Source of the DNA: Candidatus Pacearchaeota archaeon UBA73
Lineage (GTDB): Archaea > Nanobdellota > Nanobdellia > Pacearchaeales > GW2011-AR1
Length of the DNA: 64,000 bases
Assembly (NCBI GenBank): GCA_002496015.1
Contig: DAIF01000014.1
Span: forward strand, 891 to 64,890
Direction of reading: 5' to 3'
In this document: one piece after another, positions 1-64,000 of the stretch
How the letters are laid out: every line of letters begins with the position of its first letter
Numbering within the stretch: position 1 is the stretch's first letter
Made by a program: the position numbers and the translations under genes
The notes under the pieces: model-generated
What the model was told of the DNA's origin: nothing
The model's input: only the letters and a program-made list of their open reading frames with translations
Database searches by the model: none

Positions 1-122
1 AGAAAGATTAAGAGAAAGATTATACACAGGTTCGCAAAAACCTCCTGCCCCTGAAAAAAAAGCTGAAGAAGAATTCACGCCCTCAATGAACACTCGTTCA
101 AGACCTATGCCGAGATTCTAAA

Positions 123-821
123 ATGCCCGAGACCGAAGAAAGGCACAAGTTAAGAGAACACTTCCTTGAGATGTTTATCAGAGAGCTACTCACGAATTCC
201 TACGATCCGCAAAAAGACAAAGAACTGCAACAGGAGATTATGAAGGAGAAACTCGCGGACATGACCACGGACCTGAAAAAAAACCAGGCCGTATCTGTCA
301 AAGAAATGAGCGGTCCGGCATACACAAGCGGGATGCCCCTTCCAAAACCACAAGAATCTATTTCTCCCGCAGGCAGTCCCCAATTCCCCCAAAATTACAG
401 TTTAGTCGAACCACCGAGATCATACCCTGCAAGCCATATTCAAGCCATCCCAAGATACAGCCCGATTCCATTGCCTGCGTATCAACCTACAAAGTATCAT
501 CCAGGCCAAAAGGTTGAGACGATTAACCTCGGAAAACTGGCAAGCATCTTGCAAGACCCTGCTGTCATCGGCGTAGAATGCCCCGGCCCATATAAGAACC
601 TCATCGTAAATCGCGGCGGCTCAATCCAAACCTCGTCAGTAACCCTTACCCCTGAAGAAATAAATACTGTAATGCATAACATCTCAGAACACACTCGCAT
701 CCCAATAACTCCCGGAGTTTTCAGGGCAGCAGTCCAGGACCTATTAGTGACTGCAGTCGTCTCAGACTTCGTCGGCACAAGATTCCTGCTTCAGAAAAGA
801 AACCCCTTCCAAAGATATTAA
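123..821 (+). CDS. Hypothetical protein resembling only the N-terminal domain of type II/IV secretion (GspE/FlaI/PilB-type) ATPases. Possible truncated gene.
   Basis: The segment DPAVIGVECPGPYKNLIVNRGGSIQTSSVTLTPEEINTVMHNISEHTRIPIT resembles the T2SSE_N region that precedes the Walker A box. The ORF stops before any P-loop and an in-frame stop lies upstream at 87-89. Confidence 0.3.
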   Translation: MPETEERHKLREHFLEMFIRELLTNSYDPQKDKELQQEIMKEKLADMTTDLKKNQAVSVKEMSGPAYTSGMPLPKPQESISPAGSPQFPQNYSLVEPPRSYPASHIQAIPRYSPIPLPAYQPTKYHPGQKVETINLGKLASILQDPAVIGVECPGPYKNLIVNRGGSIQTSSVTLTPEEINTVMHNISEHTRIPITPGVFRAAVQDLLVTAVVSDFVGTRFLLQKRNPFQRY

Positions 822-844
822 TATCTCAACATATAATAATCCCG

Positions 845-1420
845 ATGAACAAATTAAAAAACATTCGCGCGCGCCTCGATCAATTCAAATCTCTCTCTGA
901 AAAACAAAAATTCCAAGAGTTCCAATTCTGTCTCCTCACCCCGCAGTCTAACGCGCAGAGATGCTGGCAGGCAGTAGAAGAAATATCAAAATTACCCACA
1001 CTGGAACACAAAAAAGTTCTCGACATACTCTCAAAAAAGACAAGATTCCATCACACCAAAACAAAAAGGATTTTAGAGTCTGAAAAAATCTGGAAAGAAA
1101 TCAAGCCGCTTCTCGACGCCAAAGACGCTCTCACTCTAAGAAACATTCTCGCAAAAAAAGTCAACGGCTACGGTTTGAAGGAAGCAGCACATTTCCTGAG
1201 GAACATCGGTCTCTCGAATAATAAAATAGCGATTCTCGATCGTCACATTCTAAAAAATCTCCACGAACTAAATCTGATTCCAAACGCAAAGATAAAATCT
1301 CAAAAGAACTATCTGGAAATAGAACAGATATTCATTTCTTTCGCAGACAGAATGCGCATCTCAGCCGACGAACTTGATTTGCATTGGTGGTCACAGGAAA
1401 ACGGGGAAATTTTCAAATAG
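845..1420 (+). CDS. HhH-GPD family N-glycosylase/DNA lyase (archaeal Ogg-like)
   Basis: The helix-hairpin-helix motif GYGLKEAAHFLRNIG is followed by a conserved D, and the roughly 190 aa size fits archaeal Ogg2-type enzymes. Confidence 0.5.
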   Translation: MNKLKNIRARLDQFKSLSEKQKFQEFQFCLLTPQSNAQRCWQAVEEISKLPTLEHKKVLDILSKKTRFHHTKTKRILESEKIWKEIKPLLDAKDALTLRNILAKKVNGYGLKEAAHFLRNIGLSNNKIAILDRHILKNLHELNLIPNAKIKSQKNYLEIEQIFISFADRMRISADELDLHWWSQENGEIFK

Positions 1421-1958
1421 AACTGCCCGTCCTTTTGAACAAGTCGTAAACCAAACCCCTTGCGGGTCGGGCAATCCCCCGCTCAGCATAAACAAAAAGC
1501 TTCTCTGAAAGATGATTTTCTCGACCTAACGGGACAGCAGCCACTGGAGCATCAACGCAAAGCCCGGTGTACACTTGGTCCCCGAATGGAACGCAATGGG
1601 TCCTTACATTAACTCCTCGAAATATCCTATTAAGAACTGCATACTCTCCTAGTAATCGAGAAGCGTGGCTCTCATTCAAATCAGGAGTTAGAACATGAAA
1701 CGAAAAAGAACCCAACGCTCTTTGCGCATTAACTCTGGAGATATCCACGCTCTGCTCCCACCACATCAACTGGTCAATGCCGCCCACCCTAACATATAAT
1801 TGCAATCCTTCTCTTTGAAGATAATGGCTCCCGTTCACCTTTATTTGCGCTCCTGCCATCGGCGAACTGCCTCCGGGATTAACATTACCAAGCCATCCCA
1901 CAAACCTTTCAGTCACCTGATGAACATCATATTTCGGCAAATCTCCTTTCTTCCGCAT
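1413..1958 (-). CDS. Hypothetical protein
   Basis: A 181-aa ORF with no motif I can assign. It overlaps the Ogg gene by 8 nt. Confidence 0.35.
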   Translation of the reverse strand: MRKKGDLPKYDVHQVTERFVGWLGNVNPGGSSPMAGAQIKVNGSHYLQREGLQLYVRVGGIDQLMWWEQSVDISRVNAQRALGSFSFHVLTPDLNESHASRLLGEYAVLNRIFRGVNVRTHCVPFGDQVYTGLCVDAPVAAVPLGRENHLSEKLFVYAERGIARPARGLVYDLFKRTGSSI

Positions 1959-2067
1959 ATACTTAGTTTACATCTCAGCTTATAAACGATTGTTATTCTC
2001 CAAGACATACATTATTTCGCCCTTCCAAAGTAAAAAAATTAATAAACTTCCCCGACCATGCCTATTA

Positions 2068-2757
2068 ATGAAAGAAACCATAGTCATCTCCTTAGGCGGC
2101 TCGCTCATAGTCCCGGAAAAAATGAACGCACCATTTCTGATTAAATTCGTCAAGACCTTGAGAAAACATTACAAGACGCACAAATTTGTAGTTGTCTGCG
2201 GCGGCGGAGTCATCGCAAGAAAATACATCTCAGCCCTGAAAGCCAAAGGGCGGCCGACAAGAGAGCTTGCCAACGCAGGCATCAGAGCAACTAGGATGAA
2301 CGCGCAATTCGTGATGCAACTCTTCGAAAGAAAAGAAGCAAACGACACTCTTCCGTTAAACATGAAACAGGTCAGATATTCTCTAAGAAAAAATAACGTC
2401 GTCATCTGCGGCGCCCTGAGGTTTGCCCCAGACTCAACTTCAGACAGCACCGCAGCCAAATTAGCCAAATATCTAAAGACTCATTTCATAAACATCACCA
2501 ATGTTCCGGGTCTTTTCGACAAAGATCCTAAAAAATACAAAAAAACAAAGTTCATCCCAAAGATTGCATGGAAAGATTTTTACAAAATGGCAATCAAAAC
2601 AAAATTCCAACCAGGCCAAAACTTCATACTAGATCAGAATTCTTCAGAAATAATAATGAATAACAAAACGCCGGCTTACATAATCGGTCCCGACCTGTCA
2701 AATCTCTCAAAGATACTAAATAATAAAGATTTTCACGGAACACTAATCTGTGGTTAG
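2068..2757 (+). CDS. pyrH: Uridylate (UMP) kinase
   Basis: Motifs ISLGGS and VVVCGGG and the AGIRATRMNAQ region are typical of archaeal UMP kinase. I chose the internal ATG at 2068 (MKETIV) as start. Confidence 0.75.
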   Translation: MKETIVISLGGSLIVPEKMNAPFLIKFVKTLRKHYKTHKFVVVCGGGVIARKYISALKAKGRPTRELANAGIRATRMNAQFVMQLFERKEANDTLPLNMKQVRYSLRKNNVVICGALRFAPDSTSDSTAAKLAKYLKTHFINITNVPGLFDKDPKKYKKTKFIPKIAWKDFYKMAIKTKFQPGQNFILDQNSSEIIMNNKTPAYIIGPDLSNLSKILNNKDFHGTLICG

Positions 2758-2876
2758 TCCGATCCCTAAAACTTCTGAATTCACTCCAACTGACTGCGAT
2801 TAACTTTCATGTTCAAATTTTATCCTGCCATATGACTAAACAAAACCCATAAAAACACTATTGCCTTAATACTCGA

Positions 2877-3311
2877 ATGATTAATACCTCAAACATCCAG
2901 CAAGCAAAAGAACAGATAAAGAAAGAAAAACACCCTGCGGTAGTCAAATCGCAAAATCCGGATTTTGACAGAAAGATTCTTGAATACGGCAAAGCAGACA
3001 TCCTGCTTTTTGACAAATTGGGATATAGACAAGACCGCTTAAAACAGATAGATTCCGGGCTAAACCACGTCTTAGCAAAGATAGCTGCAAAGAACAACAC
3101 ATCCATTGGATTCGACCTCGCAGGACTGCGCAAAAGCAGCCGTAAAACAAAGGCCCTCATTCTGTTAAAGTTAATAGAAAACATAAAGATCTGCAAAAAA
3201 GCGAACTGCCGCATCGTCCTAATCTCCCAAAAAAACAAAAAAGACGCGCAAAACCTTATGCTCTCGCTAGGCGCTTCAACACAACAGGCAAAACAAGCAA
3301 TAACTTTTTAA
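2877..3311 (+). CDS. RNase P protein component 3 (Rpp30-like), short form
   Basis: The DSGLNHVLAKIAAKNNTSIGFDLAGL...IVLISQ pattern resembles the C-terminal half of Rpp30. It sits just upstream of the pheS/pheT translation cluster. Confidence 0.35.
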   Translation: MINTSNIQQAKEQIKKEKHPAVVKSQNPDFDRKILEYGKADILLFDKLGYRQDRLKQIDSGLNHVLAKIAAKNNTSIGFDLAGLRKSSRKTKALILLKLIENIKICKKANCRIVLISQKNKKDAQNLMLSLGASTQQAKQAITF

Positions 3312-3333
3312 CCTTGTAGAACATATTCCTAAA

Positions 3334-4842
3334 ATGAAATCTATCCAAGAAATCATCGAAAAACTCTCACCGTTGGAAAGGAAAATCGTTCCTTTTCTAA
3401 ACCTGCCCCTAAATGAGATTCAGACAAAAACAAGACTTGACAGCACATCTCTTCTTAGAGCACTCAAATTTCTGGAAGCTAAAAATATCATAAAACTCCA
3501 GACAAAAAAATCAAAAGTCGTAGGTCTAGGAACAAACGGAATATACTACAAAAAGACACACCTTCCTGAAAGGAACCTGCTCATGCTGGTAGAGAGCAAA
3601 AAAGTCGTATCTCTAGAAGAAGCAAAAAGAATCTCGCGGCTCTCCGACAACGAATTCAAAGTTTCCCTAGGCGTGCTAAAAAGCAAAGCAATGATCGAAC
3701 TTAAAAATGGAAAGATTATGCTTTCCGCCTCAAAAGAAGAAATCGCTAAAAAATCTCTGGAAGAGCAACTCCTCGAAGCCCTTCCGATCGAAGAAAGCTC
3801 TCTCCTCCCCGAACAGCAATTCGCTCTTCAAAACCTTAAAAAAAGAAAAGAGATTATCGAGATGCAGGAAAAAACTGAGACCACATTCACGCTGACCGAA
3901 CTCGGAAAAAAGATAGCTGGAAAAGAAATTGTCTCCGACCTCATAGAAGAAGTCACGCCGGAAGTGATAAAAAACTGGAAACGGGGCAAAAAATTCAGAA
4001 AATATGACATACAATCAGAAGTTCCAAAAATTTATGGCGGCAAAAAACACTTCGTGAATGAATCTATCGAAAAAGGCAGAAGAATCTGGCTAGACATGGG
4101 ATTCAGAGAAATGCGCTCCACATTCACCCAGACTTCCTTCTGGAACTTCGATGCATTGTTCACCGCCCAAGACCACCCGGTCAGGGAACTCCAGGACACA
4201 TTCTACATAAAAGACATAAAGGGCAGGCTTCCAGACAGGAGACTAATTGAAAAAGTAAAACAATCGCACGAGACCGGCGTGAAGGGAAGCAAGGGCTGGC
4301 AATATTCGTGGTCTGAAGAAGATTCAAAGAGTGTTGTCCTGCGCACCCACACCACCTGCCTGTCTGCAAAAACACTTGCCTCACTCGACATAAAAACTCA
4401 GCTTCCGGCAAAATTCTTCTCGATCGGCAAATGCTTCAGAAACGAAACTCTCGACTGGTCTCACGGCTTCGAGTTCAATCAAACTGAAGGGATTGTCGTC
4501 GACAGAAATGCAAACTTCAGCCACCTTCTCGGTTACCTTCAGGAATTCGTGAAAAAAATGGGCTTTGAAAAAATAAGAATCCAACCCGCCTATTTCCCTT
4601 ACACTGAACCCAGTGTTGAAGGCGCGGTCTGGCACGAAGAGAAACAGCGATGGGTTGAAGTCCTCGCCGCGGGAATTTTCCGCCCGGAGGTCACCGAACC
4701 TCTACTCGGCGAACCAATTCCCGTCCTTGCTTGGGGACCCGGCTTCGACCGTCTCATGATGCTAGCTTACGAAATAAAAGACTTCAGACAAATTTACGAA
4801 AATGATATAAAAAACCTGCGACAAAGGAAGGTGCTGATATAA
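3334..4842 (+). CDS. pheS: Phenylalanine--tRNA ligase alpha subunit (archaeal type)
   Basis: Class II aaRS core motifs FREMRSTFTQTSFWNFDALFTAQDHPVRELQDTFYI, plus an N-terminal winged-helix extension. It overlaps pheT by 1 nt. Confidence 0.9.
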   Translation: MKSIQEIIEKLSPLERKIVPFLNLPLNEIQTKTRLDSTSLLRALKFLEAKNIIKLQTKKSKVVGLGTNGIYYKKTHLPERNLLMLVESKKVVSLEEAKRISRLSDNEFKVSLGVLKSKAMIELKNGKIMLSASKEEIAKKSLEEQLLEALPIEESSLLPEQQFALQNLKKRKEIIEMQEKTETTFTLTELGKKIAGKEIVSDLIEEVTPEVIKNWKRGKKFRKYDIQSEVPKIYGGKKHFVNESIEKGRRIWLDMGFREMRSTFTQTSFWNFDALFTAQDHPVRELQDTFYIKDIKGRLPDRRLIEKVKQSHETGVKGSKGWQYSWSEEDSKSVVLRTHTTCLSAKTLASLDIKTQLPAKFFSIGKCFRNETLDWSHGFEFNQTEGIVVDRNANFSHLLGYLQEFVKKMGFEKIRIQPAYFPYTEPSVEGAVWHEEKQRWVEVLAAGIFRPEVTEPLLGEPIPVLAWGPGFDRLMMLAYEIKDFRQIYENDIKNLRQRKVLI

Positions 4843-6470
4843 TGTCAAACGTAACTTTCCTCCGCAAGGAACTTGAATCCTTAATCGGAAAGATAACAAA
4901 AGATGTAGAAGAAAAAATCTCACTATTCGGCACACCATTAGAACGCATCAGTGACGATGAACTTGAAGTCGAAATTTTCCCAAACCGCCCGGACCTGCTC
5001 TCACTTCAGGGCTATGCCCGCAGCTTTAATGCATTTCTTGGCAAATCCCCCGGACTAGCAAGATACACAATCCACAAGCCGGAAGACAATTATACAATTA
5101 AAATATTTAATTCCGTAAAAGACGTTCGACCATTTACAGTCTGCGCGATAGTAAAAAACATAAAATTCACAGACGAGAAAATTAAGTCGATAATAGATTT
5201 ACAGGAGAAACTACACTTCACCGTCGGCAGAAATAGGAAGAAGCTGGCAATAGGAGTTTACCCATTGGAAAAAATAACTCTCCCCATTAGATATGAAGCA
5301 AGAAAACCGAAAGACATCAGATTTATCCCGTTGGAAGCAGACAGAGAAATGGATGCCATCCAGATTTTAACAAGCCACCCCACAGGAAGAGACTACGCTC
5401 ACCTTCTTGAAGGCAAAGAACTCTTCCCAGTTTTCGTCGATGCGAAAAACAAAATACTTTCAATGCCCCCCATAATAAACAGTCACGATACCGGAAAAGT
5501 CTCCCTCAACACAACAGACGTGTTCGTAGAATGTTCTGGCTTTGACTTGCTTGTCCTGCAAAAAACTCTTGCAATCATCTGTACAACGCTCGCCGATATG
5601 GACGGAAAAATATATCAAATGATTTTAGATTATACAAATAGAAAAATCATCACCCCGGACTTCACCCCGGAAAAAATGAAAATTTCCATAAACAATGTAA
5701 ACAAACTCCTCGGCTTGGACATTAAGGAAAAAGACTTAGAAAAGCTTTTACCGAAAATGGGTTACGAATACAAGAACAAAACCGTTTCCATCCCCGCGTG
5801 GAGGACAGACATTCTCCACGAAGTAGACATCATAGAAGATATCGCGATTGCGTACGGGTATGACAAAATTTCCCCTGCAATTCCTAATGTCTCAACAATC
5901 GGTGAAGAATCTAAAGAATCCAAGATGAAATCATTTATATCCGAACTGCTCATCGGACTCGGCTTATTGGAAATCTCAACATATCACTTGATAAAAAAAC
6001 AAGACGCCGAACAGAACAATTTACAGGACATGATAGAATTAGAAAACTCCAAAACAGAATACAAATATCTCCGCCAAGACCTCGTAACTCCCGGACTAAG
6101 AGTGCTATCTGAAAACAAGGACAACGAATATCCTCAAGAACTTTTCGAAATCGGCACGGTCTTCTCATTAGACAAGAAGAACAAATTCGAAACAGGCATA
6201 AAAGAAACGGAAAACCTCTGCATCTTGGCTTGCCCGGGAAACTTCACGAAAATCAAACAGGTCTTAGACAGCCTGACAAAAAACCTCGGGCAGGCTTACT
6301 CGCTGGAAGAATCAACGCACCATCTGCTTATTGACGGCAGAACCGCAGTGATAAAAATCGGAGAGCATCGTGCGGGAATCATGGGCGAGCTGCACCCTGA
6401 AACCCTGAAAGCATGGGGGATTAAAATGCCGACATCCTACCTTGAGCTTCCTGTAAAAAGTCTCTTCTAA
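4842..6470 (+). CDS. pheT: Phenylalanine--tRNA ligase beta subunit (archaeal type)
   Basis: Archaeal PheT B3/4 and B5 regions (EVEIFPNRPDLLSLQGYARSF). It is translationally coupled to pheS. Confidence 0.9.
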   Translation: MSNVTFLRKELESLIGKITKDVEEKISLFGTPLERISDDELEVEIFPNRPDLLSLQGYARSFNAFLGKSPGLARYTIHKPEDNYTIKIFNSVKDVRPFTVCAIVKNIKFTDEKIKSIIDLQEKLHFTVGRNRKKLAIGVYPLEKITLPIRYEARKPKDIRFIPLEADREMDAIQILTSHPTGRDYAHLLEGKELFPVFVDAKNKILSMPPIINSHDTGKVSLNTTDVFVECSGFDLLVLQKTLAIICTTLADMDGKIYQMILDYTNRKIITPDFTPEKMKISINNVNKLLGLDIKEKDLEKLLPKMGYEYKNKTVSIPAWRTDILHEVDIIEDIAIAYGYDKISPAIPNVSTIGEESKESKMKSFISELLIGLGLLEISTYHLIKKQDAEQNNLQDMIELENSKTEYKYLRQDLVTPGLRVLSENKDNEYPQELFEIGTVFSLDKKNKFETGIKETENLCILACPGNFTKIKQVLDSLTKNLGQAYSLEESTHHLLIDGRTAVIKIGEHRAGIMGELHPETLKAWGIKMPTSYLELPVKSLF

Positions 6471-6601
6471 AACAAAGCGTTGTCTGGATTGATTTTACGA
6501 TTCCCACAGACCCGAACAAATCTCCCATTAGTTAAAATCAACAAACTCCGAATAACACCTGAAACGAACAAATCTATTTAAACCACAAAAATTCAAAATG
6601 T

Positions 6602-7552
6602 TTGATGAAGAAGAAAACTCGACCTAGACAACACGCAAGAAAAGCAGCAAGATTTTGCAGCATAAGGAGAGACCGTAACACTTATGTTGCCCGAGAAGAA
6701 TTCAAAGACCCCCTGCGGGGAGGCAAGCGTCCGGAAGACTTCCAAAAAGTAATTCCCGGAGAACAAATTTTCAGTGTGATTAGAGGAATTTTACGGGAAG
6801 GAAGAAACTATCTAATAGACACGTGCGCGCTGGAAGTCCCCAGAAAAAGTCTGTTTAAAGACTGCTCGGAACTAACGAATTACGCGGACAATGAAGCATA
6901 CCGAGCCGCAGCAGACCAGATGTGTCAGGAAATGAGAAAGTGTTCAGATTTTTGGGGAGAATTACTAACAAGAAAAGATGTGTTTATTCTCCCGGAGGTC
7001 GCTGAAGAAACAAGAAGATACCAAAGGATACTAAACTCCCATGCAAAGAAACTAAGAACTCGTGGCCTAAGACGAAAGCTTCTGGAGCCTGTCCACAGTT
7101 TAGTTAATAGTTTGGACTCTAATTCTTCCAGATTAGTCGACACAGGATTGCTGTCCGATCCCGTGATACCCAGAATAATGGAAATCCTAAGAGCCACTTC
7201 ACCTAGATACAGAAAACCTTTACCCTACACTGGCCAGAAGATAATCAGCTTCGCGATAGCATACGGCTTATCAAATGGTGGGACCCAAATCATAATAACC
7301 AGGAACCGCGCGATAAGAGAAGCGATGATTAATTTAAACGAAGACCTCGCGTCGGGAAGAAGGCATATCGATCTCTCAGATTTATGCCAAAGCTTTGAAC
7401 AGTTTAAAGTAATCCATAAAGTACTTCGCGCATTTCCTCCTTTCATATCAGATTATACTTTATGCATTGATGGGAATGATTTTCTCCGCGACTCGCCCTA
7501 CCAAAGAGATAGAAACACTCTACCTGCAACGACAAGTGCGGCAGCAGGATAG
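6602..7552 (+). CDS. Hypothetical protein
   Basis: A 316-aa ORF with a basic N-terminus and no assignable motif. Confidence 0.4.
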   Translation: MMKKKTRPRQHARKAARFCSIRRDRNTYVAREEFKDPLRGGKRPEDFQKVIPGEQIFSVIRGILREGRNYLIDTCALEVPRKSLFKDCSELTNYADNEAYRAAADQMCQEMRKCSDFWGELLTRKDVFILPEVAEETRRYQRILNSHAKKLRTRGLRRKLLEPVHSLVNSLDSNSSRLVDTGLLSDPVIPRIMEILRATSPRYRKPLPYTGQKIISFAIAYGLSNGGTQIIITRNRAIREAMINLNEDLASGRRHIDLSDLCQSFEQFKVIHKVLRAFPPFISDYTLCIDGNDFLRDSPYQRDRNTLPATTSAAAG

Positions 7553-7574
7553 ATTCTCAACGACCAAAACAATC

Positions 7575-8462
7575 TTACTGCTGCCTGGCATCAAGCAAAA
7601 CATTAATGATGCGAGTCATCTCTCCCAAAAAATCTTCAGCAGCCTCTTGCCACTGGTCAATCTCAGTGCCCTCAAGACGCACAACCTGCCGATGATTAAT
7701 TGATTTATGTAACGAATACAGCTCAGCCAGACTCTTCACATAGCTCATCTTAAGCATCCCAGCATCGACAAAAACATCTTTTAGCATCTCAGGAATATGT
7801 TCTGGAGAAGGAGGCATTCTGCCTGCAGTCATAAGGGCGGCCTGCGCAGAATCAACCATAGTCCAATAAACTCCCTCAATTGCGCTCATTGCAGCAATCC
7901 TGCTCCTCAACAAATGCATTGGAGCGCGCTGCAACGCCGCATTAACTGCCTCAGGTGTAGATTTTACTTTGCCCTTCAACAATAACGCTTTAAGAGGATT
8001 AAAGAAACCACCGTAATCTATTAACGCTTCACCATATCTCAAAATGTTTATCACAACCGGATCTCCATTGAGCATATCCTCCCACCACGTCGTAAGCTTA
8101 ACAGTATTTATATGAAGCTCAGCACTGTACTTTTGCTGAGAAACCAGCTTCGCCAATTCTTCTCGATACCACGCAACCAACTCTAAATCCCATTCAATTG
8201 CAGCATCATCAACAATAAGGATTATATCTATATCAGACCCTATAACTCCATCGCCCTTCGCCTGACTCCCAAAGAGAACTGAAGCCCTCACAACCCTGTC
8301 AAACTTCTTATGAACCTTCTCGGCAAAATCCATCGCCATATCTTTCTCTGTGACAAGTTTCCTCTCAGAAACCGACGAAGACGCCTGAACCTTCTCTACA
8401 GACTCCACTCGCTTCACATGCTTCACAGAAACTTTCTTCTTCACTCTCTTTTTTCTTGCCAT
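7575..8462 (-). CDS. Nucleotidyltransferase-domain protein with a C-terminal helical (HEPN-like) domain. Fused MNT-HEPN-type protein.
   Basis: The minimal nucleotidyltransferase signature LFGSQAKGDGVIGSDIDIILIV is followed by an all-helical C-terminal region of about 150 aa. Confidence 0.55.
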   Translation of the reverse strand: MARKKRVKKKVSVKHVKRVESVEKVQASSSVSERKLVTEKDMAMDFAEKVHKKFDRVVRASVLFGSQAKGDGVIGSDIDIILIVDDAAIEWDLELVAWYREELAKLVSQQKYSAELHINTVKLTTWWEDMLNGDPVVINILRYGEALIDYGGFFNPLKALLLKGKVKSTPEAVNAALQRAPMHLLRSRIAAMSAIEGVYWTMVDSAQAALMTAGRMPPSPEHIPEMLKDVFVDAGMLKMSYVKSLAELYSLHKSINHRQVVRLEGTEIDQWQEAAEDFLGEMTRIINVLLDARQQ

Positions 8463-8514
8463 ATTTTTACCACTTAAACTAAGTAGATTTTGTTTTTAAA
8501 TCTTCCCGCTCACT

Positions 8515-8648
8515 AGCTCTGTCCGAAGTTTTGATTTTTTCTAAAATTTGGATGGTGGGGGTGGAGTGGCTGCGAGTCGGGTTTTTCCTCGTAGAGGAAA
8601 TGTTAGTGGGGATTTGAAAAATCAAAACATACTAACTACGGACAGAGC
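8515..8648. mobile_element. MITE-like repeat, family A copy 1 (about 134 bp), with terminal inverted repeats AGCTCTGTCCG.../...CGGACAGAGC
   Basis: It is about 90% identical to 14698-14883 apart from an internal indel. The ends are inverted repeats, each containing TTTTGATTTTT / AAAAATCAAAA. Confidence 0.7.
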
Positions 8649-8652
8649 CCGC

Positions 8653-10569
8653 TCACTCCATCGGCGTCCCGCCAACCCGCGACCGCCCCGACATCTGCCC
8701 GCCCAATTCCTTTGGCATCCCGCTGAATCCTCCACCATACATAGAGAAATGCTGCTCGGGCAGCATCGTGCCATATCCATAAAAATAACCGCCGGAAGTC
8801 GCATACGCCTGATTCCAATACGGAGACATCTTCATCGAATATATCGGGCTGCCGAAAGATTTCAATGACTGCGCAAAAGGCGTTTGATTCCCAAAAGCCT
8901 GCGGTCCAAACCAATTTCCAGTTTCAATAATCTGCTTTATTTCTCCCATTCGTTTATTGTATTTCGCAATCGCTTCGTATTGTTTCTTCATATTAACATT
9001 TCCCATCCCCATAGGCAGCTCTGTATGTTCCATTCCAAAGTTATCAGAAAGATGTATCTTGTTCACAAACTTCCCGACCGTCTCCGCTTCCTTAGCCAAT
9101 TGCTCGTCTTCATATCCAAATTTACGAAGCATATTTATATGCCCCACATCCCACGTGACGCCAATCAGTTTCTCGGCTTGCCTTTTCGCATCACCCTCGG
9201 ACAAGTGTTCTTCCTTCATCAATTTCTCCTGTAGCTTCTTCTGTGATTTCTCGACAATCTCTCTCAAATCTTCCGCCCTGGCCAATCCGCTCCCCGCAGG
9301 AGGATTCTCAACACTGACAATCGGAGCAGAATCCTTAAATTTTTTATAAGAATTAAACGCAACATTCGCAAAAGTTTCCGAAGACTTTTCTATTCCAAAG
9401 TTCCTCAACGGAGTTAGCGTGCTGGGAGCATCAATTGATCTCAAGACATTAACCCCTTTAACCAAAGTATCTGACAGATTAGCAAGATTGACAGGATCCT
9501 CAATATTCGGAACAAGATTTTTTATTTCGTGCTTGAATTTCTTAAGTTTATCCAGGTCATCTTCTCGCCCGCTCTTCTCGGCAGCAATATAAGCTTGATT
9601 ATATAATCTCTGAAACGCCTGATAAGCATCCCTCAGATAAATATCCCCGTGCGCGAGTTCTTGCAACTGTTTCTCTACAACGAGCTTAAACGGCGCGCCA
9701 ACCGCCTCCAGCACCTTCTGCACATCCCGCCCCTTAAGATAATTTTTATACAACTCAAGCCACTGTTCTTCATTTGTATTCTCTTTCAGCCCCCTATCAA
9801 GCTTCTCTCCTTTAAGCACGCCACTCACTATTGATTGTCCTTGGTACGCATGAAAGGCACAGTTCTGCAACTGGTTAAACCATGTATCCTTGTTTTGCTT
9901 CTCAATCGCCGCCTTTATCGTGTCCCTCTGTTGATCAATACTACCAATCTTGCCATTGCTCTCCATTAAAAGATTCGGCGTCAGAGGCAAAGATTGGAAT
10001 TGGCCGTCATTTGAAACAACCCAAAATTCTTTAATTATTTCCTTCTTCTCCTTTTTCCCGGTCTCAGGATTCACAACCTCATCCAGAATTTTTGTTTCAG
10101 GATTCGGCAAGCCATTGCTTGAATGAAATGTCACAACAAGATTTCCCTTCGGATCCATCTTGTGCGCTCGCTCAACTGCCTGCCACATCTGCCTTTCTGA
10201 TTCTTCCCTATGGGCTTCGTTCCAACCCTGTCTCGTAACTCCGGTTGGCTCAACCAGTGGCCCGTGAAAAGTCAAATCAATCCCAACTAATTTTTTCAAT
10301 CGATGTATCTCTTCCAGATGCGGATCGGGAACGGTCTCCCAAGTCGCAGCAGTAACGCCGGAAACTTCAATTGTTTTAGCCCCAGTATTCAATTTGTCAG
10401 AAATGGCTTTTAGCTGATTAGCCGTTCGAGGATCCGACGGCAACCCGAAGTTCGAAGTCGAAACCCTGTACTGCGGAAACAACCCCGTAGAAAACTCGCT
10501 GGCATAATCCGGATTCAACCCATAATCCGCTCCAGCATAAAATGTATTTCCGTAACCATCTTTTCCCAT
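8653..10569 (-). CDS. Large hypothetical protein: xylose-isomerase/AP-endonuclease-2-like TIM barrel split by a helical insertion of about 280 aa, with a G/Y/S/M-rich C-terminal tail
   Basis: The N-terminal part (TIEVSGVTAATW...LTFHGPL...VVTFHSSNG) and the distal part (VTWDVGHINM...KIHLSDNFGMEHTELPMGMGNVN) together resemble one TIM barrel. The middle is coiled-coil-like, and the final 80 aa is low-complexity GGYFYGYG...GGGFSG. Confidence 0.45.
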   Translation of the reverse strand: MGKDGYGNTFYAGADYGLNPDYASEFSTGLFPQYRVSTSNFGLPSDPRTANQLKAISDKLNTGAKTIEVSGVTAATWETVPDPHLEEIHRLKKLVGIDLTFHGPLVEPTGVTRQGWNEAHREESERQMWQAVERAHKMDPKGNLVVTFHSSNGLPNPETKILDEVVNPETGKKEKKEIIKEFWVVSNDGQFQSLPLTPNLLMESNGKIGSIDQQRDTIKAAIEKQNKDTWFNQLQNCAFHAYQGQSIVSGVLKGEKLDRGLKENTNEEQWLELYKNYLKGRDVQKVLEAVGAPFKLVVEKQLQELAHGDIYLRDAYQAFQRLYNQAYIAAEKSGREDDLDKLKKFKHEIKNLVPNIEDPVNLANLSDTLVKGVNVLRSIDAPSTLTPLRNFGIEKSSETFANVAFNSYKKFKDSAPIVSVENPPAGSGLARAEDLREIVEKSQKKLQEKLMKEEHLSEGDAKRQAEKLIGVTWDVGHINMLRKFGYEDEQLAKEAETVGKFVNKIHLSDNFGMEHTELPMGMGNVNMKKQYEAIAKYNKRMGEIKQIIETGNWFGPQAFGNQTPFAQSLKSFGSPIYSMKMSPYWNQAYATSGGYFYGYGTMLPEQHFSMYGGGFSGMPKELGGQMSGRSRVGGTPME

Positions 10570-10641
10570 TCATAAAATAAGAAAAACCTTTATTTAAAGT
10601 CTGCGATAAATAAGTTCTGTTGAAGAATCAGAAACAAACAG

Positions 10642-11145
10642 TTAAATTTCCCAAGCATATCTCTTCGTCTTCCTGTGCCCGTCGGCAGATTCCATTCCGG
10701 TAGAATATTTCTTCTCGTCTTCCTGTCTCAACGAAGATTCTATCCGATTTGCCTCAGGATAACCGTTGGCTTGCGCACCCGTCGCAAAATCTCTTCCTAC
10801 TCCAACCGAACGAAGAGTCTGACCAGATTCGATATTCTCTGAGAGTTTATATTTCGGTCTGTTAGCATCATCCCCCATCCTTCTGCCAACATCATAAAGA
10901 TGAGCCGTAGGCGCTTCAGTTGTTGCCTCTTCGCGGGACGTTCTTCTAACAGGCACATCCGCAACAGCCCTCATTGGTCTGATGCCGTTTTCCACGGGTT
11001 GAAACCCTGTTCCCGCAGAGACCATCTCTGCTGCAGACTCGCTCTTAGTCAGCTCGCGGATTTCCTTGTCACCTTCAGATTCTCGCTTTATCTCTCGGAT
11101 TATCTTAACCTTATCCTTAATCTCCTTTATCTTCACATTTTTCAT
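10642..11145 (-). CDS. Hypothetical protein, charged and probably disordered
   Basis: A 167-aa ORF rich in E/K/R with no motif. It lies in the same orientation between two large unknown genes. Confidence 0.3.
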   Translation of the reverse strand: MKNVKIKEIKDKVKIIREIKRESEGDKEIRELTKSESAAEMVSAGTGFQPVENGIRPMRAVADVPVRRTSREEATTEAPTAHLYDVGRRMGDDANRPKYKLSENIESGQTLRSVGVGRDFATGAQANGYPEANRIESSLRQEDEKKYSTGMESADGHRKTKRYAWEI

Positions 11146-11175
11146 ATCAGAAAGAGGTCAAACAACTATATAAAT

Positions 11176-12726
11176 TTAAAGATTTATCGTCGGAGGAAAG
11201 GCAGGCATATCGTGCGCCTTCTTGTAAGTATCATAAATCTTCCTGCAATTCAACTTTGCCACAAGTATTGCCTGAGAACGAATTACTTCCTCCCAGAAAC
11301 TATCCTTCTTCAATCCCTTTGATTTATCAACCTTCTCCTCTTTCTTAGCAAATTCAAACAACGCAGAGAATGGATTCACATCATCACTGGGCTTAGAGGG
11401 TTCATTTGCCTTGCTCCCGCTCCAATTTATCTCTTTAGCATCACTCAGAAACTCGTCAATATCGTTCTTCATTTGCTCGATACTTTCAGTTGTCGCCCCT
11501 TCTATCATAGCAAAAACATCCCCGAAGTCGTCCTTGTCTATTTCAGCTTTCAAAACCGCAAGTTCATCCTTATTCAATGCAAACCCGGTAAAAGTCACTT
11601 CAACTCGTCCCCTAAAAGAATAACCTCCCTTCTGATCGCTCCTATCAGGAATACTCCTAAACTTAAATTCTATCAAAGTCATCGGAATGTACTCTCGAAG
11701 ATTCATCGACAAAACGCTCTTTGGCAACTCTCCCGTCGCAACATCTCTCTTAGGATCATATTTCCCTTGAGCCAGAATAACAAGTTCAAACACAGCAGTA
11801 TTGAAAGCATTAACTATATCTGGGTTCCATCTCGTGTCTCCTCCCGCGTTTTGCTCCAAGAACTTGGCTGCTCTGAAATACGGCTTCGCCCATCGCGCAT
11901 ACACCTTTAACGAATTTACCTGGCTCCTTAAATAAGCCCTTTCAATCTCATATCTCTTGATTAACTCTCTCTCAGATTCCTCAACCCACTTCAAATATTC
12001 CGAAACTCTCTGCTCAAGGATTCTCTTGACCCTATCGTTTAAATCCAGATTCTTCACATCTTCAAGTGAGTTAACGACAAAAAACGCATCCCTAAGTGTC
12101 ACATAATCGAAATTCTGGCTTAAACCCGCGATACTGGCGTTTCCCCTCCTCAAATCCACATTATCTATCCATATCTGTTTCAACGAAAGGACAGCAGCAT
12201 TACGCGTCCTTGGATCGCCCGAACGCAGTTCTTCATACTGCCTCAATCTCAACTTGAACTCCTTCAAATCATAAATTATCTGTATTATTGATTTCGTCAA
12301 GACTCCCGCGGTCTGCATCATCTTCATCGCTTCCTCCTGCATTCTCGTAGCTCTTCCTTGCATTTCAGCAAAGAACCCGCTCCCGGCAGAAGAAACAAAA
12401 TTATCAACAAGCTTCTCTGCCTTCCCATACAGATAATTTACATAGTCAAGTATCCAAAAATAAACTGGCTCAAGCGACTGCGAAAACGCATCATAAACCA
12501 ATGTATGCTGCTCAATAGGTGATTTTATGCCTTCTTTCTTAAGCGCGCCCTTTGTAGCCATAACATGAAGAACGTCGTGATAGCTAACTTCCTTAAGCTT
12601 CGCAACCTCCGCCGCCTTCAAATATCCTCCGCTCTTAAGGGCTTTATTCACATCGCCAACTTTCTCAGGATCGCAATAAACTTTAGGATTTATCGCTGCG
12701 ATTAAATTCTTTACGTCAACTGCCAT
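11176..12726 (-). CDS. Large hypothetical protein (516 aa), mostly alpha-helical
   Basis: A long ORF with uniform coding statistics and no signal peptide, TM segment, P-loop or other recognisable motif. Confidence 0.45.
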   Translation of the reverse strand: MAVDVKNLIAAINPKVYCDPEKVGDVNKALKSGGYLKAAEVAKLKEVSYHDVLHVMATKGALKKEGIKSPIEQHTLVYDAFSQSLEPVYFWILDYVNYLYGKAEKLVDNFVSSAGSGFFAEMQGRATRMQEEAMKMMQTAGVLTKSIIQIIYDLKEFKLRLRQYEELRSGDPRTRNAAVLSLKQIWIDNVDLRRGNASIAGLSQNFDYVTLRDAFFVVNSLEDVKNLDLNDRVKRILEQRVSEYLKWVEESERELIKRYEIERAYLRSQVNSLKVYARWAKPYFRAAKFLEQNAGGDTRWNPDIVNAFNTAVFELVILAQGKYDPKRDVATGELPKSVLSMNLREYIPMTLIEFKFRSIPDRSDQKGGYSFRGRVEVTFTGFALNKDELAVLKAEIDKDDFGDVFAMIEGATTESIEQMKNDIDEFLSDAKEINWSGSKANEPSKPSDDVNPFSALFEFAKKEEKVDKSKGLKKDSFWEEVIRSQAILVAKLNCRKIYDTYKKAHDMPAFPPTINL

Positions 12727-12799
12727 TTCATTTCACCTCTTTAGATTATATTTTATAAAATACACATCGAAAGTTAATAAAGATTTCGCGTCAAGTGCC

Positions 12800-12915
12800 C
12801 TGTCCAAAGTCTGTTGATTTTTCCAAACTTTGGGGGGATGGAGGGATGGTCGGGGCGAGCATGTTACGCGCCAGTAATGCAAAAGAATCTAGGCGCGTGG
12901 CTGCAAGCAGAGATT
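12800..12915. repeat. Partial or degenerate copy of the family A MITE-like repeat
   Basis: CCTGTCCAAAGTCTGTTGATTTTTCCAAACTTTGGGGGGATGGAGGGATGGTCGGGGCGAGC aligns with the 5' half of copies 8515-8648 and 14698-14883. Confidence 0.5.
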
Positions 12916-13235
12916 CGACGAAAATCGAAAATTGCAAGAAGAAATAAAGCTTACTTAAACTCAAAAGAGATTTACAAATACTTTGGTGATTAGTACAATT
13001 CAGCACTAAACCCCCCCACAAATATCAAACAACAGGTTAAAAATGCCTTCGTTTCTATAATTGAATCTAAATTCCATTTCTTTTAAGTAAAACAGATAAT
13101 TAGCCTTAGATTCCATAATCCTTATGGAATCTTTCTTTAGCATAACCCCAGAACCTTTCGATCCCATAGCAATACATTTTAGAAAATGCATGAACGTTGA
13201 TTGAACACAGATTTATAATCAATTTTCAATTCATC

Positions 13236-13724
13236 CTACCCTGGCGCTGGCGTACCCCCCGGTGGTGCATATTGAGTGCAATCAATTGTCACTGGAGGAC
13301 AAACCGCTCGTTCACCAGCATCACCCGTCACAATACCTGCAACACTAACTCTTCGAGGTGTCCCTGTCCCTGTCACCGTCCCTTCAAAGGTAACTGTTCC
13401 CAATGATGGACCAGCCGACTCTTCCATACTAGCAACACTAGCACCTGCCTCATTAACAACATCTGCAACTATAGACTGTGCTTCCCCACGCATATTTCTA
13501 ACTCGTACAGTCACGCTATCTGGAGACCCTACAGTCCAGATACAAGAAACTGGCTGAACATCAACACTAAAGCACTTCGTCCTCAAGTTAGTCTCCGAAG
13601 CAGCAGTATCAAAAGTAGGTCTCAAGAAACCCCAAACAATAGCAACAGCAGCAAGCGCTAAAAGCACTATAAGCACCGTAGCGACAATGTTACTCAATCC
13701 TCTTTTGTTTTTTCTTGTTATCAT
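13236..13724 (-). CDS. Class III signal peptide (archaeal type IV pilin-like) protein, paralog 2
   Basis: The N-terminus KNKRGLSNIVATVLIVLLALAAVAIVWGF is a basic stretch plus G plus a hydrophobic helix, as in prepilin-peptidase substrates. An SD-like GAGGT lies 6 nt upstream. It starts 10 nt after paralog 1. Confidence 0.7.
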   Translation of the reverse strand: MITRKNKRGLSNIVATVLIVLLALAAVAIVWGFLRPTFDTAASETNLRTKCFSVDVQPVSCIWTVGSPDSVTVRVRNMRGEAQSIVADVVNEAGASVASMEESAGPSLGTVTFEGTVTGTGTPRRVSVAGIVTGDAGERAVCPPVTIDCTQYAPPGGTPAPG

Positions 13725-13734
13725 TTTTTACCTC

Positions 13735-14193
13735 TTAATTGCAAGCCACCGCCACAGACTCTGGGCAAGTCTCTGTATTACCACTACCATCTCTAACCCT
13801 TGCAGCTACTCTTGCTATAAAGGGCGAAGCCGTCCCTATATCATTAACCTGAGTAGCCTGAGACCCTAGAGCTGTCGTTGGAGCAATTCCTTGAGAAACA
13901 TAAGTAATCCCATTATCATCTTCCACTACAGCAGCCACAGAATCCAAGGTAACCTCTGTAGGTACACTCGTCTTTAACTGATAAGCAACATTAGCAGTTG
14001 CTCCAGAAAGACTACACTGTGTTGGCTCAACAGTAACCAAGAAACATGCATTCCTCAATGAAGTTTGGGAAGCGGCATTATCAAAAGTAGGTCTCAAGAA
14101 ACCCCAAACAATAGCAACAGCAGCAAGCGCCAAAAGCACTATAAGCACCGTAGCGACGATGTCACTCAATCCTCTTTTGTTCATCATGTCCAT
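13735..14193 (-). CDS. Class III signal peptide (archaeal type IV pilin-like) protein, paralog 1
   Basis: Its N-terminus NKRGLSDIVATVLIVLLALAAVAIVWGF is nearly identical to paralog 2 at nucleotide level over about 110 nt. The C-terminal domain is unrelated. A TTTATAA element lies about 20 nt upstream of the start. Confidence 0.7.
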   Translation of the reverse strand: MDMMNKRGLSDIVATVLIVLLALAAVAIVWGFLRPTFDNAASQTSLRNACFLVTVEPTQCSLSGATANVAYQLKTSVPTEVTLDSVAAVVEDDNGITYVSQGIAPTTALGSQATQVNDIGTASPFIARVAARVRDGSGNTETCPESVAVACN

Positions 14194-14210
14194 ATCTAAA
14201 AAAGACTTCT

Positions 14211-14217
14211 TTATAAA
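14211..14217 (-). promoter_or_regulatory. Putative TATA box for the pilin pair
   Basis: TTTATAA on the minus strand lies roughly 18-24 nt upstream of the ATG at 14193, which fits leaderless archaeal promoters. Confidence 0.3.
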
Positions 14218-14264
14218 TGTTTCGTTTTTTCAATTTTGAAAAATTACATTCGATTAAATTTTAT

Positions 14265-14345
14265 TTTTCGACGACGACTTTCACCACCCGCCCCGCCCCC
14301 AATCCCCTCCTCTTTTAATCTCCTCGCTCCTCGTCGCCAATCTCT
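14265..14345. repeat. Fragment of the repeat family G-rich core, reverse orientation
   Basis: The reverse complement GGGGATTGGGGGCGGGGCGGGTGG matches the GGGGCGGGATGATTGGGGTGG core found at 62465 and 41445. Confidence 0.35.
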
Positions 14346-14410
14346 TAACTTCCCATACCTTAAAGCTCAAGTTAGATTAACAAATCTCCAAATCTAAGAT
14401 TCATATATCT

Positions 14411-15023
14411 CTAAAGCTCCCGCTCTAAATTAATTATCTCCGTCGTACTCCAAGTCCTGATCGCTCCTTGTTTCTTGAAATGTTCATCATCTGACCAAAT
14501 ACCATCGTTGGGAACAGAAAGAGCCAGCGCAACAAAAGGGACATCTTTCTCATCTACTTCCCCAATTATCTCTTCAGCTTCTTCCATTTTATGAGCATAC
14601 TTCTCTCTGTGAACAACTTCAATACTCTCTATCAATAAACCAAACAATGTCTCAAACTCCTCCTACGTCAATCCGGCTCTTTCAATTATTATTTTTCAGC
14701 TCTGTCCAGAGTTTTGATTTTTTCTAAAATTTGGATGGTGGGGCGGGTTAGCAAGGGCGAGCACGTTACGCGAGTGCAAAAGTTGATTAATTTCGAGCGT
14801 GGCTGCGAGCAGGGTTTTTCCTCGTAGAGGAAATGTTAGTGGGGATTTGAAAAATCAAAACATACTAACTCCGAAACAGAGCTGTTTTTTCATATTTTCT
14901 AATTTCAGAGATAAGTGTTTCAGGAGCATAAAGAATAAATGGCGAGTCAATAAGAAAATTTCGGGTCAGACCTTCCTTAAACATCCCTGAAAAGACAACA
15001 TTAGTATCAATGATAAAAATCAT
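14411..15023 (-). pseudogene. PIN-domain (VapC-like) toxin gene disrupted by a MITE insertion
   Basis: The N-terminal fragment (minus strand from 15023) reads MIFIIDTNVVFSGMFKEGLTRNFLIDSPFILYAPETLISEIRKYEKT and runs into the repeat, where it meets a stop. The C-terminal fragment (14647-14411) EEFETLFGLLIE...VPFVALALSVPNDGIWSDDEHF continues the alignment with the intact paralog at 15626-16033. Confidence 0.7.
14698..14883. mobile_element. MITE-like repeat, family A copy 2 (about 186 bp), inserted inside the PIN gene
   Basis: Its termini AGCTCTGTCC...GAAACAGAGCT are inverted repeats. The internal sequence matches 8515-8648 and 12800-12915, and the interrupted host ORF is visible on both flanks. 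Confidence 0.75.
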
Positions 15024-15035
15024 TTTCTATGATTC

Positions 15036-15254
15036 TCAGCAATCCCCCCCTCTAACAAGCTTATCTAATTCTTCAACATCTTTCTTTGTCAGCTTGGATT
15101 TATTAGCTATAGCATTCGCTATTCTTATCTTTCTGAGATGCTCAAGCAATGCCTTTCTGACGACCCCGCTCCAGTTAACCTCTCCGTGCCTCTTCATCTC
15201 TTCCTTCAAATCTTTCGGCACACTCAAAGTGATATTTTCCATATGTGTATACAC
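15036..15254 (-). CDS. Ribbon-helix-helix/CopG-like antitoxin (VapB-like) upstream of the disrupted PIN gene
   Basis: ENITLSVPKDLKEEMKRH is a typical RHH beta-strand and helix. It ends 12 nt before the PIN start. Confidence 0.55.
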   Translation of the reverse strand: MYTHMENITLSVPKDLKEEMKRHGEVNWSGVVRKALLEHLRKIRIANAIANKSKLTKKDVEELDKLVRGGDC

Positions 15255-15434
15255 ATAATCACACCATTTAATTTTTTCCTTCTCCCGTTAAATATCATAA
15301 ACGACAAACATAATTATCTCAAACCGCAGTTAATTCTATGAATAAAAAGTCCATCAAAACTAACAAAGAACTGCAAGAAAAGGCAGATATTCTCAAATAA
15401 GAAACCTTAAATATCTCAAACGATAACCAATCCT

Positions 15435-15629
15435 ATGAGTGAAATCAAAATAGAAATCCCTGAAGAACTGAAAAGAAAAATAGAAACCAAAATAGGCCTG
15501 ACTCTCTTAGTTAAAAGACTAGTCAAGCACCTCGAAGAAGAACAAGAAATGATAGACTGGTCCGTAAAACTCCAGAGAACTGCAAGAAAAGGCAGATACA
15601 GAAAGCTTAAAGAAAAAGGATTGATATGA
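15435..15629 (+). CDS. Antitoxin-like small protein (VapB-like)
   Basis: A 64-aa ORF (SEIKIEIPEELKRKIE) that overlaps the downstream PIN gene by 4 nt (ATGA). Confidence 0.5.
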   Translation: MSEIKIEIPEELKRKIETKIGLTLLVKRLVKHLEEEQEMIDWSVKLQRTARKGRYRKLKEKGLI

Positions 15630-16033
15630 AAATAGTGGCAGATTCAAACATTTTATTTACTTTCTTTTGGAAAGACTCATTTACAAAGGGCATTCTCGTC
15701 GACCAAAATTTTGAATTTTTCGCTCCAGAAATAGCAATTCACGAAATAAAAAATAACAAACAAGAAATAACCAAAAAAACAAAATCTTCCGAAGAAGAAT
15801 TCAATTCGTTACTTGGAGAGTTAGCTATCTTTGTAGAGTTTATTCCCCTCGACGAATACATTGATAAGGTTAGTGAAGCAGACGTGATATCTGACAAAGA
15901 TGATATCGATTTCATCGCTCTCGCCCTCAAATTAAACTGTGAAATATGGTCAAACGATCCTCATCTAAAAGAACAAAACAAGGTAAAGGTTTATACCACT
16001 TCAGAATTTATCCAACACATCGAACAATCTTAA
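15626..16033 (+). CDS. PIN-domain ribonuclease (VapC-like toxin)
   Basis: It has the MKIVADSNIL acidic start, a conserved D in DIDFIALAL, and an ATGA overlap with the upstream small gene. Confidence 0.7.
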   Translation: MKIVADSNILFTFFWKDSFTKGILVDQNFEFFAPEIAIHEIKNNKQEITKKTKSSEEEFNSLLGELAIFVEFIPLDEYIDKVSEADVISDKDDIDFIALALKLNCEIWSNDPHLKEQNKVKVYTTSEFIQHIEQS

Positions 16034-16037
16034 AAAA

Positions 16038-16343
16038 TCATTTATGCAAAAACCAAAACGAAAACAACTTTTCATTTTTATCGTCGAATTTTGCAAAACC
16101 AAATCTCTCGAACTGCACAACCGAATTTTCAGAAATTTGTTTCAGAGCCGGCTCACCCAACCCCGAAATCCATCTCCCATCCTCCATCAAAATCCGGACT
16201 TTCAAATTTTTATCTTCGGCAGGAAGCCAATGAATCATTTTCGCACCAAGTCTTGCATCAACTTCCTTAGAAAAAAACTTTTCGTTGTGATTTCCCATAT
16301 CGGCATTCTTGATATTTAATAAACATATATAAGAAACCTTCAA
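16038..16343 (-). other. Stand-alone paralog or gene fragment of the GluRS C-terminal (anticodon-binding) domain
   Basis: NLKVRILMEDGRWISGLGEPALKQISENSVVQFERFGFAKF...FWFLHK aligns with the C-terminus of the gltX product in this window (YVDVRIFMPNGNFINGFGDIGLKSLSVGELIQFERFGFCRL...FWFTHK). Confidence 0.5.
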
Positions 16344-16417
16344 TAGACAAGTTAAACAGAATACTTATCAAATACGTCCCATTTAGACAGAAGGTCATCA
16401 TAAATTATAAATCTAAA

Positions 16418-17422
16418 CTACTGTTTATCTAAGAACTTGTCTATTTCCTCACTTAAGACCCCTACAGAATAAGATTTACGTTTATTGTCTTTAAGGATCT
16501 CCTGATCCATATCAGACATATCGTATATAGCAACACTCAAGCTATCCCCTATACCTTCTTCTATATTTTTCGGCACGCCTAGATCTAAAATTAAAACATT
16601 TCTTCTCATAGAAGATAAGTCTTCTCGTTTAATCGTTTTCTCATTTGAAGCAATACAAGTCAATATAATGTCTGCTTCTGAGATGATATGTTTAATATCA
16701 ACAAGATCAACCGCTACAATATCGAACATTTCGGCAAGCTGTTCTACTTTCGTCCTACTTCTTCCTGCAACAAAAATCTTTAAGGGAAATAGGCGAGAAA
16801 TCCTTTTGATCAGTTTTCTAGCCAGCATACCTGTGCCTATGATAAGAAAAGATGCATCATGAATAATATTAATCTTGTTCTTCGAGATTATTTCAATAGC
16901 CACATCTGCATAAGAAAAGAAACTTCCTCTCAGAGGATACTTTCTCTTTAAAGACGCGCTTTTCGTTATTACAACATCAAAGAATAAATCTAACTCTTTA
17001 TCTGTAAAGTTTCTTTCCTTGCAAGATTTGTAAGCAGATTTAACTTGCATAAAAATATCTCTCTCGCCCAATATAAAAGAGTCTAAACCGCAACAAAGTC
17101 GAATCAAATGCTTAGTTAAAGACTTCCCCGTAAATACTTCTACATTCAACTCCGTGACTTCATTAGGAATGGTTTCTTGGATTATCTCTCTGAGTAGTTC
17201 AGCGGAAAAAGAAATGCTTGGAAGATGAGAAACATAAAGTTCAAACCTATGACACGTAGCTATCAAAATAAAATTACTTCCTTTATATGCTTTTAATTTA
17301 GATAGAATTATTTCATAAAATAATTCCTCATTATCCCTAAACCACCCGTAGAGGTTATCTAATAAAAGCTTCGAAGTAATTCTATGATTAATGGACAAAC
17401 CAGTCAGCCTTCTACAACTCAT
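16418..17422 (-). CDS. hemA: Glutamyl-tRNA reductase-like protein (HemA family)
   Basis: The catalytic-Cys motif ATCHRFELY (canonical TCNRxEIY), ILGERDIFMQVK (canonical ILGExQI..QVK) and a Rossmann IIGTGMLARKL are present. The region is strongly AT-rich. Confidence 0.55.
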   Translation of the reverse strand: MSCRRLTGLSINHRITSKLLLDNLYGWFRDNEELFYEIILSKLKAYKGSNFILIATCHRFELYVSHLPSISFSAELLREIIQETIPNEVTELNVEVFTGKSLTKHLIRLCCGLDSFILGERDIFMQVKSAYKSCKERNFTDKELDLFFDVVITKSASLKRKYPLRGSFFSYADVAIEIISKNKINIIHDASFLIIGTGMLARKLIKRISRLFPLKIFVAGRSRTKVEQLAEMFDIVAVDLVDIKHIISEADIILTCIASNEKTIKREDLSSMRRNVLILDLGVPKNIEEGIGDSLSVAIYDMSDMDQEILKDNKRKSYSVGVLSEEIDKFLDKQ

Positions 17423-18159
17423 ATTATGGTAGTTTGATCAGACTTAGCAGGAACAAACTCTAAGGAAAATTTAGAATCCCATAAAAACCTCTTCTTGATA
17501 AACCTCAACATAACGAGTGTGGCTGCCGTTACTTCTTCAACAAGAGCAGTATTAACTAATATTTCCTCAAGATAGTGCTCAGTAATATCCGGTTTTATCT
17601 TGAGTTTTTTTACTTCACGTATCCAATATTGAACTGAAGGAGTAGTTTTACCATTTATGAAAAATAAGGCTTTCAATATGAAGGGCAATGCATAATAAAC
17701 CAGCCACTTTTTTGTAATATTATCATCTTGCTCGACAGAAGATATCTTCTTTTCTATCATGTCTACTCTATAAGAGAGCTTAGATTTAGTAAGATCACTT
17801 ATCTTAAACGACTTAAACCTTTTCTGTACTCTCCTCAAGAGGGTTTTACAATATTCGGAATCTTGTTCGTACACTATCTTCCCAGTTGCTAGAGCCCTTA
17901 TTAGAATTGGATCGTCATTACGCAAGCAATTCTCAAATCTTTCTTGAGAATAATAAAAACATTCCACTCTCTCCGATTTTTCCGTAGTCCAGATTTTAAC
18001 CTTGTCTGTTCCAAAAGTAATGATAAAAAAGTCATAGTCTGCATAATTCTCTTTGATAGTCTCTTCTGTTCCCGACCTACTTCCAGAGAAAAATATAGCT
18101 CTTGTATCGGATGTTTTTATTAAGTCCAGAATCCCTTCTATAAATTTAGAGTATTTCAT
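17419..18159 (-). CDS. Hypothetical protein, possible nucleotidyltransferase fold
   Basis: FFSGSRSGTEETIKENYADYDFFII resembles a GS...D.D nucleotidyltransferase motif. It overlaps hemA by 4 nt. Confidence 0.3.
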   Translation of the reverse strand: MKYSKFIEGILDLIKTSDTRAIFFSGSRSGTEETIKENYADYDFFIITFGTDKVKIWTTEKSERVECFYYSQERFENCLRNDDPILIRALATGKIVYEQDSEYCKTLLRRVQKRFKSFKISDLTKSKLSYRVDMIEKKISSVEQDDNITKKWLVYYALPFILKALFFINGKTTPSVQYWIREVKKLKIKPDITEHYLEEILVNTALVEEVTAATLVMLRFIKKRFLWDSKFSLEFVPAKSDQTTII

Positions 18160-18223
18160 AATAATATTTATTATATCATTATGTATAAAAAATTAACTTT
18201 CCTCAAGGCAGCAAGAAAATGTA

Positions 18224-19558
18224 ATGAAAAATTTATCTCAACTCGCTATTTTCAAGAATAAAGAAAATAATATATACTCTCTTAGAACTTTAATCAATAT
18301 GCAAATAAGGGATTATATAATAAAAGATTCGGCTATTACAAAAAGATTCAACAGAGATTTTTTGAATAACGAGATAAATAAAGAATATATCAAGAGAATA
18401 GATATTTATGATGGATTTTTACCAAAAATGCTATCAGAGAGATTATTCAAATACGGCGGCTATATCAAATTAAGTAAAATACAGAATAAGGAAGAAGTAT
18501 TTTACTCAGAAAAGAAGAGAACTCTTGCTGTTGCCTGTTATGCTGGAAGAGCTCGCAAAAATCACCTTATCTGGTTGATAAAGAGATTTATGAGAATAAA
18601 TGGAATGCGCTACAAAATTTCTGTCTTGAATAATGGAGGCAAATCGCAAGAACAGATAGCTAAAGAATGGATTAGCAGGCTTCCGAGACCAATACCTACA
18701 AAAATAATATTTGGATCACTACAAGGCATAAGCACATTACTTCATAGTTACGACCTACCGTCCGAAATAATAACTAACAAGAATGATTTTTCTTACTTTA
18801 TCAATTATTATAATGCCCGATTCATAGAATATTCTTCAGAGCAACACATTAAAAGTTTATTTGGAAAATTCGATAGAAAGTCTGCCTTTGATTTAGTCGA
18901 ATCCCTTCGCAAAGACCCGTTGTTTTTAGTAGATTCTAAGATACTTTGGGCAATAAGAAAAAGAAAAGATATATTTGAAAGAGGATTCCCCAAGAGTCTA
19001 AATTATATACGAGATGAATATTTAGATTATGCTTATCTTAAGATTAAAGGAAAACGCTTTTTAGTTACTGGTTATCCCTACGGGGATCAAATGGATACTG
19101 TATTGAAAATGCTAAGGAAAAAGTCTAGAATTACAGCAGTTTATTTTATAGGAAGCTGTGGTTCTCTAAAGAAAAATATCAAATTAAACGACTTAATAGT
19201 GCCAAATGCAATCTCTTACAAAGGGAGAACATTGAGCTTTAAGAATGACCTAAAAGAACTGATCGGCAGAAAATTTTGTTATGGACCATTAAAACTGTTT
19301 TGTTTTGACGGAAAATCTAAGGTAGTTGACAGCCCATTAACAGAAATGGTTACGCAATTAGAGTCTTTTGCTAAAGAAGGGTTTGTAAGCGTTGATGTGG
19401 AAGCATATCACTTGATAAGTGCAAGTAAAGGCATACCTAAGATAGGCGTGATATATTACATCTCAGACATGCCATTACATGGAAGTAATCTAACAAACTC
19501 GCCACCGAGCTATGTTGGATGGAAAACAGCAGCTACAAATTTAATCAAGATAATATAG
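18224..19558 (+). CDS. Hypothetical protein with a C-terminal PNP/UDP-type nucleoside phosphorylase-like domain
   Basis: The C-terminal 170 aa (VTGYPYGDQMD...FIGSCGSL...VSVDVEAYHL) resembles the phosphorylase-1 superfamily. The N-terminal 270 aa is unassigned. Confidence 0.35.
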   Translation: MKNLSQLAIFKNKENNIYSLRTLINMQIRDYIIKDSAITKRFNRDFLNNEINKEYIKRIDIYDGFLPKMLSERLFKYGGYIKLSKIQNKEEVFYSEKKRTLAVACYAGRARKNHLIWLIKRFMRINGMRYKISVLNNGGKSQEQIAKEWISRLPRPIPTKIIFGSLQGISTLLHSYDLPSEIITNKNDFSYFINYYNARFIEYSSEQHIKSLFGKFDRKSAFDLVESLRKDPLFLVDSKILWAIRKRKDIFERGFPKSLNYIRDEYLDYAYLKIKGKRFLVTGYPYGDQMDTVLKMLRKKSRITAVYFIGSCGSLKKNIKLNDLIVPNAISYKGRTLSFKNDLKELIGRKFCYGPLKLFCFDGKSKVVDSPLTEMVTQLESFAKEGFVSVDVEAYHLISASKGIPKIGVIYYISDMPLHGSNLTNSPPSYVGWKTAATNLIKII

Positions 19559-19613
19559 CCAAGGCAAACGCATGCAGTAAACAGAACCTAGAAACCTTTA
19601 GACAATCCCCCCC

Positions 19614-21272
19614 TTATTTATGAGTAAACCAAAATTCATAAACAACTTTTTTATTTTCTTTCTCTTTTTTATCAAGTCTACAAAAACCAAATCTCTCAAA
19701 TTGAATTAATTCTCCAACAGAAAGACTTTTCAGACCAATATCCCCAAACCCATTAATAAAATTTCCATTTGGCATAAATATTCGTACATCTACATAATCG
19801 GAAACCCATTGAATTCTCGGAACATCTTTGTTATCCACTGTAGTAAAAGTTGCATTTGGCAATCGATTTAATTGGATGTTAAAAAGATGCAAGAGCCTTA
19901 TTTCCTTGCCAGAGAATTCTTCAAAATCCTCACGGGATATATAAATCTGACCAACTTTAAGTTTTCTGGTATCATCAAAGTCCGGATGAACTTTAAGTTC
20001 AACTTCAGATACATTAGGACGATTATTAACTATTAATCCTATGGGATTCTGAACAAAAAAGTACCTCTTTGCCCGCGCATCGATTATTTTTCGGTTAATA
20101 GACGCGATCATATCGAAATCAAGATTTACTTGATGTCTAGACAGTCCAACTTGCTCAACAAGTCCGTAAATTGCTTCTTTCGTTATTCCCCTCCTCCTTA
20201 ACGCTCTCAGAGTGATAAGCCTCGGATCATCCCATCCGACTAGCTCACCAGATTCGACTAGCTCCCGAATTTCTCTGCCCTGAGTAGTAAAATCAATGAC
20301 ATTAAATCGACCATACTGAATAATCTTTTGCTTTCGAAGTCCAAGCAAATCTTTAATTTTATCCTGAAGTTCAATTCTCAGATCAAATTCATTACTTCGT
20401 AAAATAAGAGTCACACCCATCAAACTATCCTCGATAGGATTATAAAAATCATACATGGGCCAAACTTTATATTTATCCCCTTGTCTGTAATGCTTAACAG
20501 GTATTGCGCGAAACAAAACCGAATCCCTCATAACATGATTCTTGCTTTTCATATTTCCTTTTATCCTCAAAACCGCTTCACCCTTAGTATATTTTCCATC
20601 AACAAACTTTTTCCATTCATCTAAATTATTCTTCCTCGAATTTCTTCTACAGTCACAAGCTTGTCCCTTGTGTCGTAAATCCTGCATTTTATTCCTATCA
20701 CAAAAGCACATATACGCACGATTCATCCCGATAAGCTTCCTTGCATAATCATATAAAATTTCCATATCATCAGAGATAAACTTTACTCCGTCAACTTTTA
20801 TACCTAAATAATTTAAAACATCTTCTTTCATTGCATCAACATACTCCTGCGAAACCTTTTCAGGATTTGTGTCTTCGAATCTCAAAAAACACTTCCCATT
20901 ATATTTTCGAGCATATTGATAATTCAAGAGAAATGAAATAGCATGTCCTATATGGGCGTACTTAGAAGGCTCCGGTGCAATTCTGGTCACCACTTCATTT
21001 AACCCAGAAATATCGATGTCGGGCAGCATCTTATCCACAACTTCTCTTTCTTTGACAAATCCCTTAAACTTTTCAAATTCCTTTTCTCTTGCAGAAACAG
21101 ACATCTTATTTACTTCATCAACAATCTTCTGCAGCGAAGGCATTATCTTACCAATGTCTTTCTTATCCAACCCGTGATTAAACAACTTAGGCAAAACCTT
21201 ACCGACAACCGCTCTTCCATATTCAATCGCGTTCTTCAAAGCGTACGCCCACATTTCATTTTCCAGTTTCAT
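19614..21272 (-). CDS. gltX: Glutamyl-tRNA synthetase (archaeal GluRS/GlxRS type)
   Basis: Class I HIGH motif (PSKYAHIGHAISFLLN), an MKSKN (KMSKS-like) loop, and a C-terminal beta-barrel anticodon-binding domain. Confidence 0.85.
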   Translation of the reverse strand: MKLENEMWAYALKNAIEYGRAVVGKVLPKLFNHGLDKKDIGKIMPSLQKIVDEVNKMSVSAREKEFEKFKGFVKEREVVDKMLPDIDISGLNEVVTRIAPEPSKYAHIGHAISFLLNYQYARKYNGKCFLRFEDTNPEKVSQEYVDAMKEDVLNYLGIKVDGVKFISDDMEILYDYARKLIGMNRAYMCFCDRNKMQDLRHKGQACDCRRNSRKNNLDEWKKFVDGKYTKGEAVLRIKGNMKSKNHVMRDSVLFRAIPVKHYRQGDKYKVWPMYDFYNPIEDSLMGVTLILRSNEFDLRIELQDKIKDLLGLRKQKIIQYGRFNVIDFTTQGREIRELVESGELVGWDDPRLITLRALRRRGITKEAIYGLVEQVGLSRHQVNLDFDMIASINRKIIDARAKRYFFVQNPIGLIVNNRPNVSEVELKVHPDFDDTRKLKVGQIYISREDFEEFSGKEIRLLHLFNIQLNRLPNATFTTVDNKDVPRIQWVSDYVDVRIFMPNGNFINGFGDIGLKSLSVGELIQFERFGFCRLDKKEKENKKVVYEFWFTHK

Positions 21273-21346
21273 AAAATCACCAAGAAAAGGAGTTATTTAA
21301 TCCTTACCACAGCAATCTTTATATAGAAACGCAGAGAAAATAAACA

Positions 21347-22849
21347 ATGCGTGAAAAAGGAGTTCTAGAGTTAGCGGCTCAAAACGGCGAAGCCCTGACT
21401 TTCGATGATGTGCGATTAAAAACAGATTTCAGCGGAGTGATGCCTGATGACGTTTCTCTTCATTCAAGATTTTCCAGAAACGTAGGACTAAAGATTCCAA
21501 TCGTAAGCGCTGCAATGGACACCGTTACAGAATACAAACTAGCAATAACTCTCGCAGAACTCGGAGGCATTGGAGTGATACACCGAAGTCTCTCTCCGGA
21601 TGAACAAGCTTCCCAAGTTGCAAGAGCAAAACATTACTTAAACGGCAAGATTGGAGCCCCCATCACTGTCCGCACAAGCGACACAATAGAACAAATTCTA
21701 AATATGAAAGCAAGAAGAGGTTTCAGCTTCAACAGTTTCCCGGTAACAGATAATGAAGGGCGGTTAGTGGGGATATTGACCGGAAACGACTTCACATTCT
21801 GTATTAATTCTGCACTTACCGCAGAACAAGTCATGACTCGTAATCCTCTAACAGCAAACCCCGATACGACAGTAGAGCAAGCCTACGCATTAATGACCGG
21901 GCAAAAAAAGAAAGCTCTCCCGCTAATAGACGAAAAAGGACAAATAAAAGGAATGTATGTTTTCAATGATGTAAGAAGAATAATCCATGGCGAAGCCACG
22001 CATTTCAACATAGATTCGAGGGGACAGTTAAGAGTGGGCGCAGCGATAGGCGTCGGAGAAGAAGCTCTCCTCCGAGCAGAAAAACTTGTAGCAAGAAACG
22101 TTGACGTTTTGGTAATTGACACTGCTCACGCAGATTCTCGCCCGGTTTATGAAACTTTAAAAGAACTCAAGAAAACCTACCCTTCCTTAGACGTAGTAGT
22201 CGGTAATGTTTCAGAACCAGAATCTGTAAAAAGATTAGCCGATGCAGGAGCTGATGGAATTAAGATAGGACAAGGTCCCGGCTCAATATGCACTACAAGA
22301 ATTATCGCAGGAGTCGGCTGTCCACAAGTGTCCGCGATTTATCAATGCGCAAAAATAGCAGACGACTTTGGAATTCCTCTTTGTGCTGACGGCGGACTAA
22401 AATATTCCGGTGATATCCCAATCGCAATTGCTGCGGGCGCCCATTCTGTTATGATGGGAAGTATGCTTGCAGGAGTTGACGAAGCTCCGGGAGAAATTGT
22501 TTTTGTAGACGGGGGACAATACAAAAGCTACCGAGGCATGGGTTCTTTGGGAGCAATGGCTGAAAGCCCAAGTGCAAGAGAAAGATATTCACAAACCGAA
22601 AGCGGCAAAGACAGGTTAGTTCCTGAAGGAGTGGAGGGCTTAGTTCCTTACAAAGGAAAACTCGCACTCGTAATACATCAATACATCGGCGGCCTGCGCA
22701 GAGGTATGGGCTACGTCGGAGCAGAAAACATTGAAGAACTAAGAGAAAAGGGAGAGTTCATGAGAATAACACAATCTGGAATGAGAGAATCTCGCCCCCA
22801 CGATATAAAACTAACAAAGGAGCCGCCAAACTATCCGGTAGGAAGGTAA
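21347..22849 (+). CDS. guaB: IMP dehydrogenase
   Basis: [12 protein letters not shown] region, a tandem CBS insert, and the catalytic loop [21 protein letters not shown]. Confidence 0.9.
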
Positions 22850-24345
22850 TGGGAATAGACAAATTACTTGATGGTGTAAAAACCATTGCAGTCGTCTGCA
22901 ACCAATGGGGCGACACTGGCAAAGGCAAATTCACAGATTATCTTACTGCGGACTGGGCAGACGTTATCGCTCGCGGAACAGGCGGCAATAATGCAGGTCA
23001 TACAGTAGTAGTCAATGGCAAAGAAAAAGTATTTCATCTCCTTCCTACAGGAATCGCCCACGACTCAGCCGGAAAAATAACTATCCTTGGCAACGGCATG
23101 GTAATAGACCCGCTGGCACTCGTAGCAGAAATAGATGAACTGAACAGAGAATGTGCAACATACAATAACTTGATGATAAGCAAAGACGCTCACGCCATCA
23201 TGCCATGGCACATTGCAACAGACCGAGCAAAATACCAGAGCCAGTCAGATGGCGGCATCGGCTCAACAGGAAAGGGCATCGGCCCATGCTACGAAGACAA
23301 AATCGGAAGAAGAGGAATAACTATCGGCCATCTCCTGAACCGCGACGTCCTAGCAGAAAAAATAAAAAGAGCTAAAGAAACCCATCCGGAGCAACAAATA
23401 GATGTAGAAAAAGTTATCTCCGATTTAACTCCGGCAATAGAAAGAATAACACCTTTCGTAAGAGACACCGTCAACGAAATGCATGATTTCATAAGAGCAG
23501 GAAGACACGTTTTGCTCGAAGGAGCGCAGGGACTGCTCCTCAGCATAGAACATGGAACAGATCGTTACGTTACCTCCTCAGACTGCTCCTTAAACGGAAC
23601 TGCCTCTGGCGTTGGAATTTCTGCCAAAGCAATAGACCTCCCGTTAGGAATAGTAAAATTTCCTTTTATGACTCGGGTTGGAGCCGGGCCATTCCCGACA
23701 GAATTCGCAGGACGCGATCAGGAAGACTACTGCGCAGAGGGGCTGAAGCACGACATTTTCTACGAAGCAAAAGTATATCTTGGAATGCCTCTCGACCTGG
23801 CAGAAGTCAGAGGAGCCCAACAAAAAAGAAACCGCACCTTCCTCGAATCACTAGAAAGAGAAGTAAAGTCTTATATTGCTCAACACAGAGATAAAATTGT
23901 TGACTTATTCAACAACGGATCTGAATTTGAACAGGGAGTAGCAATCCGCCTTGCCGCAGGCGAATATGGCACCACAACAGGACGTCCAAGAAGAACTGGC
24001 TGGACAGATGCCGTAGCCGCAAGATACGCAGTCGGCATAAACGGACCGAAGTTAATACTTACAAAAGTTGATGCCTTAGCAGGCATGCGCGAATTCAACA
24101 TAACTTGCGAATACGCGATAGGAGAACATGTGACTTCTGAATTCTCAAGAGAAAGCGGGTCCTTACGACAAGTACAACCGGTTAACATCACATACAATGG
24201 TTATGGAGAAATTAGAGACATCAGAGATTATGATAACCTGCCAAGAAGTTTAAGACGGGCAATATCTGATTTCGAGCACCTAACCGGAGGCGAAGTAGTA
24301 ATAGTCTCGGTCGGCCCGGACCGCGATGAGACGATAGTCCGCTAA
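22849..24345 (+). CDS. purA: Adenylosuccinate synthetase
   Basis: GDTGKGKFTDYL P-loop, GTTGRPRRTGW, and a 1-nt overlap with guaB. Confidence 0.9.
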   Translation: MGIDKLLDGVKTIAVVCNQWGDTGKGKFTDYLTADWADVIARGTGGNNAGHTVVVNGKEKVFHLLPTGIAHDSAGKITILGNGMVIDPLALVAEIDELNRECATYNNLMISKDAHAIMPWHIATDRAKYQSQSDGGIGSTGKGIGPCYEDKIGRRGITIGHLLNRDVLAEKIKRAKETHPEQQIDVEKVISDLTPAIERITPFVRDTVNEMHDFIRAGRHVLLEGAQGLLLSIEHGTDRYVTSSDCSLNGTASGVGISAKAIDLPLGIVKFPFMTRVGAGPFPTEFAGRDQEDYCAEGLKHDIFYEAKVYLGMPLDLAEVRGAQQKRNRTFLESLEREVKSYIAQHRDKIVDLFNNGSEFEQGVAIRLAAGEYGTTTGRPRRTGWTDAVAARYAVGINGPKLILTKVDALAGMREFNITCEYAIGEHVTSEFSRESGSLRQVQPVNITYNGYGEIRDIRDYDNLPRSLRRAISDFEHLTGGEVVIVSVGPDRDETIVR

Positions 24346-24716
24346 CCAAGCCGGGAAATTTTATCTTCCAAAACTCTTATTTTATATTCCAAATCTTCTA
24401 TCTTATTTTTCAAACCCTGAATCTCAAGATTATCTCCTGAAACGCTGACAGGTTCACTCGACGACGCAGCAGCCGACGAAGCCAGCGAATCCAAAAAACC
24501 TAATGCACTCACCCCGCCCCCCGAAGAGTAACTGGGTATCCCTTCCGAAGCAACAGAAGGCGAAGGCGCAGCCGAAACACCCAAATCAACGTATCCTTGA
24601 GAATTAACTCTCACAGGCATTTCAACATTCTTTTCAGGAATGTTCAGAATCCCTTTCTTCTGCAATGTCGTAAAATCCAAAACATCAACACCCTTCTCTT
24701 TTTTAAAAATAGGCAT
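24342..24716 (-). CDS. Hypothetical protein with an S/A-rich linker and a C-terminal coiled coil
   Basis: A 124-aa ORF in which an SSGGGVSALGF...SSAAASSS linker is followed by the heptad region LEIQGLKNKIEDLEYKIRVLEDKISRL. Confidence 0.35.
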   Translation of the reverse strand: MPIFKKEKGVDVLDFTTLQKKGILNIPEKNVEMPVRVNSQGYVDLGVSAAPSPSVASEGIPSYSSGGGVSALGFLDSLASSAAASSSEPVSVSGDNLEIQGLKNKIEDLEYKIRVLEDKISRLG

Positions 24717-24767
24717 ATCAAATTAAAATAACAATTTTATTTAAACCTTCTGAAAACAACAGCAACC

Positions 24768-24775
24768 TTTAAAAA
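24768..24775 (+). promoter_or_regulatory. Putative TATA box for rps10
   Basis: TTTAAAAA lies about 22 nt upstream of the ATG at 24797. Confidence 0.3.
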
Positions 24776-24796
24776 CCAACTTTTTCTCATCTCGCA

Positions 24797-25105
24797 ATGG
24801 CAAAAGTAAGAATCAAACTCAATAGTATAGAAATCGCCCCGATTAATCAAGTTATAGAATCAATTAGAGAAATCACTCAAAGAGCCGGAGTCGTCATGAG
24901 AGGTCCGATTCCCTTGCCGACGAGAAAACTCAAAGTCACGACGAGAAAATCTCCTTGTGGTGCAGGAACTGCAACATTCGACCGATTCGAAATGCGAGTC
25001 CATCGCCGAATAATTGACATCCCTGCCGAAGACCGAATTCTCCACCCAATAATGAAACTCCAAATTCCGCGTTCTGTCCAAATCAAAATCGAGATGAAGG
25101 ATTAA
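24797..25105 (+). CDS. rps10: 30S ribosomal protein S10 (uS10)
   Basis: RIKLNSIEIAPINQVIE...GPIPLPTRKLKVTTRKSPCG is a hallmark uS10 sequence. Confidence 0.9.
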   Translation: MAKVRIKLNSIEIAPINQVIESIREITQRAGVVMRGPIPLPTRKLKVTTRKSPCGAGTATFDRFEMRVHRRIIDIPAEDRILHPIMKLQIPRSVQIKIEMKD

Positions 25106-25140
25106 ATTAAGAACAGCAAATTTGATATTATTTTAAATAT

Positions 25141-25587
25141 TTAATAGATTACAGTAACTATCGAAGGCATTTCTTGTTTTCTCGCAAGAACATCGCGGCA
25201 AGCGAGATAAAAATCCCCACCTGTGCTGCCTTGTTCAAGTTGCGCGGCTATGTCTAATATCTCTCTGGCTTTTGTTGGGTCGCGGGTGACATCTGCTTCT
25301 GCATACGGTTGATCATGAAGCATTTCTTCAAGATGCCGGACGGCCAACACCCCCCCAGATTGTCTGAGTTCTACACGATACAGTCTCGGCTGTGAAAATA
25401 TTTGTAAAGCAGCCATTCCACCAACATCAACTGTCTCTGCTCCGTTGTTTTGTAAATTAGCACGTAGGCGTTCGTGATATGTAAGCAAAACTCTTCCGGG
25501 AGAAGGATCTACCTTGACTAAAACATAATCTGTTTTAGTTCCGCCAAGAAGAATTTCTCTTTCCTGTTCTGCCGTTAATTGTTCCAT
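25141..25587 (-). CDS. Hypothetical protein in a GC-rich segment
   Basis: A 148-aa ORF with no assignable motif. Its composition matches the adjacent ThyX-like/tmk block. Confidence 0.35.
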   Translation of the reverse strand: MEQLTAEQEREILLGGTKTDYVLVKVDPSPGRVLLTYHERLRANLQNNGAETVDVGGMAALQIFSQPRLYRVELRQSGGVLAVRHLEEMLHDQPYAEADVTRDPTKAREILDIAAQLEQGSTGGDFYLACRDVLARKQEMPSIVTVIY

Positions 25588-25606
25588 GATTTTATGAATA
25601 CATCCT

Positions 25607-25665
25607 GTTTAAAAATTTAACCATTATCGGGTTTTGTTGAAAAAGTTCGAACTGCACAGAAAAAA
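25607..25665. repeat. Minimal palindromic family B element (about 50 bp)
   Basis: TTGTTGAAAAAGTTCGAACTGCACAG...AAAAATTTCAACAAG. The 5' arm matches the family B 5' consensus (GCTCTGTTGAAAAAGTAGGAACTGCAGG) and the 3' arm is its inverted repeat. Confidence 0.45.
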
Positions 25666-25721
25666 TTTCAACAAGTCGAAATCAGCTAAATCTTTAAATA
25701 ACTTAATAACAATAAAGATTA

Positions 25722-26171
25722 ATGGAAAAAGAGGAAACCAGATTTTTTCAAGATATTAACAAGTTCAATGAAATATACAAACTTCCAATCAACGAAAAAC
25801 CAACTCTTCTCGGAATCGAACGACTTGAAAATTTCAAAAATGTCTTTCAGGAAGAAGTAAACGAAATAGATGAAATCATAGCGCAATACAAAGAAAAAGA
25901 AAATTCCCTATCTGAAGAAGACAAAATCCAGCTCCTTACCGAATTATCAGACTGGCTCGGCGACATGGTAGTTTACATCGCATCCGAATGCAAAAAGCAC
26001 GGAATAGACCTCAACAAAACTCTCGAAATAATCATGCAGTCCAATTTCAGCAAACTCGATACAAACGGCAACCCAATCTACGACGAACGGGGCAAAGTTA
26101 TGAAAGGTCCAAATTACTGGAAACCCGAACCAAAAATATCCGAACACATTAAAGAAAAGCTATCTATTTAA
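25722..26171 (+). CDS. MazG-like all-alpha nucleoside triphosphate pyrophosphohydrolase
   Basis: The EEVNEIDE...EEDKIQLLTELSDWLGDMVVYIASECKKHGIDL pattern shows the metal-binding E..E...E/D arrangement of the MazG/HisE fold. Confidence 0.45.
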   Translation: MEKEETRFFQDINKFNEIYKLPINEKPTLLGIERLENFKNVFQEEVNEIDEIIAQYKEKENSLSEEDKIQLLTELSDWLGDMVVYIASECKKHGIDLNKTLEIIMQSNFSKLDTNGNPIYDERGKVMKGPNYWKPEPKISEHIKEKLSI

Positions 26172-27954
26172 CAGCCCGCTTAGCTTTCTCTCTTCTAATA
26201 AAACCATTAACCTGTTCAGGCAACCTATTCAATGGATAATGCTCTCCATCGTATGGAATCAATCCCCTAAAAGAAGGCATTACTCCCAAAACTTGCTCGA
26301 TTTCTTGTCTGGCAATTTCTCTGTAAGAATCAGCTCCAGCAGGCTGCGTTCTCAAACCAGCTTCATAAAAACACTGCGTCGGATCTTTCGTCACAACATG
26401 CCTTATCGTATTTGCCATAACAGGAACATATTCCGCAGCCTCGTGATAACCCGCAAGTTTCAAATCGTCTGACAATGCTCTTACTCTTTCCATCAAACTC
26501 CTGAACATATCACCCAACTCCATCTCCCCAATTTCCGACCTCATGTGAAAACCGGTTACAGTATACGGTCCTAGCTGTTGTCTATCTCCCCTCTGCCTCT
26601 GCAAATCTCTCATCGCCCCAATATCATAATTCCTCTCGAAAGTAAATGTCCCCACTTCCGCAACTTTCGAAAACAAGTCATGACTTCTCATCCCGGCAAC
26701 ATACCCCTCCGCAATTTTTCTGCGTTCAGAAAAATCAAGCCCCCTGACACGTTTCCTCAAATTCTCAAAAGAAACACTGCCGTCAGAACCATGGAACAAA
26801 ATACTCGCTAAAATTAAATCCTCAATGTCTGGAGTATGCGCAATCAGTTTAGACTCTAACGACATCTCTCCATAAGGAACAGATGGATTGTGAGGTTCCC
26901 CGATAAATTTTTCAAACAAAACTCTCTGCCTTTCAGATTCGGAAGCAACAAACTCGCTCGGCCCGCCATACTTCATCAGCGTCGGAGAAATCTTCATCGC
27001 TTCAATCTGCGCAGCCTTCCCCAAAACTCTCAGTTCAGCTAATTCAGATGACTGCCACTCAGTCAGCATATCCTGAAATCTCCTTGTGTTCAAAGTTATC
27101 CCAAGAGAAGTCGTCATATTCTGCGGTAGCAAAGACCTCGCCAAATCAAACGCTTTCTCGGCTATCGCTTTCTCCCAAGCCCCGCCAGGCAATCTTGCAT
27201 AAGGGTCTTCTAATTCCCTTTGTATTTGCCTGTCTGCCTCATCACGCAAATGCGCATACTTCAAAGCAAGAAATCTCTTGCCTTTTTCAAAAACCTCGTC
27301 GTAAAGTGCAAATAATTCTCTATCAAGCGCAAGCATCTTTTCTTCATACCCCGTTCCCCGAATCTCAAAGGGCACTCCAACGCTATTAACCGAAGCCACC
27401 GTTGCCCTAGTTGAAATTTCTTGATAAGCTCCTTCCCGCGCTTTCTCTAAGGGTTTTGTAGCTCTCTGACTAACTCCTTCCATACAAATTCTAATGACTC
27501 CGGAATCCCTCAAAGAAGCGTGTCCATAATCAACGCCATACTCTTTTATCCATTTTCCGGCTCTAGCAAGATGTGCCTCGAGCGCTCCCCGAATGTCTCC
27601 TTGTCGCCGAATCATTTCAGCAAATTCTTCTAAATCCAAAACCCTGCCGCTTTCGTCTTTTTCCTTAACATCCCTAAAAAGCTGCAGCAATCTATCCCGT
27701 GCAGTTACATTGCTCCGCGCATACTGCCCCATCAACAACGCCCACAATTCTCCAGGCATGTTATCAGTCGCGCAATAAACATTCGACTCCGTATTGGTAA
27801 AGAAATACCCTAAAACAGTTCTCTCGTCGTCACTATAATCCCTTCTTCCCCGAAACTTCCCAATCCCGCTAAATCCGGGTCTCACACTGTCGCCGTCAAA
27901 AAACCGCGCAAACAATTTATTATCACCATCTCTTAACAAAACCATTCCGAACAA
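26164..27954 (-). CDS. Tandem-domain ThyX-like (flavin-dependent thymidylate synthase family) protein with altered motifs
   Basis: AFDLARSLLPQNMTTSLGITLNTRRFQDMLTEW matches the ThyX C-terminal AR..LP...T...T.N.R consensus. EKAREGAYQEISTRA aligns with RHRIASYNELSGRY, with RHR replaced by KAR. A second weaker copy (LQRQRGDRQQ; ANTIRHVVTKD) lies in the C-terminal half. The protein is 596 aa and GC-rich. Confidence 0.4.
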   Translation of the reverse strand: MFGMVLLRDGDNKLFARFFDGDSVRPGFSGIGKFRGRRDYSDDERTVLGYFFTNTESNVYCATDNMPGELWALLMGQYARSNVTARDRLLQLFRDVKEKDESGRVLDLEEFAEMIRRQGDIRGALEAHLARAGKWIKEYGVDYGHASLRDSGVIRICMEGVSQRATKPLEKAREGAYQEISTRATVASVNSVGVPFEIRGTGYEEKMLALDRELFALYDEVFEKGKRFLALKYAHLRDEADRQIQRELEDPYARLPGGAWEKAIAEKAFDLARSLLPQNMTTSLGITLNTRRFQDMLTEWQSSELAELRVLGKAAQIEAMKISPTLMKYGGPSEFVASESERQRVLFEKFIGEPHNPSVPYGEMSLESKLIAHTPDIEDLILASILFHGSDGSVSFENLRKRVRGLDFSERRKIAEGYVAGMRSHDLFSKVAEVGTFTFERNYDIGAMRDLQRQRGDRQQLGPYTVTGFHMRSEIGEMELGDMFRSLMERVRALSDDLKLAGYHEAAEYVPVMANTIRHVVTKDPTQCFYEAGLRTQPAGADSYREIARQEIEQVLGVMPSFRGLIPYDGEHYPLNRLPEQVNGFIRREKAKRAVK

Positions 27955-28043
27955 AAAATAAAATACTATTTAAACATCATTCCGAACAAAACCATATTTC
28001 CAATTATCATAATCTTTTATAATCTCCAAAATAAAACCTTACG

Positions 28044-28721
28044 ATGAGGAAAAGAGGACACCAATACAAAGGATTTCTTGCACACTTCGACGGCCCAGAC
28101 GGAGGCGGCAAAGGAACTCAAATGGACTGGGCAGAAAAATATCTTAGAAACAATGGATACGTGGTCAGTAGATTCCGCGATCCCGGTGGAACGGAAGTTG
28201 GAGATCAAATTAGAAGAGTTCTACTTCACCTCGACACCAAAGAAATGAAACCTGAAACTGAAGTATTCTTATTCATGGCTTCAAGAGTTCAATTGGTCAG
28301 AGAAAAAATCCAGCCAGCGCTAGAAAGAGGCGAAGTAGTCTTATTAGACCGATTCGTAGACGCCACGCGCGCATATCAAGGAACTGCAGGCAAGGTCCCT
28401 GTGAAATACATAGACCAGCTCGCAAAACTCGCAACAAACCACCTCTCACCAGATAGATCTTATTTCCTAGACGTTCCTGCAGAAACGGGGCTAAAGAGAA
28501 TTGATAGAGAAAAAGATAGGATAGAGAGTAAGGCGTTAGAATACCATCAAGCAGTTAGACAAGGATTCCTTAAGATTGCAGCAAGAGAACATGGAAGAGT
28601 CCTAGTCTTAGACGGAACACAAGATCCTAAGGTTATCCACCAACAAATCGTTAACGACTTAGAAACTCGCCTAACAAAACACCAGCAAGTATACCGGCTG
28701 CTCAGGACAAGCCAAGATTAA
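28044..28721 (+). CDS. tmk: Thymidylate kinase
   Basis: P-loop [12 protein letters not shown], the [12 protein letters not shown] (DRY-like) motif and a LID region. Confidence 0.9.
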
Positions 28722-29266
28722 TCCTCCAACAACACAGCAACCGCAACCACCGTCGTCCACATTCCATCCTTGTTCCCTTCAGCAGACTGCGTAAGCTCCA
28801 TCGTCCTAAGAATTTGCCCGCTGGTTTTGTAAACCTGTTCGCGCTCGTCCCACGCCTTATCAGAATCAAACTCAATTCCCAAGGTCGTCGCAAGCATCGT
28901 CGCAGCCAAATCCTCCGCATACTCCCCGGATTTTTTAGCAGTCTCTCCAAAAGCATGATGCTCCGATAGATAACCATAATGATTCGCCCTGTCCTTCGGA
29001 ATTGCAACCCCAATTGCCGCGCTCACCAACCTATTTGGTTCATTTGTCTCGCTCCTTGCCATAACACAAAATGTAATCTGCCCTGCTTTCAAACACCTCA
29101 ACCCTTCCTCCTTAGAAATAATCTTGCAGTCTGGAGGCAAAATCGAAGATACATAAACCAAATTGCACTTTTCAATTCCCGCATTCCGCAAAGCCAGTTC
29201 AAAAGCCTGAAGTTTGTTCTTATGCACCCCAACGCCTTTCGTCAGAAACATTCGTTTTGGAACCAT
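28718..29266 (-). CDS. pdaD: Pyruvoyl-dependent arginine decarboxylase
   Basis: [38 protein letters not shown] is the PdaD signature. It converges on tmk with a 4-nt overlap. Confidence 0.8.
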
Positions 29267-29319
29267 CGAATCTTGAATAAAAAATAAATCTTTTTAAAAC
29301 TTTCCACACTTAAAACAAG

Positions 29320-30093
29320 ATGGAACACCAGTATCTAAAAAACATCAAACCCGGAATAAAAGTAGAAATACTCACAAGCCAACATCGAATCTCGACTGGG
29401 ATCGTGGAGGAAATAGCGGCAAGGAACCATTTCCACAAGGACGGCATAATGGTCCGCCTCAAAAACGGCGACGTGGGACGCGTCCAAAAAATCCTGCTGA
29501 CAGAACAACAGCAAAACGACATCGCCGCGCACGAACTAAAAGAAATAATCAAAAAAGGAGAAAACTTCAGCACCGAGTTCAAGTCAGAAGCACTCTGGAG
29601 TATAACTCTCAATCCCCAACAACTAAAAGAAACAAAATCATTTGAAATCCGAGAGTATGGCACACGTGCCTCAAAAATCATCATCGCAAAATCAATCGCC
29701 GCATTCATGAACTCTGAAGGAGGCAGCCTCGTAATCGGAGTCAAGGAAAAAAAAGAAAAAGAAATATTTGAGCTTCACGGTCTGGAAGAAGACTTCAAAA
29801 AACTTCGAATAAACACAAAAGATGAATATCGCAGAATTGTCATCGACGAAATAATCCGCACTTTCTTCCCGCCCAAAATATTCAACCATCTAAACAATCA
29901 CCTTGAAATGAAATTCGTCGAAATAGAAAACAAAACACTCTTTTGGATAAAGATAAAACCCTCCGATTCAAGGGTATTCCTTAACATAAACAACAAAGAT
30001 ATCTTTATGATTCGCGTTGATTCAGAAAACAGAACTCTCGAAGGGGAAAAACTAGTCGACTACTGCATAAAAAAATGGGGCAATCGCAATTAG
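29320..30093 (+). CDS. DUF2196/YwbE-like N-domain fused to a Schlafen/AlbA_2-type domain protein
   Basis: The N-terminal part is KVEILTSQHRISTGIVEEI...GIMVRLKNGDVGRVQKI. The middle part ENFSTEFKSEALW...ASKIIIAKSIAAFMNSEGGSLVIGVKE matches the AlbA_2 pattern. Confidence 0.45.
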   Translation: MEHQYLKNIKPGIKVEILTSQHRISTGIVEEIAARNHFHKDGIMVRLKNGDVGRVQKILLTEQQQNDIAAHELKEIIKKGENFSTEFKSEALWSITLNPQQLKETKSFEIREYGTRASKIIIAKSIAAFMNSEGGSLVIGVKEKKEKEIFELHGLEEDFKKLRINTKDEYRRIVIDEIIRTFFPPKIFNHLNNHLEMKFVEIENKTLFWIKIKPSDSRVFLNINNKDIFMIRVDSENRTLEGEKLVDYCIKKWGNRN

Positions 30094-30141
30094 ATTCCAT
30101 TGAGAAAATTTTGTATCAGGCGAAGCCGGGGTTCAGTCATA

Positions 30142-30213
30142 TGCGCCGTGCGGGAATTGAACCCGCATCGCCAGCTTGGGAAGCTAGAATCATAACCACT
30201 AGACCAACGGCGC
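30142..30213 (-). tRNA. tRNA-Gly (anticodon CCC)
   Basis: The reverse complement is GCGCCGTTGGTCTAGTGGTTATGATTCTAGCTTCCCAAGCTGGCGATGCGGGTTCAATTCCCGCACGGCGCA. It has a 7-bp acceptor stem, anticodon loop TTCCCAA and T-loop TTCAATT. Confidence 0.85.
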
Positions 30214-30627
30214 GTTTTTCCTTCCAACAAAACTCGTTAAGAATATTAATATTGCGGTTCCATCAGCGACCATGCAAGTCGTGCAGATTTCCCCAAGGAT
30301 AAAAATCTGGACATAAATCAGGTAAAATGCAAAGACTGCTCCCGCGAAAGCAAGCCCCCTAAAAAGCCCGGAAACTCTTCGTCGGCGCAAGTCCCTGACA
30401 AAAACCGAAGATAACACCAAAAAAGAGACAAAACCAAGATAACTAAGTTTTACTCCGAAGATATTCCCATAAATGGAATTCTGGACATTGTCACAATTAT
30501 TGGTATCTCCCACAACGCAAAATCCTGAAAGAGAATTCAGATTGCCATACGACAGGTAGCCAGTCAAAACCAACTCTAAGAAAACTAAACCTGCCAAAAT
30601 TCCAAATACAATTTTCCTATTCGCCAT
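30199..30627 (-). CDS. VKOR (vitamin K epoxide reductase) family membrane protein
   Basis: Multiple TM helices, a CVVGDTNNC pair and a CTTC (CxxC) pair in a TM helix. The last about 15 nt overlap the 5' end of tRNA-Gly on the same strand. Confidence 0.55.
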   Translation of the reverse strand: MANRKIVFGILAGLVFLELVLTGYLSYGNLNSLSGFCVVGDTNNCDNVQNSIYGNIFGVKLSYLGFVSFLVLSSVFVRDLRRRRVSGLFRGLAFAGAVFAFYLIYVQIFILGEICTTCMVADGTAILIFLTSFVGRKNAPLV

Positions 30628-30680
30628 TTTTTATCTTAGGACAACGTTTATAAAAGCCTTATCTTTTTCTGATAGAGCAG

Positions 30681-30755
30681 GATTCCGTAGCTCAGCATGG
30701 TTAGAGCGCTGCTCTGATAAGGCAGAGGTCCTGGGTTCAAATCCCAGCGGGATCA
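30681..30755 (+). tRNA. tRNA-Ile (anticodon GAT)
   Basis: GATTCCGTAGCTCAGCATGGTTAGAGCGCTGCTCTGATAAGGCAGAGGTCCTGGGTTCAAATCCCAGCGGGATCA. Clean cloverleaf with anticodon loop CTGATAA. Confidence 0.9.
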
Positions 30756-30827
30756 TATTTGCCCAGCACGTTTACGCCCTGTAAATTCGACTAAAAGATA
30801 TAAATAGTCTCCTCTTCTGTTCTCTGC

Positions 30828-31811
30828 ATGGAAAAAAAGGTTAAGTTGCCCAAGGACGAATTGGCTCACGACTGGCCGGCGATAGAATGGTGGTACTTCA
30901 ACGGATTTTTGGAAGGAAAGAAAAAATATGCATTCATGACTTGTTTGTTTAAGGCAGACAAGAATAAGGTAAATCTTTCGTTCCTTAGAGTGCCGTTCAG
31001 GACGATTTATTTTGCACACACGTTACTCTATAATCTTTCCAAGAGGACGGTTGAGAAAGAGATTCTGCCGGTGGTCATTGTTTCTGAGGATAGCTTTACG
31101 AAGGAAAAATTGTTTATCAACTATACTTATCTGCTGCGCAAGAAATTCTTCAATTATGAAATAGCGAGGAAGGATTCGGGGATTCATATAAAAACGAGGT
31201 TTTTTGATTTAACCGCGAAAGAAAAGAAGAAACCTCTTCTGGAGGGCGGAAATGGCTATATTGATCTTGGCACGAAGACGACTTATTATTATACTTATCC
31301 GCGTTTGGATGTTGCCGGAACTATTCGGGGCGAGAAGGTTAAGGGTTTAGCCTGGCATGATAAACAGTGGTCTAAGGAAGGGTTTATGCAGGATCATTGG
31401 CTTTGGTTCTCTCTTCAGCTCCCGAATAATCTGGACATCGTTTGTTTTGATTACAAAGGTGTCAGGATGGCTACGATATCTTACGGGAATAACAAGCAGG
31501 AGACAGTACCTGTAGAATTTGTCCAGATTGGGGAAGATTGGAAAAGTCCACATACAAAGATAAATTATTCTCTTTCTTGGAGAATAAAAGTTAAGGATAT
31601 GGTTATAGAAACAAAACCGCTGATTGAAGATTGCGAGATGAATCACGGGTTTATTAGTTATTGGGAGGGTCCGGTGCAGGTGAGTCTTAACGGAAAAAAT
31701 TCTTTTGGATTTATGGAACTTCTTTCTAAGCAGCCGAAGCGGTCGATTACGAAGAAACTTTCTCAACTCGAGGGTTCTGCCAGGCAGACTATCGCTCTCT
31801 GGAGTGGATGA
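30828..31811 (+). CDS. AttH/CrtC-like lipocalin-fold protein
   Basis: HDWPAIEWWYFNGFLEG is the hallmark of the CrtC/AttH N-domain. Confidence 0.45.
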   Translation: MEKKVKLPKDELAHDWPAIEWWYFNGFLEGKKKYAFMTCLFKADKNKVNLSFLRVPFRTIYFAHTLLYNLSKRTVEKEILPVVIVSEDSFTKEKLFINYTYLLRKKFFNYEIARKDSGIHIKTRFFDLTAKEKKKPLLEGGNGYIDLGTKTTYYYTYPRLDVAGTIRGEKVKGLAWHDKQWSKEGFMQDHWLWFSLQLPNNLDIVCFDYKGVRMATISYGNNKQETVPVEFVQIGEDWKSPHTKINYSLSWRIKVKDMVIETKPLIEDCEMNHGFISYWEGPVQVSLNGKNSFGFMELLSKQPKRSITKKLSQLEGSARQTIALWSG

Positions 31812-31833
31812 TAACTTAAGAATTTGTTAGCTC

Positions 31834-32574
31834 TCATTGGATCGTCCAGCCGCCATCAACGACAAGGACTTGTCCAGTTACATAAGAAGCGCCGTCTGAA
31901 GCAAGATATGCTGCTGCGTGTGCGATGTCCCGTGGCGAGCCCCATCTTTTTATCGGCAAGCTCGAGATTAATGCCTGTGAAGATTTTTCATCCATAGAAG
32001 TTGTGCCGGGAGTTTCGATTGCACCGGGAGCGATTGCATTTACAGTTATCCCATTACCTGCTAGTTCGAGTGCAGACGCCCTGACCAATCCATTAACTCC
32101 TGATTTGGAAGCGCAATAGTGCGCCAGATTTGGGAATCCAATAAGAGAAGCAATTGATGAAATTACCACAATCCTTCCGCCTTGCCTCATAACTTTTGCA
32201 GATTCCTGAATCGTGTAGAAAGAACCTTTAAGATTTACGTTAAGCACTTTGTCCCAATCTGCGTCTGACATTTCCAGAAACGGCTTGTAAGGGAAAATCC
32301 CTGCATTGTTTATGAAAATATCCAATGAAGTGAATTTTTTTAGAGTTTTGTCAATCATTGATTTCACATGTTTGCGGTTTGAGACGTCGCAGGCGAGCGA
32401 GAGGATTTTTTCCTTTGGGAATTTTTGTGAGAGCTCTTTTGCGGTTTCGTCGCATTCTGACTGATGGAGGCCGTTGATGACGACGTTTGCGCCGAGTTCA
32501 AGAAAATGTTCTGCGATGCCCTTGCCTATGCCTTGGTTAGAGCCAGTTACGATGGCTGTTTTGTTTGTCAGCAT
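31834..32574 (-). CDS. Short-chain dehydrogenase/reductase (FabG-like)
   Basis: TGSNQGIGKGIA cofactor-binding motif, NNAG, and the S...YCASKSGV (YxxxK) catalytic motif. Confidence 0.85.
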   Translation of the reverse strand: MLTNKTAIVTGSNQGIGKGIAEHFLELGANVVINGLHQSECDETAKELSQKFPKEKILSLACDVSNRKHVKSMIDKTLKKFTSLDIFINNAGIFPYKPFLEMSDADWDKVLNVNLKGSFYTIQESAKVMRQGGRIVVISSIASLIGFPNLAHYCASKSGVNGLVRASALELAGNGITVNAIAPGAIETPGTTSMDEKSSQALISSLPIKRWGSPRDIAHAAAYLASDGASYVTGQVLVVDGGWTIQ

Positions 32575-32621
32575 TTTTCACCTCTTTGTAAACTGTTTTA
32601 AAAGAATAACTAAATTTATAA

Positions 32622-32993
32622 ATGTATCATTTCACAGAGTTTCAAAAGAAGATAGAGAGATTTATTGGTCAAAATGTTGAACGTATAGAGGTATTACGTG
32701 AGGAATCCAGAAGCTATTTAAGAGATGTACACGGGATTAAAATGGACACTAATAAAGTTTATGTACATTTTATCGACGCAAATTACAGGACTGGCGTGGC
32801 GACTATAAGGGACAATTTTTCAAAAGTTATTAATGTGTCTTATCGGGGTATGGATGATCAAGATCGGACTTATGTTTTGCCTCTTGCGGCTGTCTTTAAT
32901 ACTGCCGGTCCCGTTAGGGAATATCTGTCGTCTGCTGAGCAAATGTGTCAAATCCAAACGCCGCCGCCAGGATTTGAACCTGGGGATCCGTGA
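32622..32993 (+). CDS. Hypothetical small protein. The 3' end overlaps tRNA-Ser on the opposite strand.
   Basis: A 123-aa ORF. The last about 35 nt are antisense to the tRNA, so the true C-terminus or the ORF's reality is uncertain. Confidence 0.3.
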   Translation: MYHFTEFQKKIERFIGQNVERIEVLREESRSYLRDVHGIKMDTNKVYVHFIDANYRTGVATIRDNFSKVINVSYRGMDDQDRTYVLPLAAVFNTAGPVREYLSSAEQMCQIQTPPPGFEPGDP

Positions 32994-33041
32994 GGAAACG
33001 AGTTCTCCAAACTCGCGCGGTAACCACTGCGCCACGGCGGC
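32959..33041 (-). tRNA. tRNA-Ser (anticodon GGA), long variable arm
   Basis: The reverse complement is GCCGCCGTGGCGCAGTGGTTACCGCGCGAGTTTGGAGAACTCGTTTCCTCACGGATCCCCAGGTTCAAATCCTGGCGGCGGCG. Anticodon stem CGAGT/ACTCG, loop TTGGAGA, and a type II variable arm. Confidence 0.8.
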
Positions 33042-33226
33042 TTGTCACGCGTGGTGCTTGAGCATTTGCGATTGCGCCACGGCGGCCTATCGAAGTTAGT
33101 TAAGAAGGGTTTTAAAGATTTGTGAAGGCGAAGCATTTATCAATAATATTTGAATAAAGAAGCCTGGTCGTGCTACGACCTCTATTTTTCCAGCGAGGAT
33201 AAGGCTGTGAGCTTTGTAGCAAATAA

Positions 33227-33340
33227 TAATCCAAAGCTCTGTTGAAAAAGTCTGAAACTCGCGTGGCAACAAGCGAGCGCAGCGAGCCGCTATTACCAAA
33301 ACGCCGGCCGCCAAGTCGGGCGTCCAATTTATCTAGACGC
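33227..33340. repeat. Family B MITE-like repeat copy
   Basis: It starts AAGCTCTGTTGAAAAAGTCTGAAACTCGCG, and this 5' portion (about 30 nt) is shared with copies at 41407 and 61721. Confidence 0.55.
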
Positions 33341-33447
33341 GCGCTTCCGACCAATTAAAAAATAGAACTATATTTACAATCTGAAGAGGTTCCCCTAGTT
33401 AATACTAATAAAGGTAAATTTATAAATTTGCATTTTTTCTTTAATAA

Positions 33448-34365
33448 ATGAAGCTCTTGGATTTCATAGTTTTAGCTTTGCTATTTGCGCTGCTAGTCCT
33501 CGGCATGTATATTTTGTGGCTGAACTTTCCAAGCCAGCCAACGGAGTTTGATAGGTATGCCGCAAATTTTTCTTTTGACTTGCCTGAGAGGAGTTCGCAG
33601 TTTCACCTGAATATGAGGTATCCTGACAGGACAATAACTTATTTTATCTCTCAGAATTGCAGCATCAGAAAAACAAACGATTTTATTACGGCGACAAAGT
33701 TTCTCGAAGAGCGAACTATTTTGAGATTTAGGCAATCGGACAGGCCAGATATTCTCGTTACATGTTCGAACATCGCGCCGCAGCCGAATGAAGAAGGACA
33801 TTTTGTCGCGGGAGAGGGAGGACCCTCGGTAATTGTGAATACGACGAGATTTGCAGTAATAATGCTTGGTAGAATCGCGCTTTATCGCACAGAAACGTGC
33901 GACACTCCACAAGTAGCTATACACGAACTTCTACACGCTCTCGGGTTTGACCACAATAACAATAAATCCAGCATAATGTATCCTGTAACAGATTGCAGCC
34001 AAGTGCTGGATAATTATATCCTAGAAGAAATACGCGACTTGTATTTGATACCTTCAGCAGGAGATCTCGTGATAGAAAGGGTGAATGCGAATAAGACTGG
34101 GAGGTATCTCAATTTTGAAGCAGTGATAACGAATTATGGGCTAAAGGATATTGAAAAGTCTCGGCTTAAGGTGATTGTCAAAGGATCAGTCATTGAAGAG
34201 TTTGACACTAATAGTTTGAACATGGGTTCGAGAAAGAGTCTGACTATATCCAACTTGAGAATTCCGGGAGACACTACGAGAGTTACGCTGGCAGTCGAAA
34301 CAGATGAGAATGAAATAGACAAGACTAATAATGTTGCAGAAATAAGACTAGCTGGGGAAAGCTAA
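33448..34365 (+). CDS. Membrane-anchored zinc metalloprotease (HExxHxxGxxH metzincin-like) with a C-terminal CARDB-like domain
   Basis: N-terminal TM helix, HELLHALGFDH zinc motif, and a C-terminal beta-rich repeat (ITNYGLKDIEKSRLKVIV...NVAEI). Confidence 0.65.
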   Translation: MKLLDFIVLALLFALLVLGMYILWLNFPSQPTEFDRYAANFSFDLPERSSQFHLNMRYPDRTITYFISQNCSIRKTNDFITATKFLEERTILRFRQSDRPDILVTCSNIAPQPNEEGHFVAGEGGPSVIVNTTRFAVIMLGRIALYRTETCDTPQVAIHELLHALGFDHNNNKSSIMYPVTDCSQVLDNYILEEIRDLYLIPSAGDLVIERVNANKTGRYLNFEAVITNYGLKDIEKSRLKVIVKGSVIEEFDTNSLNMGSRKSLTISNLRIPGDTTRVTLAVETDENEIDKTNNVAEIRLAGES

Positions 34366-34539
34366 TTTTTCAACCCTTCTTGGATTGGTGTACCTATGTG
34401 CCATAAGTATAACTTCCTGCGCCCAGTTATCCTCGCGTAACGCGGTTCCACTCAAGATAATTGATATAATCTCAGTTTTGACAAAACCGACATGTTAGGA
34501 ATCTTTAAATATGAATTTTACTCAAGATTAAGATAAAAG

Positions 34540-35040
34540 ATGAGTGAAAAAGACCAGGTTTCGAAAGAGAAGTTGGAGCATACAGGAATCTTTGACTTCA
34601 AAGCAATGTATTCTTACGCGCATAGATGGTTTGCTGAGCAGGGATACGGAGTAACTGAAGAGAAATATTCAGAAAAGTCTAAGGGCGATTCCAGAGATTT
34701 AATTATAGAGTGGAAGGTGACAAAAGATTTGTCCGACTATTTCAGGTTTGAATACAAAATCAAATTCGAAATAGAAGGGCTGTCTGATGTCGAGGTCGAG
34801 ATAGATGGGCAGAGAAAACAGATGAACAAAGGCAAGGTAGTTGTAGAGATAACATCTACTCTGGTGATGGATAAGGATGCAAAATGGGAGACTACTCCAT
34901 TTAGCAGGTTCATGAGAGATATTTATAATAAGTATATTGTTCCTTCAAGAGTCGAAGCAATGAGACAGCTTCTTTTAAGCAAAGGTAATGGATTTAAGGA
35001 TGACCTAAAGTCTTTCATGAACCTGGCGGCAAGACGGTAG
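34540..35040 (+). CDS. Hypothetical protein
   Basis: A 166-aa ORF with no recognisable motif. Confidence 0.35.
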   Translation: MSEKDQVSKEKLEHTGIFDFKAMYSYAHRWFAEQGYGVTEEKYSEKSKGDSRDLIIEWKVTKDLSDYFRFEYKIKFEIEGLSDVEVEIDGQRKQMNKGKVVVEITSTLVMDKDAKWETTPFSRFMRDIYNKYIVPSRVEAMRQLLLSKGNGFKDDLKSFMNLAARR

Positions 35041-35098
35041 TTTTGGTCTTGAAACGTTCCATACAAATCTTTATATAATTCTACCAAAGTGTCTTAGC

Positions 35099-36466
35099 AT
35101 GAAAAAAGCAGGCTTGTTGTTGCTTTGCATAGTGTTGTTTTCTGTGAGCACTTTAGCCAGTCCTGACCTCGAGGTGGAAAAGGTGAATCTGAGGAATGTC
35201 GCGGTCACGGAGATTGGCAATCCAGTTTATTATGACCTTCTAATAAAAAATCTTGGTGGGGAAGATCAGTTCAGGATATTCACTTTGGTTGGAGTCCAGA
35301 TTGAACCGAGCGAATATGTAACTTTGCCGCCGGGAGAGACGAAGATAAAGATAGAAGCTAATCTGGGGAATAAGATTCTTAAAGAAAGGAAAGGTCTTCT
35401 TTCTTTTGAATATCAGATAAAGGGGCTAGAACGCGAGCTTTACAAGGACAAGCTACTTGTCAATATTGTTTCTTTGAAGGACATCCTTAATATTAATTAC
35501 CGCGATTTTCATCCAGCAGATAATCTGATAGAGGTCCACATCAACAATTCCGCGAATGTCGAGCTTAACAACTTAACTCTTATTCTTGATTCGGTTTTTT
35601 TCCGTGAATCTATTCCATTGGAGTTAGCACCATACGAGAACAAGTCTTTTTCAGTTTCGGTCAATCTGGACGGCAATGAGAAACTTGTCGCGGGCCCATA
35701 CATTGTTTCTGCAACGATTGTGACTGGCAGGGAAAACGTCAATCTCGATGGAATAATAAATTTCCTTGAGCGTGAAGGGACTTCGGTTGATGAGTCAACA
35801 CAGGGGTTAATAATCAGGACGAAGATTGTAACTAAGACAAACAAGGGCAATACGCCCGTGACGGCAGAGGTTAGTCTTACGAAAGATGCTATATCCAGAT
35901 TATTCACAACTCATTCTATTGAGCCAGTGTCGACGAGTCGCGAGGGTTTTTTTGTCGAGTATGTCTGGCGAAAGAGCCTGAATCCGGGCGAATCACTTAT
36001 CGTGACCTCGAGGACGAATTATACAGTGCCTTTCTTTGTAGCACTTTTTATAGTGGCAGTCGGAGTGCTTGTTAAGTTCTATTATTTAAAAGCAGTATAT
36101 ATCAGGAAGAGGGTCTCGCTTGTCAGGACGAAGGGCGGCGAGTTTGCGTTGAGGGTTGTTCTAAAAGTGAAGGCGAGAAAGAGTGTTGAGGGCTTGCAGT
36201 TGATAGATTCTCTACCTGGGATGACCAAGCTTTATGAAAACTTCGGGAAACAGCCGGATAAAATAGAGAAAGATGCCCGAAGATTAGTCTGGAACGTGGG
36301 GCATTTACGAAGAGGAGAGGAGAGAGTCTATTCTTATGTGATGTATTCAAAGCTTAAAGTTGTCGGGCGGCTTGAGCTGCCGCAGGCGTTTGCTATATTC
36401 AAGAAGGAAGGGAAGGTGGGAGAGGTTTATTCCAACCGTACGTATTTTGCGATTGAGGGGAGTTAG
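35099..36466 (+). CDS. Secreted or surface protein with an N-terminal signal peptide and a C-terminal TM anchor
   Basis: MKKAGLLLLCIVLFSVSTLA signal, a beta-rich ectodomain with CARDB-like segments, and TM VPFFVALFIVAVGVLV near residue 300. Confidence 0.45.
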   Translation: MKKAGLLLLCIVLFSVSTLASPDLEVEKVNLRNVAVTEIGNPVYYDLLIKNLGGEDQFRIFTLVGVQIEPSEYVTLPPGETKIKIEANLGNKILKERKGLLSFEYQIKGLERELYKDKLLVNIVSLKDILNINYRDFHPADNLIEVHINNSANVELNNLTLILDSVFFRESIPLELAPYENKSFSVSVNLDGNEKLVAGPYIVSATIVTGRENVNLDGIINFLEREGTSVDESTQGLIIRTKIVTKTNKGNTPVTAEVSLTKDAISRLFTTHSIEPVSTSREGFFVEYVWRKSLNPGESLIVTSRTNYTVPFFVALFIVAVGVLVKFYYLKAVYIRKRVSLVRTKGGEFALRVVLKVKARKSVEGLQLIDSLPGMTKLYENFGKQPDKIEKDARRLVWNVGHLRRGEERVYSYVMYSKLKVVGRLELPQAFAIFKKEGKVGEVYSNRTYFAIEGS

Positions 36467-37068
36467 GATTTGGAGACTATTAATATGTCTTCATCTGTTC
36501 CGATTGATTTTCTAGCCTTATCAAAAATATCTTTTCTTATTGCTTGGAATGGAATGAGTTTATCAAAACTGGGGTTGTGAACATAAATGTTTTCTTGGTC
36601 ATATCCGACGATTGGCAGAAAATGGCCGCGATATTGTCCAGTGTTTTTATTTTCAATTACATTCCAATCTATTAGCACAATCGGCAGACTGTTTTCAGTT
36701 ACGAATTTTAGGATTCCATTTAATTCTAATGAAACTTGCTTCATCTTTACCTTAAGTTCTTCTGCTCTTTTGAGCCAGTTGTCAAACTTGTTTTGGTCCA
36801 TAGAGTCGTGTTCTTTATAATAATCAAGTTCGCTATTTTCTTCATTGTAAGCCAGAGTTTTTGTGAATAGTTTTGTGTTATAACCCAGCGCTGCGGAAGA
36901 GACTGCTAGTTGGATAGTGTTAGTTCCTTCTTTTCCAGTTCTCCCTGTTTCTTTTTCAAAAATTTCTATTCCCAAGTCTTTATCTAAGAAAGCTACAGCC
37001 ATTCTCAGTGCGGACGGTCCGCAATTGTAAAAGGTTGTTTGTTTAAAAAAAGGCACGTCTAATTTCAT
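36463..37068 (-). CDS. C39-like papain-fold cysteine peptidase
   Basis: FFKQTTFYNCGPSALRMAVAFL (Q...CG catalytic Cys region) and HFLPIVGYD (His). I chose the start at MKLDVPFF, 2 nt after the cdc48 stop. Confidence 0.55.
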   Translation of the reverse strand: MKLDVPFFKQTTFYNCGPSALRMAVAFLDKDLGIEIFEKETGRTGKEGTNTIQLAVSSAALGYNTKLFTKTLAYNEENSELDYYKEHDSMDQNKFDNWLKRAEELKVKMKQVSLELNGILKFVTENSLPIVLIDWNVIENKNTGQYRGHFLPIVGYDQENIYVHNPSFDKLIPFQAIRKDIFDKARKSIGTDEDILIVSKS

Positions 37069-37069
37069 T

Positions 37070-39364
37070 TTATCCTGCGTAGAGTGGACCTGTCTCGAGA
37101 CCTGCTTTTGCGCGTTTGAGATAGTAATCTTCAATCTTCTTATAACGCTGAGCTGTCTCAGTCGAGACCGACGGCTTGACTTTTCTGAACGCCTCGTCGA
37201 TATCTTCCTTGGATACTTCTTTGGCTTCTTTGTCTTTTCGGAGTGCATTAAGCGCAGCCTCTCTAATAAGAGCTTCTATATCGGCTCCCACGTAACCTTC
37301 AGTTTGTTTTACCATGTCAAAAAGTTTCACATCCTTAGCCAATGGTGTGTTTTTTGTGTGGATTTTGAAGATTTCCATCCTCGATTCTTCGTCAGGGACA
37401 TCTGCCAAGATTATCCTGTCGAACCGGCCTGGACGCAAGAGCGCCGGGTCGAGCATGTCAGGGCGGTTGGTCGCGCCGATTATCGTGACGTCTTTTAGAC
37501 CTTCCAATCCATCGATTTCTGCAAGCAATTGGTTTAGAACTCTTTCAGTAACTTTGCTACCCTGCTCAATTCCGCGCTTTCCTGCGAGCGCATCTATTTC
37601 GTCGAAGAAAATCACACAAGGAGCAACTTGTCTTGCCCGCTCGAAAACTTTTCTTACACCTTCTTCTGATTTTCCGACCCACATGCTTAACAACGAAGGA
37701 CCTTTGACCTGAATGAAGTTTGCTTCTGATTCCTTAGCGACGGCTTTTGCGAGCAGAGTCTTTCCTGTTCCGGGAGGACCGTAAAGCAAAATGCCTCTTG
37801 GAGCGCGGATTCCGAGTCTTGCAAATGCTTCTGGTCTTTGTATTGGCCATTCCACAGCTTCCTTAAGTTCCTGTTTTGTTCTTTCCATTCCGCCGATGTC
37901 GTTCCAGCCGATGTTTGGCGCCTCGACGAAGACTTCTCTCATCGCACTTGGGCGGACTACCTTGAGCGCTTCTTCAAAATCTTCCAGCCGGATTATTGCC
38001 TTGTCCAGAACTTCCGGAGGAATTGGTTCCTCTTCTTCAAGCTTTAAAGAAGGAAGCATTTTTCTTAGGACGTTCATAGCAGCTTCTTTTGTCAGAGCTG
38101 AGAGGTCCGCGCCGACGAAGCCATGCGTGCGCGCTGCGAGATCTTCAAGATTTACATTTCTAGCGAGAGGCATATTTCTTGTATGAATTTTTAAGATGTC
38201 TAATCTGCCTTTTTTATCTGGAACAGAAATTTCAATCTCCCGATCAAACCTTCCCGGTCTGCGGAGTGCGGGATCAACCGAATTCACGCGATTCGTCGCG
38301 CCGATAACAATCACTTTTCCGCGGGATTTCAGACCGTCCATCATCGTCAATAATTGTGAGACAACTCTTCGTTCCACTTCGCCCTGAACATCTTCACGTT
38401 TCGGGGCTATCGCATCTATTTCGTCGAAGAAAATTATTGAAGGAGCATTTTTTTCAGCGTCTTCGAAAATGTCCCTGATCTTTTTTTCAGATTCGCCGTA
38501 GAATTTTGACATTACTTCCGGACCGTTAAGCAGGATGAAGTTTGCTTCTGATTCATTGGCTACGGCTTTTGCGAGCAGAGTCTTTCCTGTTCCGGGAGGA
38601 CCGTGGAGAAGAACACCTTTTGGAGGATCTATTCCCAGCTTCTGGAAAATCTCTGGGTGTTTGAGGGGAAGCTCGACCATTTCTCTTATTTTCTTAATCT
38701 CATCTTCCATGCCTCCGACGTCTTCGTAAGCGATGTCTGGGATAGCGTCGTCAGACACTTCAACAGATTTTGGATTGAGAATTATTTCAGTATCTTCATT
38801 GATGAAACAATGCTGTGCAGGGGTGGTGTTCACTACGACGAATCTTATCTGCTGGAAACTGCCTGGAAAACCATGGTTGAACAGGTCTTGGAGGTCTCCA
38901 AAGAAGTCCGGTAATCCTTCTCCGCCCATGAGGTCTTTTCGCCTCTGGACTCCGCCCAAAGAAATTATGTCCCCTTTAGTTATTGGTCTGCCGAGTAATC
39001 CGTTTCTAAGCATTTCGGGATCTGCCTGGACAGTAATGCCCTGCTGAGCTGGAGCAATAGCTACCTTTGTGGCGGGTTTGACTCCTGCTTTTTTTACCTC
39101 GACTTGTTCACCCACACTGACGCGCGCGTTTTTTCTTATAAGGCCGTCAATTCTGATTATGTTCTCGCCTACATCTGCAGGATAAGCGCGATCGACAATC
39201 GCGAGTGTTTCTCTTTGTCCCTTGATTGAGATTATGTCTCCTCTCGCCAGGCCCATTTCCCTCATTAGTTGAGGATCGATTCTTGCAACGCCCTTGTAAA
39301 CGTCGTCTTGTAAAGATTCAACTACCTTCAATCTTATTTGCGGGATGTTATTTAGTTTTACCAT
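37070..39364 (-). CDS. cdc48: CDC48/VCP-like AAA+ ATPase
   Basis: N-terminal CDC48 domain plus two AAA modules, each with [15 protein letters not shown] Walker A, DEID Walker B and second region of homology (SRH) motifs. Confidence 0.95.
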
Positions 39365-39729
39365 CTTTCTTTTCTCTCCTGGTCAGTAAATGATAAGCTG
39401 ACTCTGCCGAAATCCTCAAGACATAGTTTTACCATGTCATTAACATGAGTAGACATACTTTTATTCATGTCATTGATGAAATCGATAATTTCCTTTGGGA
39501 TGCTTATCGCGTGACTGTTACCTACGACTCTCAGTTTGACATTATAAGTCTTTTGTTTCAGATTATTGAAGCTTTCTAACTTGTGGAGGTCGGTTGGATG
39601 GATGATTTTTTCATTACATTCCGGACATTTGATTGCTCTTAATCTGAAGCCCCCTCTAAATACTTCGGATGGTTGCATTTGGACGTTACAGTGTTCACAT
39701 AAAATTTTAGCATCGAATATATCTTTCAT
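39358..39729 (-). CDS. Zinc-ribbon plus AbrB/SpoVT (swapped-hairpin)-like DNA-binding protein
   Basis: CEHCN...CPECN Zn ribbon, and VKLRVVGNSHAISIPKEIIDF resembling AbrB/MazE-type motifs. I chose the start at MKDIFD (39729). The 3' end overlaps the cdc48 start by 7 nt. Confidence 0.4.
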   Translation of the reverse strand: MKDIFDAKILCEHCNVQMQPSEVFRGGFRLRAIKCPECNEKIIHPTDLHKLESFNNLKQKTYNVKLRVVGNSHAISIPKEIIDFINDMNKSMSTHVNDMVKLCLEDFGRVSLSFTDQERKERW

Positions 39730-39750
39730 GGATATACATGAAGTATATAC

Positions 39751-39758
39751 TATATAAA
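39751..39758 (-). promoter_or_regulatory. Putative TATA box for the AbrB-like/cdc48/C39 operon
   Basis: The minus-strand TTTATATA lies about 22-29 nt upstream of the ATG at 39729. Confidence 0.3.
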
Positions 39759-39975
39759 TGTTTTGTTTGGTTGGGTTGTTGAAATCTTTCTTGCGCAGTT
39801 TCAGATTCCCACTTTGGATTTCTCTTACAAAGAAAAACTCTCTTAATCCCCTCTCCCTAGATTTAAGTAAAACAAACTCCGGACAGAGCCTTCTAATACA
39901 AAAGTTTAAATCTTTTGAGACATGAGTTATCACGAAGAGGGCATACGAAACGTTTAAAAAAAGTCGGTTCGTAAG

Positions 39976-40695
39976 ATGAAAATGTTTTTTGGCAAGAAAA
40001 ATAATCTGAAGATGAGAAAGTGTGAAGAATGTGGTAGTCGCAGCGAGGAGAAGTTCAGTTTTTGTCCATTCTGTGGGAATAGTTTTTTTGATTCTAAAAA
40101 AGAAAGAGCAGATTACGGTCTATTAGGCAGAGATGATTTTGTAGAAAATGACGATTCACCTTTTGAGAATATGGGTATGATGGACAAGCTTGTTAATTCG
40201 ATGGTAAACAGCATGATGAAAAATCTTGACCGACAGTTCAAAGAACAGTTCAAGGACATCGAGAAAGATCTGAGCAGGGCGGAAGTTAAGACGTTTCCGA
40301 ATGGGATCAGGATAAAGATTTCCGGACCTTTTCCGGGTGCGATGCCGCAGCCAATGGTAAAGCCGAAGCCAAAGAAAGTCGTGAGGGCTGAGAAACACGA
40401 AGTGAATGAAACGCAACTGAAGAAAATGGGAAATTTGCCTCGGGCAAAGGCAAAGACTTCTGTGAGAAGATTTGGCAACAAAATTGTTTACGAACTATCG
40501 ACGCCGGGAGTTATCTCCGTTGAAGATGTTTTTGTTTCAAGGCTTGAAAGTGGATATGAAATCAAAGCAATCGGAGACAAGAAAATTTATGTGAACTCCG
40601 TGCCAATAAATCTACCATTAAAGAAGTTTTCAATAATGAACAACAAGTTGCTTGTTGAATTCCTTGCAGAACATCCACAGCAGGGTTTTGAATAA
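39976..40695 (+). CDS. Zinc-ribbon protein with a C-terminal Hsp20/alpha-crystallin-like domain
   Basis: CEECG...CPFCG at the N-terminus. The C-terminal KIVYELSTPGVISVEDVFVSRLESGYEIKAIGDKKIYVNSVPIN resembles an alpha-crystallin domain beta-sandwich. Confidence 0.3.
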   Translation: MKMFFGKKNNLKMRKCEECGSRSEEKFSFCPFCGNSFFDSKKERADYGLLGRDDFVENDDSPFENMGMMDKLVNSMVNSMMKNLDRQFKEQFKDIEKDLSRAEVKTFPNGIRIKISGPFPGAMPQPMVKPKPKKVVRAEKHEVNETQLKKMGNLPRAKAKTSVRRFGNKIVYELSTPGVISVEDVFVSRLESGYEIKAIGDKKIYVNSVPINLPLKKFSIMNNKLLVEFLAEHPQQGFE

Positions 40696-40732
40696 TAGGC
40701 TGTTGGAGTCTTTTTAGAACGTATTCATTTTA

Positions 40733-41260
40733 TTAAATTTGTGAGACCGCTTTTTCTACTATGTTTTTGAAATTATCTTTTGCTCCTTTTTTTGAGAAAT
40801 ATTCTATGACCTGAATGTCTCTACCATTATTTTTTGTGCCATACTCTTTTTGTTTTTCTAATGGCAAGTCATCGGGAATTACAGACACAGTCACAGAGCT
40901 GGCTACCTTGCGCAGCGAAGCAGAAAAACCTTTTAGATTGATTATTGTAATGATTGGAGAAGAATCTAACTGCTTGGAGAAATTCCATGTAGAAGAATTT
41001 GTAAAGGTCTTATTAATATCGTAGATAAATGTTTCAATCTCCTCTTTTGGAAGAAGGTCTATTCTCAAATAAACCTCATTGGCTTGGCTTGAAAACTTCA
41101 TCTCGCCTTTTTTCCCAGGTTGGACGTGAACGATTTGGGTTTGAGGAGAAATGATTATTCTATCAGGATTAGAAATGAAATATCTTTCTTTCGCTTTTAT
41201 GAAACAATATGTTTTAACACCATAGTGGAAAACAAAATTGTAGTACTCGCCTTTTTTCAT
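40733..41260 (-). CDS. Hypothetical protein
   Basis: A 175-aa ORF with no motif. Confidence 0.35.
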   Translation of the reverse strand: MKKGEYYNFVFHYGVKTYCFIKAKERYFISNPDRIIISPQTQIVHVQPGKKGEMKFSSQANEVYLRIDLLPKEEIETFIYDINKTFTNSSTWNFSKQLDSSPIITIINLKGFSASLRKVASSVTVSVIPDDLPLEKQKEYGTKNNGRDIQVIEYFSKKGAKDNFKNIVEKAVSQI

Positions 41261-41406
41261 GCTATTTAAAATGCCTGATTGTTTTTATTTCTTGCTAAAG
41301 ATAATAGCTTGTTGAAAATTGTGCGAGTTATAATAAACCTCTTGCTCTAGGACTCGCGTAGAATAATTCATGTGAAGTACATCAACTCTGGACACGCATC
41401 TGAATA

Positions 41407-41565
41407 AGCTCTGTTGAAAAAGTAGGAACTGCAGGTTTATTAAAATTTGGGGCGAAGGGATTAGGAGGGACAGGGAGGGTTTTCGACTTGAGCAATACGA
41501 AAGTCGAATCCAAAGTGGGAATCTGAAACCTGCGCAAGAGAGATTTTCAACAGAACCCGCTGAAT
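41407..41565. mobile_element. Family B MITE-like repeat, complete copy with TIRs (GCTCTGTTGAAAA ... TTTTCAACAGAAC)
   Basis: The 5' end AAGCTCTGTTGAAAAAGTAGGAACTGCAGG is followed by the internal core AAAATTTGGGGCGAAGGGATTAGGAGGGACAGGGAGGGTTTTCGAC, which matches 62462-62510. The 3' end is an inverted copy. Confidence 0.65.
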
Positions 41566-41788
41566 AATAAGGTTTATTAAGGATAATTTTAAGGTGCGGA
41601 TATGGAAAAAAAGGATGAACTGCAGGAAGAACACGAGAATGACATCTTAGATGTATTCGAAGATGGGGCGCTTGACGAAATTGATGAGAATTAATGTAAT
41701 TACAGAATAGTAACATATAGAAATGTTTAAATAGTGTAATACCATTACAAAGTAGTATAAAATACCCCGATGGGGCAGGAAATCAGAA

Positions 41789-42114
41789 ATGGACAAAACA
41801 ACAGCAGAGTTTAGTGAAGGAGATGTATTTGAAAGTTTGCCAGGACGATTATTTATTTGTAGAGTCACAAGAAAATATCGTGAGCCCGGCTTTTTTTGGA
41901 CGGTCCTCCAAAAAACGTTCTGGAATGTGAATGTTTGGATGTTGAAAAGAGAATGGTTAGATGTGGAGAATTAGAAGTTCCTTCGGAGTGCTATAATTTG
42001 ATTAAAGTCGGCGCTATCATTCCTGTGAGAGATTTTGATAACAATGAGAAAGGTATGTCCATTATGCCCACGCCTTTTGCTTATGCTGGAGTGGAGGAGC
42101 AGTTGCCTAATTAA
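41789..42114 (+). pseudogene. Small gene split by a frameshift at a T7 homopolymer (61-aa plus 72-aa ORFs). The fused product would be about 133 aa with a Cys-rich segment.
   Basis: ORF 41789-41974 and ORF 41896-42114 overlap in different frames around GGCTTTTTTTGGACGG. Adding one T gives a continuous ORF MDKTT...REPGFFLDGPPKNVLECECLDVEKRMVRCGELEVPSEC.... Confidence 0.3.
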
Positions 42115-42115
42115 G

Positions 42116-43078
42116 ATGAAACAAAAAATGAAAAATGCTACAATGGATTTTCCTCATCAAGGAAGGGTTTTGATAGCTGCGCATCCGTTTTATAGTCCTA
42201 AAAGCTCTCTGGCTCTACAAAGAGAAATCAGGAAAGATGGGCTGCTTGAGGCGACTGCTTCGGAAGTAGTTTCATTTGTTAGAAAATATTTTAATGGAAA
42301 AAAATCTCGAGCAAGGGACGTTACATGGATTATGAGAAATGGGGGTTTCAGAGGATTCACAGGAATTTTATATGATCCAGCAACACGACTTGTTTCATTT
42401 TTAGATAGACCAGTCTTCAATGATGCTGGCTTTGTTGATATAGGCAATCTTGTTCAAAGAGTCCGCGACGGAGATTTCTATGCTCAAGTTCCATTTAAGC
42501 ATGCAAAATCAAATGTTATTTCCTGGAATAAAGTTGCAAAGTATCCTTATCTTGTTGCGTGGGCTGGCGGACAAGAAGGTGCTGAAAAACTTGCAGACTT
42601 GGCTTCAAAGCATCCTAAAAAGGCAGTTCAATTATGGGTTCCAGACGTTTCACTACTATCAGAAGAAAACCGCCTCCTAGCAACCATTACCGGCTTGGGC
42701 TCCTACCAGGGCGGTTCTGAGCTCAGCTGCGGGGACTGGTACTTGGACCTCGTTTACCATGCGTTCGGGTTATATCGCGGCGCTGCCGAGGGTAGTGCGC
42801 TCGAAAAACCAAAAGAAACTTTGGTTCCCAAATTTAGGGATGATTCCTTTGGACTAATCGCACAAGTTCGCTCTGCCAGGGAGGAAATATATACCGGAGG
42901 GTTAGGAGAAATTCCCGGTAGGTTGAGAGCGATTGGACGACAATTCTCTACATTAAGAGAAACTGCATCGCAGTATTCGGGAGAAGCGCATCAAGAAGTA
43001 AGAGGATATTTGAAGGCTGTGCAGAATTCTATTGATGCTCTTTATCAGGCATTGGAGGACCTTAATAATAAAAGATGA
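42116..43078 (+). CDS. Hypothetical protein (321 aa)
   Basis: Starts 2 nt after the previous stop. No motif assigned. GRVLIAAHPFY / LVAWAGGQEGAEKLADLA suggests a Rossmann-like nucleotide-binding fold. Confidence 0.4.
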   Translation: MKQKMKNATMDFPHQGRVLIAAHPFYSPKSSLALQREIRKDGLLEATASEVVSFVRKYFNGKKSRARDVTWIMRNGGFRGFTGILYDPATRLVSFLDRPVFNDAGFVDIGNLVQRVRDGDFYAQVPFKHAKSNVISWNKVAKYPYLVAWAGGQEGAEKLADLASKHPKKAVQLWVPDVSLLSEENRLLATITGLGSYQGGSELSCGDWYLDLVYHAFGLYRGAAEGSALEKPKETLVPKFRDDSFGLIAQVRSAREEIYTGGLGEIPGRLRAIGRQFSTLRETASQYSGEAHQEVRGYLKAVQNSIDALYQALEDLNNKR

Positions 43079-43230
43079 AACAAAAAATAAGTATTTCGAT
43101 TGAGGAAGAGAAAGTAAGGAAGTTGGATGAGTTGCTTAAGACGAGCAAGTTTAGAAATAAATCTCATGCTGTTGAAGTTGCACTTGAGAAATTGCTGTCG
43201 CAGGAGGGTGAACATGAGACAAAGCGATGA
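43075..43230 (+). CDS. Ribbon-helix-helix (CopG/Arc-like) small protein, antitoxin-like
   Basis: MKQKISISIEEEKVRKLDELLKTSKFRNKSHAVEVALEKLL has the typical RHH beta-strand plus two helices. An ATGA overlaps the upstream stop, and 17 nt overlap the downstream gene. Confidence 0.5.
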   Translation: MKQKISISIEEEKVRKLDELLKTSKFRNKSHAVEVALEKLLSQEGEHETKR

Positions 43231-43579
43231 GCAGTTTCACGAGAAAGCAGACAACTGTTTTGGGCGTATAATTGAGTATGACTCGGACAAAGGAGTCGGC
43301 GTGCTGGAGTTTGAAAACAACAGGATTAATATTCTCTACGACGATGGAAGGCAGCAAGTTATAGACAAATTAACTCTGCCAAATAAGTATTTAGTGGCAA
43401 TTTCAGTTACTGCAAGAGTTGGCAGAGAAATGGCGAGGGAATTAGGAGGGGTTGATGAAGTTTATTCTTTCAGGAAAGGAGAGAGGTTATATTACAATTC
43501 AAAGTTGATGAGGGCTCTTTTAGCCAAAAGACTTACTGGCGTCAGGTCAATAGACGTAACTGTAGAAACTCCAAAATAA
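43214..43579 (+). CDS. Hypothetical 121-aa protein, putative partner of the RHH protein
   Basis: MRQSDEQFHEKADNCFGRIIEY... with no PIN/RelE/HicA-type motif recognised. It is translationally coupled to the RHH gene. Confidence 0.4.
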   Translation: MRQSDEQFHEKADNCFGRIIEYDSDKGVGVLEFENNRINILYDDGRQQVIDKLTLPNKYLVAISVTARVGREMARELGGVDEVYSFRKGERLYYNSKLMRALLAKRLTGVRSIDVTVETPK

Positions 43580-43621
43580 GATAACAGGTAAAATGATTTT
43601 GCGAAGACAAATGAGAAAATT

Positions 43622-44542
43622 TTAGTGAGAGATTTTTCTTGCAGTTGCCCTTGCCTTTCCGAAGTTCGTTTCACTTTCGTATGATTCGGTATCTCCTTGA
43701 AATATACTCCTTGATGTCCCTTTGCTGTAGAAGTTGTCCCCAGTTATTATTTCTGATTTGCCTATCCAGACACCTGAAGCAGGGCCGTATTTACGAGTTA
43801 TCTCTCCAAATGAGACGATTGGTTTTTCTAATCCATCAGCATATCTTCTCATTATTTGCAGAGTATGATACATTCCGTCTTTTGGACTCCAACCTGTGAT
43901 TGAATGAGTTGTGAGATAAAATTGATTTGGACCAAGTCTGGGCTGTTGTTCGTCCAATGGTCCTCCGCGAAGAAACCAACCATTTTCGATTAATCTGTTC
44001 CTGCCCGTTCCTTTAGTCTTCATTGTTTGACCTGTAGTCAGCATCATCTTGCCTGTGAATTCCCATTTTCCTACTATTTGTTCCAATCTTTTAACTTCAA
44101 TAGGCATTTCTCCGGAAGTGTCCAAGCCCAAATAATGTGCAAATATTTGAGGGTTTTCTATTGCTTCATTCACTCTGTCTCCGAGCTCCCGATAACCAAG
44201 GGGCTCGCCTTCGAATTGCGCGCGGGCTACGGGTTTATCTTTGTTTTTCTCTGCTACGGATGCTAGGGTTCTGCTGAATTGAACTATCTGCATCATTTTT
44301 TGAGCGTCATTACCTCTTGCCGCCGCAGGTATTCCATAGGCATTTGCTGCAACAATGGCGATTGCTCCAATCAAGCTAAGAGTTTTCTCAGAATCAAATT
44401 CTCTGTGATATCCTACAATTCTGTTATGTTCATCATAAGTTGGTTGAAAAGAAGTGCATCCTGTTTGAACGGGCATTAGTAATGCTGATAGACCTGTAAG
44501 CGCCACAACTGTTGTTCTTTGAATTAATCCGGGTTTTCGCAT
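43622..44542 (-). CDS. Hypothetical secreted or lipoprotein-like protein
   Basis: Hydrophobic N-terminus VVALTGLSALLMPVQTGCTS with a Cys after the signal-like segment. Confidence 0.4.
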   Translation of the reverse strand: MRKPGLIQRTTVVALTGLSALLMPVQTGCTSFQPTYDEHNRIVGYHREFDSEKTLSLIGAIAIVAANAYGIPAAARGNDAQKMMQIVQFSRTLASVAEKNKDKPVARAQFEGEPLGYRELGDRVNEAIENPQIFAHYLGLDTSGEMPIEVKRLEQIVGKWEFTGKMMLTTGQTMKTKGTGRNRLIENGWFLRGGPLDEQQPRLGPNQFYLTTHSITGWSPKDGMYHTLQIMRRYADGLEKPIVSFGEITRKYGPASGVWIGKSEIITGDNFYSKGTSRSIFQGDTESYESETNFGKARATARKISH

Positions 44543-44575
44543 AAAATTGTGGAGAATTAAGTTTTATAAAGTTTT

Positions 44576-44926
44576 CTAGAAAGCTTCTTCCTGAATCTCT
44601 TCCTTTTTGGGTTTTGACTTGGGGGAAGAATCCTCTTTTTGTCCGGAAGACAGTTTTGCTTGTTCAGTCATCTCAAGATCTTTTTCGTTAATTGAGTTAA
44701 TTGCCTGTTTAAATGCCTTGAAGTGTTCTGCAGGAATTCGGGTGCCTGCTTTGGTGAACCCGGTGTATCTCTCTGATTTGACAAACTCCCGAATTGTTAA
44801 ACCTATTTTGCCCCCAAAATCATCTATGCGTATAACAATGTCAGTATCAGGATTTTTTGGAATTCTGTCAATGTCTTTCTCCATTTTTTTGTTAAATGAG
44901 TTTTCTATATAAATCTTAGTGTTCAT
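44576..44926 (-). CDS. PC4/Sub1-like single-stranded DNA-binding protein
   Basis: DIVIRIDDFGGKIGLTIREFVKSERYTGFTKAGTRIPAEHFKAFKQAI matches the PC4 C-terminal domain pattern. Confidence 0.5.
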   Translation of the reverse strand: MNTKIYIENSFNKKMEKDIDRIPKNPDTDIVIRIDDFGGKIGLTIREFVKSERYTGFTKAGTRIPAEHFKAFKQAINSINEKDLEMTEQAKLSSGQKEDSSPKSKPKKEEIQEEAF

Positions 44927-44989
44927 TATTCAGTTATATCCTGAAATATACTTTAGAAGAGTTTTTAACGTCAGAAATTATTTTTTTAG

Positions 44990-45994
44990 ATGAACTTGAA
45001 AATCGGAGAACTGAAACTGAAAAATCCCTTGATGTTAGCGCCGATGGTAGATGTGACTGACTTACCTTTTCGGCTTTTATGTCGTCGGGCGGGGGCGGCG
45101 ATGTGTTATACTGAAATGGTTTATGTTGATGCTTTGCTGCATGAGAACGCGTCAACGCTGAGAATGGTTAAAACTTGTGCGGCGGATAAGCCATTGGGTT
45201 TGCAGATTACCGGAAACTCTATTGAGGAGTTTGAGGAATTTGTTTCTCGCAGGAAATTGTGGGAAAAATTTGAGCTGATTGATTTGAATTGCGGGTGTCC
45301 TTCGACGCGGATTGTTGGGACTAAGGCCGGTTCGTATCTTTTGAAAGAGCCGGAGAAGATTGCTATGATTATTCGGATTTTGAAACAAACCGGAAAGCCT
45401 GTGACTGCGAAGATTCGTCTCGGGTATCTGAAAAATAATGTTTTGGAGATTGCGCGAATGATTGAAGGCGCGGGAGCTGACGCTTTGACGGTTCATGCAC
45501 GATTGTCTAATGAGCCGTATGCTAAGAAGGCGGACTGGGATTGGATTGGGCGAGTTAAGCGGGAGGTGGGAATTCCGGTGATTGGGAATGGCGACGTTTT
45601 TTCCGGAAAAGATGCGGAGGAGATTTTGAATATTTGCGACGGGGTGATGGTTGCGCGGGGCGCGATTGGGGATCCTTTGGTTTTTAGAAGGATTTTGAAT
45701 TATTTGACCGACGGGAAAAAGTATGTAACCAACCACCCCGAACCGCGGGGAGCCTCTGTTCGAGAGAATTGGGGGATGGATTGGAAAGAGAATTTGAAAC
45801 AGTTTGAAGAATATTTGAAATTAGAGAAGAAATATTTTGGCTCGAATGTGGATTTAGGGAAGATAAAATATGTCGGCGGGAAGTTTCTTCGTGGTTTTAC
45901 TGGTGCGTCAAAAAAGCGGGACGGGTTTATGAAGTTGAAAAATTGGGGGGAGATTGAGAAGTTTGTCGAGGATCTTCGTAAGAGTCTGGGTTGA
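44990..45994 (+). CDS. dus: tRNA-dihydrouridine synthase
   Basis: LAPMVDVTDLPFRLLCRRAGA start, IDLNCGCPS catalytic Cys region, and a TIM-barrel pattern. Confidence 0.85.
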   Translation: MNLKIGELKLKNPLMLAPMVDVTDLPFRLLCRRAGAAMCYTEMVYVDALLHENASTLRMVKTCAADKPLGLQITGNSIEEFEEFVSRRKLWEKFELIDLNCGCPSTRIVGTKAGSYLLKEPEKIAMIIRILKQTGKPVTAKIRLGYLKNNVLEIARMIEGAGADALTVHARLSNEPYAKKADWDWIGRVKREVGIPVIGNGDVFSGKDAEEILNICDGVMVARGAIGDPLVFRRILNYLTDGKKYVTNHPEPRGASVRENWGMDWKENLKQFEEYLKLEKKYFGSNVDLGKIKYVGGKFLRGFTGASKKRDGFMKLKNWGEIEKFVEDLRKSLG

Positions 45995-46482
45995 TTCCTC
46001 GTGCAATTAAAACTGTTGCCAGAAAATAGCCGGGTGCGGGAGGTCTTCCGTTGTGACCTACAATTCGCACGAATTCTCTTTGATTCATCCCCAAATGAGT
46101 TTCTTCTTCGTCGGCAATGCGTTTTATCAGTCTCGCTTCTTGTGGAGGAAGGGCGTCTAAATAGTTTTCTCTTGGCGACCCGCGAAGTCGCCTATAACGA
46201 GTGTATTCGACAGCTAAACGGGCTAATTGAGAGCCAGAAGTATCCAGAAGAGATGTATAAGTTGAACCCTTTGTTTTCGCGTTGTCATTTAAGCTAGTGG
46301 ATTTGATGGAGTTATAAAGATTTTTGTGGTGTATAGCACAAATAATTAGCCAAAATGAATTAGAGCGCCTTGGACGCGATGCACTTGATATTGGGAAGCT
46401 GGATTGAAAAATTAGTTGGAGGCGGTTAGGTTTTCTTTTTGGAGTGGGAAAGATTTATTAATTAAAATCTTGTGTGTAAAAC

Positions 46483-46701
46483 ATGGAAGAAAACATCACT
46501 TTGGGGAAAATATATGAAAAGCTAGGAAAGATAGAATTAGACATAGAACTGCTCAATGATAAGTTGGATTGGGCCAATGAGTTTAGTGAGGAGGAAAATA
46601 AGGAATTTGAGGAAGGAACAAGGGAAGCATGGAAGGAAATTGAGGAAGGCAGGTATGCAAGATATAATTCTACTGAAGAATTTTTGGAGAGCTTCAAATA
46701 A
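46483..46701 (+). CDS. Antitoxin-like small protein (RelB/ParD-class)
   Basis: An acidic 72-aa ORF. Its stop lies 1 nt before the ATG of the RelE/ParE-like gene. Confidence 0.5.
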   Translation: MEENITLGKIYEKLGKIELDIELLNDKLDWANEFSEEENKEFEEGTREAWKEIEEGRYARYNSTEEFLESFK

Positions 46702-46702
46702 A

Positions 46703-46948
46703 ATGCCTACGGTAAAGGAGAGCGATAGATTTAAGCTTGCAAAGTCTAGGTTGGATAAAAGTTATCTGATGAGGTTGAAGAAATTAGTAGAGAAAATAAT
46801 CGCAAATCCTCAGATTGGAAAACCTATGAAATACGATAGAAAGGATACAAGAGAGGTTTATCTTAAGCCGTTTAGAGTGTCTTATGCTTACGATAAAAAT
46901 GAGGATATATTGATCTTCTTGAATGTTTATCATAAGAAGAAGCAATAA
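46703..46948 (+). CDS. RelE/ParE-family toxin
   Basis: GKPMKYDRKDTREVYLKPFRVSYAYDKNEDILIFLNVYHKK matches the RelE/ParE C-terminal pattern. Confidence 0.6.
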   Translation: MPTVKESDRFKLAKSRLDKSYLMRLKKLVEKIIANPQIGKPMKYDRKDTREVYLKPFRVSYAYDKNEDILIFLNVYHKKKQ

Positions 46949-47066
46949 ATAGCTTAAACGAATTAGACGATGACTAACGAAGTCATTCGCTTAACTTATG
47001 AGGCAGCCAGTGCCGGACGCGCTCGACATTGAAAAGGCTTTTATACCCATTACCTGCTAAATAATT

Positions 47067-47465
47067 ATGGAAATATTTTGTCAAAGATGGTACGGGGATG
47101 GAAGGGAAAGATTTTCAACAGAGCCGCTTTTGAAGAAAGATTTTATAGTGATGAGAAGTGGGATTTTTATGGCAAAATCCTTGAGGCATTATCTGGAAGA
47201 AGGGACAATTGTTGGAAAATATTTTAGGATTCCTTCTGAACAAAGGCCTCTTGAGGGCGTTGGAAGTTCTGGGGTCTATCAAGTTGTAAGCATAACTAAT
47301 CAGGGTAATTTAATGGTTTGTGACGCAGGGGATTATTTATCTGAAAGATTTAGATATTTTGATCTTGAAAAATGTTTAAATGACAGAAGGGCTTCTTTTT
47401 TAGCAGCCTCTTTTGCGTCATTTCGTTTTAAGCCACAAGAACCAAAGTATATTGGCAACATTTGA
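47067..47465 (+). CDS. Hypothetical protein
   Basis: A 132-aa ORF with no motif. Confidence 0.3.
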   Translation: MEIFCQRWYGDGRERFSTEPLLKKDFIVMRSGIFMAKSLRHYLEEGTIVGKYFRIPSEQRPLEGVGSSGVYQVVSITNQGNLMVCDAGDYLSERFRYFDLEKCLNDRRASFLAASFASFRFKPQEPKYIGNI

Positions 47466-47484
47466 AATTTTTGATATGATTAGT

Positions 47485-47494
47485 TTTATATAAT
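47485..47494 (+). promoter_or_regulatory. Putative TATA box for cysS
   Basis: TTTTATATAA lies about 20-29 nt upstream of the ATG at 47514. Confidence 0.3.
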
Positions 47495-47513
47495 CTTTGA
47501 TTTTTAGTTGGAA

Positions 47514-48905
47514 ATGGCAGAATTAAAATTATTCAACACGCTGACGAGTAAAAAGGATGTTTTCAAACCGATAAAAAAAGAGGAGGTAGGAATGTATTCG
47601 TGTGGGCCAACGGTTTATTGGTATCAACATATTGGAAATTTGAGGGCGTATCTTTTTGCGGATACTCTGAGAAGAGTTCTTGAGTATAATGGTTATAAAG
47701 TAAAACATGTGATTAATGTGACCGATGTAGGACATTTGACTTCGGATGCGGACGAGGGTGAGGACAAAATGGAGAAGGCGGCCGCGAAAGAAGGGAAGAG
47801 CGCCGAGGAGATTGCGGACTTTTATTTTAAGGTCTTTCTTGAAGACCTAAAGAAACTAAATGTGAAACAGCCGAGCGCGTGGACGAAGGCGACCGAGCAC
47901 ATAAAAGAACAAATTGATCTGATTAAAAGATTAGAAAAAAAAGGATTTACTTATGAGACGACCGACGGAATTTATTTTGATTCTTCAAAGTTTAAGGATT
48001 ACGGAAAATTGGCGAAGTTAAAAATTGAAGGTTTAACGAGCGGGAAGAGGATTAATATTGGGGAGAAGAAAAATAAGACAGACTTTGCGTTGTGGAAATT
48101 TTCTTCGCCGAGCGAGAAGAGACAGCAAGAGTGGCCTTCGCCGTGGGGAATTGGTTTTCCGGGATGGCATATCGAGTGCAGTGCAATGAGCATGAAGTAT
48201 CTTGGAGAAAGTTTCGATATTCATACTGGCGGAGAGGAACATGTGCCTGTTCATCATACAAATGAAATTGCACAAAGCGAGTGTGCTACCGGAAAGAAGT
48301 TTGTAAATTACTGGCTACATTTCAGATGGCTGTTGAACAAGGGCGAGAAGATGTCGAAGAGCAAAGGTGGAATTTTTACATTGTCTGAATTGGAGGATAA
48401 AGGTTATGATCCGCTTGATTTTAGATATTTGTTTTTGCTTACACACTATCGAAAGTCAATGAATTTTGATTTGGAGACATTGGATGCAGCGCGGAATGCT
48501 CACAAGAAAATGAGGAGGAAAGTTGCTGAGTTGAGAAATGAGAAACATAAGGGGCAGGATAATTCAGAGGAATACGAAGATAAATTTGTCACGGCGATAA
48601 ATGATGATTTGAATATGCCTCGTGCGCTTGAGGTTGTATGGACAATGCTCGACGATTTTAATTTTGAACCGAAGAAAAAGTTGAAACTGCTTGAGAAATT
48701 TGATTTGGTTTTGGGGCTGAATGTCAGAGAAATGAAAGAAGAAAAGATTTCCGCGCCGAAGGAAGTTCTGGAATTAGTTAGGGAGAGGGAGAAGCTAAGA
48801 AAGGCGAAGATGTGGGCTGATTCAGATTTGTTTAGAGAGAGAATAAGAGAGAAAGGGTTTATTATTCAGGACACGCCGAAAGGACCGAAGCTGGAAAAGA
48901 TTTGA
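47514..48905 (+). CDS. cysS: Cysteinyl-tRNA synthetase
   Basis: CGPTVYWYQHIGNLRAY (HIGH), KMSKSKGG, and Zn-binding Cys/His residues. I chose the ATG at 47514. Confidence 0.95.
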   Translation: MAELKLFNTLTSKKDVFKPIKKEEVGMYSCGPTVYWYQHIGNLRAYLFADTLRRVLEYNGYKVKHVINVTDVGHLTSDADEGEDKMEKAAAKEGKSAEEIADFYFKVFLEDLKKLNVKQPSAWTKATEHIKEQIDLIKRLEKKGFTYETTDGIYFDSSKFKDYGKLAKLKIEGLTSGKRINIGEKKNKTDFALWKFSSPSEKRQQEWPSPWGIGFPGWHIECSAMSMKYLGESFDIHTGGEEHVPVHHTNEIAQSECATGKKFVNYWLHFRWLLNKGEKMSKSKGGIFTLSELEDKGYDPLDFRYLFLLTHYRKSMNFDLETLDAARNAHKKMRRKVAELRNEKHKGQDNSEEYEDKFVTAINDDLNMPRALEVVWTMLDDFNFEPKKKLKLLEKFDLVLGLNVREMKEEKISAPKEVLELVREREKLRKAKMWADSDLFRERIREKGFIIQDTPKGPKLEKI

Positions 48906-49161
48906 ATAGAGAAGTTCTGGCTGATTTTTATGGGATATGGTTTAACTGATCTTGGAGAGAAGGTCCTTTCCAGAGAGGACGAACGAGCTTGGCAAAAAAT
49001 AGATTATGGTGCGTTTAAAAAATTAGCCGGGCGTCATAGTGTTGTCAGAACGTTGAGAGAAATAGCTAAAGCAAAGTCTCTTTTTAGTGAAAACTCTGGT
49101 GACTTTTCTGTAAGGGACCTATAATAAGAAGAGATTTTGCGGAATCGGTAAGAGATATTAT

Positions 49162-50019
49162 TTAATAAAATCTTTTTTTGTATCTACTATGCTCTTCTGA
49201 ACGATGATGACTTGGCGAGGAGGTGTGATGTTCTTCTTTCTTTAACCGTTCGAGCATCTTTTTCTTTTCCTCTAATCTTCTCTGTGCATCATCTAAACGG
49301 TTGCGTTTTTTGTATTGTTCGATTTGTCTCTCGACGTCTTCTATCTCTTTTTCTATAACGTCTAGGTCTCTATCTGTGGAGGAGGATGATTTGTATTTTA
49401 CGTTTAATTTTACCGGCTCCATGCCATATTGAATCGTTTTTGGCGCTTTCAGCTTGGAAATGAGGAATACAACAATAGCGGCGATAACGCCTAAGATAAA
49501 AATACCTCCTACAGTGTAATAAACTATCTGGTAATTGCCGTCGTTAAAAACCGAGCCGTTTGAGGCGATTGCACTAGCTAAGATAGTATCTTCCTGATTA
49601 TCTTGGATATCTTCTTGTATTTCTTCAGTCTGGTTTTGGGGTTCTTCCGGCTCTGCGGGGGGCTCCTCGTCATCATACTCAGGGGGAGTATAATCTTCGG
49701 GAAAGAGATTCGGTAGCTGTATTGTTTCCCCGGCAGCATAAGGTCCCGGAAATTGTTCTCGGTATTTTTTGACATCAAACGCTTCTACCACAACCATCAC
49801 ACCGAAACTCGATTGGGTGCCCTCGTAGATGTGAGTCACATCGCCATAAATATCAGAAAGATATTTTTCAGGAGCGCTGTAGATTACTGTGAAATCAGTA
49901 TTCCAGATGGAGATAGATACGTCATGTCCAGGGAGCGTTTTTAGCTTAATCGTCGTTGCACCGGAAACCGCTGGCAGGACCAATAGGAGCGCAATTAGTA
50001 CTAATGTTGCTGGCTTCAT
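49162..50019 (-). CDS. Membrane protein with a signal peptide, an acidic low-complexity ectodomain, one TM helix and a basic coiled-coil tail
   Basis: MKPATLVLIALLLVLPAVSGA; EYDDEEPPAEPEEPQNQTEE; TM GGIFILGVIAAIVVFLI. Confidence 0.45.
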   Translation of the reverse strand: MKPATLVLIALLLVLPAVSGATTIKLKTLPGHDVSISIWNTDFTVIYSAPEKYLSDIYGDVTHIYEGTQSSFGVMVVVEAFDVKKYREQFPGPYAAGETIQLPNLFPEDYTPPEYDDEEPPAEPEEPQNQTEEIQEDIQDNQEDTILASAIASNGSVFNDGNYQIVYYTVGGIFILGVIAAIVVFLISKLKAPKTIQYGMEPVKLNVKYKSSSSTDRDLDVIEKEIEDVERQIEQYKKRNRLDDAQRRLEEKKKMLERLKKEEHHTSSPSHHRSEEHSRYKKRFY

Positions 50020-50315
50020 TAAATCACTTAGCTGAATATGTTTATAAAATTTTCCAGGAAGGGCTCTGTTTAAAATATCTCTGAATATCCGCCTAATAAG
50101 ATCGTTTTACTAATTTACTCTCGATAAAAACAACAACACTCAATTTTGTAAAGCTAAAAAGTTTTTTGAAGCTCCGCCTCAAGACTAGCTCTGTTCAAAG
50201 TTTGTCTATTTTACCTAATAATCCCTCTCGCGTATCCCTCCCAAATTAAATAAAGCCGACAAACTCCGGATAGAACCCAAGGTCGGAAAGATTTATAAAT
50301 AGATGTTTACCAGAA

Positions 50316-50816
50316 TTGTTCATGGCAAGAATGGTTTGGATTGGTGCGATTATTGTTGCATTATTTGTGTTAGTTTCTTTTGGTGCTTATGCTTTGGGTC
50401 AGATGGGTGCAGATGATAGTATAGACCCTACCCAGTTGATATCCTTACAGGAGGAGAATTCTCAGCTTGAAGTTAAAGTGACTGAATTGACTGCTCTGAC
50501 TTCTGAAATGAATCAGCAGATGGTCGTGTTGCGGTCGGAGAATACAAACTTGAAGAATCAGATACAGCAGTTGCAGAACCTACAGTCCGATGAGGATGAC
50601 GTGTGCGAGGATCTTGAGGATGAATGGGATGATCTTGAGAGGGAAATAGAGGATTTGGAGAATGAGATTGAAGAGCTGGAGGCTGAGATTGAAGATGCAG
50701 AAGGTGATGAACTCGATGATCTGGAAGACCAATTAGCCGATTTGGAAGATGAGCTTGAGGATTTGAAACAGGAGTTAGAAGATCTTGAAGACGAAATGGA
50801 TGATGAGGGTTGTTAA
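50316..50816 (+). CDS. N-terminally anchored coiled-coil protein with acidic DLEDE repeats
   Basis: TM VWIGAIIVALFVLVSFGAYAL followed by heptad and acidic repeats (EDLEDEWDDLEREIEDLENEIEELEAEIED...). The DNA shows GAAGAT/TTGGAG repetition. Confidence 0.45.
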   Translation: MFMARMVWIGAIIVALFVLVSFGAYALGQMGADDSIDPTQLISLQEENSQLEVKVTELTALTSEMNQQMVVLRSENTNLKNQIQQLQNLQSDEDDVCEDLEDEWDDLEREIEDLENEIEELEAEIEDAEGDELDDLEDQLADLEDELEDLKQELEDLEDEMDDEGC

Positions 50817-50843
50817 TCCGAAGTCAGTATTTTTCAACAGAGC

Positions 50844-51113
50844 TTATAACCCGTAAGATTCAGACAATATTTTTATTTTGCTATATTCTTGAAGGAACTC
50901 TTCTCCTTTTTTTGTAATTAGGAAATGCTTCTTCCCACCGATTTCAACAGATTCTATCAGTTTGTTCTTCAGCAGTTCCTCTAAGTAAGGTTTAATACTG
51001 TTGTTAGATAAATTCGCCTTGTAAATCAAGTGCGTTATTTTCGCCTGCTTACCTTTTCTTACTACTTCTAGAAGGTCTTTTATTACCTCTAATTTGGTTC
51101 TTTTCTTGGTCAT
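50844..51113 (-). CDS. Winged-helix DNA-binding protein (putative transcription regulator)
   Basis: An 89-aa ORF. ITHLIYKANLSNNSIKPYLEELLKNKLIE is a wHTH-like recognition helix plus wing. Confidence 0.4.
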   Translation of the reverse strand: MTKKRTKLEVIKDLLEVVRKGKQAKITHLIYKANLSNNSIKPYLEELLKNKLIESVEIGGKKHFLITKKGEEFLQEYSKIKILSESYGL

Positions 51114-51780
51114 TTTTAACTTTGGTGTGATTAACTAGAAGGATCAGGAAGCCCATGAATATGAGCAGTTCAGCCAGCAGATAGATTAAAATGTGAATCC
51201 CTAGGAACAAGTCTACGATGTGGCTTATCAGGATAAAGAGGAACGCAACATAGACGCGGTAACTGCTTGGAGATCTCACTCTCTTGTAGTTCCTGTAGAA
51301 GAAAGTCGTGAGGGCTGCGAGGATTATTGCAAGTGTAAGATAGAAAATGAAGTCGAAGTATATACTGAACAGTAGTGTAATCACGCTGAAGTAACCGAAC
51401 AGTATCACATCTCTTTTTTTCTGAGTCCTTGTGGTAATCAGGAATAGGATAAGGAATCCTATTAAGAGGAATATCTTGTAGAATGTGAATCCGAAGAAAT
51501 TGATAAGCTGCATGTTTTGTAGTTCCTGCGTTATCGAGATTATGAAATTGGCGCGTTCAAATATAACGTCGTGGCGAATAGTGAGGTTGGCGAATATTTT
51601 GGCTATGAAAGCAGCACCTATCGACACGAATGCCCACGAAAAATAAGTATATGTTTTTTTGTTCGTCAGAACGTAAACTCTTCGACTTTGATATGCAATC
51701 AATCCGGCAACGAGGGCGATTAGCAAGTCAATTATTGAATCTATACCATAGAAGTAGCCTAAAGAAAAGCTGAGAGCCAT
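51049..51780 (-). CDS. Polytopic membrane protein, hypothetical
   Basis: At least 6 predicted TM helices and a basic C-terminal tail. It overlaps the downstream wHTH gene by about 65 nt in another frame. Confidence 0.4.
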   Translation of the reverse strand: MALSFSLGYFYGIDSIIDLLIALVAGLIAYQSRRVYVLTNKKTYTYFSWAFVSIGAAFIAKIFANLTIRHDVIFERANFIISITQELQNMQLINFFGFTFYKIFLLIGFLILFLITTRTQKKRDVILFGYFSVITLLFSIYFDFIFYLTLAIILAALTTFFYRNYKRVRSPSSYRVYVAFLFILISHIVDLFLGIHILIYLLAELLIFMGFLILLVNHTKVKNDQEKNQIRGNKRPSRSSKKR

Positions 51781-52285
51781 AGTAACTCGAGCGTGGTTTT
51801 GTTTATAAGTCTTGTGAATTTAATTTCTGTATCTTGACTTCTTGACTGATTTAAATAACATCTTACTGGATATTATGGAGGTAACAAATGGCAAACGCGA
51901 CACAACAATTCCTTGAAAATGAGGAGAAAAATCTGTTGAGACAACAGATACTTCGGCCGGAAGAGCTGTTTTTGCTGCAGTATCTGAAGGACTCGAACAG
52001 AAAATCTTCTCAGAGGCTGCAGGAAGCTTATGAATTGGATCTGGCGATCGGAGACTAGTAAACTATGAGGAGTATAAGGAAGATAAGTCCAATCAGAGCT
52101 TCGATCATTCCGATGAGCTTAAACTGACTTTCTTTTTTTATTAATTTTTTGACGAACTTTGCAGTCTGCCGGGGGAGTATGAGTATGAGCATCCCTTCTA
52201 GAAGGAGTATTGCTGCGAATATGATGACGATGGTTTCCCAGAACATATTTTCTGGAACAGGTCGGGGTATAAAGATTTGTCGGTT

Positions 52286-52816
52286 TTAACCCATGTGAAT
52301 CGGCTTTGAGGAATTATAAAGGGGCTTTTTTCCGTAAACTGCAACGCCTAAATTATAATGCATTTTTCCGGTGTTACTCTCTATGTCATGCCATCTTTTT
52401 TTTAGTTCTCTGAATGTAAGATATGTTCTTCTTATTGAGGACGGGTCTTCGAAATACATTTTATTTTTGCTGTATCCTATCGCGACCACATAATGTCCGT
52501 CGTCCCAGTTATTCTCCCAATCAACATTATTCTTATTTGCCCAAGCTTGAATAAGGAGGATTACTGGAATGTCTTTATCTAAATATTTTTTTACTTCAGA
52601 GACTGTCATATATTGGGCGGTGCATTTTAAGCCGTATTTTCTTAACACTTTCAGGATTCCTTTTATGGGTGTGCCCGAGTTAGTTGTTTTCGCAATTTTC
52701 ATTATCCTATCACCGCGGACGTCGATTCCATAATAAACAAGGATAGATTGGGTTGCTGTTGAACCGCAGTCATGATCGAATACTTGCCTCAACTTCGGAA
52801 AGTTTAGCATCTTCAT
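52286..52816 (-). CDS. C39-like papain-fold cysteine peptidase (second copy)
   Basis: QVFDHDCGSTATQSILVYYG (Q..CG), HYVVAIGY (His). The start overlaps the infB stop. Confidence 0.55.
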   Translation of the reverse strand: MKMLNFPKLRQVFDHDCGSTATQSILVYYGIDVRGDRIMKIAKTTNSGTPIKGILKVLRKYGLKCTAQYMTVSEVKKYLDKDIPVILLIQAWANKNNVDWENNWDDGHYVVAIGYSKNKMYFEDPSSIRRTYLTFRELKKRWHDIESNTGKMHYNLGVAVYGKKPLYNSSKPIHMG

Positions 52817-52818
52817 TT

Positions 52819-54555
52819 TTACATCCCCCAGTTGTCTTTGACTTTTCTTTTTATTTCAGCTATTTCTTGAAGTATTCTTACTTCGTTCTGTGAGAGAAGG
52901 TCTTTGTTGGATTTAAATTTTTTGAACTGGCTTTCGCTGATGTCCGAATAGAGGAAGCGTGTTTCTTTAAGTTTTCTTTCGAAGTTCACTCCAGGTAGGG
53001 CAATGGCTACTTCTTGTCCCTCTGATGCTTCGTTGACCGAGGAGCGTTCTAGTTGGATTGATTTTACTCTTGCGACTTTGTCATTTGATTCGTCTATCAA
53101 GGGTTGTCCGACTGCTAATTTCCCACCAAGAACTCTGACTCCGAAAATTGCCGGGTTTAAATTTCTAAAAACATATTGATGTAAAATTTCTAGTTTACAG
53201 ATTTGCGCGAGTTCCATTAATCGAGCTTTTTCTATTTCTGCAGACTTGTTCTTTCTCCATTCTTGCAGGTCTTCGATTAGTTTGTACACTACGTCGTTAG
53301 TCAGGATTTTTATGCTCCCTGAGGGGACATCTTCTTCAATACCCACATTAAATCCAACTATTATTGCATCTAACGGATTGATTTCTTCGTTTGCCCGCGC
53401 TGAAATGATGTCTGTTTTTTTAATTGGGCCGATGCCGGCTTTAACGACCTGGACGTTTTCCTGTTTAAGCAAAGTTAAGAGAGCCTCCAGGCTTCCCAAT
53501 GAATCTGCTTTTGCGATGATTCCTTTTTTGTCCAGTTTAATTGTTGAGGAGAGTTCTTTTTTGAAGTTCTCTTCAATAACGCTGAGGTTATTGTTGACTT
53601 TTTGGAAGGGCATTCCCGAAAGGATTCCTTCTTTATTTGTTAAATGTAAACGTAATCCTGTCGCGGCTGTTACTTTTTCTTTTGGTCTGTACCTGAAAGA
53701 CAGGGATTCAATTTCTTCTATTGCTCTGATTTTTGAGACGATTGTTTCATGGAACGAGGCGATCGCTATCTCATCTCCTTCCCGCAGCTCTCCATCGTAA
53801 AGTATTGCTTCTATGTTGTCAATTGATTTCTCTTTTTTGATTTCTATAATGACTCCTTTAGCTTCATCTGAAATTTTGAGACGCTGTTTGAGGAATCTTT
53901 GTGAGAGTCCGCAGAGTGTCAGGAGCAGCTCGGGTATTCCTTCTTTTGTTCGTGCAGAGCAGGGAACTATTGCTACACTTTTTGTAAAATCTTCTATGTC
54001 ATAGTATAAGTCAGATTCGAATCCATGTTGGGAGAGAGCGCCCTGGAATATGAGGAGGGATTCCTGGAACTCTTGTGTTACGTTCATTGACTGGGACACG
54101 ATGGATTCTTTTAAAGGGAGATTATTTTGGGTGCGCCAGCCGGATATTGTATCTACTTTGTTGAGTGCGATTAGGAAAGGCGTTTTATTGGCTCTGAGTA
54201 TTTGTAATACTTCCGCAGTCTGAGGTTTGATACCTTCTTTGATTGCGACAACGACAATTGCCAAGTCTGCAAGAGAGCCCCCGCGTTTTCTTAAATTTGT
54301 GAAGGCTGCGTGACCGGGTGTGTCAATAAAAAGGAAACCCGGGATTTCGAGTCGAATGTTGTGCTTATCGATTAACGGGCATGCGCACTTCACTTGAGCG
54401 AGAGGATATTTTGTGAAAGAAATTTTTTGAGTGATGCCGCCGGCTTCGCCTTCTTGAACGGAAGTTCCTCTAAAACAATCTAATATGGATGTTTTCCCAT
54501 GGTCTACATGTCCTGCAATCGTAACTATCGGCTGGCGAATTTTTTCGAGTGTCAT
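52819..54555 (-). CDS. infB: Translation initiation factor aIF5B (IF2 homolog)
   Basis: G1 motif GHVDHGKTSILD, DTPGH, NKVD, and beta-barrel domains II-IV. Confidence 0.95.
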   Translation of the reverse strand: MTLEKIRQPIVTIAGHVDHGKTSILDCFRGTSVQEGEAGGITQKISFTKYPLAQVKCACPLIDKHNIRLEIPGFLFIDTPGHAAFTNLRKRGGSLADLAIVVVAIKEGIKPQTAEVLQILRANKTPFLIALNKVDTISGWRTQNNLPLKESIVSQSMNVTQEFQESLLIFQGALSQHGFESDLYYDIEDFTKSVAIVPCSARTKEGIPELLLTLCGLSQRFLKQRLKISDEAKGVIIEIKKEKSIDNIEAILYDGELREGDEIAIASFHETIVSKIRAIEEIESLSFRYRPKEKVTAATGLRLHLTNKEGILSGMPFQKVNNNLSVIEENFKKELSSTIKLDKKGIIAKADSLGSLEALLTLLKQENVQVVKAGIGPIKKTDIISARANEEINPLDAIIVGFNVGIEEDVPSGSIKILTNDVVYKLIEDLQEWRKNKSAEIEKARLMELAQICKLEILHQYVFRNLNPAIFGVRVLGGKLAVGQPLIDESNDKVARVKSIQLERSSVNEASEGQEVAIALPGVNFERKLKETRFLYSDISESQFKKFKSNKDLLSQNEVRILQEIAEIKRKVKDNWGM

Positions 54556-54688
54556 GGTTTATTGAGTTTTTGAGCGGTTTTAAAGGTTTTTGGTAAGAAG
54601 GGGATATGTTAAAATCTCTTTTGCGCGGGTTTGGACTTCCAATTAGTCTGATTTCAGCTGAGAACCGTCAGGGTAACTGAATAGGACT

Positions 54689-54762
54689 ATGGGATCGCCG
54701 GGATTCGCACCCGGGTCACATGCCCCCGAAGCATGAAGGCTAACTAAACTACCCCACGACCC
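54689..54762 (-). tRNA. tRNA-Pro (anticodon CGG)
   Basis: The reverse complement is GGGGTCGTGGGGTAGTTTAGTTAGCCTTCATGCTTCGGGGGCATGTGACCCGGGTGCGAATCCCGGCGATCCCA. Anticodon stem CATGC/GCATG, loop TTCGGGG, T-stem CCGGG/CCCGG. Confidence 0.8.
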
Positions 54763-54810
54763 CATTAAATAGAGTCTAATTCCTTGGAGTTGCAAGCTAC
54801 TCGCGCAGAC

Positions 54811-55251
54811 CTATTCTAGGACAATTTCCAGAGCATAAATATCTTTGCATGGTCTGAGATAAACTCCTCCCTCGAGGTCTTCTCCCTCAACTCTTGGAAC
54901 TATTAAATATCTCCCTGGACTGAAATCGTGCTCCAATACCCAACGGTCGCTTAAACCTGGCGGCACGGACCGAACGATTTCTTCATACATATATAACTCC
55001 CCTTCGCCAAACCGTTTTATGTAAAAACCTTCGATCGGTAGATTGCCGAGATTGACGACCTCAAAATAATCGACACCTGGCTCTCGGATTATGTCGACGA
55101 CAAAATCAATCCCAAAACAGTCCAACTCAGGCTCAGGAGAGAATCTTATCACTTCATATCTCATGTTATTATAGATGACTCCCGCAAGAACGATTGCTAA
55201 TAATGTAAGTAAAACACTTGCGACTACCAGACTGACACCTCTTTTTTCCAT
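54811..55251 (-). CDS. Class III signal peptide (pilin-like) protein, third copy
   Basis: MEKRGVSLVVASVLLTLLAIVLAGVIY shows the same KRG plus hydrophobic helix architecture as the 13.2-14.2 kb pilin pair. Confidence 0.45.
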   Translation of the reverse strand: MEKRGVSLVVASVLLTLLAIVLAGVIYNNMRYEVIRFSPEPELDCFGIDFVVDIIREPGVDYFEVVNLGNLPIEGFYIKRFGEGELYMYEEIVRSVPPGLSDRWVLEHDFSPGRYLIVPRVEGEDLEGGVYLRPCKDIYALEIVLE

Positions 55252-55257
55252 AGTCAG

Positions 55258-55455
55258 TTATCTCTCCTGTAAAACTCGGGTAAGTTCTCGAACATAATCA
55301 AAATGCTCGCCAACCTGCTCTCGCGTGATTCCATTCCTTGAAACTTCAAGGAACGCTGCGTATCTAGCAGACGCAAGTTCGCTGGTTTTGGGATGGCAAC
55401 AAAAGATTTGATATTCATTGTCCAGAACTATTTTTAGATATACTAAATCCTCCAT
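55258..55455 (-). CDS. Hypothetical small protein
   Basis: A 65-aa ORF with no motif. Confidence 0.25.
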   Translation of the reverse strand: MEDLVYLKIVLDNEYQIFCCHPKTSELASARYAAFLEVSRNGITREQVGEHFDYVRELTRVLQER

Positions 55456-55498
55456 TAAAATAATGTAAGCATAGTTTTCTATTTAAGCTTTTGCATCA

Positions 55499-55774
55499 TT
55501 ACTTCTTTTTCTTTCTATCGTATCTTCTCCAAGCGGCAGAAACTTTCTTCGCTTTTCTGTCCAGTCTGCCAAGAAGGGATCTCCTTAAGTCGGCTGCTTT
55601 TACGACTTTCTTCTTGCGATAAAGCTCGATCACAGGTTCAGCAACCTCTTCAACCAATTCCTTGGTTTTCTTGGGGTTAAGACCTGCTTCCTTCGCAGCT
55701 CTCTCAACAGAAGTCCTTATCTTCCTAGGAAGAAAAGTCTGTTTTTTACCGCTTTTTTTCACCACTTTTGCCAT
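55499..55774 (-). CDS. ATP-cone domain protein
   Basis: MAKVVKKSGKKQTFLPRKIRTSVERAAKEAG matches the ATP-cone N-terminal pattern (VIKR.G..E.F...KI). Basic tail. Confidence 0.5.
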   Translation of the reverse strand: MAKVVKKSGKKQTFLPRKIRTSVERAAKEAGLNPKKTKELVEEVAEPVIELYRKKKVVKAADLRRSLLGRLDRKAKKVSAAWRRYDRKKKK

Positions 55775-55924
55775 GTGAAAATTAAGCATAAGAAGTATAT
55801 AAATCTTCGGATGCTTTCGTTTTGTCCGAAGCTGATTTTATGATTCCACAGACTTCGAATGCAACAAGAACCTTATCTGTTCCTCTAGTTATAATGTTCT
55901 CAGGGCTGTGCAAATCCCTCCCCA

Positions 55925-55985
55925 AATTTAGGTAAAACCAACAGACTCCGGACAAAGCCCTCGCCCCAAACATTTTATAAACTTT
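55925..55985. repeat. Repeat family fragment, reverse orientation
   Basis: The reverse complement AAAATGTTTGGGGCGAGGGCTTTGTCCGGAGTCTGTTGGTTTTACCTAAATTTGGGG matches 62445-62490 nearly base for base. Confidence 0.6.
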
Positions 55986-56002
55986 ATCGCCTCCCCGTCA
56001 AC

Positions 56003-56413
56003 ATGGAAAAATTTGAATTCCTCCCTCACACTTCAGAAATAAAATTTCGGGCTTACGGCTCAACCCTCAATGAAGTCTACGAAAACGCAGTTCTCGCAGT
56101 AGCGTCCGTCATCGCAAAAGACAACTCACTCAAACCGGCAAAAGCGAAAACGCTCCAAATCGCCGGAACAGACAAAGAAAACCTTTTATACAAATTAATC
56201 GAAGAACAAATTTCTCTGATTGACTCAGAAAATTTCGTCACAGCAAAAGCGGAAATCCAAGTTCTAGGCAACAACCTCAAAATCACATTCTACGGCGATG
56301 ACGCAAAAAATTACTCTGGCTTGGATGAAATAAAATCCCCGACTTACGCGGAAATTTATGTCAAAGAAACTCCCGAACACCGCTGGGAATTACAGATGGT
56401 GCTTGACGTATGA
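56003..56413 (+). CDS. Archease
   Basis: FLPHTSEIKFRAYGSTLNEVYENAVLA is an archease N-terminal signature. It is in an operon with rtcB. Confidence 0.85.
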   Translation: MEKFEFLPHTSEIKFRAYGSTLNEVYENAVLAVASVIAKDNSLKPAKAKTLQIAGTDKENLLYKLIEEQISLIDSENFVTAKAEIQVLGNNLKITFYGDDAKNYSGLDEIKSPTYAEIYVKETPEHRWELQMVLDV

Positions 56414-57006
56414 GAATTAAAACAATAATCTTCGACTGGGGAGGAGTTTTAATAGACAACCCTTCTGACGACCTTTTCAATTTCCTTGCGATTCAGCTTG
56501 AAACCTCAGTTGAAGAAATAAGAAAACACACAACGAATTATATAGAATCGTTTCAAAAAGGAGAAATAGAAGAAAGAAAAATATTCGAAAAATTCCTTAA
56601 ATCCCCCTTGGAAAAAAGTATGTGGAAAAAAGCAGTTCAGACAACATTCAAAAACCGCCCCGCGATGTGGGAACTAGTCTCAGATCTCAGAAAAAAAGGT
56701 TTCAAAACTGCTCTGCTTTCAAACACAGAAAACCCTACAGTAGAACATTTCATCGAACAACAATACGACAAATATTTCGACACAATGATTTTCTCCTGCC
56801 ACGAAGGCATAACAAAACCCTCTCCTGAAATATATAAAATAGCCCTAGAAAAAACGAACTCTCTCCCTAAAGAAACCATCTTCATCGACGACCTGAAAGA
56901 AAACACTGACGCAGCCGAAAAACTCGGCATGAAAACCGTTCTCTTCACTTCTGAACAGGAATGCATCGATTCCCTCAACAGAATTCTAAAAAATCAAAAC
57001 CCTTAA
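56410..57006 (+). CDS. HAD-superfamily hydrolase (subfamily IA)
   Basis: Motif I IIFDWGGVL, S/T motif II and a K...DD motif (FIDDLKEN). Confidence 0.75.
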   Translation: MRIKTIIFDWGGVLIDNPSDDLFNFLAIQLETSVEEIRKHTTNYIESFQKGEIEERKIFEKFLKSPLEKSMWKKAVQTTFKNRPAMWELVSDLRKKGFKTALLSNTENPTVEHFIEQQYDKYFDTMIFSCHEGITKPSPEIYKIALEKTNSLPKETIFIDDLKENTDAAEKLGMKTVLFTSEQECIDSLNRILKNQNP

Positions 57007-57030
57007 AACTTCCTTCTCCCAGTTAATCAT

Positions 57031-58428
57031 ATGACAAACACCCACATCATAGAAAAAAAAGGCAAGATGCTCGTTCCCGGAGTAGTCTTCGCCTCCCCGG
57101 AATTATTCGAAAAAATCTCGCAGGATAAAACTCTCGAGCAAGTAAAAAACGTAGCCTGCCTTCCGGGAATCGTAGAAAAATCTATCGCAATGCCCGACGC
57201 TCACCAAGGTTACGGCTTCCCGGTCGGAGGCGTTGCAGCCTTCGATATCAAAGAAGGAATAATCTCTCCAGGCGGGATAGGTTATGATATAAATTGTGGC
57301 GTCCGCCTCCTTCGCACAAATCTCGACAAAAAAGAATTCCTCAAAAAAAGAACTTTCATCCTTAAAGAACTCGACGACAACATTCCAAGTGGAGTAGGCC
57401 GCGGCTCAGAGTTAAAACTTTCAGAAAAAGACCTTAATGATATCCTACTCGAGGGCGCCAACTGGTGTCTCGAAAAAGGGTATGCAACAGAAGAAGATAT
57501 CTCTCACACTGAAGATTCCGGATGTATAAAAAACGCCAATCCAAAAAAAGTTTCTCAAAAAGCAAAAGCGAGAGGGAAATCACAACTAGGAACGCTCGGC
57601 GCAGGCAACCACTTCCTCGAAATCCAGTTCGTAGAAGATATCAAAAACGAAAATGTTGCAAAAACGTTCGGGCTCAAAAAAGACCAAATCGTAATCCTAA
57701 TTCATACCGGCTCCCGCGGCTTAGGTCATCAGACTGCCTCAGATTATATCCAAAAAATGGAACGCCTTTACGGGTACGAACATCTGCCAGACAGAGAACT
57801 CGCCTGCGCACCACTCGAATCCGAGCTAGGTAAAGAATACCTCGAAGCAATGGCTGCCGTCGCGAACTTCGCCTTTGCAAATCGTCAAATCATAACTCAC
57901 AACGTCAGACAATCTTTCAAAAAATATTTTGAAAAAATAAAAATCGAAGTCCTCTACGACGTAGCGCACAATATCGCAAAATTTGAAGAATTCGAAATCG
58001 AAGGAAAAAAACAAACGTTCTGCGTCCACAGAAAAGGCGCAACCCGCTCATTCGGTCCCGGAAGAAAAGAACTTCCTGAAGATTATCAAGAAGTAGGTCA
58101 ACCAATTTTAATCCCTGGCTCGATGGGAACATCCTCTTACGTTTTATCCGGAACAAAAGAAGCGGAAAAAATTTCATTTGCTTCAACTGCCCACGGCGCC
58201 GGCCGCGTCCTCTCGCGAACAAAAGCAAAACAATCCATTATCCCAGAACAAGTCAGAAACCAACTAAAACAGAATAACATTGAAATCCGCGCCGGCTCCC
58301 AAAAAGGTCTCGTCGAAGAAGCCCCGCAGGCTTACAAGGACGTAGATGAAGTCGTAAAAGTTTCAGACGAATTAGGCATTGGAAAAATCGTAGCCAAACT
58401 CAAACCTCTTGCGGTTATCAAAGGATGA
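57031..58428 (+). CDS. rtcB: RNA-splicing ligase RtcB
   Basis: GYDINCGVRLL, GAGNHFLE, and His-rich metal sites (VAHNI, HRKGA). Confidence 0.9.
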   Translation: MTNTHIIEKKGKMLVPGVVFASPELFEKISQDKTLEQVKNVACLPGIVEKSIAMPDAHQGYGFPVGGVAAFDIKEGIISPGGIGYDINCGVRLLRTNLDKKEFLKKRTFILKELDDNIPSGVGRGSELKLSEKDLNDILLEGANWCLEKGYATEEDISHTEDSGCIKNANPKKVSQKAKARGKSQLGTLGAGNHFLEIQFVEDIKNENVAKTFGLKKDQIVILIHTGSRGLGHQTASDYIQKMERLYGYEHLPDRELACAPLESELGKEYLEAMAAVANFAFANRQIITHNVRQSFKKYFEKIKIEVLYDVAHNIAKFEEFEIEGKKQTFCVHRKGATRSFGPGRKELPEDYQEVGQPILIPGSMGTSSYVLSGTKEAEKISFASTAHGAGRVLSRTKAKQSIIPEQVRNQLKQNNIEIRAGSQKGLVEEAPQAYKDVDEVVKVSDELGIGKIVAKLKPLAVIKG

Positions 58429-58512
58429 ATCACCCAAAAAATAATGAGGAAGCAAGAAATTCTGTAACTATGAAAGGCGCGTTTCTAGCGCAAATCACGA
58501 AGACAAAAAGGG

Positions 58513-59124
58513 CTAACCTTCCAATAACACTGAAATTTCTTCCCAAGTATAAACTCTTCTGACTCCTTCAGGCATAATTTCCAAAGGTCCTAATTGATTC
58601 CAAAGATGCATTCCATTGTAATCATAAAGCAGAACCTGTGTTCTGGGCGAAGCCGTTCTAATTTCCCGAGCGTGTTCCAAAGAATCTTCTACCATATAAT
58701 CAACACCAATATCTCTACACAAAGTTCCTTTCGTTCTGCCATGCCTGATTTTCGTGTCAAAACTTTGTCCAGTCAGATAGAGTTCTGAAAAAACTTCTGG
58801 GAAAGTTCGTTCAATACTTTGCAAGGTCGTATCTCGCAAATTTACCGGTCTGGAACTAATTGCAACAATATTGTAAATTTCAGCAAGTCTCTGAAGAACT
58901 TCCCTCGCGCCAGGCATCGGCTGCAACGAAATTAAATTTGTAGTGTTAAACTCTTCAAACCTCTTTTGTAACTCGTCGGCAGAACAACCTATCAACCCAG
59001 GGAGGTCATAACGAACAACATCCGCTCGACTTAATGTCGTGCCATGCCTCTTGTTATGCCATTCAAAAAAAGGACCAATTAAATCAAAACTTGTCTCATC
59101 TAAATCAACTCCTATTATTCCCAT
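58513..59124 (-). CDS. HAD-like 5'(3')-deoxyribonucleotidase-family protein
   Basis: DxDxT motif IGVDLDET and the NT5C-like size of about 200 aa. Confidence 0.5.
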   Translation of the reverse strand: MGIIGVDLDETSFDLIGPFFEWHNKRHGTTLSRADVVRYDLPGLIGCSADELQKRFEEFNTTNLISLQPMPGAREVLQRLAEIYNIVAISSRPVNLRDTTLQSIERTFPEVFSELYLTGQSFDTKIRHGRTKGTLCRDIGVDYMVEDSLEHAREIRTASPRTQVLLYDYNGMHLWNQLGPLEIMPEGVRRVYTWEEISVLLEG

Positions 59125-59215
59125 AAACTGAGTCTATAAAGATCCTTTATAACTATTTATATTCAAAACAACAATTTTAAAAACATACAATTACTTATTA
59201 ACATAAGTAAGCGAC

Positions 59216-59986
59216 ATGAAACCTAAAGTTATCATCTTTGAAGATGCTCAGGAAATTTCTAAATACGCAGTAGAACTAATCAAAAATGAGCTCGATAAAA
59301 AATCAAATCTCGTTCTTGGACTTCCGACCGGCAAGACCGTTATCCCGATTTACAGTGAACTTGTCAAAGCCCACGAAGAAAAAATGGTGAATCTCTCCAA
59401 AACGAAAGTTTTCGACCTCGACGAATACATAGGACTAAAACCTGAGCAAAAAGAAAGCTTTGAATACTTCCTGAATAAAAATCTGTTCACTCGGATAAAA
59501 ATCCCTGAAAAAAACCTGAACTTCATCAAAGGCACAGCAATAAACCTGACAAAAGAATGTGAAGAATATGAACAGAAAATAAAAAAAGCCGGCGGAATAG
59601 ATTTAATGATTCTTGGCATTGGCGCCAACGGCCACATCGCGTTCAACGAACCTGGCTCTCCGTTCGACAGCAGAACTCGTGAAATTATACTTACATACAG
59701 CACCAAAGCAGCCAACTTCGGCAAGATTTATTCTCTCATCAAAGCGCCAAAACGCGCCCTCACCATCGGCATCGCAACAATTATTGAATCAAAAAAGATA
59801 ATACTTATCGCAACAGGAAAACGCAAAGCTAAAGCAGTCAAAGAGACGTTAGAATCCCCTCCAAACACAAAATGCCCCGCTTCAGCCCTCCAAAATCACT
59901 CAGACGTTACGATTCTGCTGGACAAAGCCGCCGCAAACTTACTAAAGGAAAAAAAAGATGGTATCCCTAAACAAAATCTTAACTAA
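59216..59986 (+). CDS. nagB: Glucosamine-6-phosphate deaminase/isomerase (NagB family)
   Basis: GLPTGKT and ILGIGANGHIAFNEPGS motifs. Confidence 0.8.
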   Translation: MKPKVIIFEDAQEISKYAVELIKNELDKKSNLVLGLPTGKTVIPIYSELVKAHEEKMVNLSKTKVFDLDEYIGLKPEQKESFEYFLNKNLFTRIKIPEKNLNFIKGTAINLTKECEEYEQKIKKAGGIDLMILGIGANGHIAFNEPGSPFDSRTREIILTYSTKAANFGKIYSLIKAPKRALTIGIATIIESKKIILIATGKRKAKAVKETLESPPNTKCPASALQNHSDVTILLDKAAANLLKEKKDGIPKQNLN

Positions 59987-60710
59987 AGGCAAAGCTCTCT
60001 ACTTAGCTTACGATCAGGGCATGGAGCACGGCCCAGTTGACTTCAACGACAAAAACGTCAACCCAAACTATATAATCCAAATCGCAAAAGAAGGAAAATA
60101 CAACGCCATGATTTTCCAAAAGGGTATAGCCGAAAAATACCAAAAAGAAATCCGCGCTTCAAAAATTCCATTAATACTCAAGTTAAACGGCAAGACAAGT
60201 TTAAGAAAAGGTGAACCCATCTCGACTCAGCTATGCACCGTGCAGGAAGCCATAAATCTCGGCGCGAAAGCAGTCGGCTACACTATCTACATCGGTAGCG
60301 AGCACGAGGATATGATGTTCAAGGAATTCGAAAAAATCCAAATCAACGCCCACGCCCGCAACCTCCCGGTCATCGCCTGGATATATCCGAGAGGAAAAGG
60401 CACAGAAAAAAAATCCCACTCCGAACTTCTCGCTTACGCCTGTCGCGTCGGTCTGGAAATAGGCGCAGACATTGTCAAAGTCCATTGGGACGGTAAAAAT
60501 TCCAAAGAACTTATTTGGGCAGTCAAGGCAGCAGGAAGAACAAAAGTCGTAATTGCCGGCGGTTCTAAAAAAACAGAAACCGAACTCCTCAAAGAGACGC
60601 ATGAAGCCATGCAATCAGGTTGCATCGGTCTCGCGATAGGCAGAAACATCTGGCAATCTGAAACCCCAATAGAACTCACAAAAAAACTCAAGAAAGTTAT
60701 CTGGAACTAA
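59958..60710 (+). CDS. fba: Class I fructose-bisphosphate aldolase, archaeal DhnA/FbaB type
   Basis: ALYLAYDQGMEHGP, a Schiff-base lysine region (ADIVKVHW) and a TIM-barrel pattern. It overlaps nagB by 29 nt. Confidence 0.75.
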   Translation: MVSLNKILTKGKALYLAYDQGMEHGPVDFNDKNVNPNYIIQIAKEGKYNAMIFQKGIAEKYQKEIRASKIPLILKLNGKTSLRKGEPISTQLCTVQEAINLGAKAVGYTIYIGSEHEDMMFKEFEKIQINAHARNLPVIAWIYPRGKGTEKKSHSELLAYACRVGLEIGADIVKVHWDGKNSKELIWAVKAAGRTKVVIAGGSKKTETELLKETHEAMQSGCIGLAIGRNIWQSETPIELTKKLKKVIWN

Positions 60711-60905
60711 TCAATCAGAAAACATTCAATACCTCTTTCCAACCCTGCTTATCATCATAATTGAACTCAAACTTCTTCCCCGCAAAAACCACAATAACAT
60801 TCCTCCTACCCCAAAAATTTGCATACCACCATTTGATGCTCTCAGATAGCTTTTCAATATCTCGCTCAGAAATCAAAACCGTATAAAAGACTCCCTTGAA
60901 TTCAG

Positions 60906-61649
60906 TTATCCCTTCTTAGCCCGCAAGATTATCCCGACGACAAAAAGCACAAGCCCCAAAACGAAAAGCGAAGTAACCCCGAAAGCCGAACCCACAACCG
61001 CGGCAGTCATAGTAAAACCGGAAAGTAACATTAAAACCGCCCCAACCGCCATAAGCAACCAAACCGCCGCGACTCTCGTCTCAAGCTCGCTCAGATGTTT
61101 TCTTGCATGCTTCACCATTCTTTCTTGTCTCTCCCCAACCCTTCCCCTAATAGTCTTATACTCGTGCTCATTAAGAATCCCCTCTTCATATGCGTCCTCT
61201 ATGACTCGCCCATACTTTCTGTCTAACTCCATCAGCTTAGACCCTGCCGCAACAAGATACGCTCCAATGCTCGGGTTCTTGCCTTCAGCCAACCGCTCCG
61301 CACTATACGCCAAAGTTGTACCTATAACATCCTCTGGAACACCATCCTCCTTCAGCTGATTATAAAACATCACTGCATTTCTTTCATGAAGTATCCGCAG
61401 CATCGGCTCCTTGGCTTCATCGGGCACCCTTGAAAGAGAATGCCTCACCACTTGCTTATAGCTGTGGGGGTCAACAGGTTCGACAACCCCCAACCTTTCC
61501 CTCTTTATCAACAGCTCGTTCATAATGCCCTCTCCTCCGGGGACTGTTGTCATACATCCCATTATCCTCAAGATCCTCCGAACTCGCGACCCTAAGATGA
61601 GGAACATCCTCACTTCCCGGACCACGACGTCCTCTTCTCGAGCCCGCAC
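60906..61649 (-). CDS. Hypothetical membrane protein with a C-terminal two-TM anchor
   Basis: A soluble helical N-domain followed by VAAVWLLMAVGAVLMLL and LFVLGLVLFVVGIIL. The start may be the internal MNELLIK. Confidence 0.35.
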   Translation of the reverse strand: MRAREEDVVVREVRMFLILGSRVRRILRIMGCMTTVPGGEGIMNELLIKRERLGVVEPVDPHSYKQVVRHSLSRVPDEAKEPMLRILHERNAVMFYNQLKEDGVPEDVIGTTLAYSAERLAEGKNPSIGAYLVAAGSKLMELDRKYGRVIEDAYEEGILNEHEYKTIRGRVGERQERMVKHARKHLSELETRVAAVWLLMAVGAVLMLLSGFTMTAAVVGSAFGVTSLFVLGLVLFVVGIILRAKKG

Positions 61650-61720
61650 CTTCTTTTACACTAGGCATAGCTTTAATAATCAAACCTCGTTTAAATATTT
61701 ATCCATAAAAAAGCTCTGTT

Positions 61721-61800
61721 GAAAAAATCGGAAATACGCAGCCCAATCTGGATGTGGTCGGGGCGCTGAAAAGTGGGGCGCAAAAAGATTTTAAGAGCCA
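61721..61800. repeat. Family B MITE-like repeat copy (5' portion)
   Basis: AAGCTCTGTTGAAAAAATCGGAAATACGCAG... shares the 5' module with 33227 and 41407. Confidence 0.5.
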
Positions 61801-62465
61801 ATAAAAAGAGCATGATAATCATAAACTTCAAAAATTACGTTGCAGGGAAAAAATCCCTCGCTCTCGCAAAACTTATTGAAAAGCATTTCTCAAGGGCAAT
61901 CATCGCAGTTCCCGCGGTAGACATAAAAGAACTCCATGAAAAAACAAAACTCCGCATATTTGCCCAACACTTAGATGCAATTGACGGTCGCGCGACCGGC
62001 TTCCTCCTGCCTGAAACCGCAAGAGCTGTCGGAGCTTCCGGCACACTTCTAAACCATTCAGAACACCCACTGCCCTTCAGGATTCTAAAAACCGCGGTCT
62101 CAAGAACGCACAAAGCCGGACTAAAGATTGTAATCTGCGCACCTTCAATAAAAGAAGCAAAAAAACTCGCATCCCTCAAACCGGAAGCCATCGCATTTGA
62201 AGACCCAAAACTCATCGGCTCCGGCAAATCAATAACTGAATACCGCGCTGACGAAGTAAAAAAATTCGCCCAACTTTTCCGGCACTCAAAAATCGTCCCA
62301 CTATGCGGCGCAGGCATTAATAAAATTGAAGACGTCAAAGCTGCACACGACTTGGGCTGTCACGGCGTCTTGATCGCAAGCGCAATCGCCGCAGCTCCGC
62401 CAAAAAAAACAAAAGATTTTTTGAGAGAACTCGGGCTTTGTCCGGAGTCTGTTGGTTTTACCTAA
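61773..62465 (+). CDS. tpiA: Triosephosphate isomerase (archaeal short type)
   Basis: IIINFKNY start, catalytic His in LLNHSEH, catalytic Glu in AFEDPKLIGSG, and GAGI near the C-terminus. Confidence 0.9.
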   Translation: MGRKKILRANKKSMIIINFKNYVAGKKSLALAKLIEKHFSRAIIAVPAVDIKELHEKTKLRIFAQHLDAIDGRATGFLLPETARAVGASGTLLNHSEHPLPFRILKTAVSRTHKAGLKIVICAPSIKEAKKLASLKPEAIAFEDPKLIGSGKSITEYRADEVKKFAQLFRHSKIVPLCGAGINKIEDVKAAHDLGCHGVLIASAIAAAPPKKTKDFLRELGLCPESVGFT

Positions 62466-62580
62466 ATTTGGGGCGGGATGATTGGGGTGGACAGGGTGGG
62501 ATTCGACGACAGTCGAAGTCTGTGGGAATCGTAAAATCAACCGAAAAATCAACTCCGGACAAAGCCAGAACTCGCTAAAA
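62440..62580. repeat. Composite copy of the repeat family (GGCTTTGTCCGGAGTCTGTTGG... core plus GTCTGTGGGAATCGTAAAATCAA module)
   Basis: It contains modules that recur at 55925-55985 (reverse complement), 41445-41510, 6480-6510 (reverse complement) and 39875-39900. Confidence 0.6.
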
Positions 62581-62609
62581 TATAAAAACCTTCCACTCCT
62601 TTCCAAACC

Positions 62610-63245
62610 ATGAAATTACGGGGCGATTTTAAGAAAGAGCTGGAAAGAAAACGTTTCAGAGTGAGCATCTTCGGTTCTGCAAGAATTAAAAAGAACGACA
62701 AGAACTACAAGTTAGTCCACGAACTCGCAAAAATGCTCGGCGCAAGAGGAATCGACGTAATCACGGGCGGCGGTCCAGGCATCATGGAAGCTGCAAACAC
62801 AGGCCATAATGCCGGCTCTCAAAAAACGCACGCAAAATCGTTCGGCCTCAACATTTATCTCCCGCACGAACAAAAACTCAACGAAGGCGTCCAAGTCGAA
62901 AAAAGATTCAGAAGATTCTCTCAACGGCTCGACAACTTCATGCTCCTTTCTAATGCTGTCGTAGTAGCAGAAGGCGGCGTCGGAACCCTCCTCGAACTTC
63001 TTTACACATGGCAGGTTCTCCAAGTAAAACACATCCAATACATTCCAATAATCCTCGTAGGTAAACAATGGGTCGGCTTGCTCGAATGGCTCCGCGACGA
63101 ACCCCTCCGGAGAGGCTACTTCGACAAACGCGACTTCCAGCTGCTCTTCCACGCCGAAAACCTTAAAGAAGTCCTAAAAATAATTGACGCCGCCCATGAC
63201 CAGTATAGATCAGGAAATGGCCACGATTTCGTGCTGAGATACTAA
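62610..63245 (+). CDS. LOG-family (lysine-decarboxylase-like / TIGR00730) protein
   Basis: VSIFGSARI...VITGGGPGIMEAAN and VVAEGGVGTLLEL (GGxGTxxE) motifs. Confidence 0.8.
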   Translation: MKLRGDFKKELERKRFRVSIFGSARIKKNDKNYKLVHELAKMLGARGIDVITGGGPGIMEAANTGHNAGSQKTHAKSFGLNIYLPHEQKLNEGVQVEKRFRRFSQRLDNFMLLSNAVVVAEGGVGTLLELLYTWQVLQVKHIQYIPIILVGKQWVGLLEWLRDEPLRRGYFDKRDFQLLFHAENLKEVLKIIDAAHDQYRSGNGHDFVLRY

Positions 63246-63434
63246 TTATTTAAGTATGACTCTATTAAAATCGCCTGCAATTTTTGCAAAGGCATATAAC
63301 AATTTGCTCTGCACTTCGTCTCTGTCTGCCGGGCTGGCAGTTAGCCCCTGGCTAGCAGCTTCACCAATGACTCTCAAAGTTTGAACAGCATAATTACAAT
63401 AGCCCTCAAGTCCACCAACTGGCGCAAAAAAGGC

Positions 63435-63854
63435 CTATCTGACTTGATCATCCGCGAGTTCGTCCGGAAAAACTTCATTGGCCTTAGCCCTTACAGAATT
63501 TACTATACCCCTAAGAGTGCGAAAGGATTCGAGAAATGGCTCAACATACTCGTTGCGGACATCTTCGGGAAGGGTAAGGAAATACAACGCTTCGTCACCA
63601 ATATATCCCTCAAAAGCATTCCAAGCTGTCGAAAAAAACCGCCCCATAGACTCGCTAAGCATCTCGGGTGAAAAAGGATCCGTTCCGGAAACATCCACCA
63701 TCTCTAAATACTCTTCCAGGATTCCTGCTTCATCCAACCTCTCAGAAATCTTCTGCTTAAATTGAAAAGCTACCTCAGGTGTATAGTTTCTTCTAATCTG
63801 ATCAGCATACCATCTATCTAGTCTATTCAATGCATATTCTCTTGAAACTGCCAT
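63435..63854 (-). CDS. Hypothetical acidic protein
   Basis: A 139-aa ORF. I preferred it over the overlapping plus-strand ORF 63381-63671 on composition grounds only. Confidence 0.35.
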   Translation of the reverse strand: MAVSREYALNRLDRWYADQIRRNYTPEVAFQFKQKISERLDEAGILEEYLEMVDVSGTDPFSPEMLSESMGRFFSTAWNAFEGYIGDEALYFLTLPEDVRNEYVEPFLESFRTLRGIVNSVRAKANEVFPDELADDQVR

Positions 63855-64000
63855 AAAAATATCAAGGATGACAAGTTTTAAACCCTACGGCACAATCTCC
63901 GGCCCAAAATATTTCTCATACTCAAAATCCCTTTCACTAACCCTCCCGTCAGCAATCAACCCCTTAATCTCCGGCAACCTCGCTTTAAGCAGCTCAATCA

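Follow-up and report, generated by a model that had tools for sequence, protein, structure and literature searches.

Probable MITE insertion into a PIN_2 toxin gene of what appears to be a decaying toxin-antitoxin gene pair

Analysis of a 64-kb stretch of DNA, referred to here as the window, indicates that a MITE has very probably inserted into the toxin gene of a two-gene type II toxin-antitoxin (TA) operon, which shows further decay. The operon would have carried an RHH_12 antitoxin gene upstream and the gene of a PIN_2/VapC-group nuclease downstream, and its decay would have continued after the insertion or have begun before it. Judging by homologues and gene content, the DNA probably comes from a DPANN archaeal chromosome. 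DPANN genomes are small, and few of their mobile elements have been studied; the locus would provide a clean, datable example of MITE mobility in a DPANN archaeon-like genome, with defined ends and an 8-bp duplication. Additionally, a TA module is apparently seen here while being dismantled, and the recording of its split fragments as separate proteins calls for caution in annotation. The interrupted gene and the element are arranged as follows:

14884-15023, minus strand: 5′ part of the toxin gene (codons 1-46 plus 2 nt) with D6 and E35; its final 8 nt represent the target-site duplication on the upstream side
14698-14883, plus strand: MITE of 186 bp with the terminal inverted repeats AGCTCTGTCCAGAG... 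and ...CCGAAACAGAGCT
14411-14695, minus strand: 3′ part of the toxin gene (KIIIERAGLT, a stop codon, EEFETLF...EREL, a stop codon) with the remaining acidic residues

The 5′ ORF of the toxin gene (minus strand, 15023-14865) starts with the ATG at 15023, ends with a stop codon at 14867-14865 and encodes MIFIIDTNVVFSGMFKEGLTRNFLIDSPFILYAPETLISEIRKYEKTALFRS, beginning with MIFIIDTNVV and ending with ...EIRKYEKTALFRS. Consistent with a preliminary description of this DNA, the ORF crosses into the repeat at 14883 and terminates within it, the stop following after six element codons. Past the element, the minus strand (14698-14411) reads, in another frame, KIIIERAGLT, a stop codon and EEFETLFGLLIE...WSTTEIINLEREL up to the final stop codon. 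The homology does continue beyond the repeat, as had been described, but it does not resume at EEFE: KIIIERAGLT (14695-14666) directly follows the element, and TAG comes only after it. A 78-aa piece of the 3′ part is recorded by NCBI as a separate protein (P0027).

When the fragments 15023-14884 and 14695-14411 are joined, a 139-aa protein is obtained. It scores 100 bits against Pfam PF10130 (PIN_2; E 1.7e-28), for which the gathering score is 22.4 bits, and covers positions 1-128 of the 133 in the profile. The 5′ ORF had been proposed to be the N-terminal part of a PIN domain related to the paralogue encoded at 15626-16033. The joined protein aligns to this paralogue with 35% identity over 133 residues (E 3e-27) in a collinear manner and with no gap at the junction; the lack of collinearity that had been named as speaking against a split gene was not observed. 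Alignment to 14 full-length homologues (53-60% identity) is gapless at the junction as well. Here the homologues read EIRKYE-x-LIIxKSGLTKEEFE, and the window reads EIRKYEK before the element and IIIERAGLT, a stop codon and EEFE behind it. A database search gave 81 relatives, the best of which are full-length proteins of 130-144 aa with 55-62% identity; the named relatives belong to Woesearchaeota, Aenigmatarchaeota and Nanoarchaeota. The insertion is absent from the full-length homologues. The homologue search gave no uninterrupted allele of the same species; the closest protein without the interruption is 62% identical. Since the joined protein covers PF10130 from end to end and aligns seamlessly to its homologues, the two fragments are, as judged by these alignments, collinear halves of one PIN_2 (VapC-group) toxin gene. 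PIN_2 has been grouped with the VapC-type toxins of type II TA systems (PMC5499597).

In the 14-homologue alignment, the columns of D6, E35 and D97 are invariant or almost so, and the joined protein has the WSDD motif. These positions are split across both fragments: the N-terminal acidic residues D6 and E35 lie on one side of the insertion, and the C-terminal residues D97 and D115 as well as the WSDD motif on the other. Because the acidic residues are separated and translation is cut six codons into the element, the toxin is most likely dead, in agreement with the earlier view that the repeat has inactivated it.

The repeat at 14698-14883 begins with AGCTCTGTCCAGAGTTTTGATTTTTT and ends with AAAAATCAAAAC...CTCCGAAACAGAGCT, and its imperfect inverted ends extend over approximately 27-35 bp, with the core AGCTCTGT...ACAGAGCT. 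For the family as a whole, the inverted ends can be written as (A/G)GCTYTGTCC. With 186 bp the element stays under the limit of about 600 bp for MITEs and is without coding capacity, the longest ORF wholly inside it being 37 aa, and it lies antisense to the toxin gene when it is oriented by its internal hairpin module. At least seven further copies or fragments occur in the window, in addition to solo ends:

8515-8649, plus strand: sibling MITE with 94-96% identity, in which a deletion has removed about 51 nt of the hairpin module
12795-13006: copy with about 70% identity, degenerate
62434-62566, plus strand: family member without the hairpin module, with perfect 15-bp inverted ends
41407-41557: family member without the hairpin module
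39774-39890, minus strand: family member without the hairpin module, which looks like a chimera of two end types
55819-55959, minus strand: family member without the hairpin module
about 6480-6556: fragment without the hairpin module

Two of these siblings are flanked by perfect 8-bp duplications, namely CGCTCACT for the copy at 8515 (8507-8514 and 8650-8657) and AGAACTCG for the copy at 62434 (62426-62433 and 62567-62574), with a chance probability of about 1.5e-5 for each. At the copy at 41407, the duplication matches at 7 of 9 positions. The 13-mer end motif GCTCTGTTGAAAA was found exactly five times in the 64 kb, compared to an expectation of about 0.002. The inverted ends, the lack of coding capacity, the many copies and the perfect 8-bp duplications on two siblings together identify the repeat, on these sequence features, as a family of MITEs that duplicate 8 bp of their target. 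It had been suggested that the repeat family is, or was, mobile, and both the perfect duplications at 8515 and 62434 and the homologues without the insertion bear this out. An IS200/IS605-derived or REP-type hairpin repeat was considered and ruled out, as this family has inverted ends and 8-bp duplications.

Like other prokaryotic MITEs, the elements are small (133-186 bp) and non-coding, carry terminal inverted repeats and have a fixed 8-bp target duplication, and they are present in many dispersed, mostly intergenic copies with occasional disruption of a gene. They differ in being modular, with some copies carrying an extra conserved hairpin that is also found in shells with other ends. In a census of archaeal MITEs, DPANN genomes were reported to be densely populated, one from Woesearchaea having about 105 MITEs per Mb (PMC11602168). 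As a non-autonomous DNA transposon, the MITE would depend on a transposase acting in trans, for which the window has no gene. Pfam searches of 10 larger ORFs near solo ends gave no transposase domain; these ORFs were housekeeping genes (CysRS, TIM, Dus, RtcB) or had no match. The ends GGCTCT... in combination with an 8-bp duplication resemble those of the ISL3 family or the IS1595/ISH4 group, and the transposase may be of such a type. No match was obtained when two element patterns, for the ends and for the interior, were searched in exact or degenerate form against one genome per GTDB species, when the end-based pattern was searched against JGI metagenomes, when both patterns were searched against viral contigs, or when the element was compared by BLASTN to plasmids and phages.

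Several observations concern the surroundings of family members and solo ends. The 8515 copy is inserted at the stop codon of a 638-aa gene (8653-10569), and the duplicated 8-mer contains the TGA of that gene. Solo copies of GCTCTGTTGAAAA, exact or nearly so, are situated at gene boundaries at 33236, 47112 (minus strand), 50831 (minus strand) and 61713, and also at 25631 and 50063. The TIM gene at 61773, for instance, is directly preceded by one such GCTCTGTTGAAAA end. The sequence at 25631 is a mini-element, about 45 bp long and made up of hardly more than two ends, and the solo ends at 50063 and 50831 are inverted relative to each other at a distance of about 780 bp. The toxin gene is closely followed by a stretch rich in G (14281-14340, GGGGATTGGGGGCGGGGCGGGTGG on the minus strand), which is similar to the G-rich arm of the MITE family and may be a remnant.

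The insertion point of the element in the toxin gene is bordered by the following two stretches:

14884-14891, minus strand: upstream copy of the target-site duplication, GAAAAAAC, with the length of 8 bp taken from the sibling copies
14691-14697, minus strand: GAAAAAT, the second copy of the target-site duplication, on the downstream side and lacking one A of the presumed target

The preliminary description had left the exact insertion point and any duplication to be identified. The point could be located, but the duplication at the PIN copy is imperfect, reading TATTTTTC / GTTTTTTC on the plus strand with 6 of 8 positions matching. To agree with the homologues, the protein would have to read ...K Y E K I I I E... 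at this place, corresponding to AAA TAT GAA AAA ATA ATA ATT GAA. This sequence contains GAAAAAAT, which is the probable ancestral target 8-mer, and the empty site would read ...AAATATGAAAAAATAATAATTG... The two toxin halves lie in different frames, and the frame stays broken after removal of the element alone or of the element together with a clean 8-bp duplication. It is restored by removing 193 nt (186 + 7), as 193 mod 3 equals 1, which is the offset between the halves. The frame offset is thus accounted for by what seems to be the simplest history, an 8-bp duplication followed by the loss of 1 nt from the downstream copy; an atypical 7-bp duplication would explain it as well. In the simplest history, the element would have inserted at codon 46/47 of the toxin gene and duplicated GAAAAAAT. 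A T to C change in the upstream duplication copy would then have converted an Ile codon to Thr, and one A would have been lost from the downstream copy.

The junctions were also compared to a second assembly. A contig from the Logan assembly of run SRR5037222 (L002, contig_9) is 100% identical to window positions 20242-14841 (about 5.4 kb), which shows that this public run contains reads of the genome. The identical part comprises the antitoxin gene, the N-terminal region of the toxin and, from this side, 43 nt of the element (14883-14841) and ends there, as is expected at a dispersed repeat. The left junction, between the toxin N-terminus and the element, is thereby reproduced in an independent assembly, and the right junction, between the element and the C-terminal half of the toxin, is present in one assembly only. 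Look-ups with P0027 and with two versions of the downstream pilin-like protein gave no second contig on record over the right junction. A misjoin caused by the dispersed repeat, with the element not really located within the gene, would fit the multi-copy nature of the element, the break of the Logan assembly inside it and the right-hand junction known from a single assembly. However, a misjoin would link unrelated flanks, whereas the flanks found here are the two halves of one 139-aa domain in direct succession, and not a single residue is lost or repeated between them. The 8-bp duplication at the junctions is degraded but recognisable, and the left junction was confirmed by an independent assembler. 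Such an artefact is very improbable.

Beyond the insertion, the 3′ half of the toxin gene carries a nonsense codon:

14663-14665, minus strand: in-frame TAG at a position where the homologues have Lys, probably AAG changed to TAG

In the proposed history, a Lys codon in the toxin 3′ half would have been converted to this TAG, which lies 10 codons after the element. TAG terminates 8 of the 38 long ORFs in the window and is thus an ordinary stop codon here; for the same reason, a reading of TAG as a sense codon was ruled out. This bears on the idea that the element is intron-like, of the archaeal bulge-helix-bulge type, and is removed from the mRNA, with the toxin still being made. The element ends do pair into a helix in the mRNA-sense strand, and an RtcB ligase is encoded in the window. 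On the other hand, the end helix is continuous except for one small bulge and does not contain two 3-nt bulges spaced by 4 bp, and the in-frame TAG, a stop codon in use, remains 10 codons downstream after any excision. Additionally, sibling copies with target duplications are located in intergenic DNA, and the antitoxin is damaged too. An intron is scarcely conceivable under these circumstances.

The antitoxin gene lies directly upstream of the toxin gene and is adjoined by a divergently oriented second module:

15036-15254, minus strand: antitoxin ORF of the RHH_12 family, likely start ATG at 15242 (68 aa), C-terminus truncated by a frameshift
15044-15050, minus strand: run of 7 G, read as one more than the ancestral 6 G, which causes the antitoxin frameshift
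15020-15043, minus strand: out-of-frame relic of the antitoxin C-terminus (IAENHRK, stop codon), whose TGA overlaps the toxin ATG as ATGA
15435-16033, plus strand: neighbouring module, intact, with a 64-aa upstream gene (15435-15629) and the PIN_2 paralogue (15626-16033)

The 68-aa antitoxin is identical to a protein on record (P0082) with a precomputed assignment to Pfam PF26688 (RHH_12), which is also found on all 41 relatives; a local Pfam search of the antitoxin gave weak RHH_1 and CcdA matches only. It is 65% identical to the RHH_12 gene product of a homologous operon (L001), where the RHH_12 and PIN_2 genes overlap by 4 nt, and homologues of antitoxin and toxin appear to lie on shared contigs in several genomes, judging by agreeing lengths of the longest contigs. 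In the neighbouring module, the two genes are joined by an ATGA overlap (15626-15629), as in L001. The locus resembles VapBC-type modules with a PIN_2 toxin (PF10130, COG5378; PMC5499597) in the small upstream DNA-binding antitoxin gene, the 4-nt overlap, the PIN gene of about 139 aa and the conserved acidic active-site residues, and an intact paralogous module adjoins it. It differs from them in its lesions, namely the apparent MITE insertion and the nonsense codon in the toxin gene and the apparent frameshift in the antitoxin gene.

Homologues of the antitoxin are mostly 73-76 aa in length and end with xGIAKxHGL. As assembled, the antitoxin ends with ...RGGDC; with 6 G it reads ...RGGIAENHRK, which fits the homologue consensus. 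The frameshift removes a conserved 7-residue tail and breaks the ATGA overlap with the toxin start, so that a gain of one G in this run would have removed the tail and uncoupled the two ORFs. The C-terminal part of VapB-type antitoxins binds the toxin. Loss of antitoxin function is probable from the sequence of this gene. The upstream antitoxin (15036-15254) had previously been described as intact and as an orphan that can protect against related toxins. Neither view is supported, since the frameshift removes the tail and the antitoxin shows no meaningful similarity to the antitoxin of the adjacent module in a BLASTP comparison (best E 0.019 over 13 residues).

Nevertheless, the toxin might be dead and the RHH protein be kept as a regulator or guard, with the G7 run being a sequencing error or the truncation being harmless. 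In line with this, 66 of the 73 antitoxin residues are intact, including the whole predicted ribbon-helix-helix part, and the ORF is still on record at NCBI as a protein. Both indels, the G7 run and the A run at 14691-14697, are located in homopolymers, where sequencing errors are common; they could be such errors, and the antitoxin would then be intact after all. However, the same G7 run is present in the independent Logan assembly, and the lost tail GIAKxHGL is conserved across homologues, so it matters. A guard role towards the adjacent module meets the lack of similarity between the two antitoxins, and the neutral-type decay of the toxin half (TAG, 1-nt deletion) points to an old, unselected locus. 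We consider a retained antitoxin quite unlikely. Beyond the insertion, there are at least four small lesions in both genes (the TAG codon, the 1-nt loss, the T to C change and the G-run gain), and the whole module thus seems to be decaying, as a pseudogene pair rather than as a dead toxin with a preserved antitoxin. By its lesions, the module looks like an ordinary decaying TA gene pair. Two orders of events may be proposed, and both are open to the data: loss of the toxin could have made the antitoxin dispensable, or damage to the antitoxin could have selected for a knock-out of the toxin.

Disruption of TA genes by mobile elements is commonplace. MITEs are well known in archaea, and the hairpin module alone might lead to new ground. 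It was found at the following loci:

14745-14818, plus strand: hairpin module of the PIN copy, GGGCGAGCACGTTACGCGAG, an AT-rich loop, then CGAGCGTGGCTGCGAG; G-U pairs form on this strand only
12843-12916: hairpin module
L003-L015, for example L005:2737-2811, L007:10443-10517 and L013:3977-4050: hairpin module loci outside the window

The PIN copy and the 12795 copy carry this extra module of about 55 nt, which consists of GGGCGAGCAYGTTACGCGAG, about 20 AT-rich nt and CGAGCGTGGCTGCGAG; the 8515 copy retains only its 3′ part. Its sequence can be written as GGGCGAGCAYGUUACGCGAG, an AT-rich loop and CGAGCGUGGCUGCGAG, with possible tandem G-A pairs flanking a 10-bp stem. A covariance model was built from 9 copies and gave 27 matches at E <= 1 and 20 at E <= 1e-5, the match at 14745-14818 scoring 81 bits. 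The hairpin comprises 13 pairs, and pairing is observed in 98% of cells. Both partners are changed in six pairs, a number that was reached by none of 500 shuffles and that collapses when the partners are slid, but shared descent of the copies can inflate such covariation statistics beyond shuffle controls without selection. In the 12795 copy, G-C/C-G stands at the flanking G-A/A-G positions, and the adjacent G-C pair is inverted to C-G. Due to two U-G pairs, the hairpin folds on the plus strand of the window only.

Searches with the hairpin pattern gave 13 stretches on JGI metagenome contigs with DPANN-like gene content. Only the interior hairpin pattern, not the end pattern, found these metagenome loci. 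The hairpin of about 55 nt is nearly invariant over 20 matches in the window and nine metagenome loci. At the metagenome loci, the module sits in another shell, which is bounded by CTTTGTTGAAAA / TTTCAACAAAG as outer ends and also contains an inverted pair further inside and a second hairpin that covaries; no target duplications could be recognised around these 'subfamily A' copies. Hairpin-bearing copies share one orientation per contig, whatever the strand of the flanking genes. In the window the three are all on the plus strand, and on the metagenome contigs there are four copies on L003/L007 (contig Ga0209210_1000111), all on the minus strand, four on L013, also all on the minus strand, and three each on L009 and L011. 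Family members in the window without the hairpin are in mixed orientation, with 5 on the plus and 3 on the minus strand. A link of the orientation to the direction of replication is possible. A likeness of the hairpin and a GTGGGG motif to an origin recognition box was rejected, as the sequence of the hairpin covaries and is not conserved, and an attC-like site was rejected because there is no R-box and the insertion lies inside a gene.

The bacterial Correia/NEMIS, ERIC, BOX and REPIN elements are short dispersed repeats with internal conserved hairpins that can act at the level of RNA or ssDNA, and BOX elements are modular. The family described here is unrelated to them in sequence, and it has a target duplication, which REP/REPIN elements lack. 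The hairpin of about 55 nt might itself be a functional, strand-specific structured RNA or ssDNA module that is kept by selection in DPANN-like MITE shells, a reading that we put forward only tentatively. If it is true, this would be an undescribed class of dispersed structured element in reduced DPANN genomes, with MITEs as vehicles.

One might go further and regard the element mainly as a dispersed structured RNA or ssDNA module whose presence in the PIN gene is a by-product of its spread. The near-invariance of the hairpin, its 98% pairing and the six compensatory pairs compared to none in 500 shuffles would agree with this, as would its occurrence in shells that differ in their inverted ends and contain a second hairpin with covariation, its folding on one strand and the common orientation of all copies on a contig. 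However, family members without the module transpose equally, as seen from the perfect duplication at 62434, and the 8515 copy has lost most of the module. The module also has no Rfam family and no consistent position relative to genes: a search of the whole window at Rfam gathering thresholds gave only four tRNAs located elsewhere, and at E <= 10 the matches on 14300-15500 were at chance level. A main role as a structured module seems rather unlikely, and a MITE insertion into the toxin gene of the TA operon is the reading that we prefer.

Further repeats were noted in coding sequences of the window. Two tandem paralogous genes at 13236-13724 and 13735-14193 encode proteins with archaeal pilin-like N-termini (MNKRGLS.IVATVLIVLLALAAV...) and share a 159-nt stretch with 85% identity. 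A 119-nt direct repeat (37698-37816 and 38520-38638, 82% identity) lies inside a 764-aa ORF (37070-39364) and suggests an internal protein repeat.

Follow-up and report, generated by a model that had tools for sequence, protein, structure and literature searches.

A GluTR-like gene translationally coupled to a nucleotidyltransferase, next to a putative gltX relic, in an AT-rich block of a Pacearchaeota archaeon

Organization of the Locus

The DNA considered here is a 64 kb stretch (the window) of contig DAIF01000014.1 from the small-genome DPANN archaeon Candidatus Pacearchaeota archaeon UBA73, which was compared with a set of loci designated by L numbers. Its region of interest includes a full-length gltX, which encodes glutamyl-tRNA synthetase (GluRS), a putative nucleotidyltransferase (NTase) gene, a gene resembling that of glutamyl-tRNA reductase (GluTR or HemA), a small ORF corresponding to the distal anticodon-binding barrel of GluRS (C2) and, beyond two PIN cassettes, a pilin-like gene (Table 1). 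Both ORFs with which the original prediction was concerned, the GluTR-like one and the small C2 one, are real. The gene order is identical in the Logan assembly of run SRR5037222 (L001), which is listed separately and may share reads with the window contig.

Table 1. Features of the gltX–pilin region, in window coordinates
Feature	Position	Strand	Remarks
gltX, full-length GluRS, type A DPANN form, 552 aa	19614..21272	-	Upstream neighbour of the island genes
444-aa ORF, weak PNP/AMP-nucleosidase-like C-terminal region	18224..19558	+	Opposite strand
NTase, 246 aa, kanamycin-NTase (ANT(4′)) fold predicted	17419..18159	-	
GluTR-like reductase, 334 aa, catalytic and NADPH domains	16418..17422	-	
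Degenerate in-frame GluRS homology 5′ of the C2 ATG	16299..16364	-	
C2 ORF, 86 aa, distal anticodon-binding beta-barrel of B′-type GluRS	16038..16298	-	
Two PIN toxin-antitoxin-like cassettes	14411..16033		Between the C2 ORF and the pilin gene
PIN	15626-16033	+	PF10130, E 1.6e-20; 64-aa partner at 15435-15629
RHH	15036-15254	-	RHH_12; disrupted PIN at 14411-15023
Pilin-like gene, archaeal, class III signal peptide	13735..14193	-	
AT-rich block, putative accessory island	14850..21300		Limits approximate; flanks: IMPDH (21347+) and pilin gene region

The genes of this region had been described as markedly more AT-rich than their flanks. The low GC and the foreign-looking composition are borne out, but the block is larger than had been noted: composition profiles, with GC at about 0.31–0.37, place gltX inside it, and the C2 ORF proves to be its least AT-rich gene (GC 0.383). 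Against a mean of 0.416 (sd 0.042) for window genes, gltX (0.356), the 444-aa ORF, the NTase gene and the GluTR-like gene range from 0.32 to 0.36 and are the window genes lowest in GC, the 444-aa ORF showing the lowest value among the tabulated window genes (0.322). The cargo of the block (444-aa ORF, NTase, GluTR-like and PIN genes) occurs neither in 44 GTDB gltX loci nor on the sister contigs, and the block is a putative strain-specific accessory island, foreign-looking by composition. An integrative element that brought in the 3′ end of a replacement gltX was also considered and is unsupported; no integrase was found in the window, and the search for att-like direct repeats returned only a 21-nt match over QFERFGF codons together with chance G-rich matches.

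Within the block, the window gltX matches PF00749, PF03950 and PF20974, scores 465 bits against TIGR00463 (over the cut-off), carries motifs typical of type A and is 60–64% identical to the gltX of Pacearchaeota and Nanoarchaeota MAGs (L006–L009). The C-terminal region of the 444-aa ORF matches PF01048 (E 1.5e-4, under the cut-off) and NF005500, an AMP nucleosidase family (E 1.8e-3), with E 0.2 against DeoD-type PNP; its N-terminal ~270 aa are without assignable family. No homologue of this ORF was found in any fetched locus, this cargo being specific to the present genome, and the 135-aa PIN protein (PIN135) occurs in no other locus either.

On the other side, the pilin gene serves as a synteny anchor, since all of the relatives examined have gltX, or a part of it, immediately 5′ of this gene. 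Synteny at this gene was detected by tblastn in L004, L005, L006, L007, L009 and L010, the pilin start MNKRGLS... follows a B′-type GluRS fragment in L052 and L053, and in L056 a pilin-like gene follows the gene for its GluRS470. The distance from the C2 stop to the pilin start is 36 bp in L004 and L053, and it is here that the PIN cassettes are inserted in the window.

A Divergent GluTR-Like Reductase

The GluTR motifs originally reported in the GluTR-like ORF are present as described (ATCHRFELY, GLDSFILGE..I..QVK and GTGMLA), and fold and family matches agree with them. The protein matches Pfam GlutR_N (PF05201, E 6.9e-22) and Shikimate_DH (PF01488, the NADP domain, E 2.3e-23), its PDB sequence match is 1GPJ (E 4.5e-18), and its AF2 model (pLDDT 88.7) has 1GPJ (E 5e-22) and 5YJL (TM 0.70) as top Foldseek folds. 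The mechanism and the domain roles of GluTR have been described (PMC7242693, PMC6399207, PMC4726326), and residue roles were taken from reviews and from the alignment to 1GPJ. Residues T56, C57, R59, E61, G119, E120, Q126, G196 and G198 fall in columns that are invariant across 25 GluTRs, and H105 and S115 are retained in columns that are nearly so. At the NADPH site, both G196-x-G198-x-x-A and the Arg that follows strand 2 are kept; the site is conserved in every member of the subfamily defined below. On the other hand, the nearly invariant N58 is replaced by His, no match to the dimerisation domain (PF00745) was obtained, and the protein stops ~30 residues past the NADPH domain, its spinal helix reduced to a stub. 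In HemA, the dimerisation domain is carried on a long spinal helix, giving rise to the V-shaped dimer that docks HemL (PMC6399207, PMC4726326).

The closest family matches of the protein are the hemA equivalogs, yet its score against TIGR01035 (hemA) is 150.3 bits, below the cut-off of 209.55, and it falls far under the cut-offs of the remaining hemA equivalog models too. Its closest relative in a collection of 15 billion proteins (1.84 billion representatives) is 31% identical. Together with P0033, P0034, P0037 and P0086 it forms a clade (NJ bootstrap 187/200) whose signatures are TCHR, GE-x-D/E-I, SYASIP, GxGMLG, loss of the Arg of PR[DN] and C-terminal truncation. Judged by these sequence characters, the protein represents a divergent and distinct subfamily of GluTR, in line with the original expectation that this is something other than a usual lone hemA. 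TCHR as the sole marker of the subfamily was discarded, as several full-length GluTRs also have His at this position. Likewise, P0005, a canonical short HemA without the dimerisation domain, sits in a hemA-hemC-hemD operon. Because of this genuine short HemA and of the His found in full-length GluTRs, none of the sequence characters taken singly rules out HemA function.

The comparison with HemA/GtrR (PF05201+PF01488+PF00745; 1GPJ, 4N7R) can be summarized as follows. Both have the same catalytic and NADPH fold, and in both T-C-x-R-x-E-x-Y holds the nucleophilic Cys, the glutamate pocket contains its His, Ser and Glu, and the glycine motif of the Rossmann fold is retained. Unlike HemA, the window reductase lacks the dimerisation domain, has His instead of Asn beside the Cys and GE-x-D instead of GE-x-Q, has lost the PR[DN] Arg, scores below the cut-off and falls in its own clade, and its subfamily is linked to NTase and GluRS genes rather than to hemL/B/C/D.

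The Coupled Nucleotidyltransferase and the Two-Gene Module

The NTase gene lies directly upstream of the GluTR-like gene, and the two share a 4-bp ATGA stop/start overlap. The NTase sequence has no Pfam, NCBIfam or PDB match; its homologue in L056 carries precomputed Polbeta/NTP_transf_2 matches, and G26-S27, D41-x-D43 and E66 are invariant throughout the family. An AF2 model of moderate confidence (pLDDT 70.6) was matched best by ANT(4′) structures in Foldseek (6un8/1kny, TM 0.62–0.65 over about 250 residues). Further fold matches include ANT(4′)-IIb and LinB as well as Hailong HalB and MntA-type NTases, which act on proteins or nucleic acids (MntA TM 0.29); identity to the structural matches is 10–15%, and fold similarity of this kind says nothing of the substrate. 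The model thus predicts a two-domain fold of KNTase/ANT(4′) type, consisting of a Pol-beta NTase domain and a helical domain, with the catalytic carboxylates in place. The modelled window NTase shares this architecture over its full length with ANT(4′)/KNTase (1KNY), ANT(4′)-IIb and LinB, and likewise has the Pol-beta catalytic residues (G-S, D-x-D, a third carboxylate). Unlike in those enzymes, the conserved C-terminal residues of the NTase family include Arg and Lys (YR..MI..K), and its gene is translationally coupled to the GluTR-like gene and is no stand-alone resistance determinant. The family comprises only 4 clusters among 5.8 billion proteins, and no relatives were found in IMG/VR.

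Homologues of the NTase gene (32–36% identity, E 1e-38 to 1e-41) stand directly upstream of GluTR-like genes in L056–58 and L061–64, with the same ATGA overlap in L056–58, so that the pair is found in the window and in two other AT-rich lineages. The original prediction had joined the GluTR-like gene to the small C2 ORF as a functional pair. This did not hold up: the conserved, translationally coupled partner is the NTase, which the earlier account did not mention, a free-standing C2 is seen in none of the other module instances, and C2 adjoins the pilin gene in sister genomes for which the databases hold no close homologue of the module. The NTase and the GluTR-like gene constitute a rare, ancient two-gene module.

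The proposed tie to GluRS-family genes, by contrast with the C2 pairing, is recurrent. Such genes adjoin the reductase gene in four of the five subfamily lineages, the window counted; the contexts are contigs of small size and represent only a few lineages, with 4 clusters of the NTase and 5 of the reductase. In L056 the order is catalytic-only GluRS (402 aa, coupled to the NTase), NTase, GluTR-like and bacterial-type GluRS; in L062 it is GluRS496, NTase, GluTR-like and NUDIX; in L059/60 a GluRS C-terminus precedes the GluTR-like gene, in L059 without an intervening NTase; and in the window gltX lies upstream of the module and the GluRS piece downstream. Neither GluRS nor NTase is present on the 2.3-kb contig of P0086 (L065). 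No haem genes were identified among the window ORFs scanned (37 ORFs against Pfam), in L056 (8 kb) or in L062 (4.4 kb), the module contexts adding up to roughly 76 kb, and no PADLOC or PHROG match points to membership of a defence system or phage family. In our literature search, no paper was found in which GluTR is connected with DPANN, an NTase or GluRS operons. Canonical biosynthetic pathways are generally absent from DPANN genomes (PMC6349945).

The Small C2 ORF as a Relic of a Second gltX

The small ORF had been regarded as a paralogue of the C-terminal domain of the window gltX. Its identity as such a domain stands. It likely starts at ATG 16298 (86 aa, same as the public gene call) and not at 16343 (101 aa), it matches PF20974 only (E 1e-8, complete profile 1–69/69), and it shares 24 of 59 residues (41%, E 3e-13) with the C-terminus of the window gltX product. 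The class I catalytic domain PF00749 (HIGH/KMSKS) and the C1 barrel PF03950 are both absent, and just positions 473–567 of the 567-position profile NF003169 are covered. A recent duplication of the window gltX, on the other hand, had to be rejected: the ORF groups in another GluRS lineage (B′) with its own indel pattern, and corresponds to residues 467–548 of the 548-aa full-length B′ GluRS in L054.

In L004, L005 and L053, a C2 copy 75–77% identical to that of the window lies directly upstream of the pilin gene, as C2 sequence also does in L052. For the sister genomes with the C2 ORF, no close homologue of the module was found in the 15-billion-protein collection; the three sister-species assemblies end at one same point upstream, and a metagenome scan added only L053–L055.

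Upstream of its ATG the window ORF is decayed. In-frame GluRS homology continues for about 15 codons 5′ of the C2 ATG, the flank reads YICLLNIK where six other B′ sequences read YRFMHLFNFK, a 7-codon insertion follows, and a stop at 16365–16367 closes the frame; identity in the flank is 9/24 with indels versus 77% in the C2 core. A TATA-like TTATATAT at 16332–16325 falls within this degenerate flank, and a terminator-like T6 run lies directly after the C2 stop codon. No other B′ remnants and no matching N-terminal half were found by tblastn anywhere in the window. Repeated loss of the B′ paralogue is suggested by the in-frame stops or truncation of the B′ gltX copies in L050, L051 and L052. 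The retained domain presents a different picture: every invariant C2 residue is conserved, and dN/dS versus L004 is 0.16 (bootstrap 0.06–0.34), similar to that of neighbouring genes. A dN/dS this low could also come from a recent truncation instead of function.

By its sequence, the C2 ORF appears to be a conserved, 5′-truncated relic of a second gltX of the B′ lineage. The suspicion that it might be a degraded gltX remnant is therefore correct as regards the truncation, the decayed homology and the upstream stop, but not as regards the domain that is left, which is intact and under purifying selection. The relic would be either domesticated or recently truncated, and we consider its functionality to be evenly balanced between yes and no. 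Pieces of class Ic synthetases encoded as separate ORFs, like the window C2 and the 402-aa GluRS of L056, have parallels in GluQRS/YadB and in the split aaRSs of Nanoarchaeota. GluQRS is a bacterial paralogue of the catalytic domain; by contrast, what is retained in the window comes from the other end of the synthetase, comprises only one of the two barrels and is to all appearances the leftover of a full-length B′ gene like that of L054.

Proposed Explanation and Alternatives

The explanation preferred here is that the AT-rich island brings together two neighbouring features with separate origins, a non-haem, Glu-tRNA-dependent module and a gltX relic, and as a whole we give this picture an even chance. 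The role of the module probably lies outside tetrapyrrole synthesis, and we lean slightly towards Glu-tRNA(Glu) from the neighbouring GluRS as its substrate. The GluRS would supply Glu-tRNA(Glu) to the reductase, Cys57 would attack the aminoacyl ester with release of the tRNA, and NADPH would serve to reduce the thioester to the aldehyde, possibly on to the alcohol. The NTase would then nucleotidylate the reductase product, and a glutamyl-adenylate-like compound would be the most economical guess for what is formed; action of the NTase on the reduced product is possible, albeit rather doubtful. The main candidates for the output of the module would be a product made by nucleotidylation of reduced glutamate or, in the manner of a toxin, the depletion of Glu-tRNA. 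As for the relic, the second GluRS gene (B′) would once have stood directly upstream of the pilin gene, as it still seems to do in sister genomes, and the window copy would have lost roughly 85% from its 5′ end, leaving the domain intact as an ORF that starts at an ATG of its own and may be co-transcribed with the module.

An ordinary HemA that evolves fast in AT-rich reduced genomes and opens the C5 route, by which 5-aminolevulinate is made for haem, sirohaem or cobamide, with GluRS adjacency as substrate supply, would account for the retention of all catalytic and glutamate-pocket residues of GluTR, for hemA equivalogs as best family matches and, given that short two-domain HemAs exist in genuine haem operons, for the truncation. 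It is very unlikely nonetheless, in view of a score under every hemA equivalog cut-off, a separate clade with its own signatures, an NTase instead of hemL/B/C/D as conserved partner, the lack of haem genes in the module contexts and the loss of the HemL-docking dimerisation domain (PMC6399207), and of the general absence of cofactor biosynthesis in DPANN (PMC6349945). Less improbable, though still unlikely, is a conflict module with the logic of type VII toxin-antitoxin systems. Here the GluTR-like protein would drain Glu-tRNA(Glu) by reductive or hydrolytic deacylation and stop translation, the NTase would neutralise or regulate the reductase by nucleotidylation, as MntA does with HepT, or act on the tRNA 3′ end, and the neighbouring GluRS copies would buffer the effect. 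As in HEPN-MNT modules, whose NTase AMPylates the toxin (PMC11586414), the NTase gene comes first and overlaps its partner by 4 bp, the pair is found in an accessory island beside toxin-antitoxin genes (the two PIN cassettes), and its distribution is extremely patchy, the module not being found in sister genomes. The KNTase fold likewise combines an NTase with a helical domain, the fold matches include MntA and Hailong HalB, and an esterase activity of GluTR without NADPH is known (PMC4726326). However, the partner is not a HEPN RNase but a 334-aa homologue of an NADPH-dependent reductase, whose NADPH site is kept in all members and would not be needed by a simple deacylase. PADLOC and PHROG matches are lacking, the best full-length folds are small-molecule adenylyltransferases and not MntA, the NTase helical domain has a conserved Arg131 with no conserved His 4–6 residues later (no Rx4-6H), and a toxin-antitoxin pair would not usually be coupled to the gene of a GluRS catalytic domain, as the module is in L056.

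The remaining alternatives concern the C2 ORF. That the reductase and the C2 barrel form a dedicated tRNA(Glu)-handling pair, with C2 providing anticodon recognition in trans, is decidedly unlikely. The two genes share a strand and are separated by 119 nt free of any T5+ run, the T6 run following the C2 ORF, the C2 core is under purifying selection, the reductase is without its C-terminal domain, and complementary B′-type pieces flank the module, namely the catalytic half in L056 (to the start of the anticodon-binding region) and C2 in the window. On the contrary side, an ORF limited to C2 or to the anticodon-binding domain occurs in no other instance of the module, C2 adjoins the pilin gene in relatives for which the 15-billion-protein collection holds no close module homologue, its composition differs from that of the module, and a single distal barrel lacking C1 is just part of the anticodon-binding apparatus. 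It has also been considered that the locus is decaying baggage, the C2 ORF being a still-open pseudogene and the island genes recent acquisitions on their way out. The 5′ truncation with its decayed flank and stop, the stops and truncations of B′ gltX in L050, L051 and L052 and the strain-specificity of the island agree with this possibility, to which we assign a low probability: the upper bound of dN/dS (0.34) excludes neutrality over the whole L004 divergence, for which about ≥0.5 is expected, the C2 invariant positions are all kept, and the NTase and GluTR-like genes are intact, their catalytic motifs persisting in lineages with only some 30% identity between them.

Returning to the preferred non-haem module, a more specific and quite improbable extension can be envisaged. 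The GluRS/NTase/GluTR-like module might be a minimal tRNA-dependent pathway that converts Glu-tRNA(Glu) to a reduced, adenylylated glutamate, a natural glutamol-AMP-like mimic of glutamyl-adenylate that would inhibit GluRS and that ultra-small episymbiotic archaea would use against hosts or competitors, in which case the succession of GluRS forms at the locus (type A, B′, bacterial-type, catalytic-only, C2 relic) would be the footprint of self-resistance and target replacement. We know of no natural Glu-AMP mimic described to date. In the gene clusters of aaRS inhibitors (albomycin/SerRS, agrocin 84/LeuRS, microcin C with AspRS as target), extra synthetase copies lie beside the enzymes (PMC9032320). 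Similarly, L056 has two GluRS genes and the window has gltX plus the relic, and an adenylyltransferase-type NTase could make an aminoacyl-adenylate mimic as in those clusters; this is an analogy and not membership, and unlike those clusters, the module showed no genes for a transporter, a peptide precursor or further tailoring steps.

Significance

GluTR is the textbook example of the use of an aminoacyl-tRNA outside translation and, to our knowledge, it is known solely as the entry into tetrapyrrole synthesis. The linkage of the present subfamily to NTase and GluRS genes, where tetrapyrrole-making is not expected, therefore indicates a second use of Glu-tRNA, undescribed so far, which may be a metabolite-forming pathway or a form of translation control. 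In addition, the locus would illustrate how, in DPANN archaea, an essential synthetase gene turns over at its own site, and a lone anticodon-binding barrel that survives under selection would bear on the origin of free-standing proteins made of aaRS domains.

A conserved module of a GluTR-like reductase and a nucleotidyltransferase

The window comes from the chromosome of a DPANN archaeon, and its genes include PheRS alpha and beta, CysRS, aIF5B, CDC48, RtcB, Dus, ThyX, Tmk, IMPDH and adenylosuccinate synthetase. The module proteins are recorded on a public contig of 65,431 bp, and this locus is also obtained from run SRR5037222. The assignment of one of its ORFs to the glutamyl-tRNA reductase (GluTR) family, made in the original prediction, has been borne out by its Pfam domains (Table), by structural matches and by the catalytic Cys. 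The ORF matches GluTR structures of M. kandleri and Arabidopsis in sequence comparison, the first structural matches of its AlphaFold model (pLDDT 88.7) are 1GPJ and 5YJL, and most invariant GluTR residues are kept along with the catalytic Cys. The protein lacks a dimerisation domain, and its TIGR01035 score of 150 bits falls short of the 209.55 cut-off. When 5.8 billion proteins were searched by word index and 1.84 billion representatives exhaustively with HMMER, no relative above 31% identity came up besides the protein itself. Its best matches include the short GluTR-family proteins P0033, P0034, P0037 and P0086, with which it has in common TCHR (not TCNR), GE-x-D/E-I (not GE-x-Q-I), SYASIP, GxGMLG, loss of the PR[DN] Arg, a small N-terminal insertion and an identical C-terminal truncation. 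In a neighbor-joining tree that took in 172 GluTR representatives, these four and the window protein form one clade (bootstrap 187/200).

The start of the GluTR-like gene overlaps through ATGA with the end of a nucleotidyltransferase gene (NTase). The window NTase is without a Pfam match and is homologous to the NTases beside the GluTR-like genes of L056-58 and L061-64 (32-36% identity, E 1e-38 to 1e-41); this family, of which the large database searched contains just four clusters, keeps the catalytic pattern G-S, D-x-D and E. The best full-length likeness of the NTase model is to kanamycin nucleotidyltransferase ANT(4') (TM 0.62-0.65), followed by ANT(4')-IIb, LinB and Hailong HalB. No close homologue of either window protein was present in the protein collections searched.

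Features of the window, and gene order around the module at loci of other genomes or metagenomes
Feature	Position or locus	Strand	Description
14-mer copy	8528-8541		exact copy of the 14-mer from the PIN-insert borders
Pilin-like genes	13236-13724; 13735-14193	-	tandem paralogues; common 159-nt repeat, 85% identity (13551-13709 and 14023-14181)
PIN-domain gene	14411-15023	-	broken up; the pieces encode 52 aa and 78 aa
Small ORF	16038-16343	-	only PF20974 (distal anticodon-binding barrel, C2)
GluTR-like gene	16418-17422	-	334 aa; Pfam GlutR_N and Shikimate_DH-type NADP domain
NTase	17419-18159	-	
444-aa ORF	18224-19558	+	divergent from NTase; 64-bp intergenic region
gltX (GluRS)	19614-21272	-	type A
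ThyX-domain ORF	26164-27954	-	596 aa; ThyX (Thy1) domain at residues 132-324 only; unusual length for ThyX
DUF2196 ORF	29320-30093	+	DUF2196 and Schlafen AlbA_2 domain in one ORF; between tRNA-Gly and adjacent small genes
Module	L056-58		archaeal GluRS catalytic-domain-only ORF (402 aa), NTase (242 aa), GluTR-like, linked through ATGA overlaps; then bacterial-type GluRS and archaeal pilin-like gene
Module	L061-64		bacterial-type GluRS (496 aa), NTase (249 aa), GluTR-like, NUDIX
GluTR-like context	L059/60		GluRS C-terminus immediately before GluTR-like
Bacterial-type GluRS	L056:3719-5131		beside module; QLGN at HIGH-motif position, KLSKS retained

On the basis of the gene contexts in L056-58, L061-64 and the window, together with the NTase homology, the conserved unit is the NTase plus the GluTR-like gene, habitually adjoining GluRS-family genes; in L065, GluRS was not found within 2.3 kb. 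The original prediction had paired the GluTR-like gene with the small ORF downstream of it for the handling of tRNA(Glu). That interpretation is supported in part: the gene does have a real link to GluRS and tRNA(Glu), but its partner is the NTase, the small ORF being a relic kept in synteny. No haem genes occur in any of the contexts described (L056-65) or in the ORFs that were scanned over the length of the window; the canonical short HemA P0005, by comparison, lies in a hemA-hemC-hemD operon. The module appears to be undescribed so far and represents a variant of a known enzyme family. The second GluRS gene of L056 has no anticodon-binding domain at all, and neither of the two looks like a complete canonical synthetase.

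The small ORF as a relic of a B' gltX

The small ORF had been read as a paralogue of the gltX C-terminal domain, in agreement with its 41% identity to the end of the window gltX and its only Pfam domain. An alignment of GluRS C-termini, drawn from 44 related genomes plus several fragments, placed the window gltX in type A, as in the closest GTDB relatives, and the small ORF in the B' lineage, with the markers RFMHLFNFK..FIS..L.AKMIHWLP and a deletion of its own. It corresponds to residues 467-548 of the full-length B' GluRS of L054, and most likely encodes 86 aa from the ATG at 16298. The possibility of a degraded gltX remnant, raised in the original prediction, holds for the upstream homology, which has decayed and contains an in-frame stop (16365-16367), but not for the 69-codon core, where every invariant residue is retained. 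YRFMHLFNFK, nearly invariant in six other B' sequences (one with R-L for R-F), has become YICLLNIK, a 7-codon insertion holds the present ATG, and no B' remnants exist in the window upstream of about 16340. The dN/dS of the core against the sister-species locus L004 is 0.16 (bootstrap 0.06-0.34), similar to that of neighbouring genes (0.03-0.23), whereas about 0.5 or more would be expected under neutral decay since the split, so that the C2 piece is either functional or recently truncated. Each of two B'-type gltX sequences found in other metagenomes (L050:2-379 and L051:2-520) has one in-frame TAA, which precedes the conserved Met of MHLFNF by 9 and 28 codons. GluRS homology spans the stop, and pseudogenes, split genes and errors at low coverage are all possible explanations.

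Synteny and history of the locus

In the sister species (L004, L005 and L053), whose neighbouring proteins are about 86% identical to those of the window, the same B' sequence (75-77% identity to the small ORF) lies 36 bp upstream of a pilin-like gene; in the window, the small ORF is followed by two inserted PIN cassettes and then by this pilin-like gene. A longer B' fragment in L052 starts exactly at the boundary of the catalytic and anticodon-binding domains, with the pilin gene next. The more distant L006, L007, L009 and L010 have a type A gltX immediately before the pilin gene, and L056 a bacterial-type GluRS. Since B', type A or bacterial-type GluRS precede the pilin gene in relatives, the gltX-pilin junction is an old synteny that has seen one synthetase type exchanged for another; the three kinds at this site suggest that an essential synthetase gene was replaced in place more than once. 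Type A and type B DPANN GluRS (window gltX; L006-L031) have TT[KQ]GREIR replacing the KLSKS (KMSKS-type) loop, which B' and canonical archaeal GluRS carry, and EPSKY-H-[IL]-GHA in place of PSGPLHIG. The three independent sister-species assemblies end less than about 45 bp apart, a short way upstream of the B' C2 region (L004:1-30, L005:1-65, L053:1-15), and two of them contain Nextera adaptor remnants; this common end could point to a heterogeneous population or to a drop in coverage at the island border.

The block described earlier as AT-rich is indeed so, but it is larger than claimed, extending over about 14.85-21.3 kb and comprising gltX, the 444-aa ORF, the NTase, the GluTR-like gene, the PIN cassettes and the small ORF. 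The small ORF is its least AT-rich member, with GC near the window mean, and the lowest-GC genes of the window are gltX and the cargo genes (444-aa ORF, NTase, GluTR-like gene and PIN). None of the cargo genes has a counterpart at any related locus compared. In the simplest reading, the gltX-pilin locus received an AT-rich segment, by insertion or recombination, that deleted most of the resident B' gltX. The type A gltX may have arrived with the segment; its 60-64% identity to counterparts in Pacearchaeota/Nanoarchaeota MAGs would also fit vertical descent. The catalytic-only GluRS of L056 is B'-like (41.5% identity to L054 versus 34-36% to other types) and ends right where the B' fragment of L052 starts; the B' pieces around the module are thus complementary in two lineages (L056 and the window), which may be a coincidence or may go back to an ancestral module associated with B'.

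Several further features were observed in the window. The intergenic region between the 444-aa ORF and the NTase lies where the block is richest in A and T (GC 0.23, 300-bp window); the C-terminus of the 444-aa protein bears a weak likeness to PNP/AMP nucleosidase, and its first ~270 residues matched nothing. The broken PIN gene is split by an insert of ~200 bp with higher GC and inverted copies of GTTTTGATTTTT(T)C at its borders, which looks like a MITE. The 596-aa ThyX-domain protein may be a fusion, to judge from its domain layout.

Proposed function of the module

In GluTR, the Cys attacks the aminoacyl ester, the tRNA leaves and NADPH reduces the thioester (PMC7242693, PMC6399207). The GluTR-like reductase would act on Glu-tRNA(Glu) supplied by the adjacent GluRS, this being its most likely substrate from the retained pocket residues. 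The closest fold relatives of the NTase adenylylate small-molecule hydroxyl groups, and by analogy the NTase would nucleotidylate the reduced-glutamate product of the reductase; a nucleotidylated reduced glutamate is the preferred, if doubtful, guess for the product of the module.

The main rival, which we regard as unlikely, follows a logic like that of type VII toxin-antitoxin systems (PMC11586414), with the NTase modifying the reductase or the tRNA and the reductase draining Glu-tRNA, a drain for which the esterase activity of GluTR can be cited (PMC4726326). A functional pair of C2 piece and reductase, as originally proposed, is quite improbable with the NTase as the conserved partner, even if co-transcription of the small ORF with the module would be possible, since sequence inspection found no oligo-T run between it and the GluTR-like stop and a T6 run lies directly 3' of the small ORF. 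More improbable still is a plain HemA: the loss of the HemL-docking dimerisation domain, the lack of haem genes nearby and the NTase partnership argue for a module outside the C5 pathway, and canonical biosynthetic pathways are generally absent from DPANN genomes (PMC6349945).

Should the nucleotidylated reduced glutamate that we prefer resemble glutamol-AMP, it would be a mimic of Glu-AMP, and the extra GluRS copies of the module would then recall the self-resistance genes of aminoacyl-tRNA synthetase-inhibitor clusters (PMC9032320).

Follow-up and report, generated by a model that had tools for sequence, protein, structure and literature searches.

A predicted self-regulated cdc48 operon in DPANN archaea with a GUCD1-like cysteine peptidase as an optional third gene

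Phr from Pyrococcus and Thermococcus and HSR1 from Archaeoglobus fulgidus (arCOG01684) repress their own genes from sites that overlap with the start of transcription. The genes of their regulon encode a small heat-shock protein (sHSP) and a CDC48 AAA ATPase; hsr1 is itself the first gene of an operon in which hsp20 follows (PMC9133787, PMC5852551, PMC10653856). The locus described here lies in a 64-kb window, the whole stretch of DNA that was analysed, and is built on a similar plan. As in the HSR1 operon, the regulator is the first cistron; a CDC48-type AAA+ ATPase, which together with Hsp20 stands at the centre of the Phr/HSR1 regulon, is encoded by the second, and Hsp20 is the third gene in two related loci (L047 and L087/88). 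The components differ, however. The regulator combines a Zn ribbon with a SpoVT/AbrB domain, a fold unrelated to the winged helix-turn-helix of Phr/HSR1, and the candidate operator is a pair of GTATAYAC boxes set between TATA box and ATG rather than a CTAAC-N5-GTTAG palindrome over the transcription start. Unlike Phr/HSR1, the regulator appears translationally coupled to cdc48, and some lineages carry a cysteine peptidase as the third gene. We read the locus, with a probability of roughly 60%, as a DPANN-archaeal heat-shock/proteostasis operon of an autorepressor, a coupled cdc48 and an optional co-expressed peptidase.

The first-pass annotation had described a three-gene minus-strand operon of a Zn-ribbon and AbrB-like protein, CDC48 and a Cys/His papain-fold peptidase of the C39 clan, with a promoter element about 25 nt upstream, and this description is borne out: the three are real genes, closely packed behind a TATA box, with a 7-nt overlap between regulator and cdc48 and a 1-nt gap before the peptidase (Table 1). 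The true start of the regulator is the ATG at 39729, giving an N-terminus (MKDIFDAK) that is invariant among homologues. The TAA stop of cdc48 (37072-37070) is followed by one spacer base and the peptidase ATG at 37068. This is the true peptidase start; an upstream ATG at 37248 is ruled out because the homologues all begin MKL or MRL. Nine of the 31 same-strand neighbour pairs of the window are spaced by 10 nt or less, and close spacing is by itself weak evidence for linkage in this window.

Table 1. Features of the cdc48 locus and its flanks (window positions)
Feature	Position	Strand	Description
Convergent secreted/membrane protein	35099..36466	+	455 aa; 3' end overlaps peptidase 3' end by 4 nt
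Papain-fold peptidase	36463..37068	-	201 aa
cdc48	37070..39364	-	764 aa; CDC48/VAT AAA+ unfoldase
Stop/start overlap ATGGTAA	39358..39364	-	7 nt; regulator ...W-stop, cdc48 M-V...
Regulator ORF	39358..39729	-	123 aa; Zn-ribbon/AbrB-like
Operator-like box pair	39730..39750	-	GTATATAC 39750-39743, TTCAT spacer, GTATATCC 39737-39730
TATA box	39751..39758	-	TTTATATA; operon promoter; A-rich BRE-like stretch precedes
Divergent Zn-ribbon (DUF7575-like) protein	39976..40695	+	239 aa; weak zinc-ribbon Pfam matches

The TATA box is centred about 25 nt before the regulator ATG, and all orthologous promoters have TTTATATA or TTTAAATA at the same position; the distance would fit a leaderless or near-leaderless transcript. 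The box pair takes up all the sequence from the TATA box to the start codon. A single copy of the pattern GTATAY-N5-11-GTATAY is present in the 64-kb window (0.01 expected), two GTATAYAC boxes directly follow the TATA box at all ten distinct regulator-cdc48 loci with readable DNA, and elsewhere in 867 kb of DNA the pattern has only three other, unrelated sites. The regulator probably binds these boxes.

Its N-terminus is a C4 zinc ribbon (C11, C14, C35, C38) and its C-terminus a SpoVT/AbrB (MazE-like) domain (LRVVGNSHAISIPKEI...); the four Cys and a GNSHAxSIPKE motif are invariant across 30 homologues. The AlphaFold model is only of moderate confidence (pLDDT 73); in Foldseek the Zn ribbon, which resembles ZifS/RPB9, was the only part with matches. 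In a Pfam search no family spans the full protein. PF04014 stays below threshold in all 30 family members, the window protein included, but the family matches MazE at E 2.6e-4 (hhalign), and among ten distant relatives retrieved with the family profile, seven reach the PF04014 gathering score at the corresponding position. Like the MazE/AbrB/SpoVT family (PF04014), the regulator has a GNSxAxxIP loop motif and elements in beta-beta-alpha-beta-beta order; unlike these proteins, it carries a C4 zinc ribbon fused N-terminally to the domain, and its partner gene encodes CDC48, not a toxin.

The regulator-cdc48 pair is kept in each of the ten distinct loci examined (the window with L074, L075, L081, L082, L083-85, L086, L087/88, L047, L030 and P0128). 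The ATGGTAA stop/start junction is found in at least four of them (window, L082, L083 and L047); most others overlap by 4-8 nt, and L081, as called, by 35 nt. The shared ATGGTAA suggests translational coupling of regulator and cdc48, and it explains the C-terminal Trp conserved across the regulator family. This bicistron with its dual-box operator is the most conserved feature of the locus and was overlooked by the first-pass annotation. The third gene is variable: the peptidase in three loci (window, L075 and L081), Hsp20 in two, and another gene or none in five (L082, L083, L086, L030 and the P0128 locus). In L082, the nearest distinct relative (CDC48 93.7% and regulator 85% identical), both flanks are kept and a 47-nt gap takes the place of the absent peptidase. 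The flanking 239-aa Zn-ribbon protein is a conserved syntenic neighbour of the pair, and homologues occupy the corresponding divergent place in L081 (59%), L082 (76%) and L086; by Pfam its C-terminus is not Hsp20-like. On the other side, the gene for the 455-aa protein opens a conserved 455/166/M10-like block, which directly abuts cdc48 in L082 and the peptidase in L074 and L077.

The product of cdc48 scores 1053 bits on TIGR01243 (cut-off 803), contains the Pfam domains CDC48_N, CDC48_2, two AAA and two AAA_lid, and is 73-99% identical to its orthologues. The archaeal CDC48/VAT linked to the 20S proteasome (Forouzan et al. 2012, PMC3493965) is orthologous and has the same N-D1-D2 architecture. 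The tail, however, differs: a canonical HbYX motif reads [hydrophobic][FY]x-end (definition in PMC3493965), and comparison of the C-termini of the window protein (...GPLYAG) and its orthologues gave no such motif but a conserved (L/V/M)Y(A/T)G, in which, as in the LYAG of the window protein, the Tyr is antepenultimate and not penultimate. No proteasome or PAN gene lies within the 64-kb window.

The best family of the peptidase is the GUCD1-like PF09778 of the C39 clan (94 bits against a cut-off of 28, 1e-26), matched over its full length (model positions 1-212 of 212); PF11814, PF13529 and PF03412 also match. The earlier label of C39-like thus holds for the C39/papain clan, but not for C39 proper. 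PF09778 (Guanylate_cyc_2) is a papain-like domain of unclear function (PMC10318531), and we found no cyclase evidence for the peptidase that matches it. Unlike GUCD1/PF09778, the peptidase is an archaeal stand-alone 200-aa form. Its catalytic set is intact (Q10/C16/H149/N165), so that the predicted Cys/His pair is present, and 27 homologues all keep Cys16 and His149. The AlphaFold model (pLDDT 95.8) has PeiR, PCAT1/ComA, phytochelatin synthase and 3erv as nearest solved folds (TM 0.52-0.59). The double-glycine C39 peptidase domains of bacteriocin and competence ABC exporters (ComA, PCAT1, LahT) have the same fold and aligned Gln/Cys/His/Asp(Asn) catalytic residues (Q/C/H/D in ComA and PCAT), a similarity at the clan level only (TM 0.52-0.57, 11-16% identity). 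Unlike them, the window peptidase has no ABC transporter fused or nearby, is about 60 residues longer with a conserved C-terminal ARKSxGTDED motif, and is predicted to be cytosolic; there is no signal peptide, as the catalytic Cys is residue 16. It presumably acts on peptides or proteins.

Eukaryotic Cdc48/p97 pairs with the papain-fold deubiquitinases Otu1/YOD1, ataxin-3 and VCPIP1, likewise an unfoldase with a Cys/His papain-fold hydrolase, and the first-pass annotation had proposed a dedicated CDC48-peptidase module. In such a machine CDC48 would unfold or extract substrates and the peptidase, tied to CDC48/20S, would cleave them or strip a C-terminal or Gly-Gly-linked tag; if true, this would give archaea a counterpart of the eukaryotic pairs. 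With 1 nt between the genes there is no space for a separate promoter, C39 relatives cut after Gly-Gly (from the names of solved structures), and the adjacency is found in other genomes as well. It recurs in L075 and L081, with peptidases only 46-58% identical and different downstream genes, and loosely in L047, where the peptidase follows Hsp20 inside a cdc48 cluster, as it follows Hsp20 in L077. In another part of the family proteasome beta is the commonest neighbour (downstream in 6 of 70 loci), and in L051 this gene lies beside the peptidase in divergent orientation. We nevertheless consider the machine unlikely. Among about 63 evaluable species-level DPANN loci with the peptidase none shows direct adjacency and two have CDC48 within 6 kb; no peptidase is present at the site in the nearest relative, L082; in L079, whose peptidase is 58% identical, the gene upstream is instead of AsnC type; and the L047 copy is frame-disrupted. 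The peptidase has no family-wide conserved neighbour (66 upstream and 70 downstream genes). Its commonest setting elsewhere is between Mre11-Rad50 and the proteasome beta-subunit gene, psmB; Rad50 is an equally persistent neighbour, and psmB and the peptidase do not form an operon, since psmB is preceded by a conserved TATA promoter of its own. Two to four proteostasis-type arrangements in about 50-60 distinct ones are, by rough estimate, not clearly above chance. No recognised interaction motif was found: the CDC48 tail is not canonical HbYX, and the CDC48-peptidase pair of this locus showed no binding element of the UBX, VIM or SHP type. Unlike the eukaryotic pairs, this one is not conserved and has no known ubiquitin-like substrate. 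Conservation thus does not support the dedicated module, and on the gene orders compared the peptidase would be an optional add-on, not a fixed or obligate CDC48 partner; a looser proteostasis link keeps some support from its recurrent neighbours CDC48, Hsp20 and proteasome beta.

At the other extreme, the adjacency may be neutral synteny inherited in a compact genome, the peptidase being an unrelated housekeeping enzyme at the 3' end of the preceding operon with no stress or proteostasis role. The frequent tight spacing in the window fits this, as do a clade with the peptidase 5-55 nt behind Mre11-Rad50, the diversity of neighbours (90 Pfam families over 66 upstream genes, 76 over 70 downstream), the retention of the wider synteny block in the same relatives, and the family tree, whose CDC48-linked peptidases group in two adjacent subclades, compatible with a single ancestral arrangement. 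We hold it improbable, as proteostasis-type neighbours recur (CDC48, Hsp20, psmB and, twice, an M48 peptidase) and the peptidase gene here can hardly avoid co-transcription with cdc48. It is quite unlikely that the regulator-like protein is instead a stoichiometric CDC48 cofactor or adaptor, docking for example on the N domain, with another factor on the boxes. The conserved stop/start overlap would favour fixed-ratio synthesis; for a small regulator the protein is unusually well conserved (52-87% identity, against 39-58% for the peptidase); and the family is narrow (153 representatives among 1.84 billion cluster representatives), its gene adjoining cdc48 in every locus examined. Work by Coles and colleagues in 2005 is also said to have linked the swapped-hairpin AbrB barrel in evolution with the double-psi barrel found in the N domain of CDC48. 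Against this, SpoVT/AbrB/MazE domains typically bind DNA, and the protein's own promoter holds a conserved palindromic operator-like site. An autorepressor as first cistron is, moreover, a common arrangement (HSR1: PMC9133787).

Some observations sit less easily with a self-regulated operon. The regulator has only a moderate AlphaFold model and a PF04014 score below threshold. Conserved translational coupling could also reflect a stoichiometric protein partner of CDC48. The peptidase also stays beside cdc48 at only 46-58% identity while the downstream flanks differ, which is somewhat more than a pure passenger would predict.

In the preferred reading, that of a self-regulated cdc48 operon, the Zn-ribbon and SpoVT/AbrB-type protein most likely represses its own promoter through the two GTATAYAC boxes. 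Protein bound there, between TATA box and start codon, would block RNA polymerase recruitment by the logic of Phr and HSR1, and the ATGGTAA overlap would couple regulator translation to cdc48. A cytosolic cysteine peptidase, GUCD1-like and of the C39 clan, would in this lineage have been added 1 nt after cdc48, and so be co-expressed with the unfoldase and probably stress-induced; it would be an optional third cistron, replaced in relatives by Hsp20 or by nothing. The operon as a whole would respond to stress. The locus mirrors the Phr/HSR1 regulon of autorepressor, CDC48 and sHSP, but with an unrelated regulator, and its stress role is predicted by analogy.

A probably autoregulated regulator-cdc48 bicistron is the description that fits this operon best; both its regulator family and its candidate operator are novel. 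All aligned regulators begin with MKDIFDA and all aligned peptidases with MKL or MRL, which confirms the start codons tabulated for both genes. Because the ORF positions, the homologue-supported starts and the CDC48 identity agree, the coordinates and motifs that the first-pass annotation assigned to regulator, cdc48 and peptidase are correct; its functional interpretation holds in part. The tight spacing of the three genes is not special for the window: in 9 of its 31 same-strand neighbour pairs the genes are separated by at most 10 nt, and there are overlaps between several convergent genes. An Rfam scan of the window returned four tRNAs and no other RNA.

Positions of the operon elements and neighbouring features in the window
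Feature	Position	Strand	Remark
TTTATATA box (TATA)	39758-39751	-	sequence
GTATAY-N5-11-GTATAY dual box	39732-39750		single occurrence in the window
123-aa regulator ORF	ATG at 39729	-	start backed by homologue alignment
cdc48	39364-37070	-	7-nt overlap (ATGGTAA) with the regulator ORF
201-aa peptidase ORF	ATG at 37068, to 36463	-	one base past the cdc48 stop
Divergent Zn-ribbon (DUF7575-like) gene	39976-40695	+	
Conserved three-gene block	33448-36466	+	
Single GTATAYAC site	51358		
Single GTATAYAC site, perfect palindrome GTGTATACAC	15245-15254		start of a 72-aa antitoxin-like ORF
Small ORFs	14400-16050		by eye, resemble PIN-domain toxin/antitoxin pairs; some fragmentary
Low-G+C segment	14001-20000		G+C 0.32-0.37 vs about 0.42 elsewhere; possibly an island or of foreign origin

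The regulator lies directly upstream of cdc48 in every context examined: the window and L074 (a locus of the same species), the relatives' loci L075, L081, L082, L083-85, L086, L087/88, L047 and L030, and the P0128 locus. L074 derives from ERZ925065, a biogas-fermenter sample. The two frames usually overlap, frequently by the identical ATGGTAA. The gene after cdc48 encodes Hsp20 in L047 and L087/88 and the peptidase in three lineages; in five it is another gene or there is none.

Promoter alignment of all readable loci revealed TTTATATA or TTTAAATA, followed after 0-4 nt by two GTATAYAC boxes, which are 3-7 nt apart and end 0-15 nt before the ATG. Against 0.01 expected occurrences, the dual-box pattern has a single match in the 64-kb window. 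Across 867 kb of fetched loci, all regulator promoters bear it, as do just three further sites. One of these three, in L046, was dismissed as coincidence, as it precedes a PP-loop ATPase-like gene and overlaps the TATA of that gene. None of the lone GTATAYAC sites in the rest of the window belongs to a proteostasis promoter. The dual box is a conserved and specific candidate operator, to which the regulator probably binds. A bound site between TATA and ATG would occlude RNA polymerase, and the Zn-ribbon/AbrB protein would then act as autorepressor of regulator-cdc48, with a variable third cistron.

Two further conserved features flank the operon. The DUF7575-like Zn-ribbon protein (about 220-240 aa) is also encoded at L081 (4434-5132), L082 (4528-5241) and L086 (2134-2808); its gene adjoins regulator-cdc48, is usually divergent and might share regulation. 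An Hsp20 domain, suspected by eye at the C-terminus of the divergent 239-aa protein, was rejected since Pfam gave no match even at E≤10. The three-gene block is syntenic in L074, L081, L082, L010 and L043. It encodes a 305-aa M10/astacin-like metalloprotease that carries a CARDB domain, a protein of 166 aa, and one of 455 aa that has a signal peptide and, at its C-terminus, a membrane segment.

The regulator family is narrow and strongly conserved. A word-indexed search found 604 matches (57-87% identity in those aligned); of 1.84 billion representatives at 50% clustering, only 153 belong to the family. Pfam has no family that spans the whole protein. C11, C14, C35 and C38, arranged as two CxxC pairs, are invariant in the alignment of homologues, Foldseek relates the ribbon to ZifS and to RPB9/TFIIS-type zinc ribbons, and there are weak matches to DUF7479, DZR and TIGR04104; the first half is a C4 zinc ribbon. 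The second half contains LRVVGNSHAISIPKEI, the loop by which MazE/AbrB/SpoVT domains are recognised. PF04014 scores 14.5 bits against a gathering threshold of 24.7 and is sub-threshold in 30/30 family members; hhalign against a MazE sequence gave E 2.6e-4 at 42% probability. Seven of ten distant relatives from a family-profile search do reach the gathering score (24.7-35.9 bits) at the equivalent position, and the predicted order of secondary structure fits the SpoVT/AbrB beta-beta-alpha-beta-beta arrangement. Foldseek retrieved the Zn ribbon alone and no AbrB folds, and comparison of the sequence with solved structures gave nothing meaningful. The four cysteines, the loop, the sub-threshold PF04014 match, the hhalign match and the distant relatives make the earlier designation "AbrB-like Zn-ribbon" reasonable. 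A wider set of proteins (P0284-P0349, about 105-115 aa) combines Zn-ribbon and MazE/AbrB parts but ends without the C-terminal extension seen in the cdc48-linked subfamily.

The CDC48/VAT identity of the second gene is unambiguous. It scores 1052.9 bits with TIGR01243 (cut-off 802.65), Pfam finds CDC48_N, CDC48_2, two AAA and two AAA_lid_3 domains, and GPPGTGKT and FFDEIDA are present in both AAA domains. The first-pass annotation assumed that CDC48 feeds the 20S proteasome. The HbYX motif is defined as [hydrophobic/small][F/Y]x at the extreme C-terminus (PMC3493965); the protein ends in ...GPLYAG, with Tyr third from the end, and so falls outside that definition. Orthologues end in (L/V/M)Y(A/T)G, a conserved tail shifted by one residue from HbYX. 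No psmA, psmB, PAN, Hsp20 or second CDC48 gene was found within the 64-kb window, which for a fragment of this length says little. In L083 (6372-10112), L084, L087 (644-4417) and L088 (465-4235), DPANN orthologues of this CDC48 reach about 1250 aa and contain an intein (Intein_splicing and LAGLIDADG_3) that interrupts the D2 AAA domain near residue 566 of the window protein. A reading as an anti-phage ATPase with protease (e.g. IetAS) was discarded: PADLOC matches CDC48 to IetA and TRIP13 via its AAA domains alone and found no match for peptidase or regulator.

The third gene had been called a C39-like papain-fold peptidase. Clan, catalytic residues and fold hold up; assignment to C39 proper does not. 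The best family is PF09778 (Guanylate_cyc_2/GUCD1-like), at 94.1 bits against a gathering threshold of 28.1, with residues 5-198 aligned to model positions 1-212 of 212. PF11814, PF13529 and PF03412, all of the C39/papain clan, rank lower, and precomputed annotations list these domains for nearly all of 80 homologues. C39 proper (PF03412, the ABC-exporter domain) was rejected for a stand-alone protein of 201 aa with no adjacent ABC transporter in the window; PF03412 reaches 26.8 bits, with no single stretch passing alone. An alignment of 27 homologues shows no change at C16 or H149 and hardly any at Q10, with papain-like spacing; the window protein has Asn at position 165, as do most homologues, and a C-terminal ARKSxGTDED motif is strongly conserved. 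Profile alignment places these Q/C/H/N residues on the Q/C/H/D of two double-glycine peptidase domains, those of ComA and LahT. The AlphaFold model (pLDDT 95.8) matches C39, C71 and phytochelatin-synthase folds, with PeiR, PCAT1/ComA, phytochelatin synthase and 3erv as structural neighbours (TM 0.52-0.59, 11-17% identity), a predicted likeness at clan level only. Catalytic Cys/His, oxyanion Gln, a third Asn, papain order and the modelled fold place the protein in the C39 clan. The protein has no signal peptide. PF09778 is listed as a papain-like domain of unclear function in a 2023 classification (PMC10318531), and the GUCD1 literature searched contained no enzymology. Full-length homologues, 30-40% identical, are found on L053, L057 and L062, labelled as Oligoflexia, Binatia and Bdellovibrionota MAGs; horizontal transfer, or DPANN contigs binned wrongly, could account for them.

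The pairing of CDC48 with this peptidase, proposed in the first-pass annotation as a functional module, is a lineage-restricted, dispensable arrangement and no conserved machine. The evidence can be summarised as (i) the window arrangement is retained in L074 (CDC48 99% identical), and the cdc48-peptidase order, with other downstream genes, in L075 (peptidase 57.5%, CDC48 84%) and L081 (peptidase 46%, CDC48 86%); (ii) in L082, the closest distinct relative (CDC48 93.7%, regulator 85%), both flanks are retained, with the Zn-ribbon gene in divergent and the 455/166/M10-like block in convergent orientation, and only 47 nt occupy the peptidase site; (iii) a survey of one genome per species, with 69 solid DPANN peptidase loci, showed direct adjacency in none of the approximately 63 with enough upstream sequence. 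Points (i) and (ii) argue that the pairing is real in a subclade and dispensable. By tblastn, CDC48 lies inside the 6-kb flanks of the peptidase in two of the 69 loci; in L030 the two genes are 2.6 kb apart on opposite strands, and in L047 the regulator-linked cdc48 is separated from the peptidase by an hsp20 and a second cdc48. Upstream of the peptidase are an AsnC-type regulator in L079 (58% peptidase identity) and Hsp20 in L077 (60%); the upstream gene of P0002 (65%) runs off the contig end. A metagenome scan with a single peptidase yielded one 1.5-kb locus that was not informative, and clustering of flanking ORFs gave no family-wide conserved neighbour. CDC48-linked peptidases occupy two adjacent branches of a neighbour-joining tree, which fits a single ancestral arrangement. 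The evidence is not in favour of a dedicated CDC48-peptidase machine and we regard it as unlikely; within the lineage of the window the peptidase is an optional and probably co-expressed third gene of the operon. The literature searched held no description of a CDC48/AbrB pairing or of a DPANN CDC48/peptidase pairing.

We also considered that, in DPANN archaea, the GUCD1-like family might serve the CDC48/20S proteasome system as an accessory. One possibility is a Gly-Gly-directed, C39-like protease or isopeptidase, which would process a small tag on CDC48 substrates or deconjugate it. A Pfam census of immediate neighbours at about 70 loci gave a diverse outcome. Downstream, a proteasome subunit is commonest, at 6 loci; upstream, the commonest are Rad50-like (4), AAA_14 ATPase (3), CDC48 (2 and the window), Hsp20 (2) and M48 peptidase (2). 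The recurrence of CDC48, Hsp20 and psmB is suggestive of a proteostasis link. By our own rough estimate such neighbours are not clearly above chance given clade-level synteny, and Rad50 is as persistent beside the peptidase. The proteasome neighbour is the beta subunit, with FttA/aCPSF1 next. Since psmB has its own conserved TTTATAAA TATA promoter, about 60 nt ahead of the psmB ATG, it is a neighbour of the peptidase and no operon partner. In this clade Mre11-Rad50 precedes the peptidase by 5-55 nt. The psmB-type loci are dispersed through the peptidase tree, which would fit an ancient Mre11-Rad50-peptidase-psmB-FttA block. The accessory role is quite improbable. If true, it would provide a prokaryotic counterpart of Cdc48-associated deubiquitinases and, for the uncharacterised GUCD1 family of eukaryotes, an initial clue to function.

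The Mre11-Rad50-peptidase-psmB-FttA/aCPSF1 block is seen in L006, L008, L012, L029, L033 and L036 (peptidase at about 6001), with psmB about 80-125 nt downstream of the peptidase; L051 is divergent. L047 (366-6593) is a proteostasis supercluster of regulator-cdc48-hsp20-cdc48 paralogue, a 140-nt gap and hsp20-peptidase. Its cdc48 paralogue is 48% identical and lacks the LYxG tail, and the peptidase frame is disrupted between residues ~33 and ~51, where the gene could be a pseudogene or the assembly could be wrong.

The only dedicated heat-shock regulators known in archaea are Phr and HSR1, in some Euryarchaeota (PMC10653856, PMC9133787). Both regulators control themselves, an Hsp20 and a CDC48-type AAA+ ATPase; the Phr site overlaps the transcription start and Phr blocks RNA polymerase, while HSR1, whose gene heads an operon with hsp20 downstream, has a CTAAC-N5-GTTAG site upstream of its own gene, with occlusion thought to be the mechanism (PMC9133787, PMC5852551, PMC10653856). 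The likeness to the regulator described here is in operon logic only: Pfam and NCBIfam detected no HTH or wHTH family in it, which sets it apart from Phr/HSR1 (arCOG01684). By analogy, the simplest reading of the locus is a Phr/HSR1-like proteostasis operon, in which the regulator would bind the dual box and respond to stress. The recurrent proteostasis neighbours of the GUCD1-like family offer a modest lead for a family of unknown function in archaea and eukaryotes. The locus suggests that DPANN archaea run the corresponding regulator-CDC48(-sHSP) circuit with an unrelated, undescribed Zn-ribbon/AbrB regulator family and a clearly defined candidate operator.
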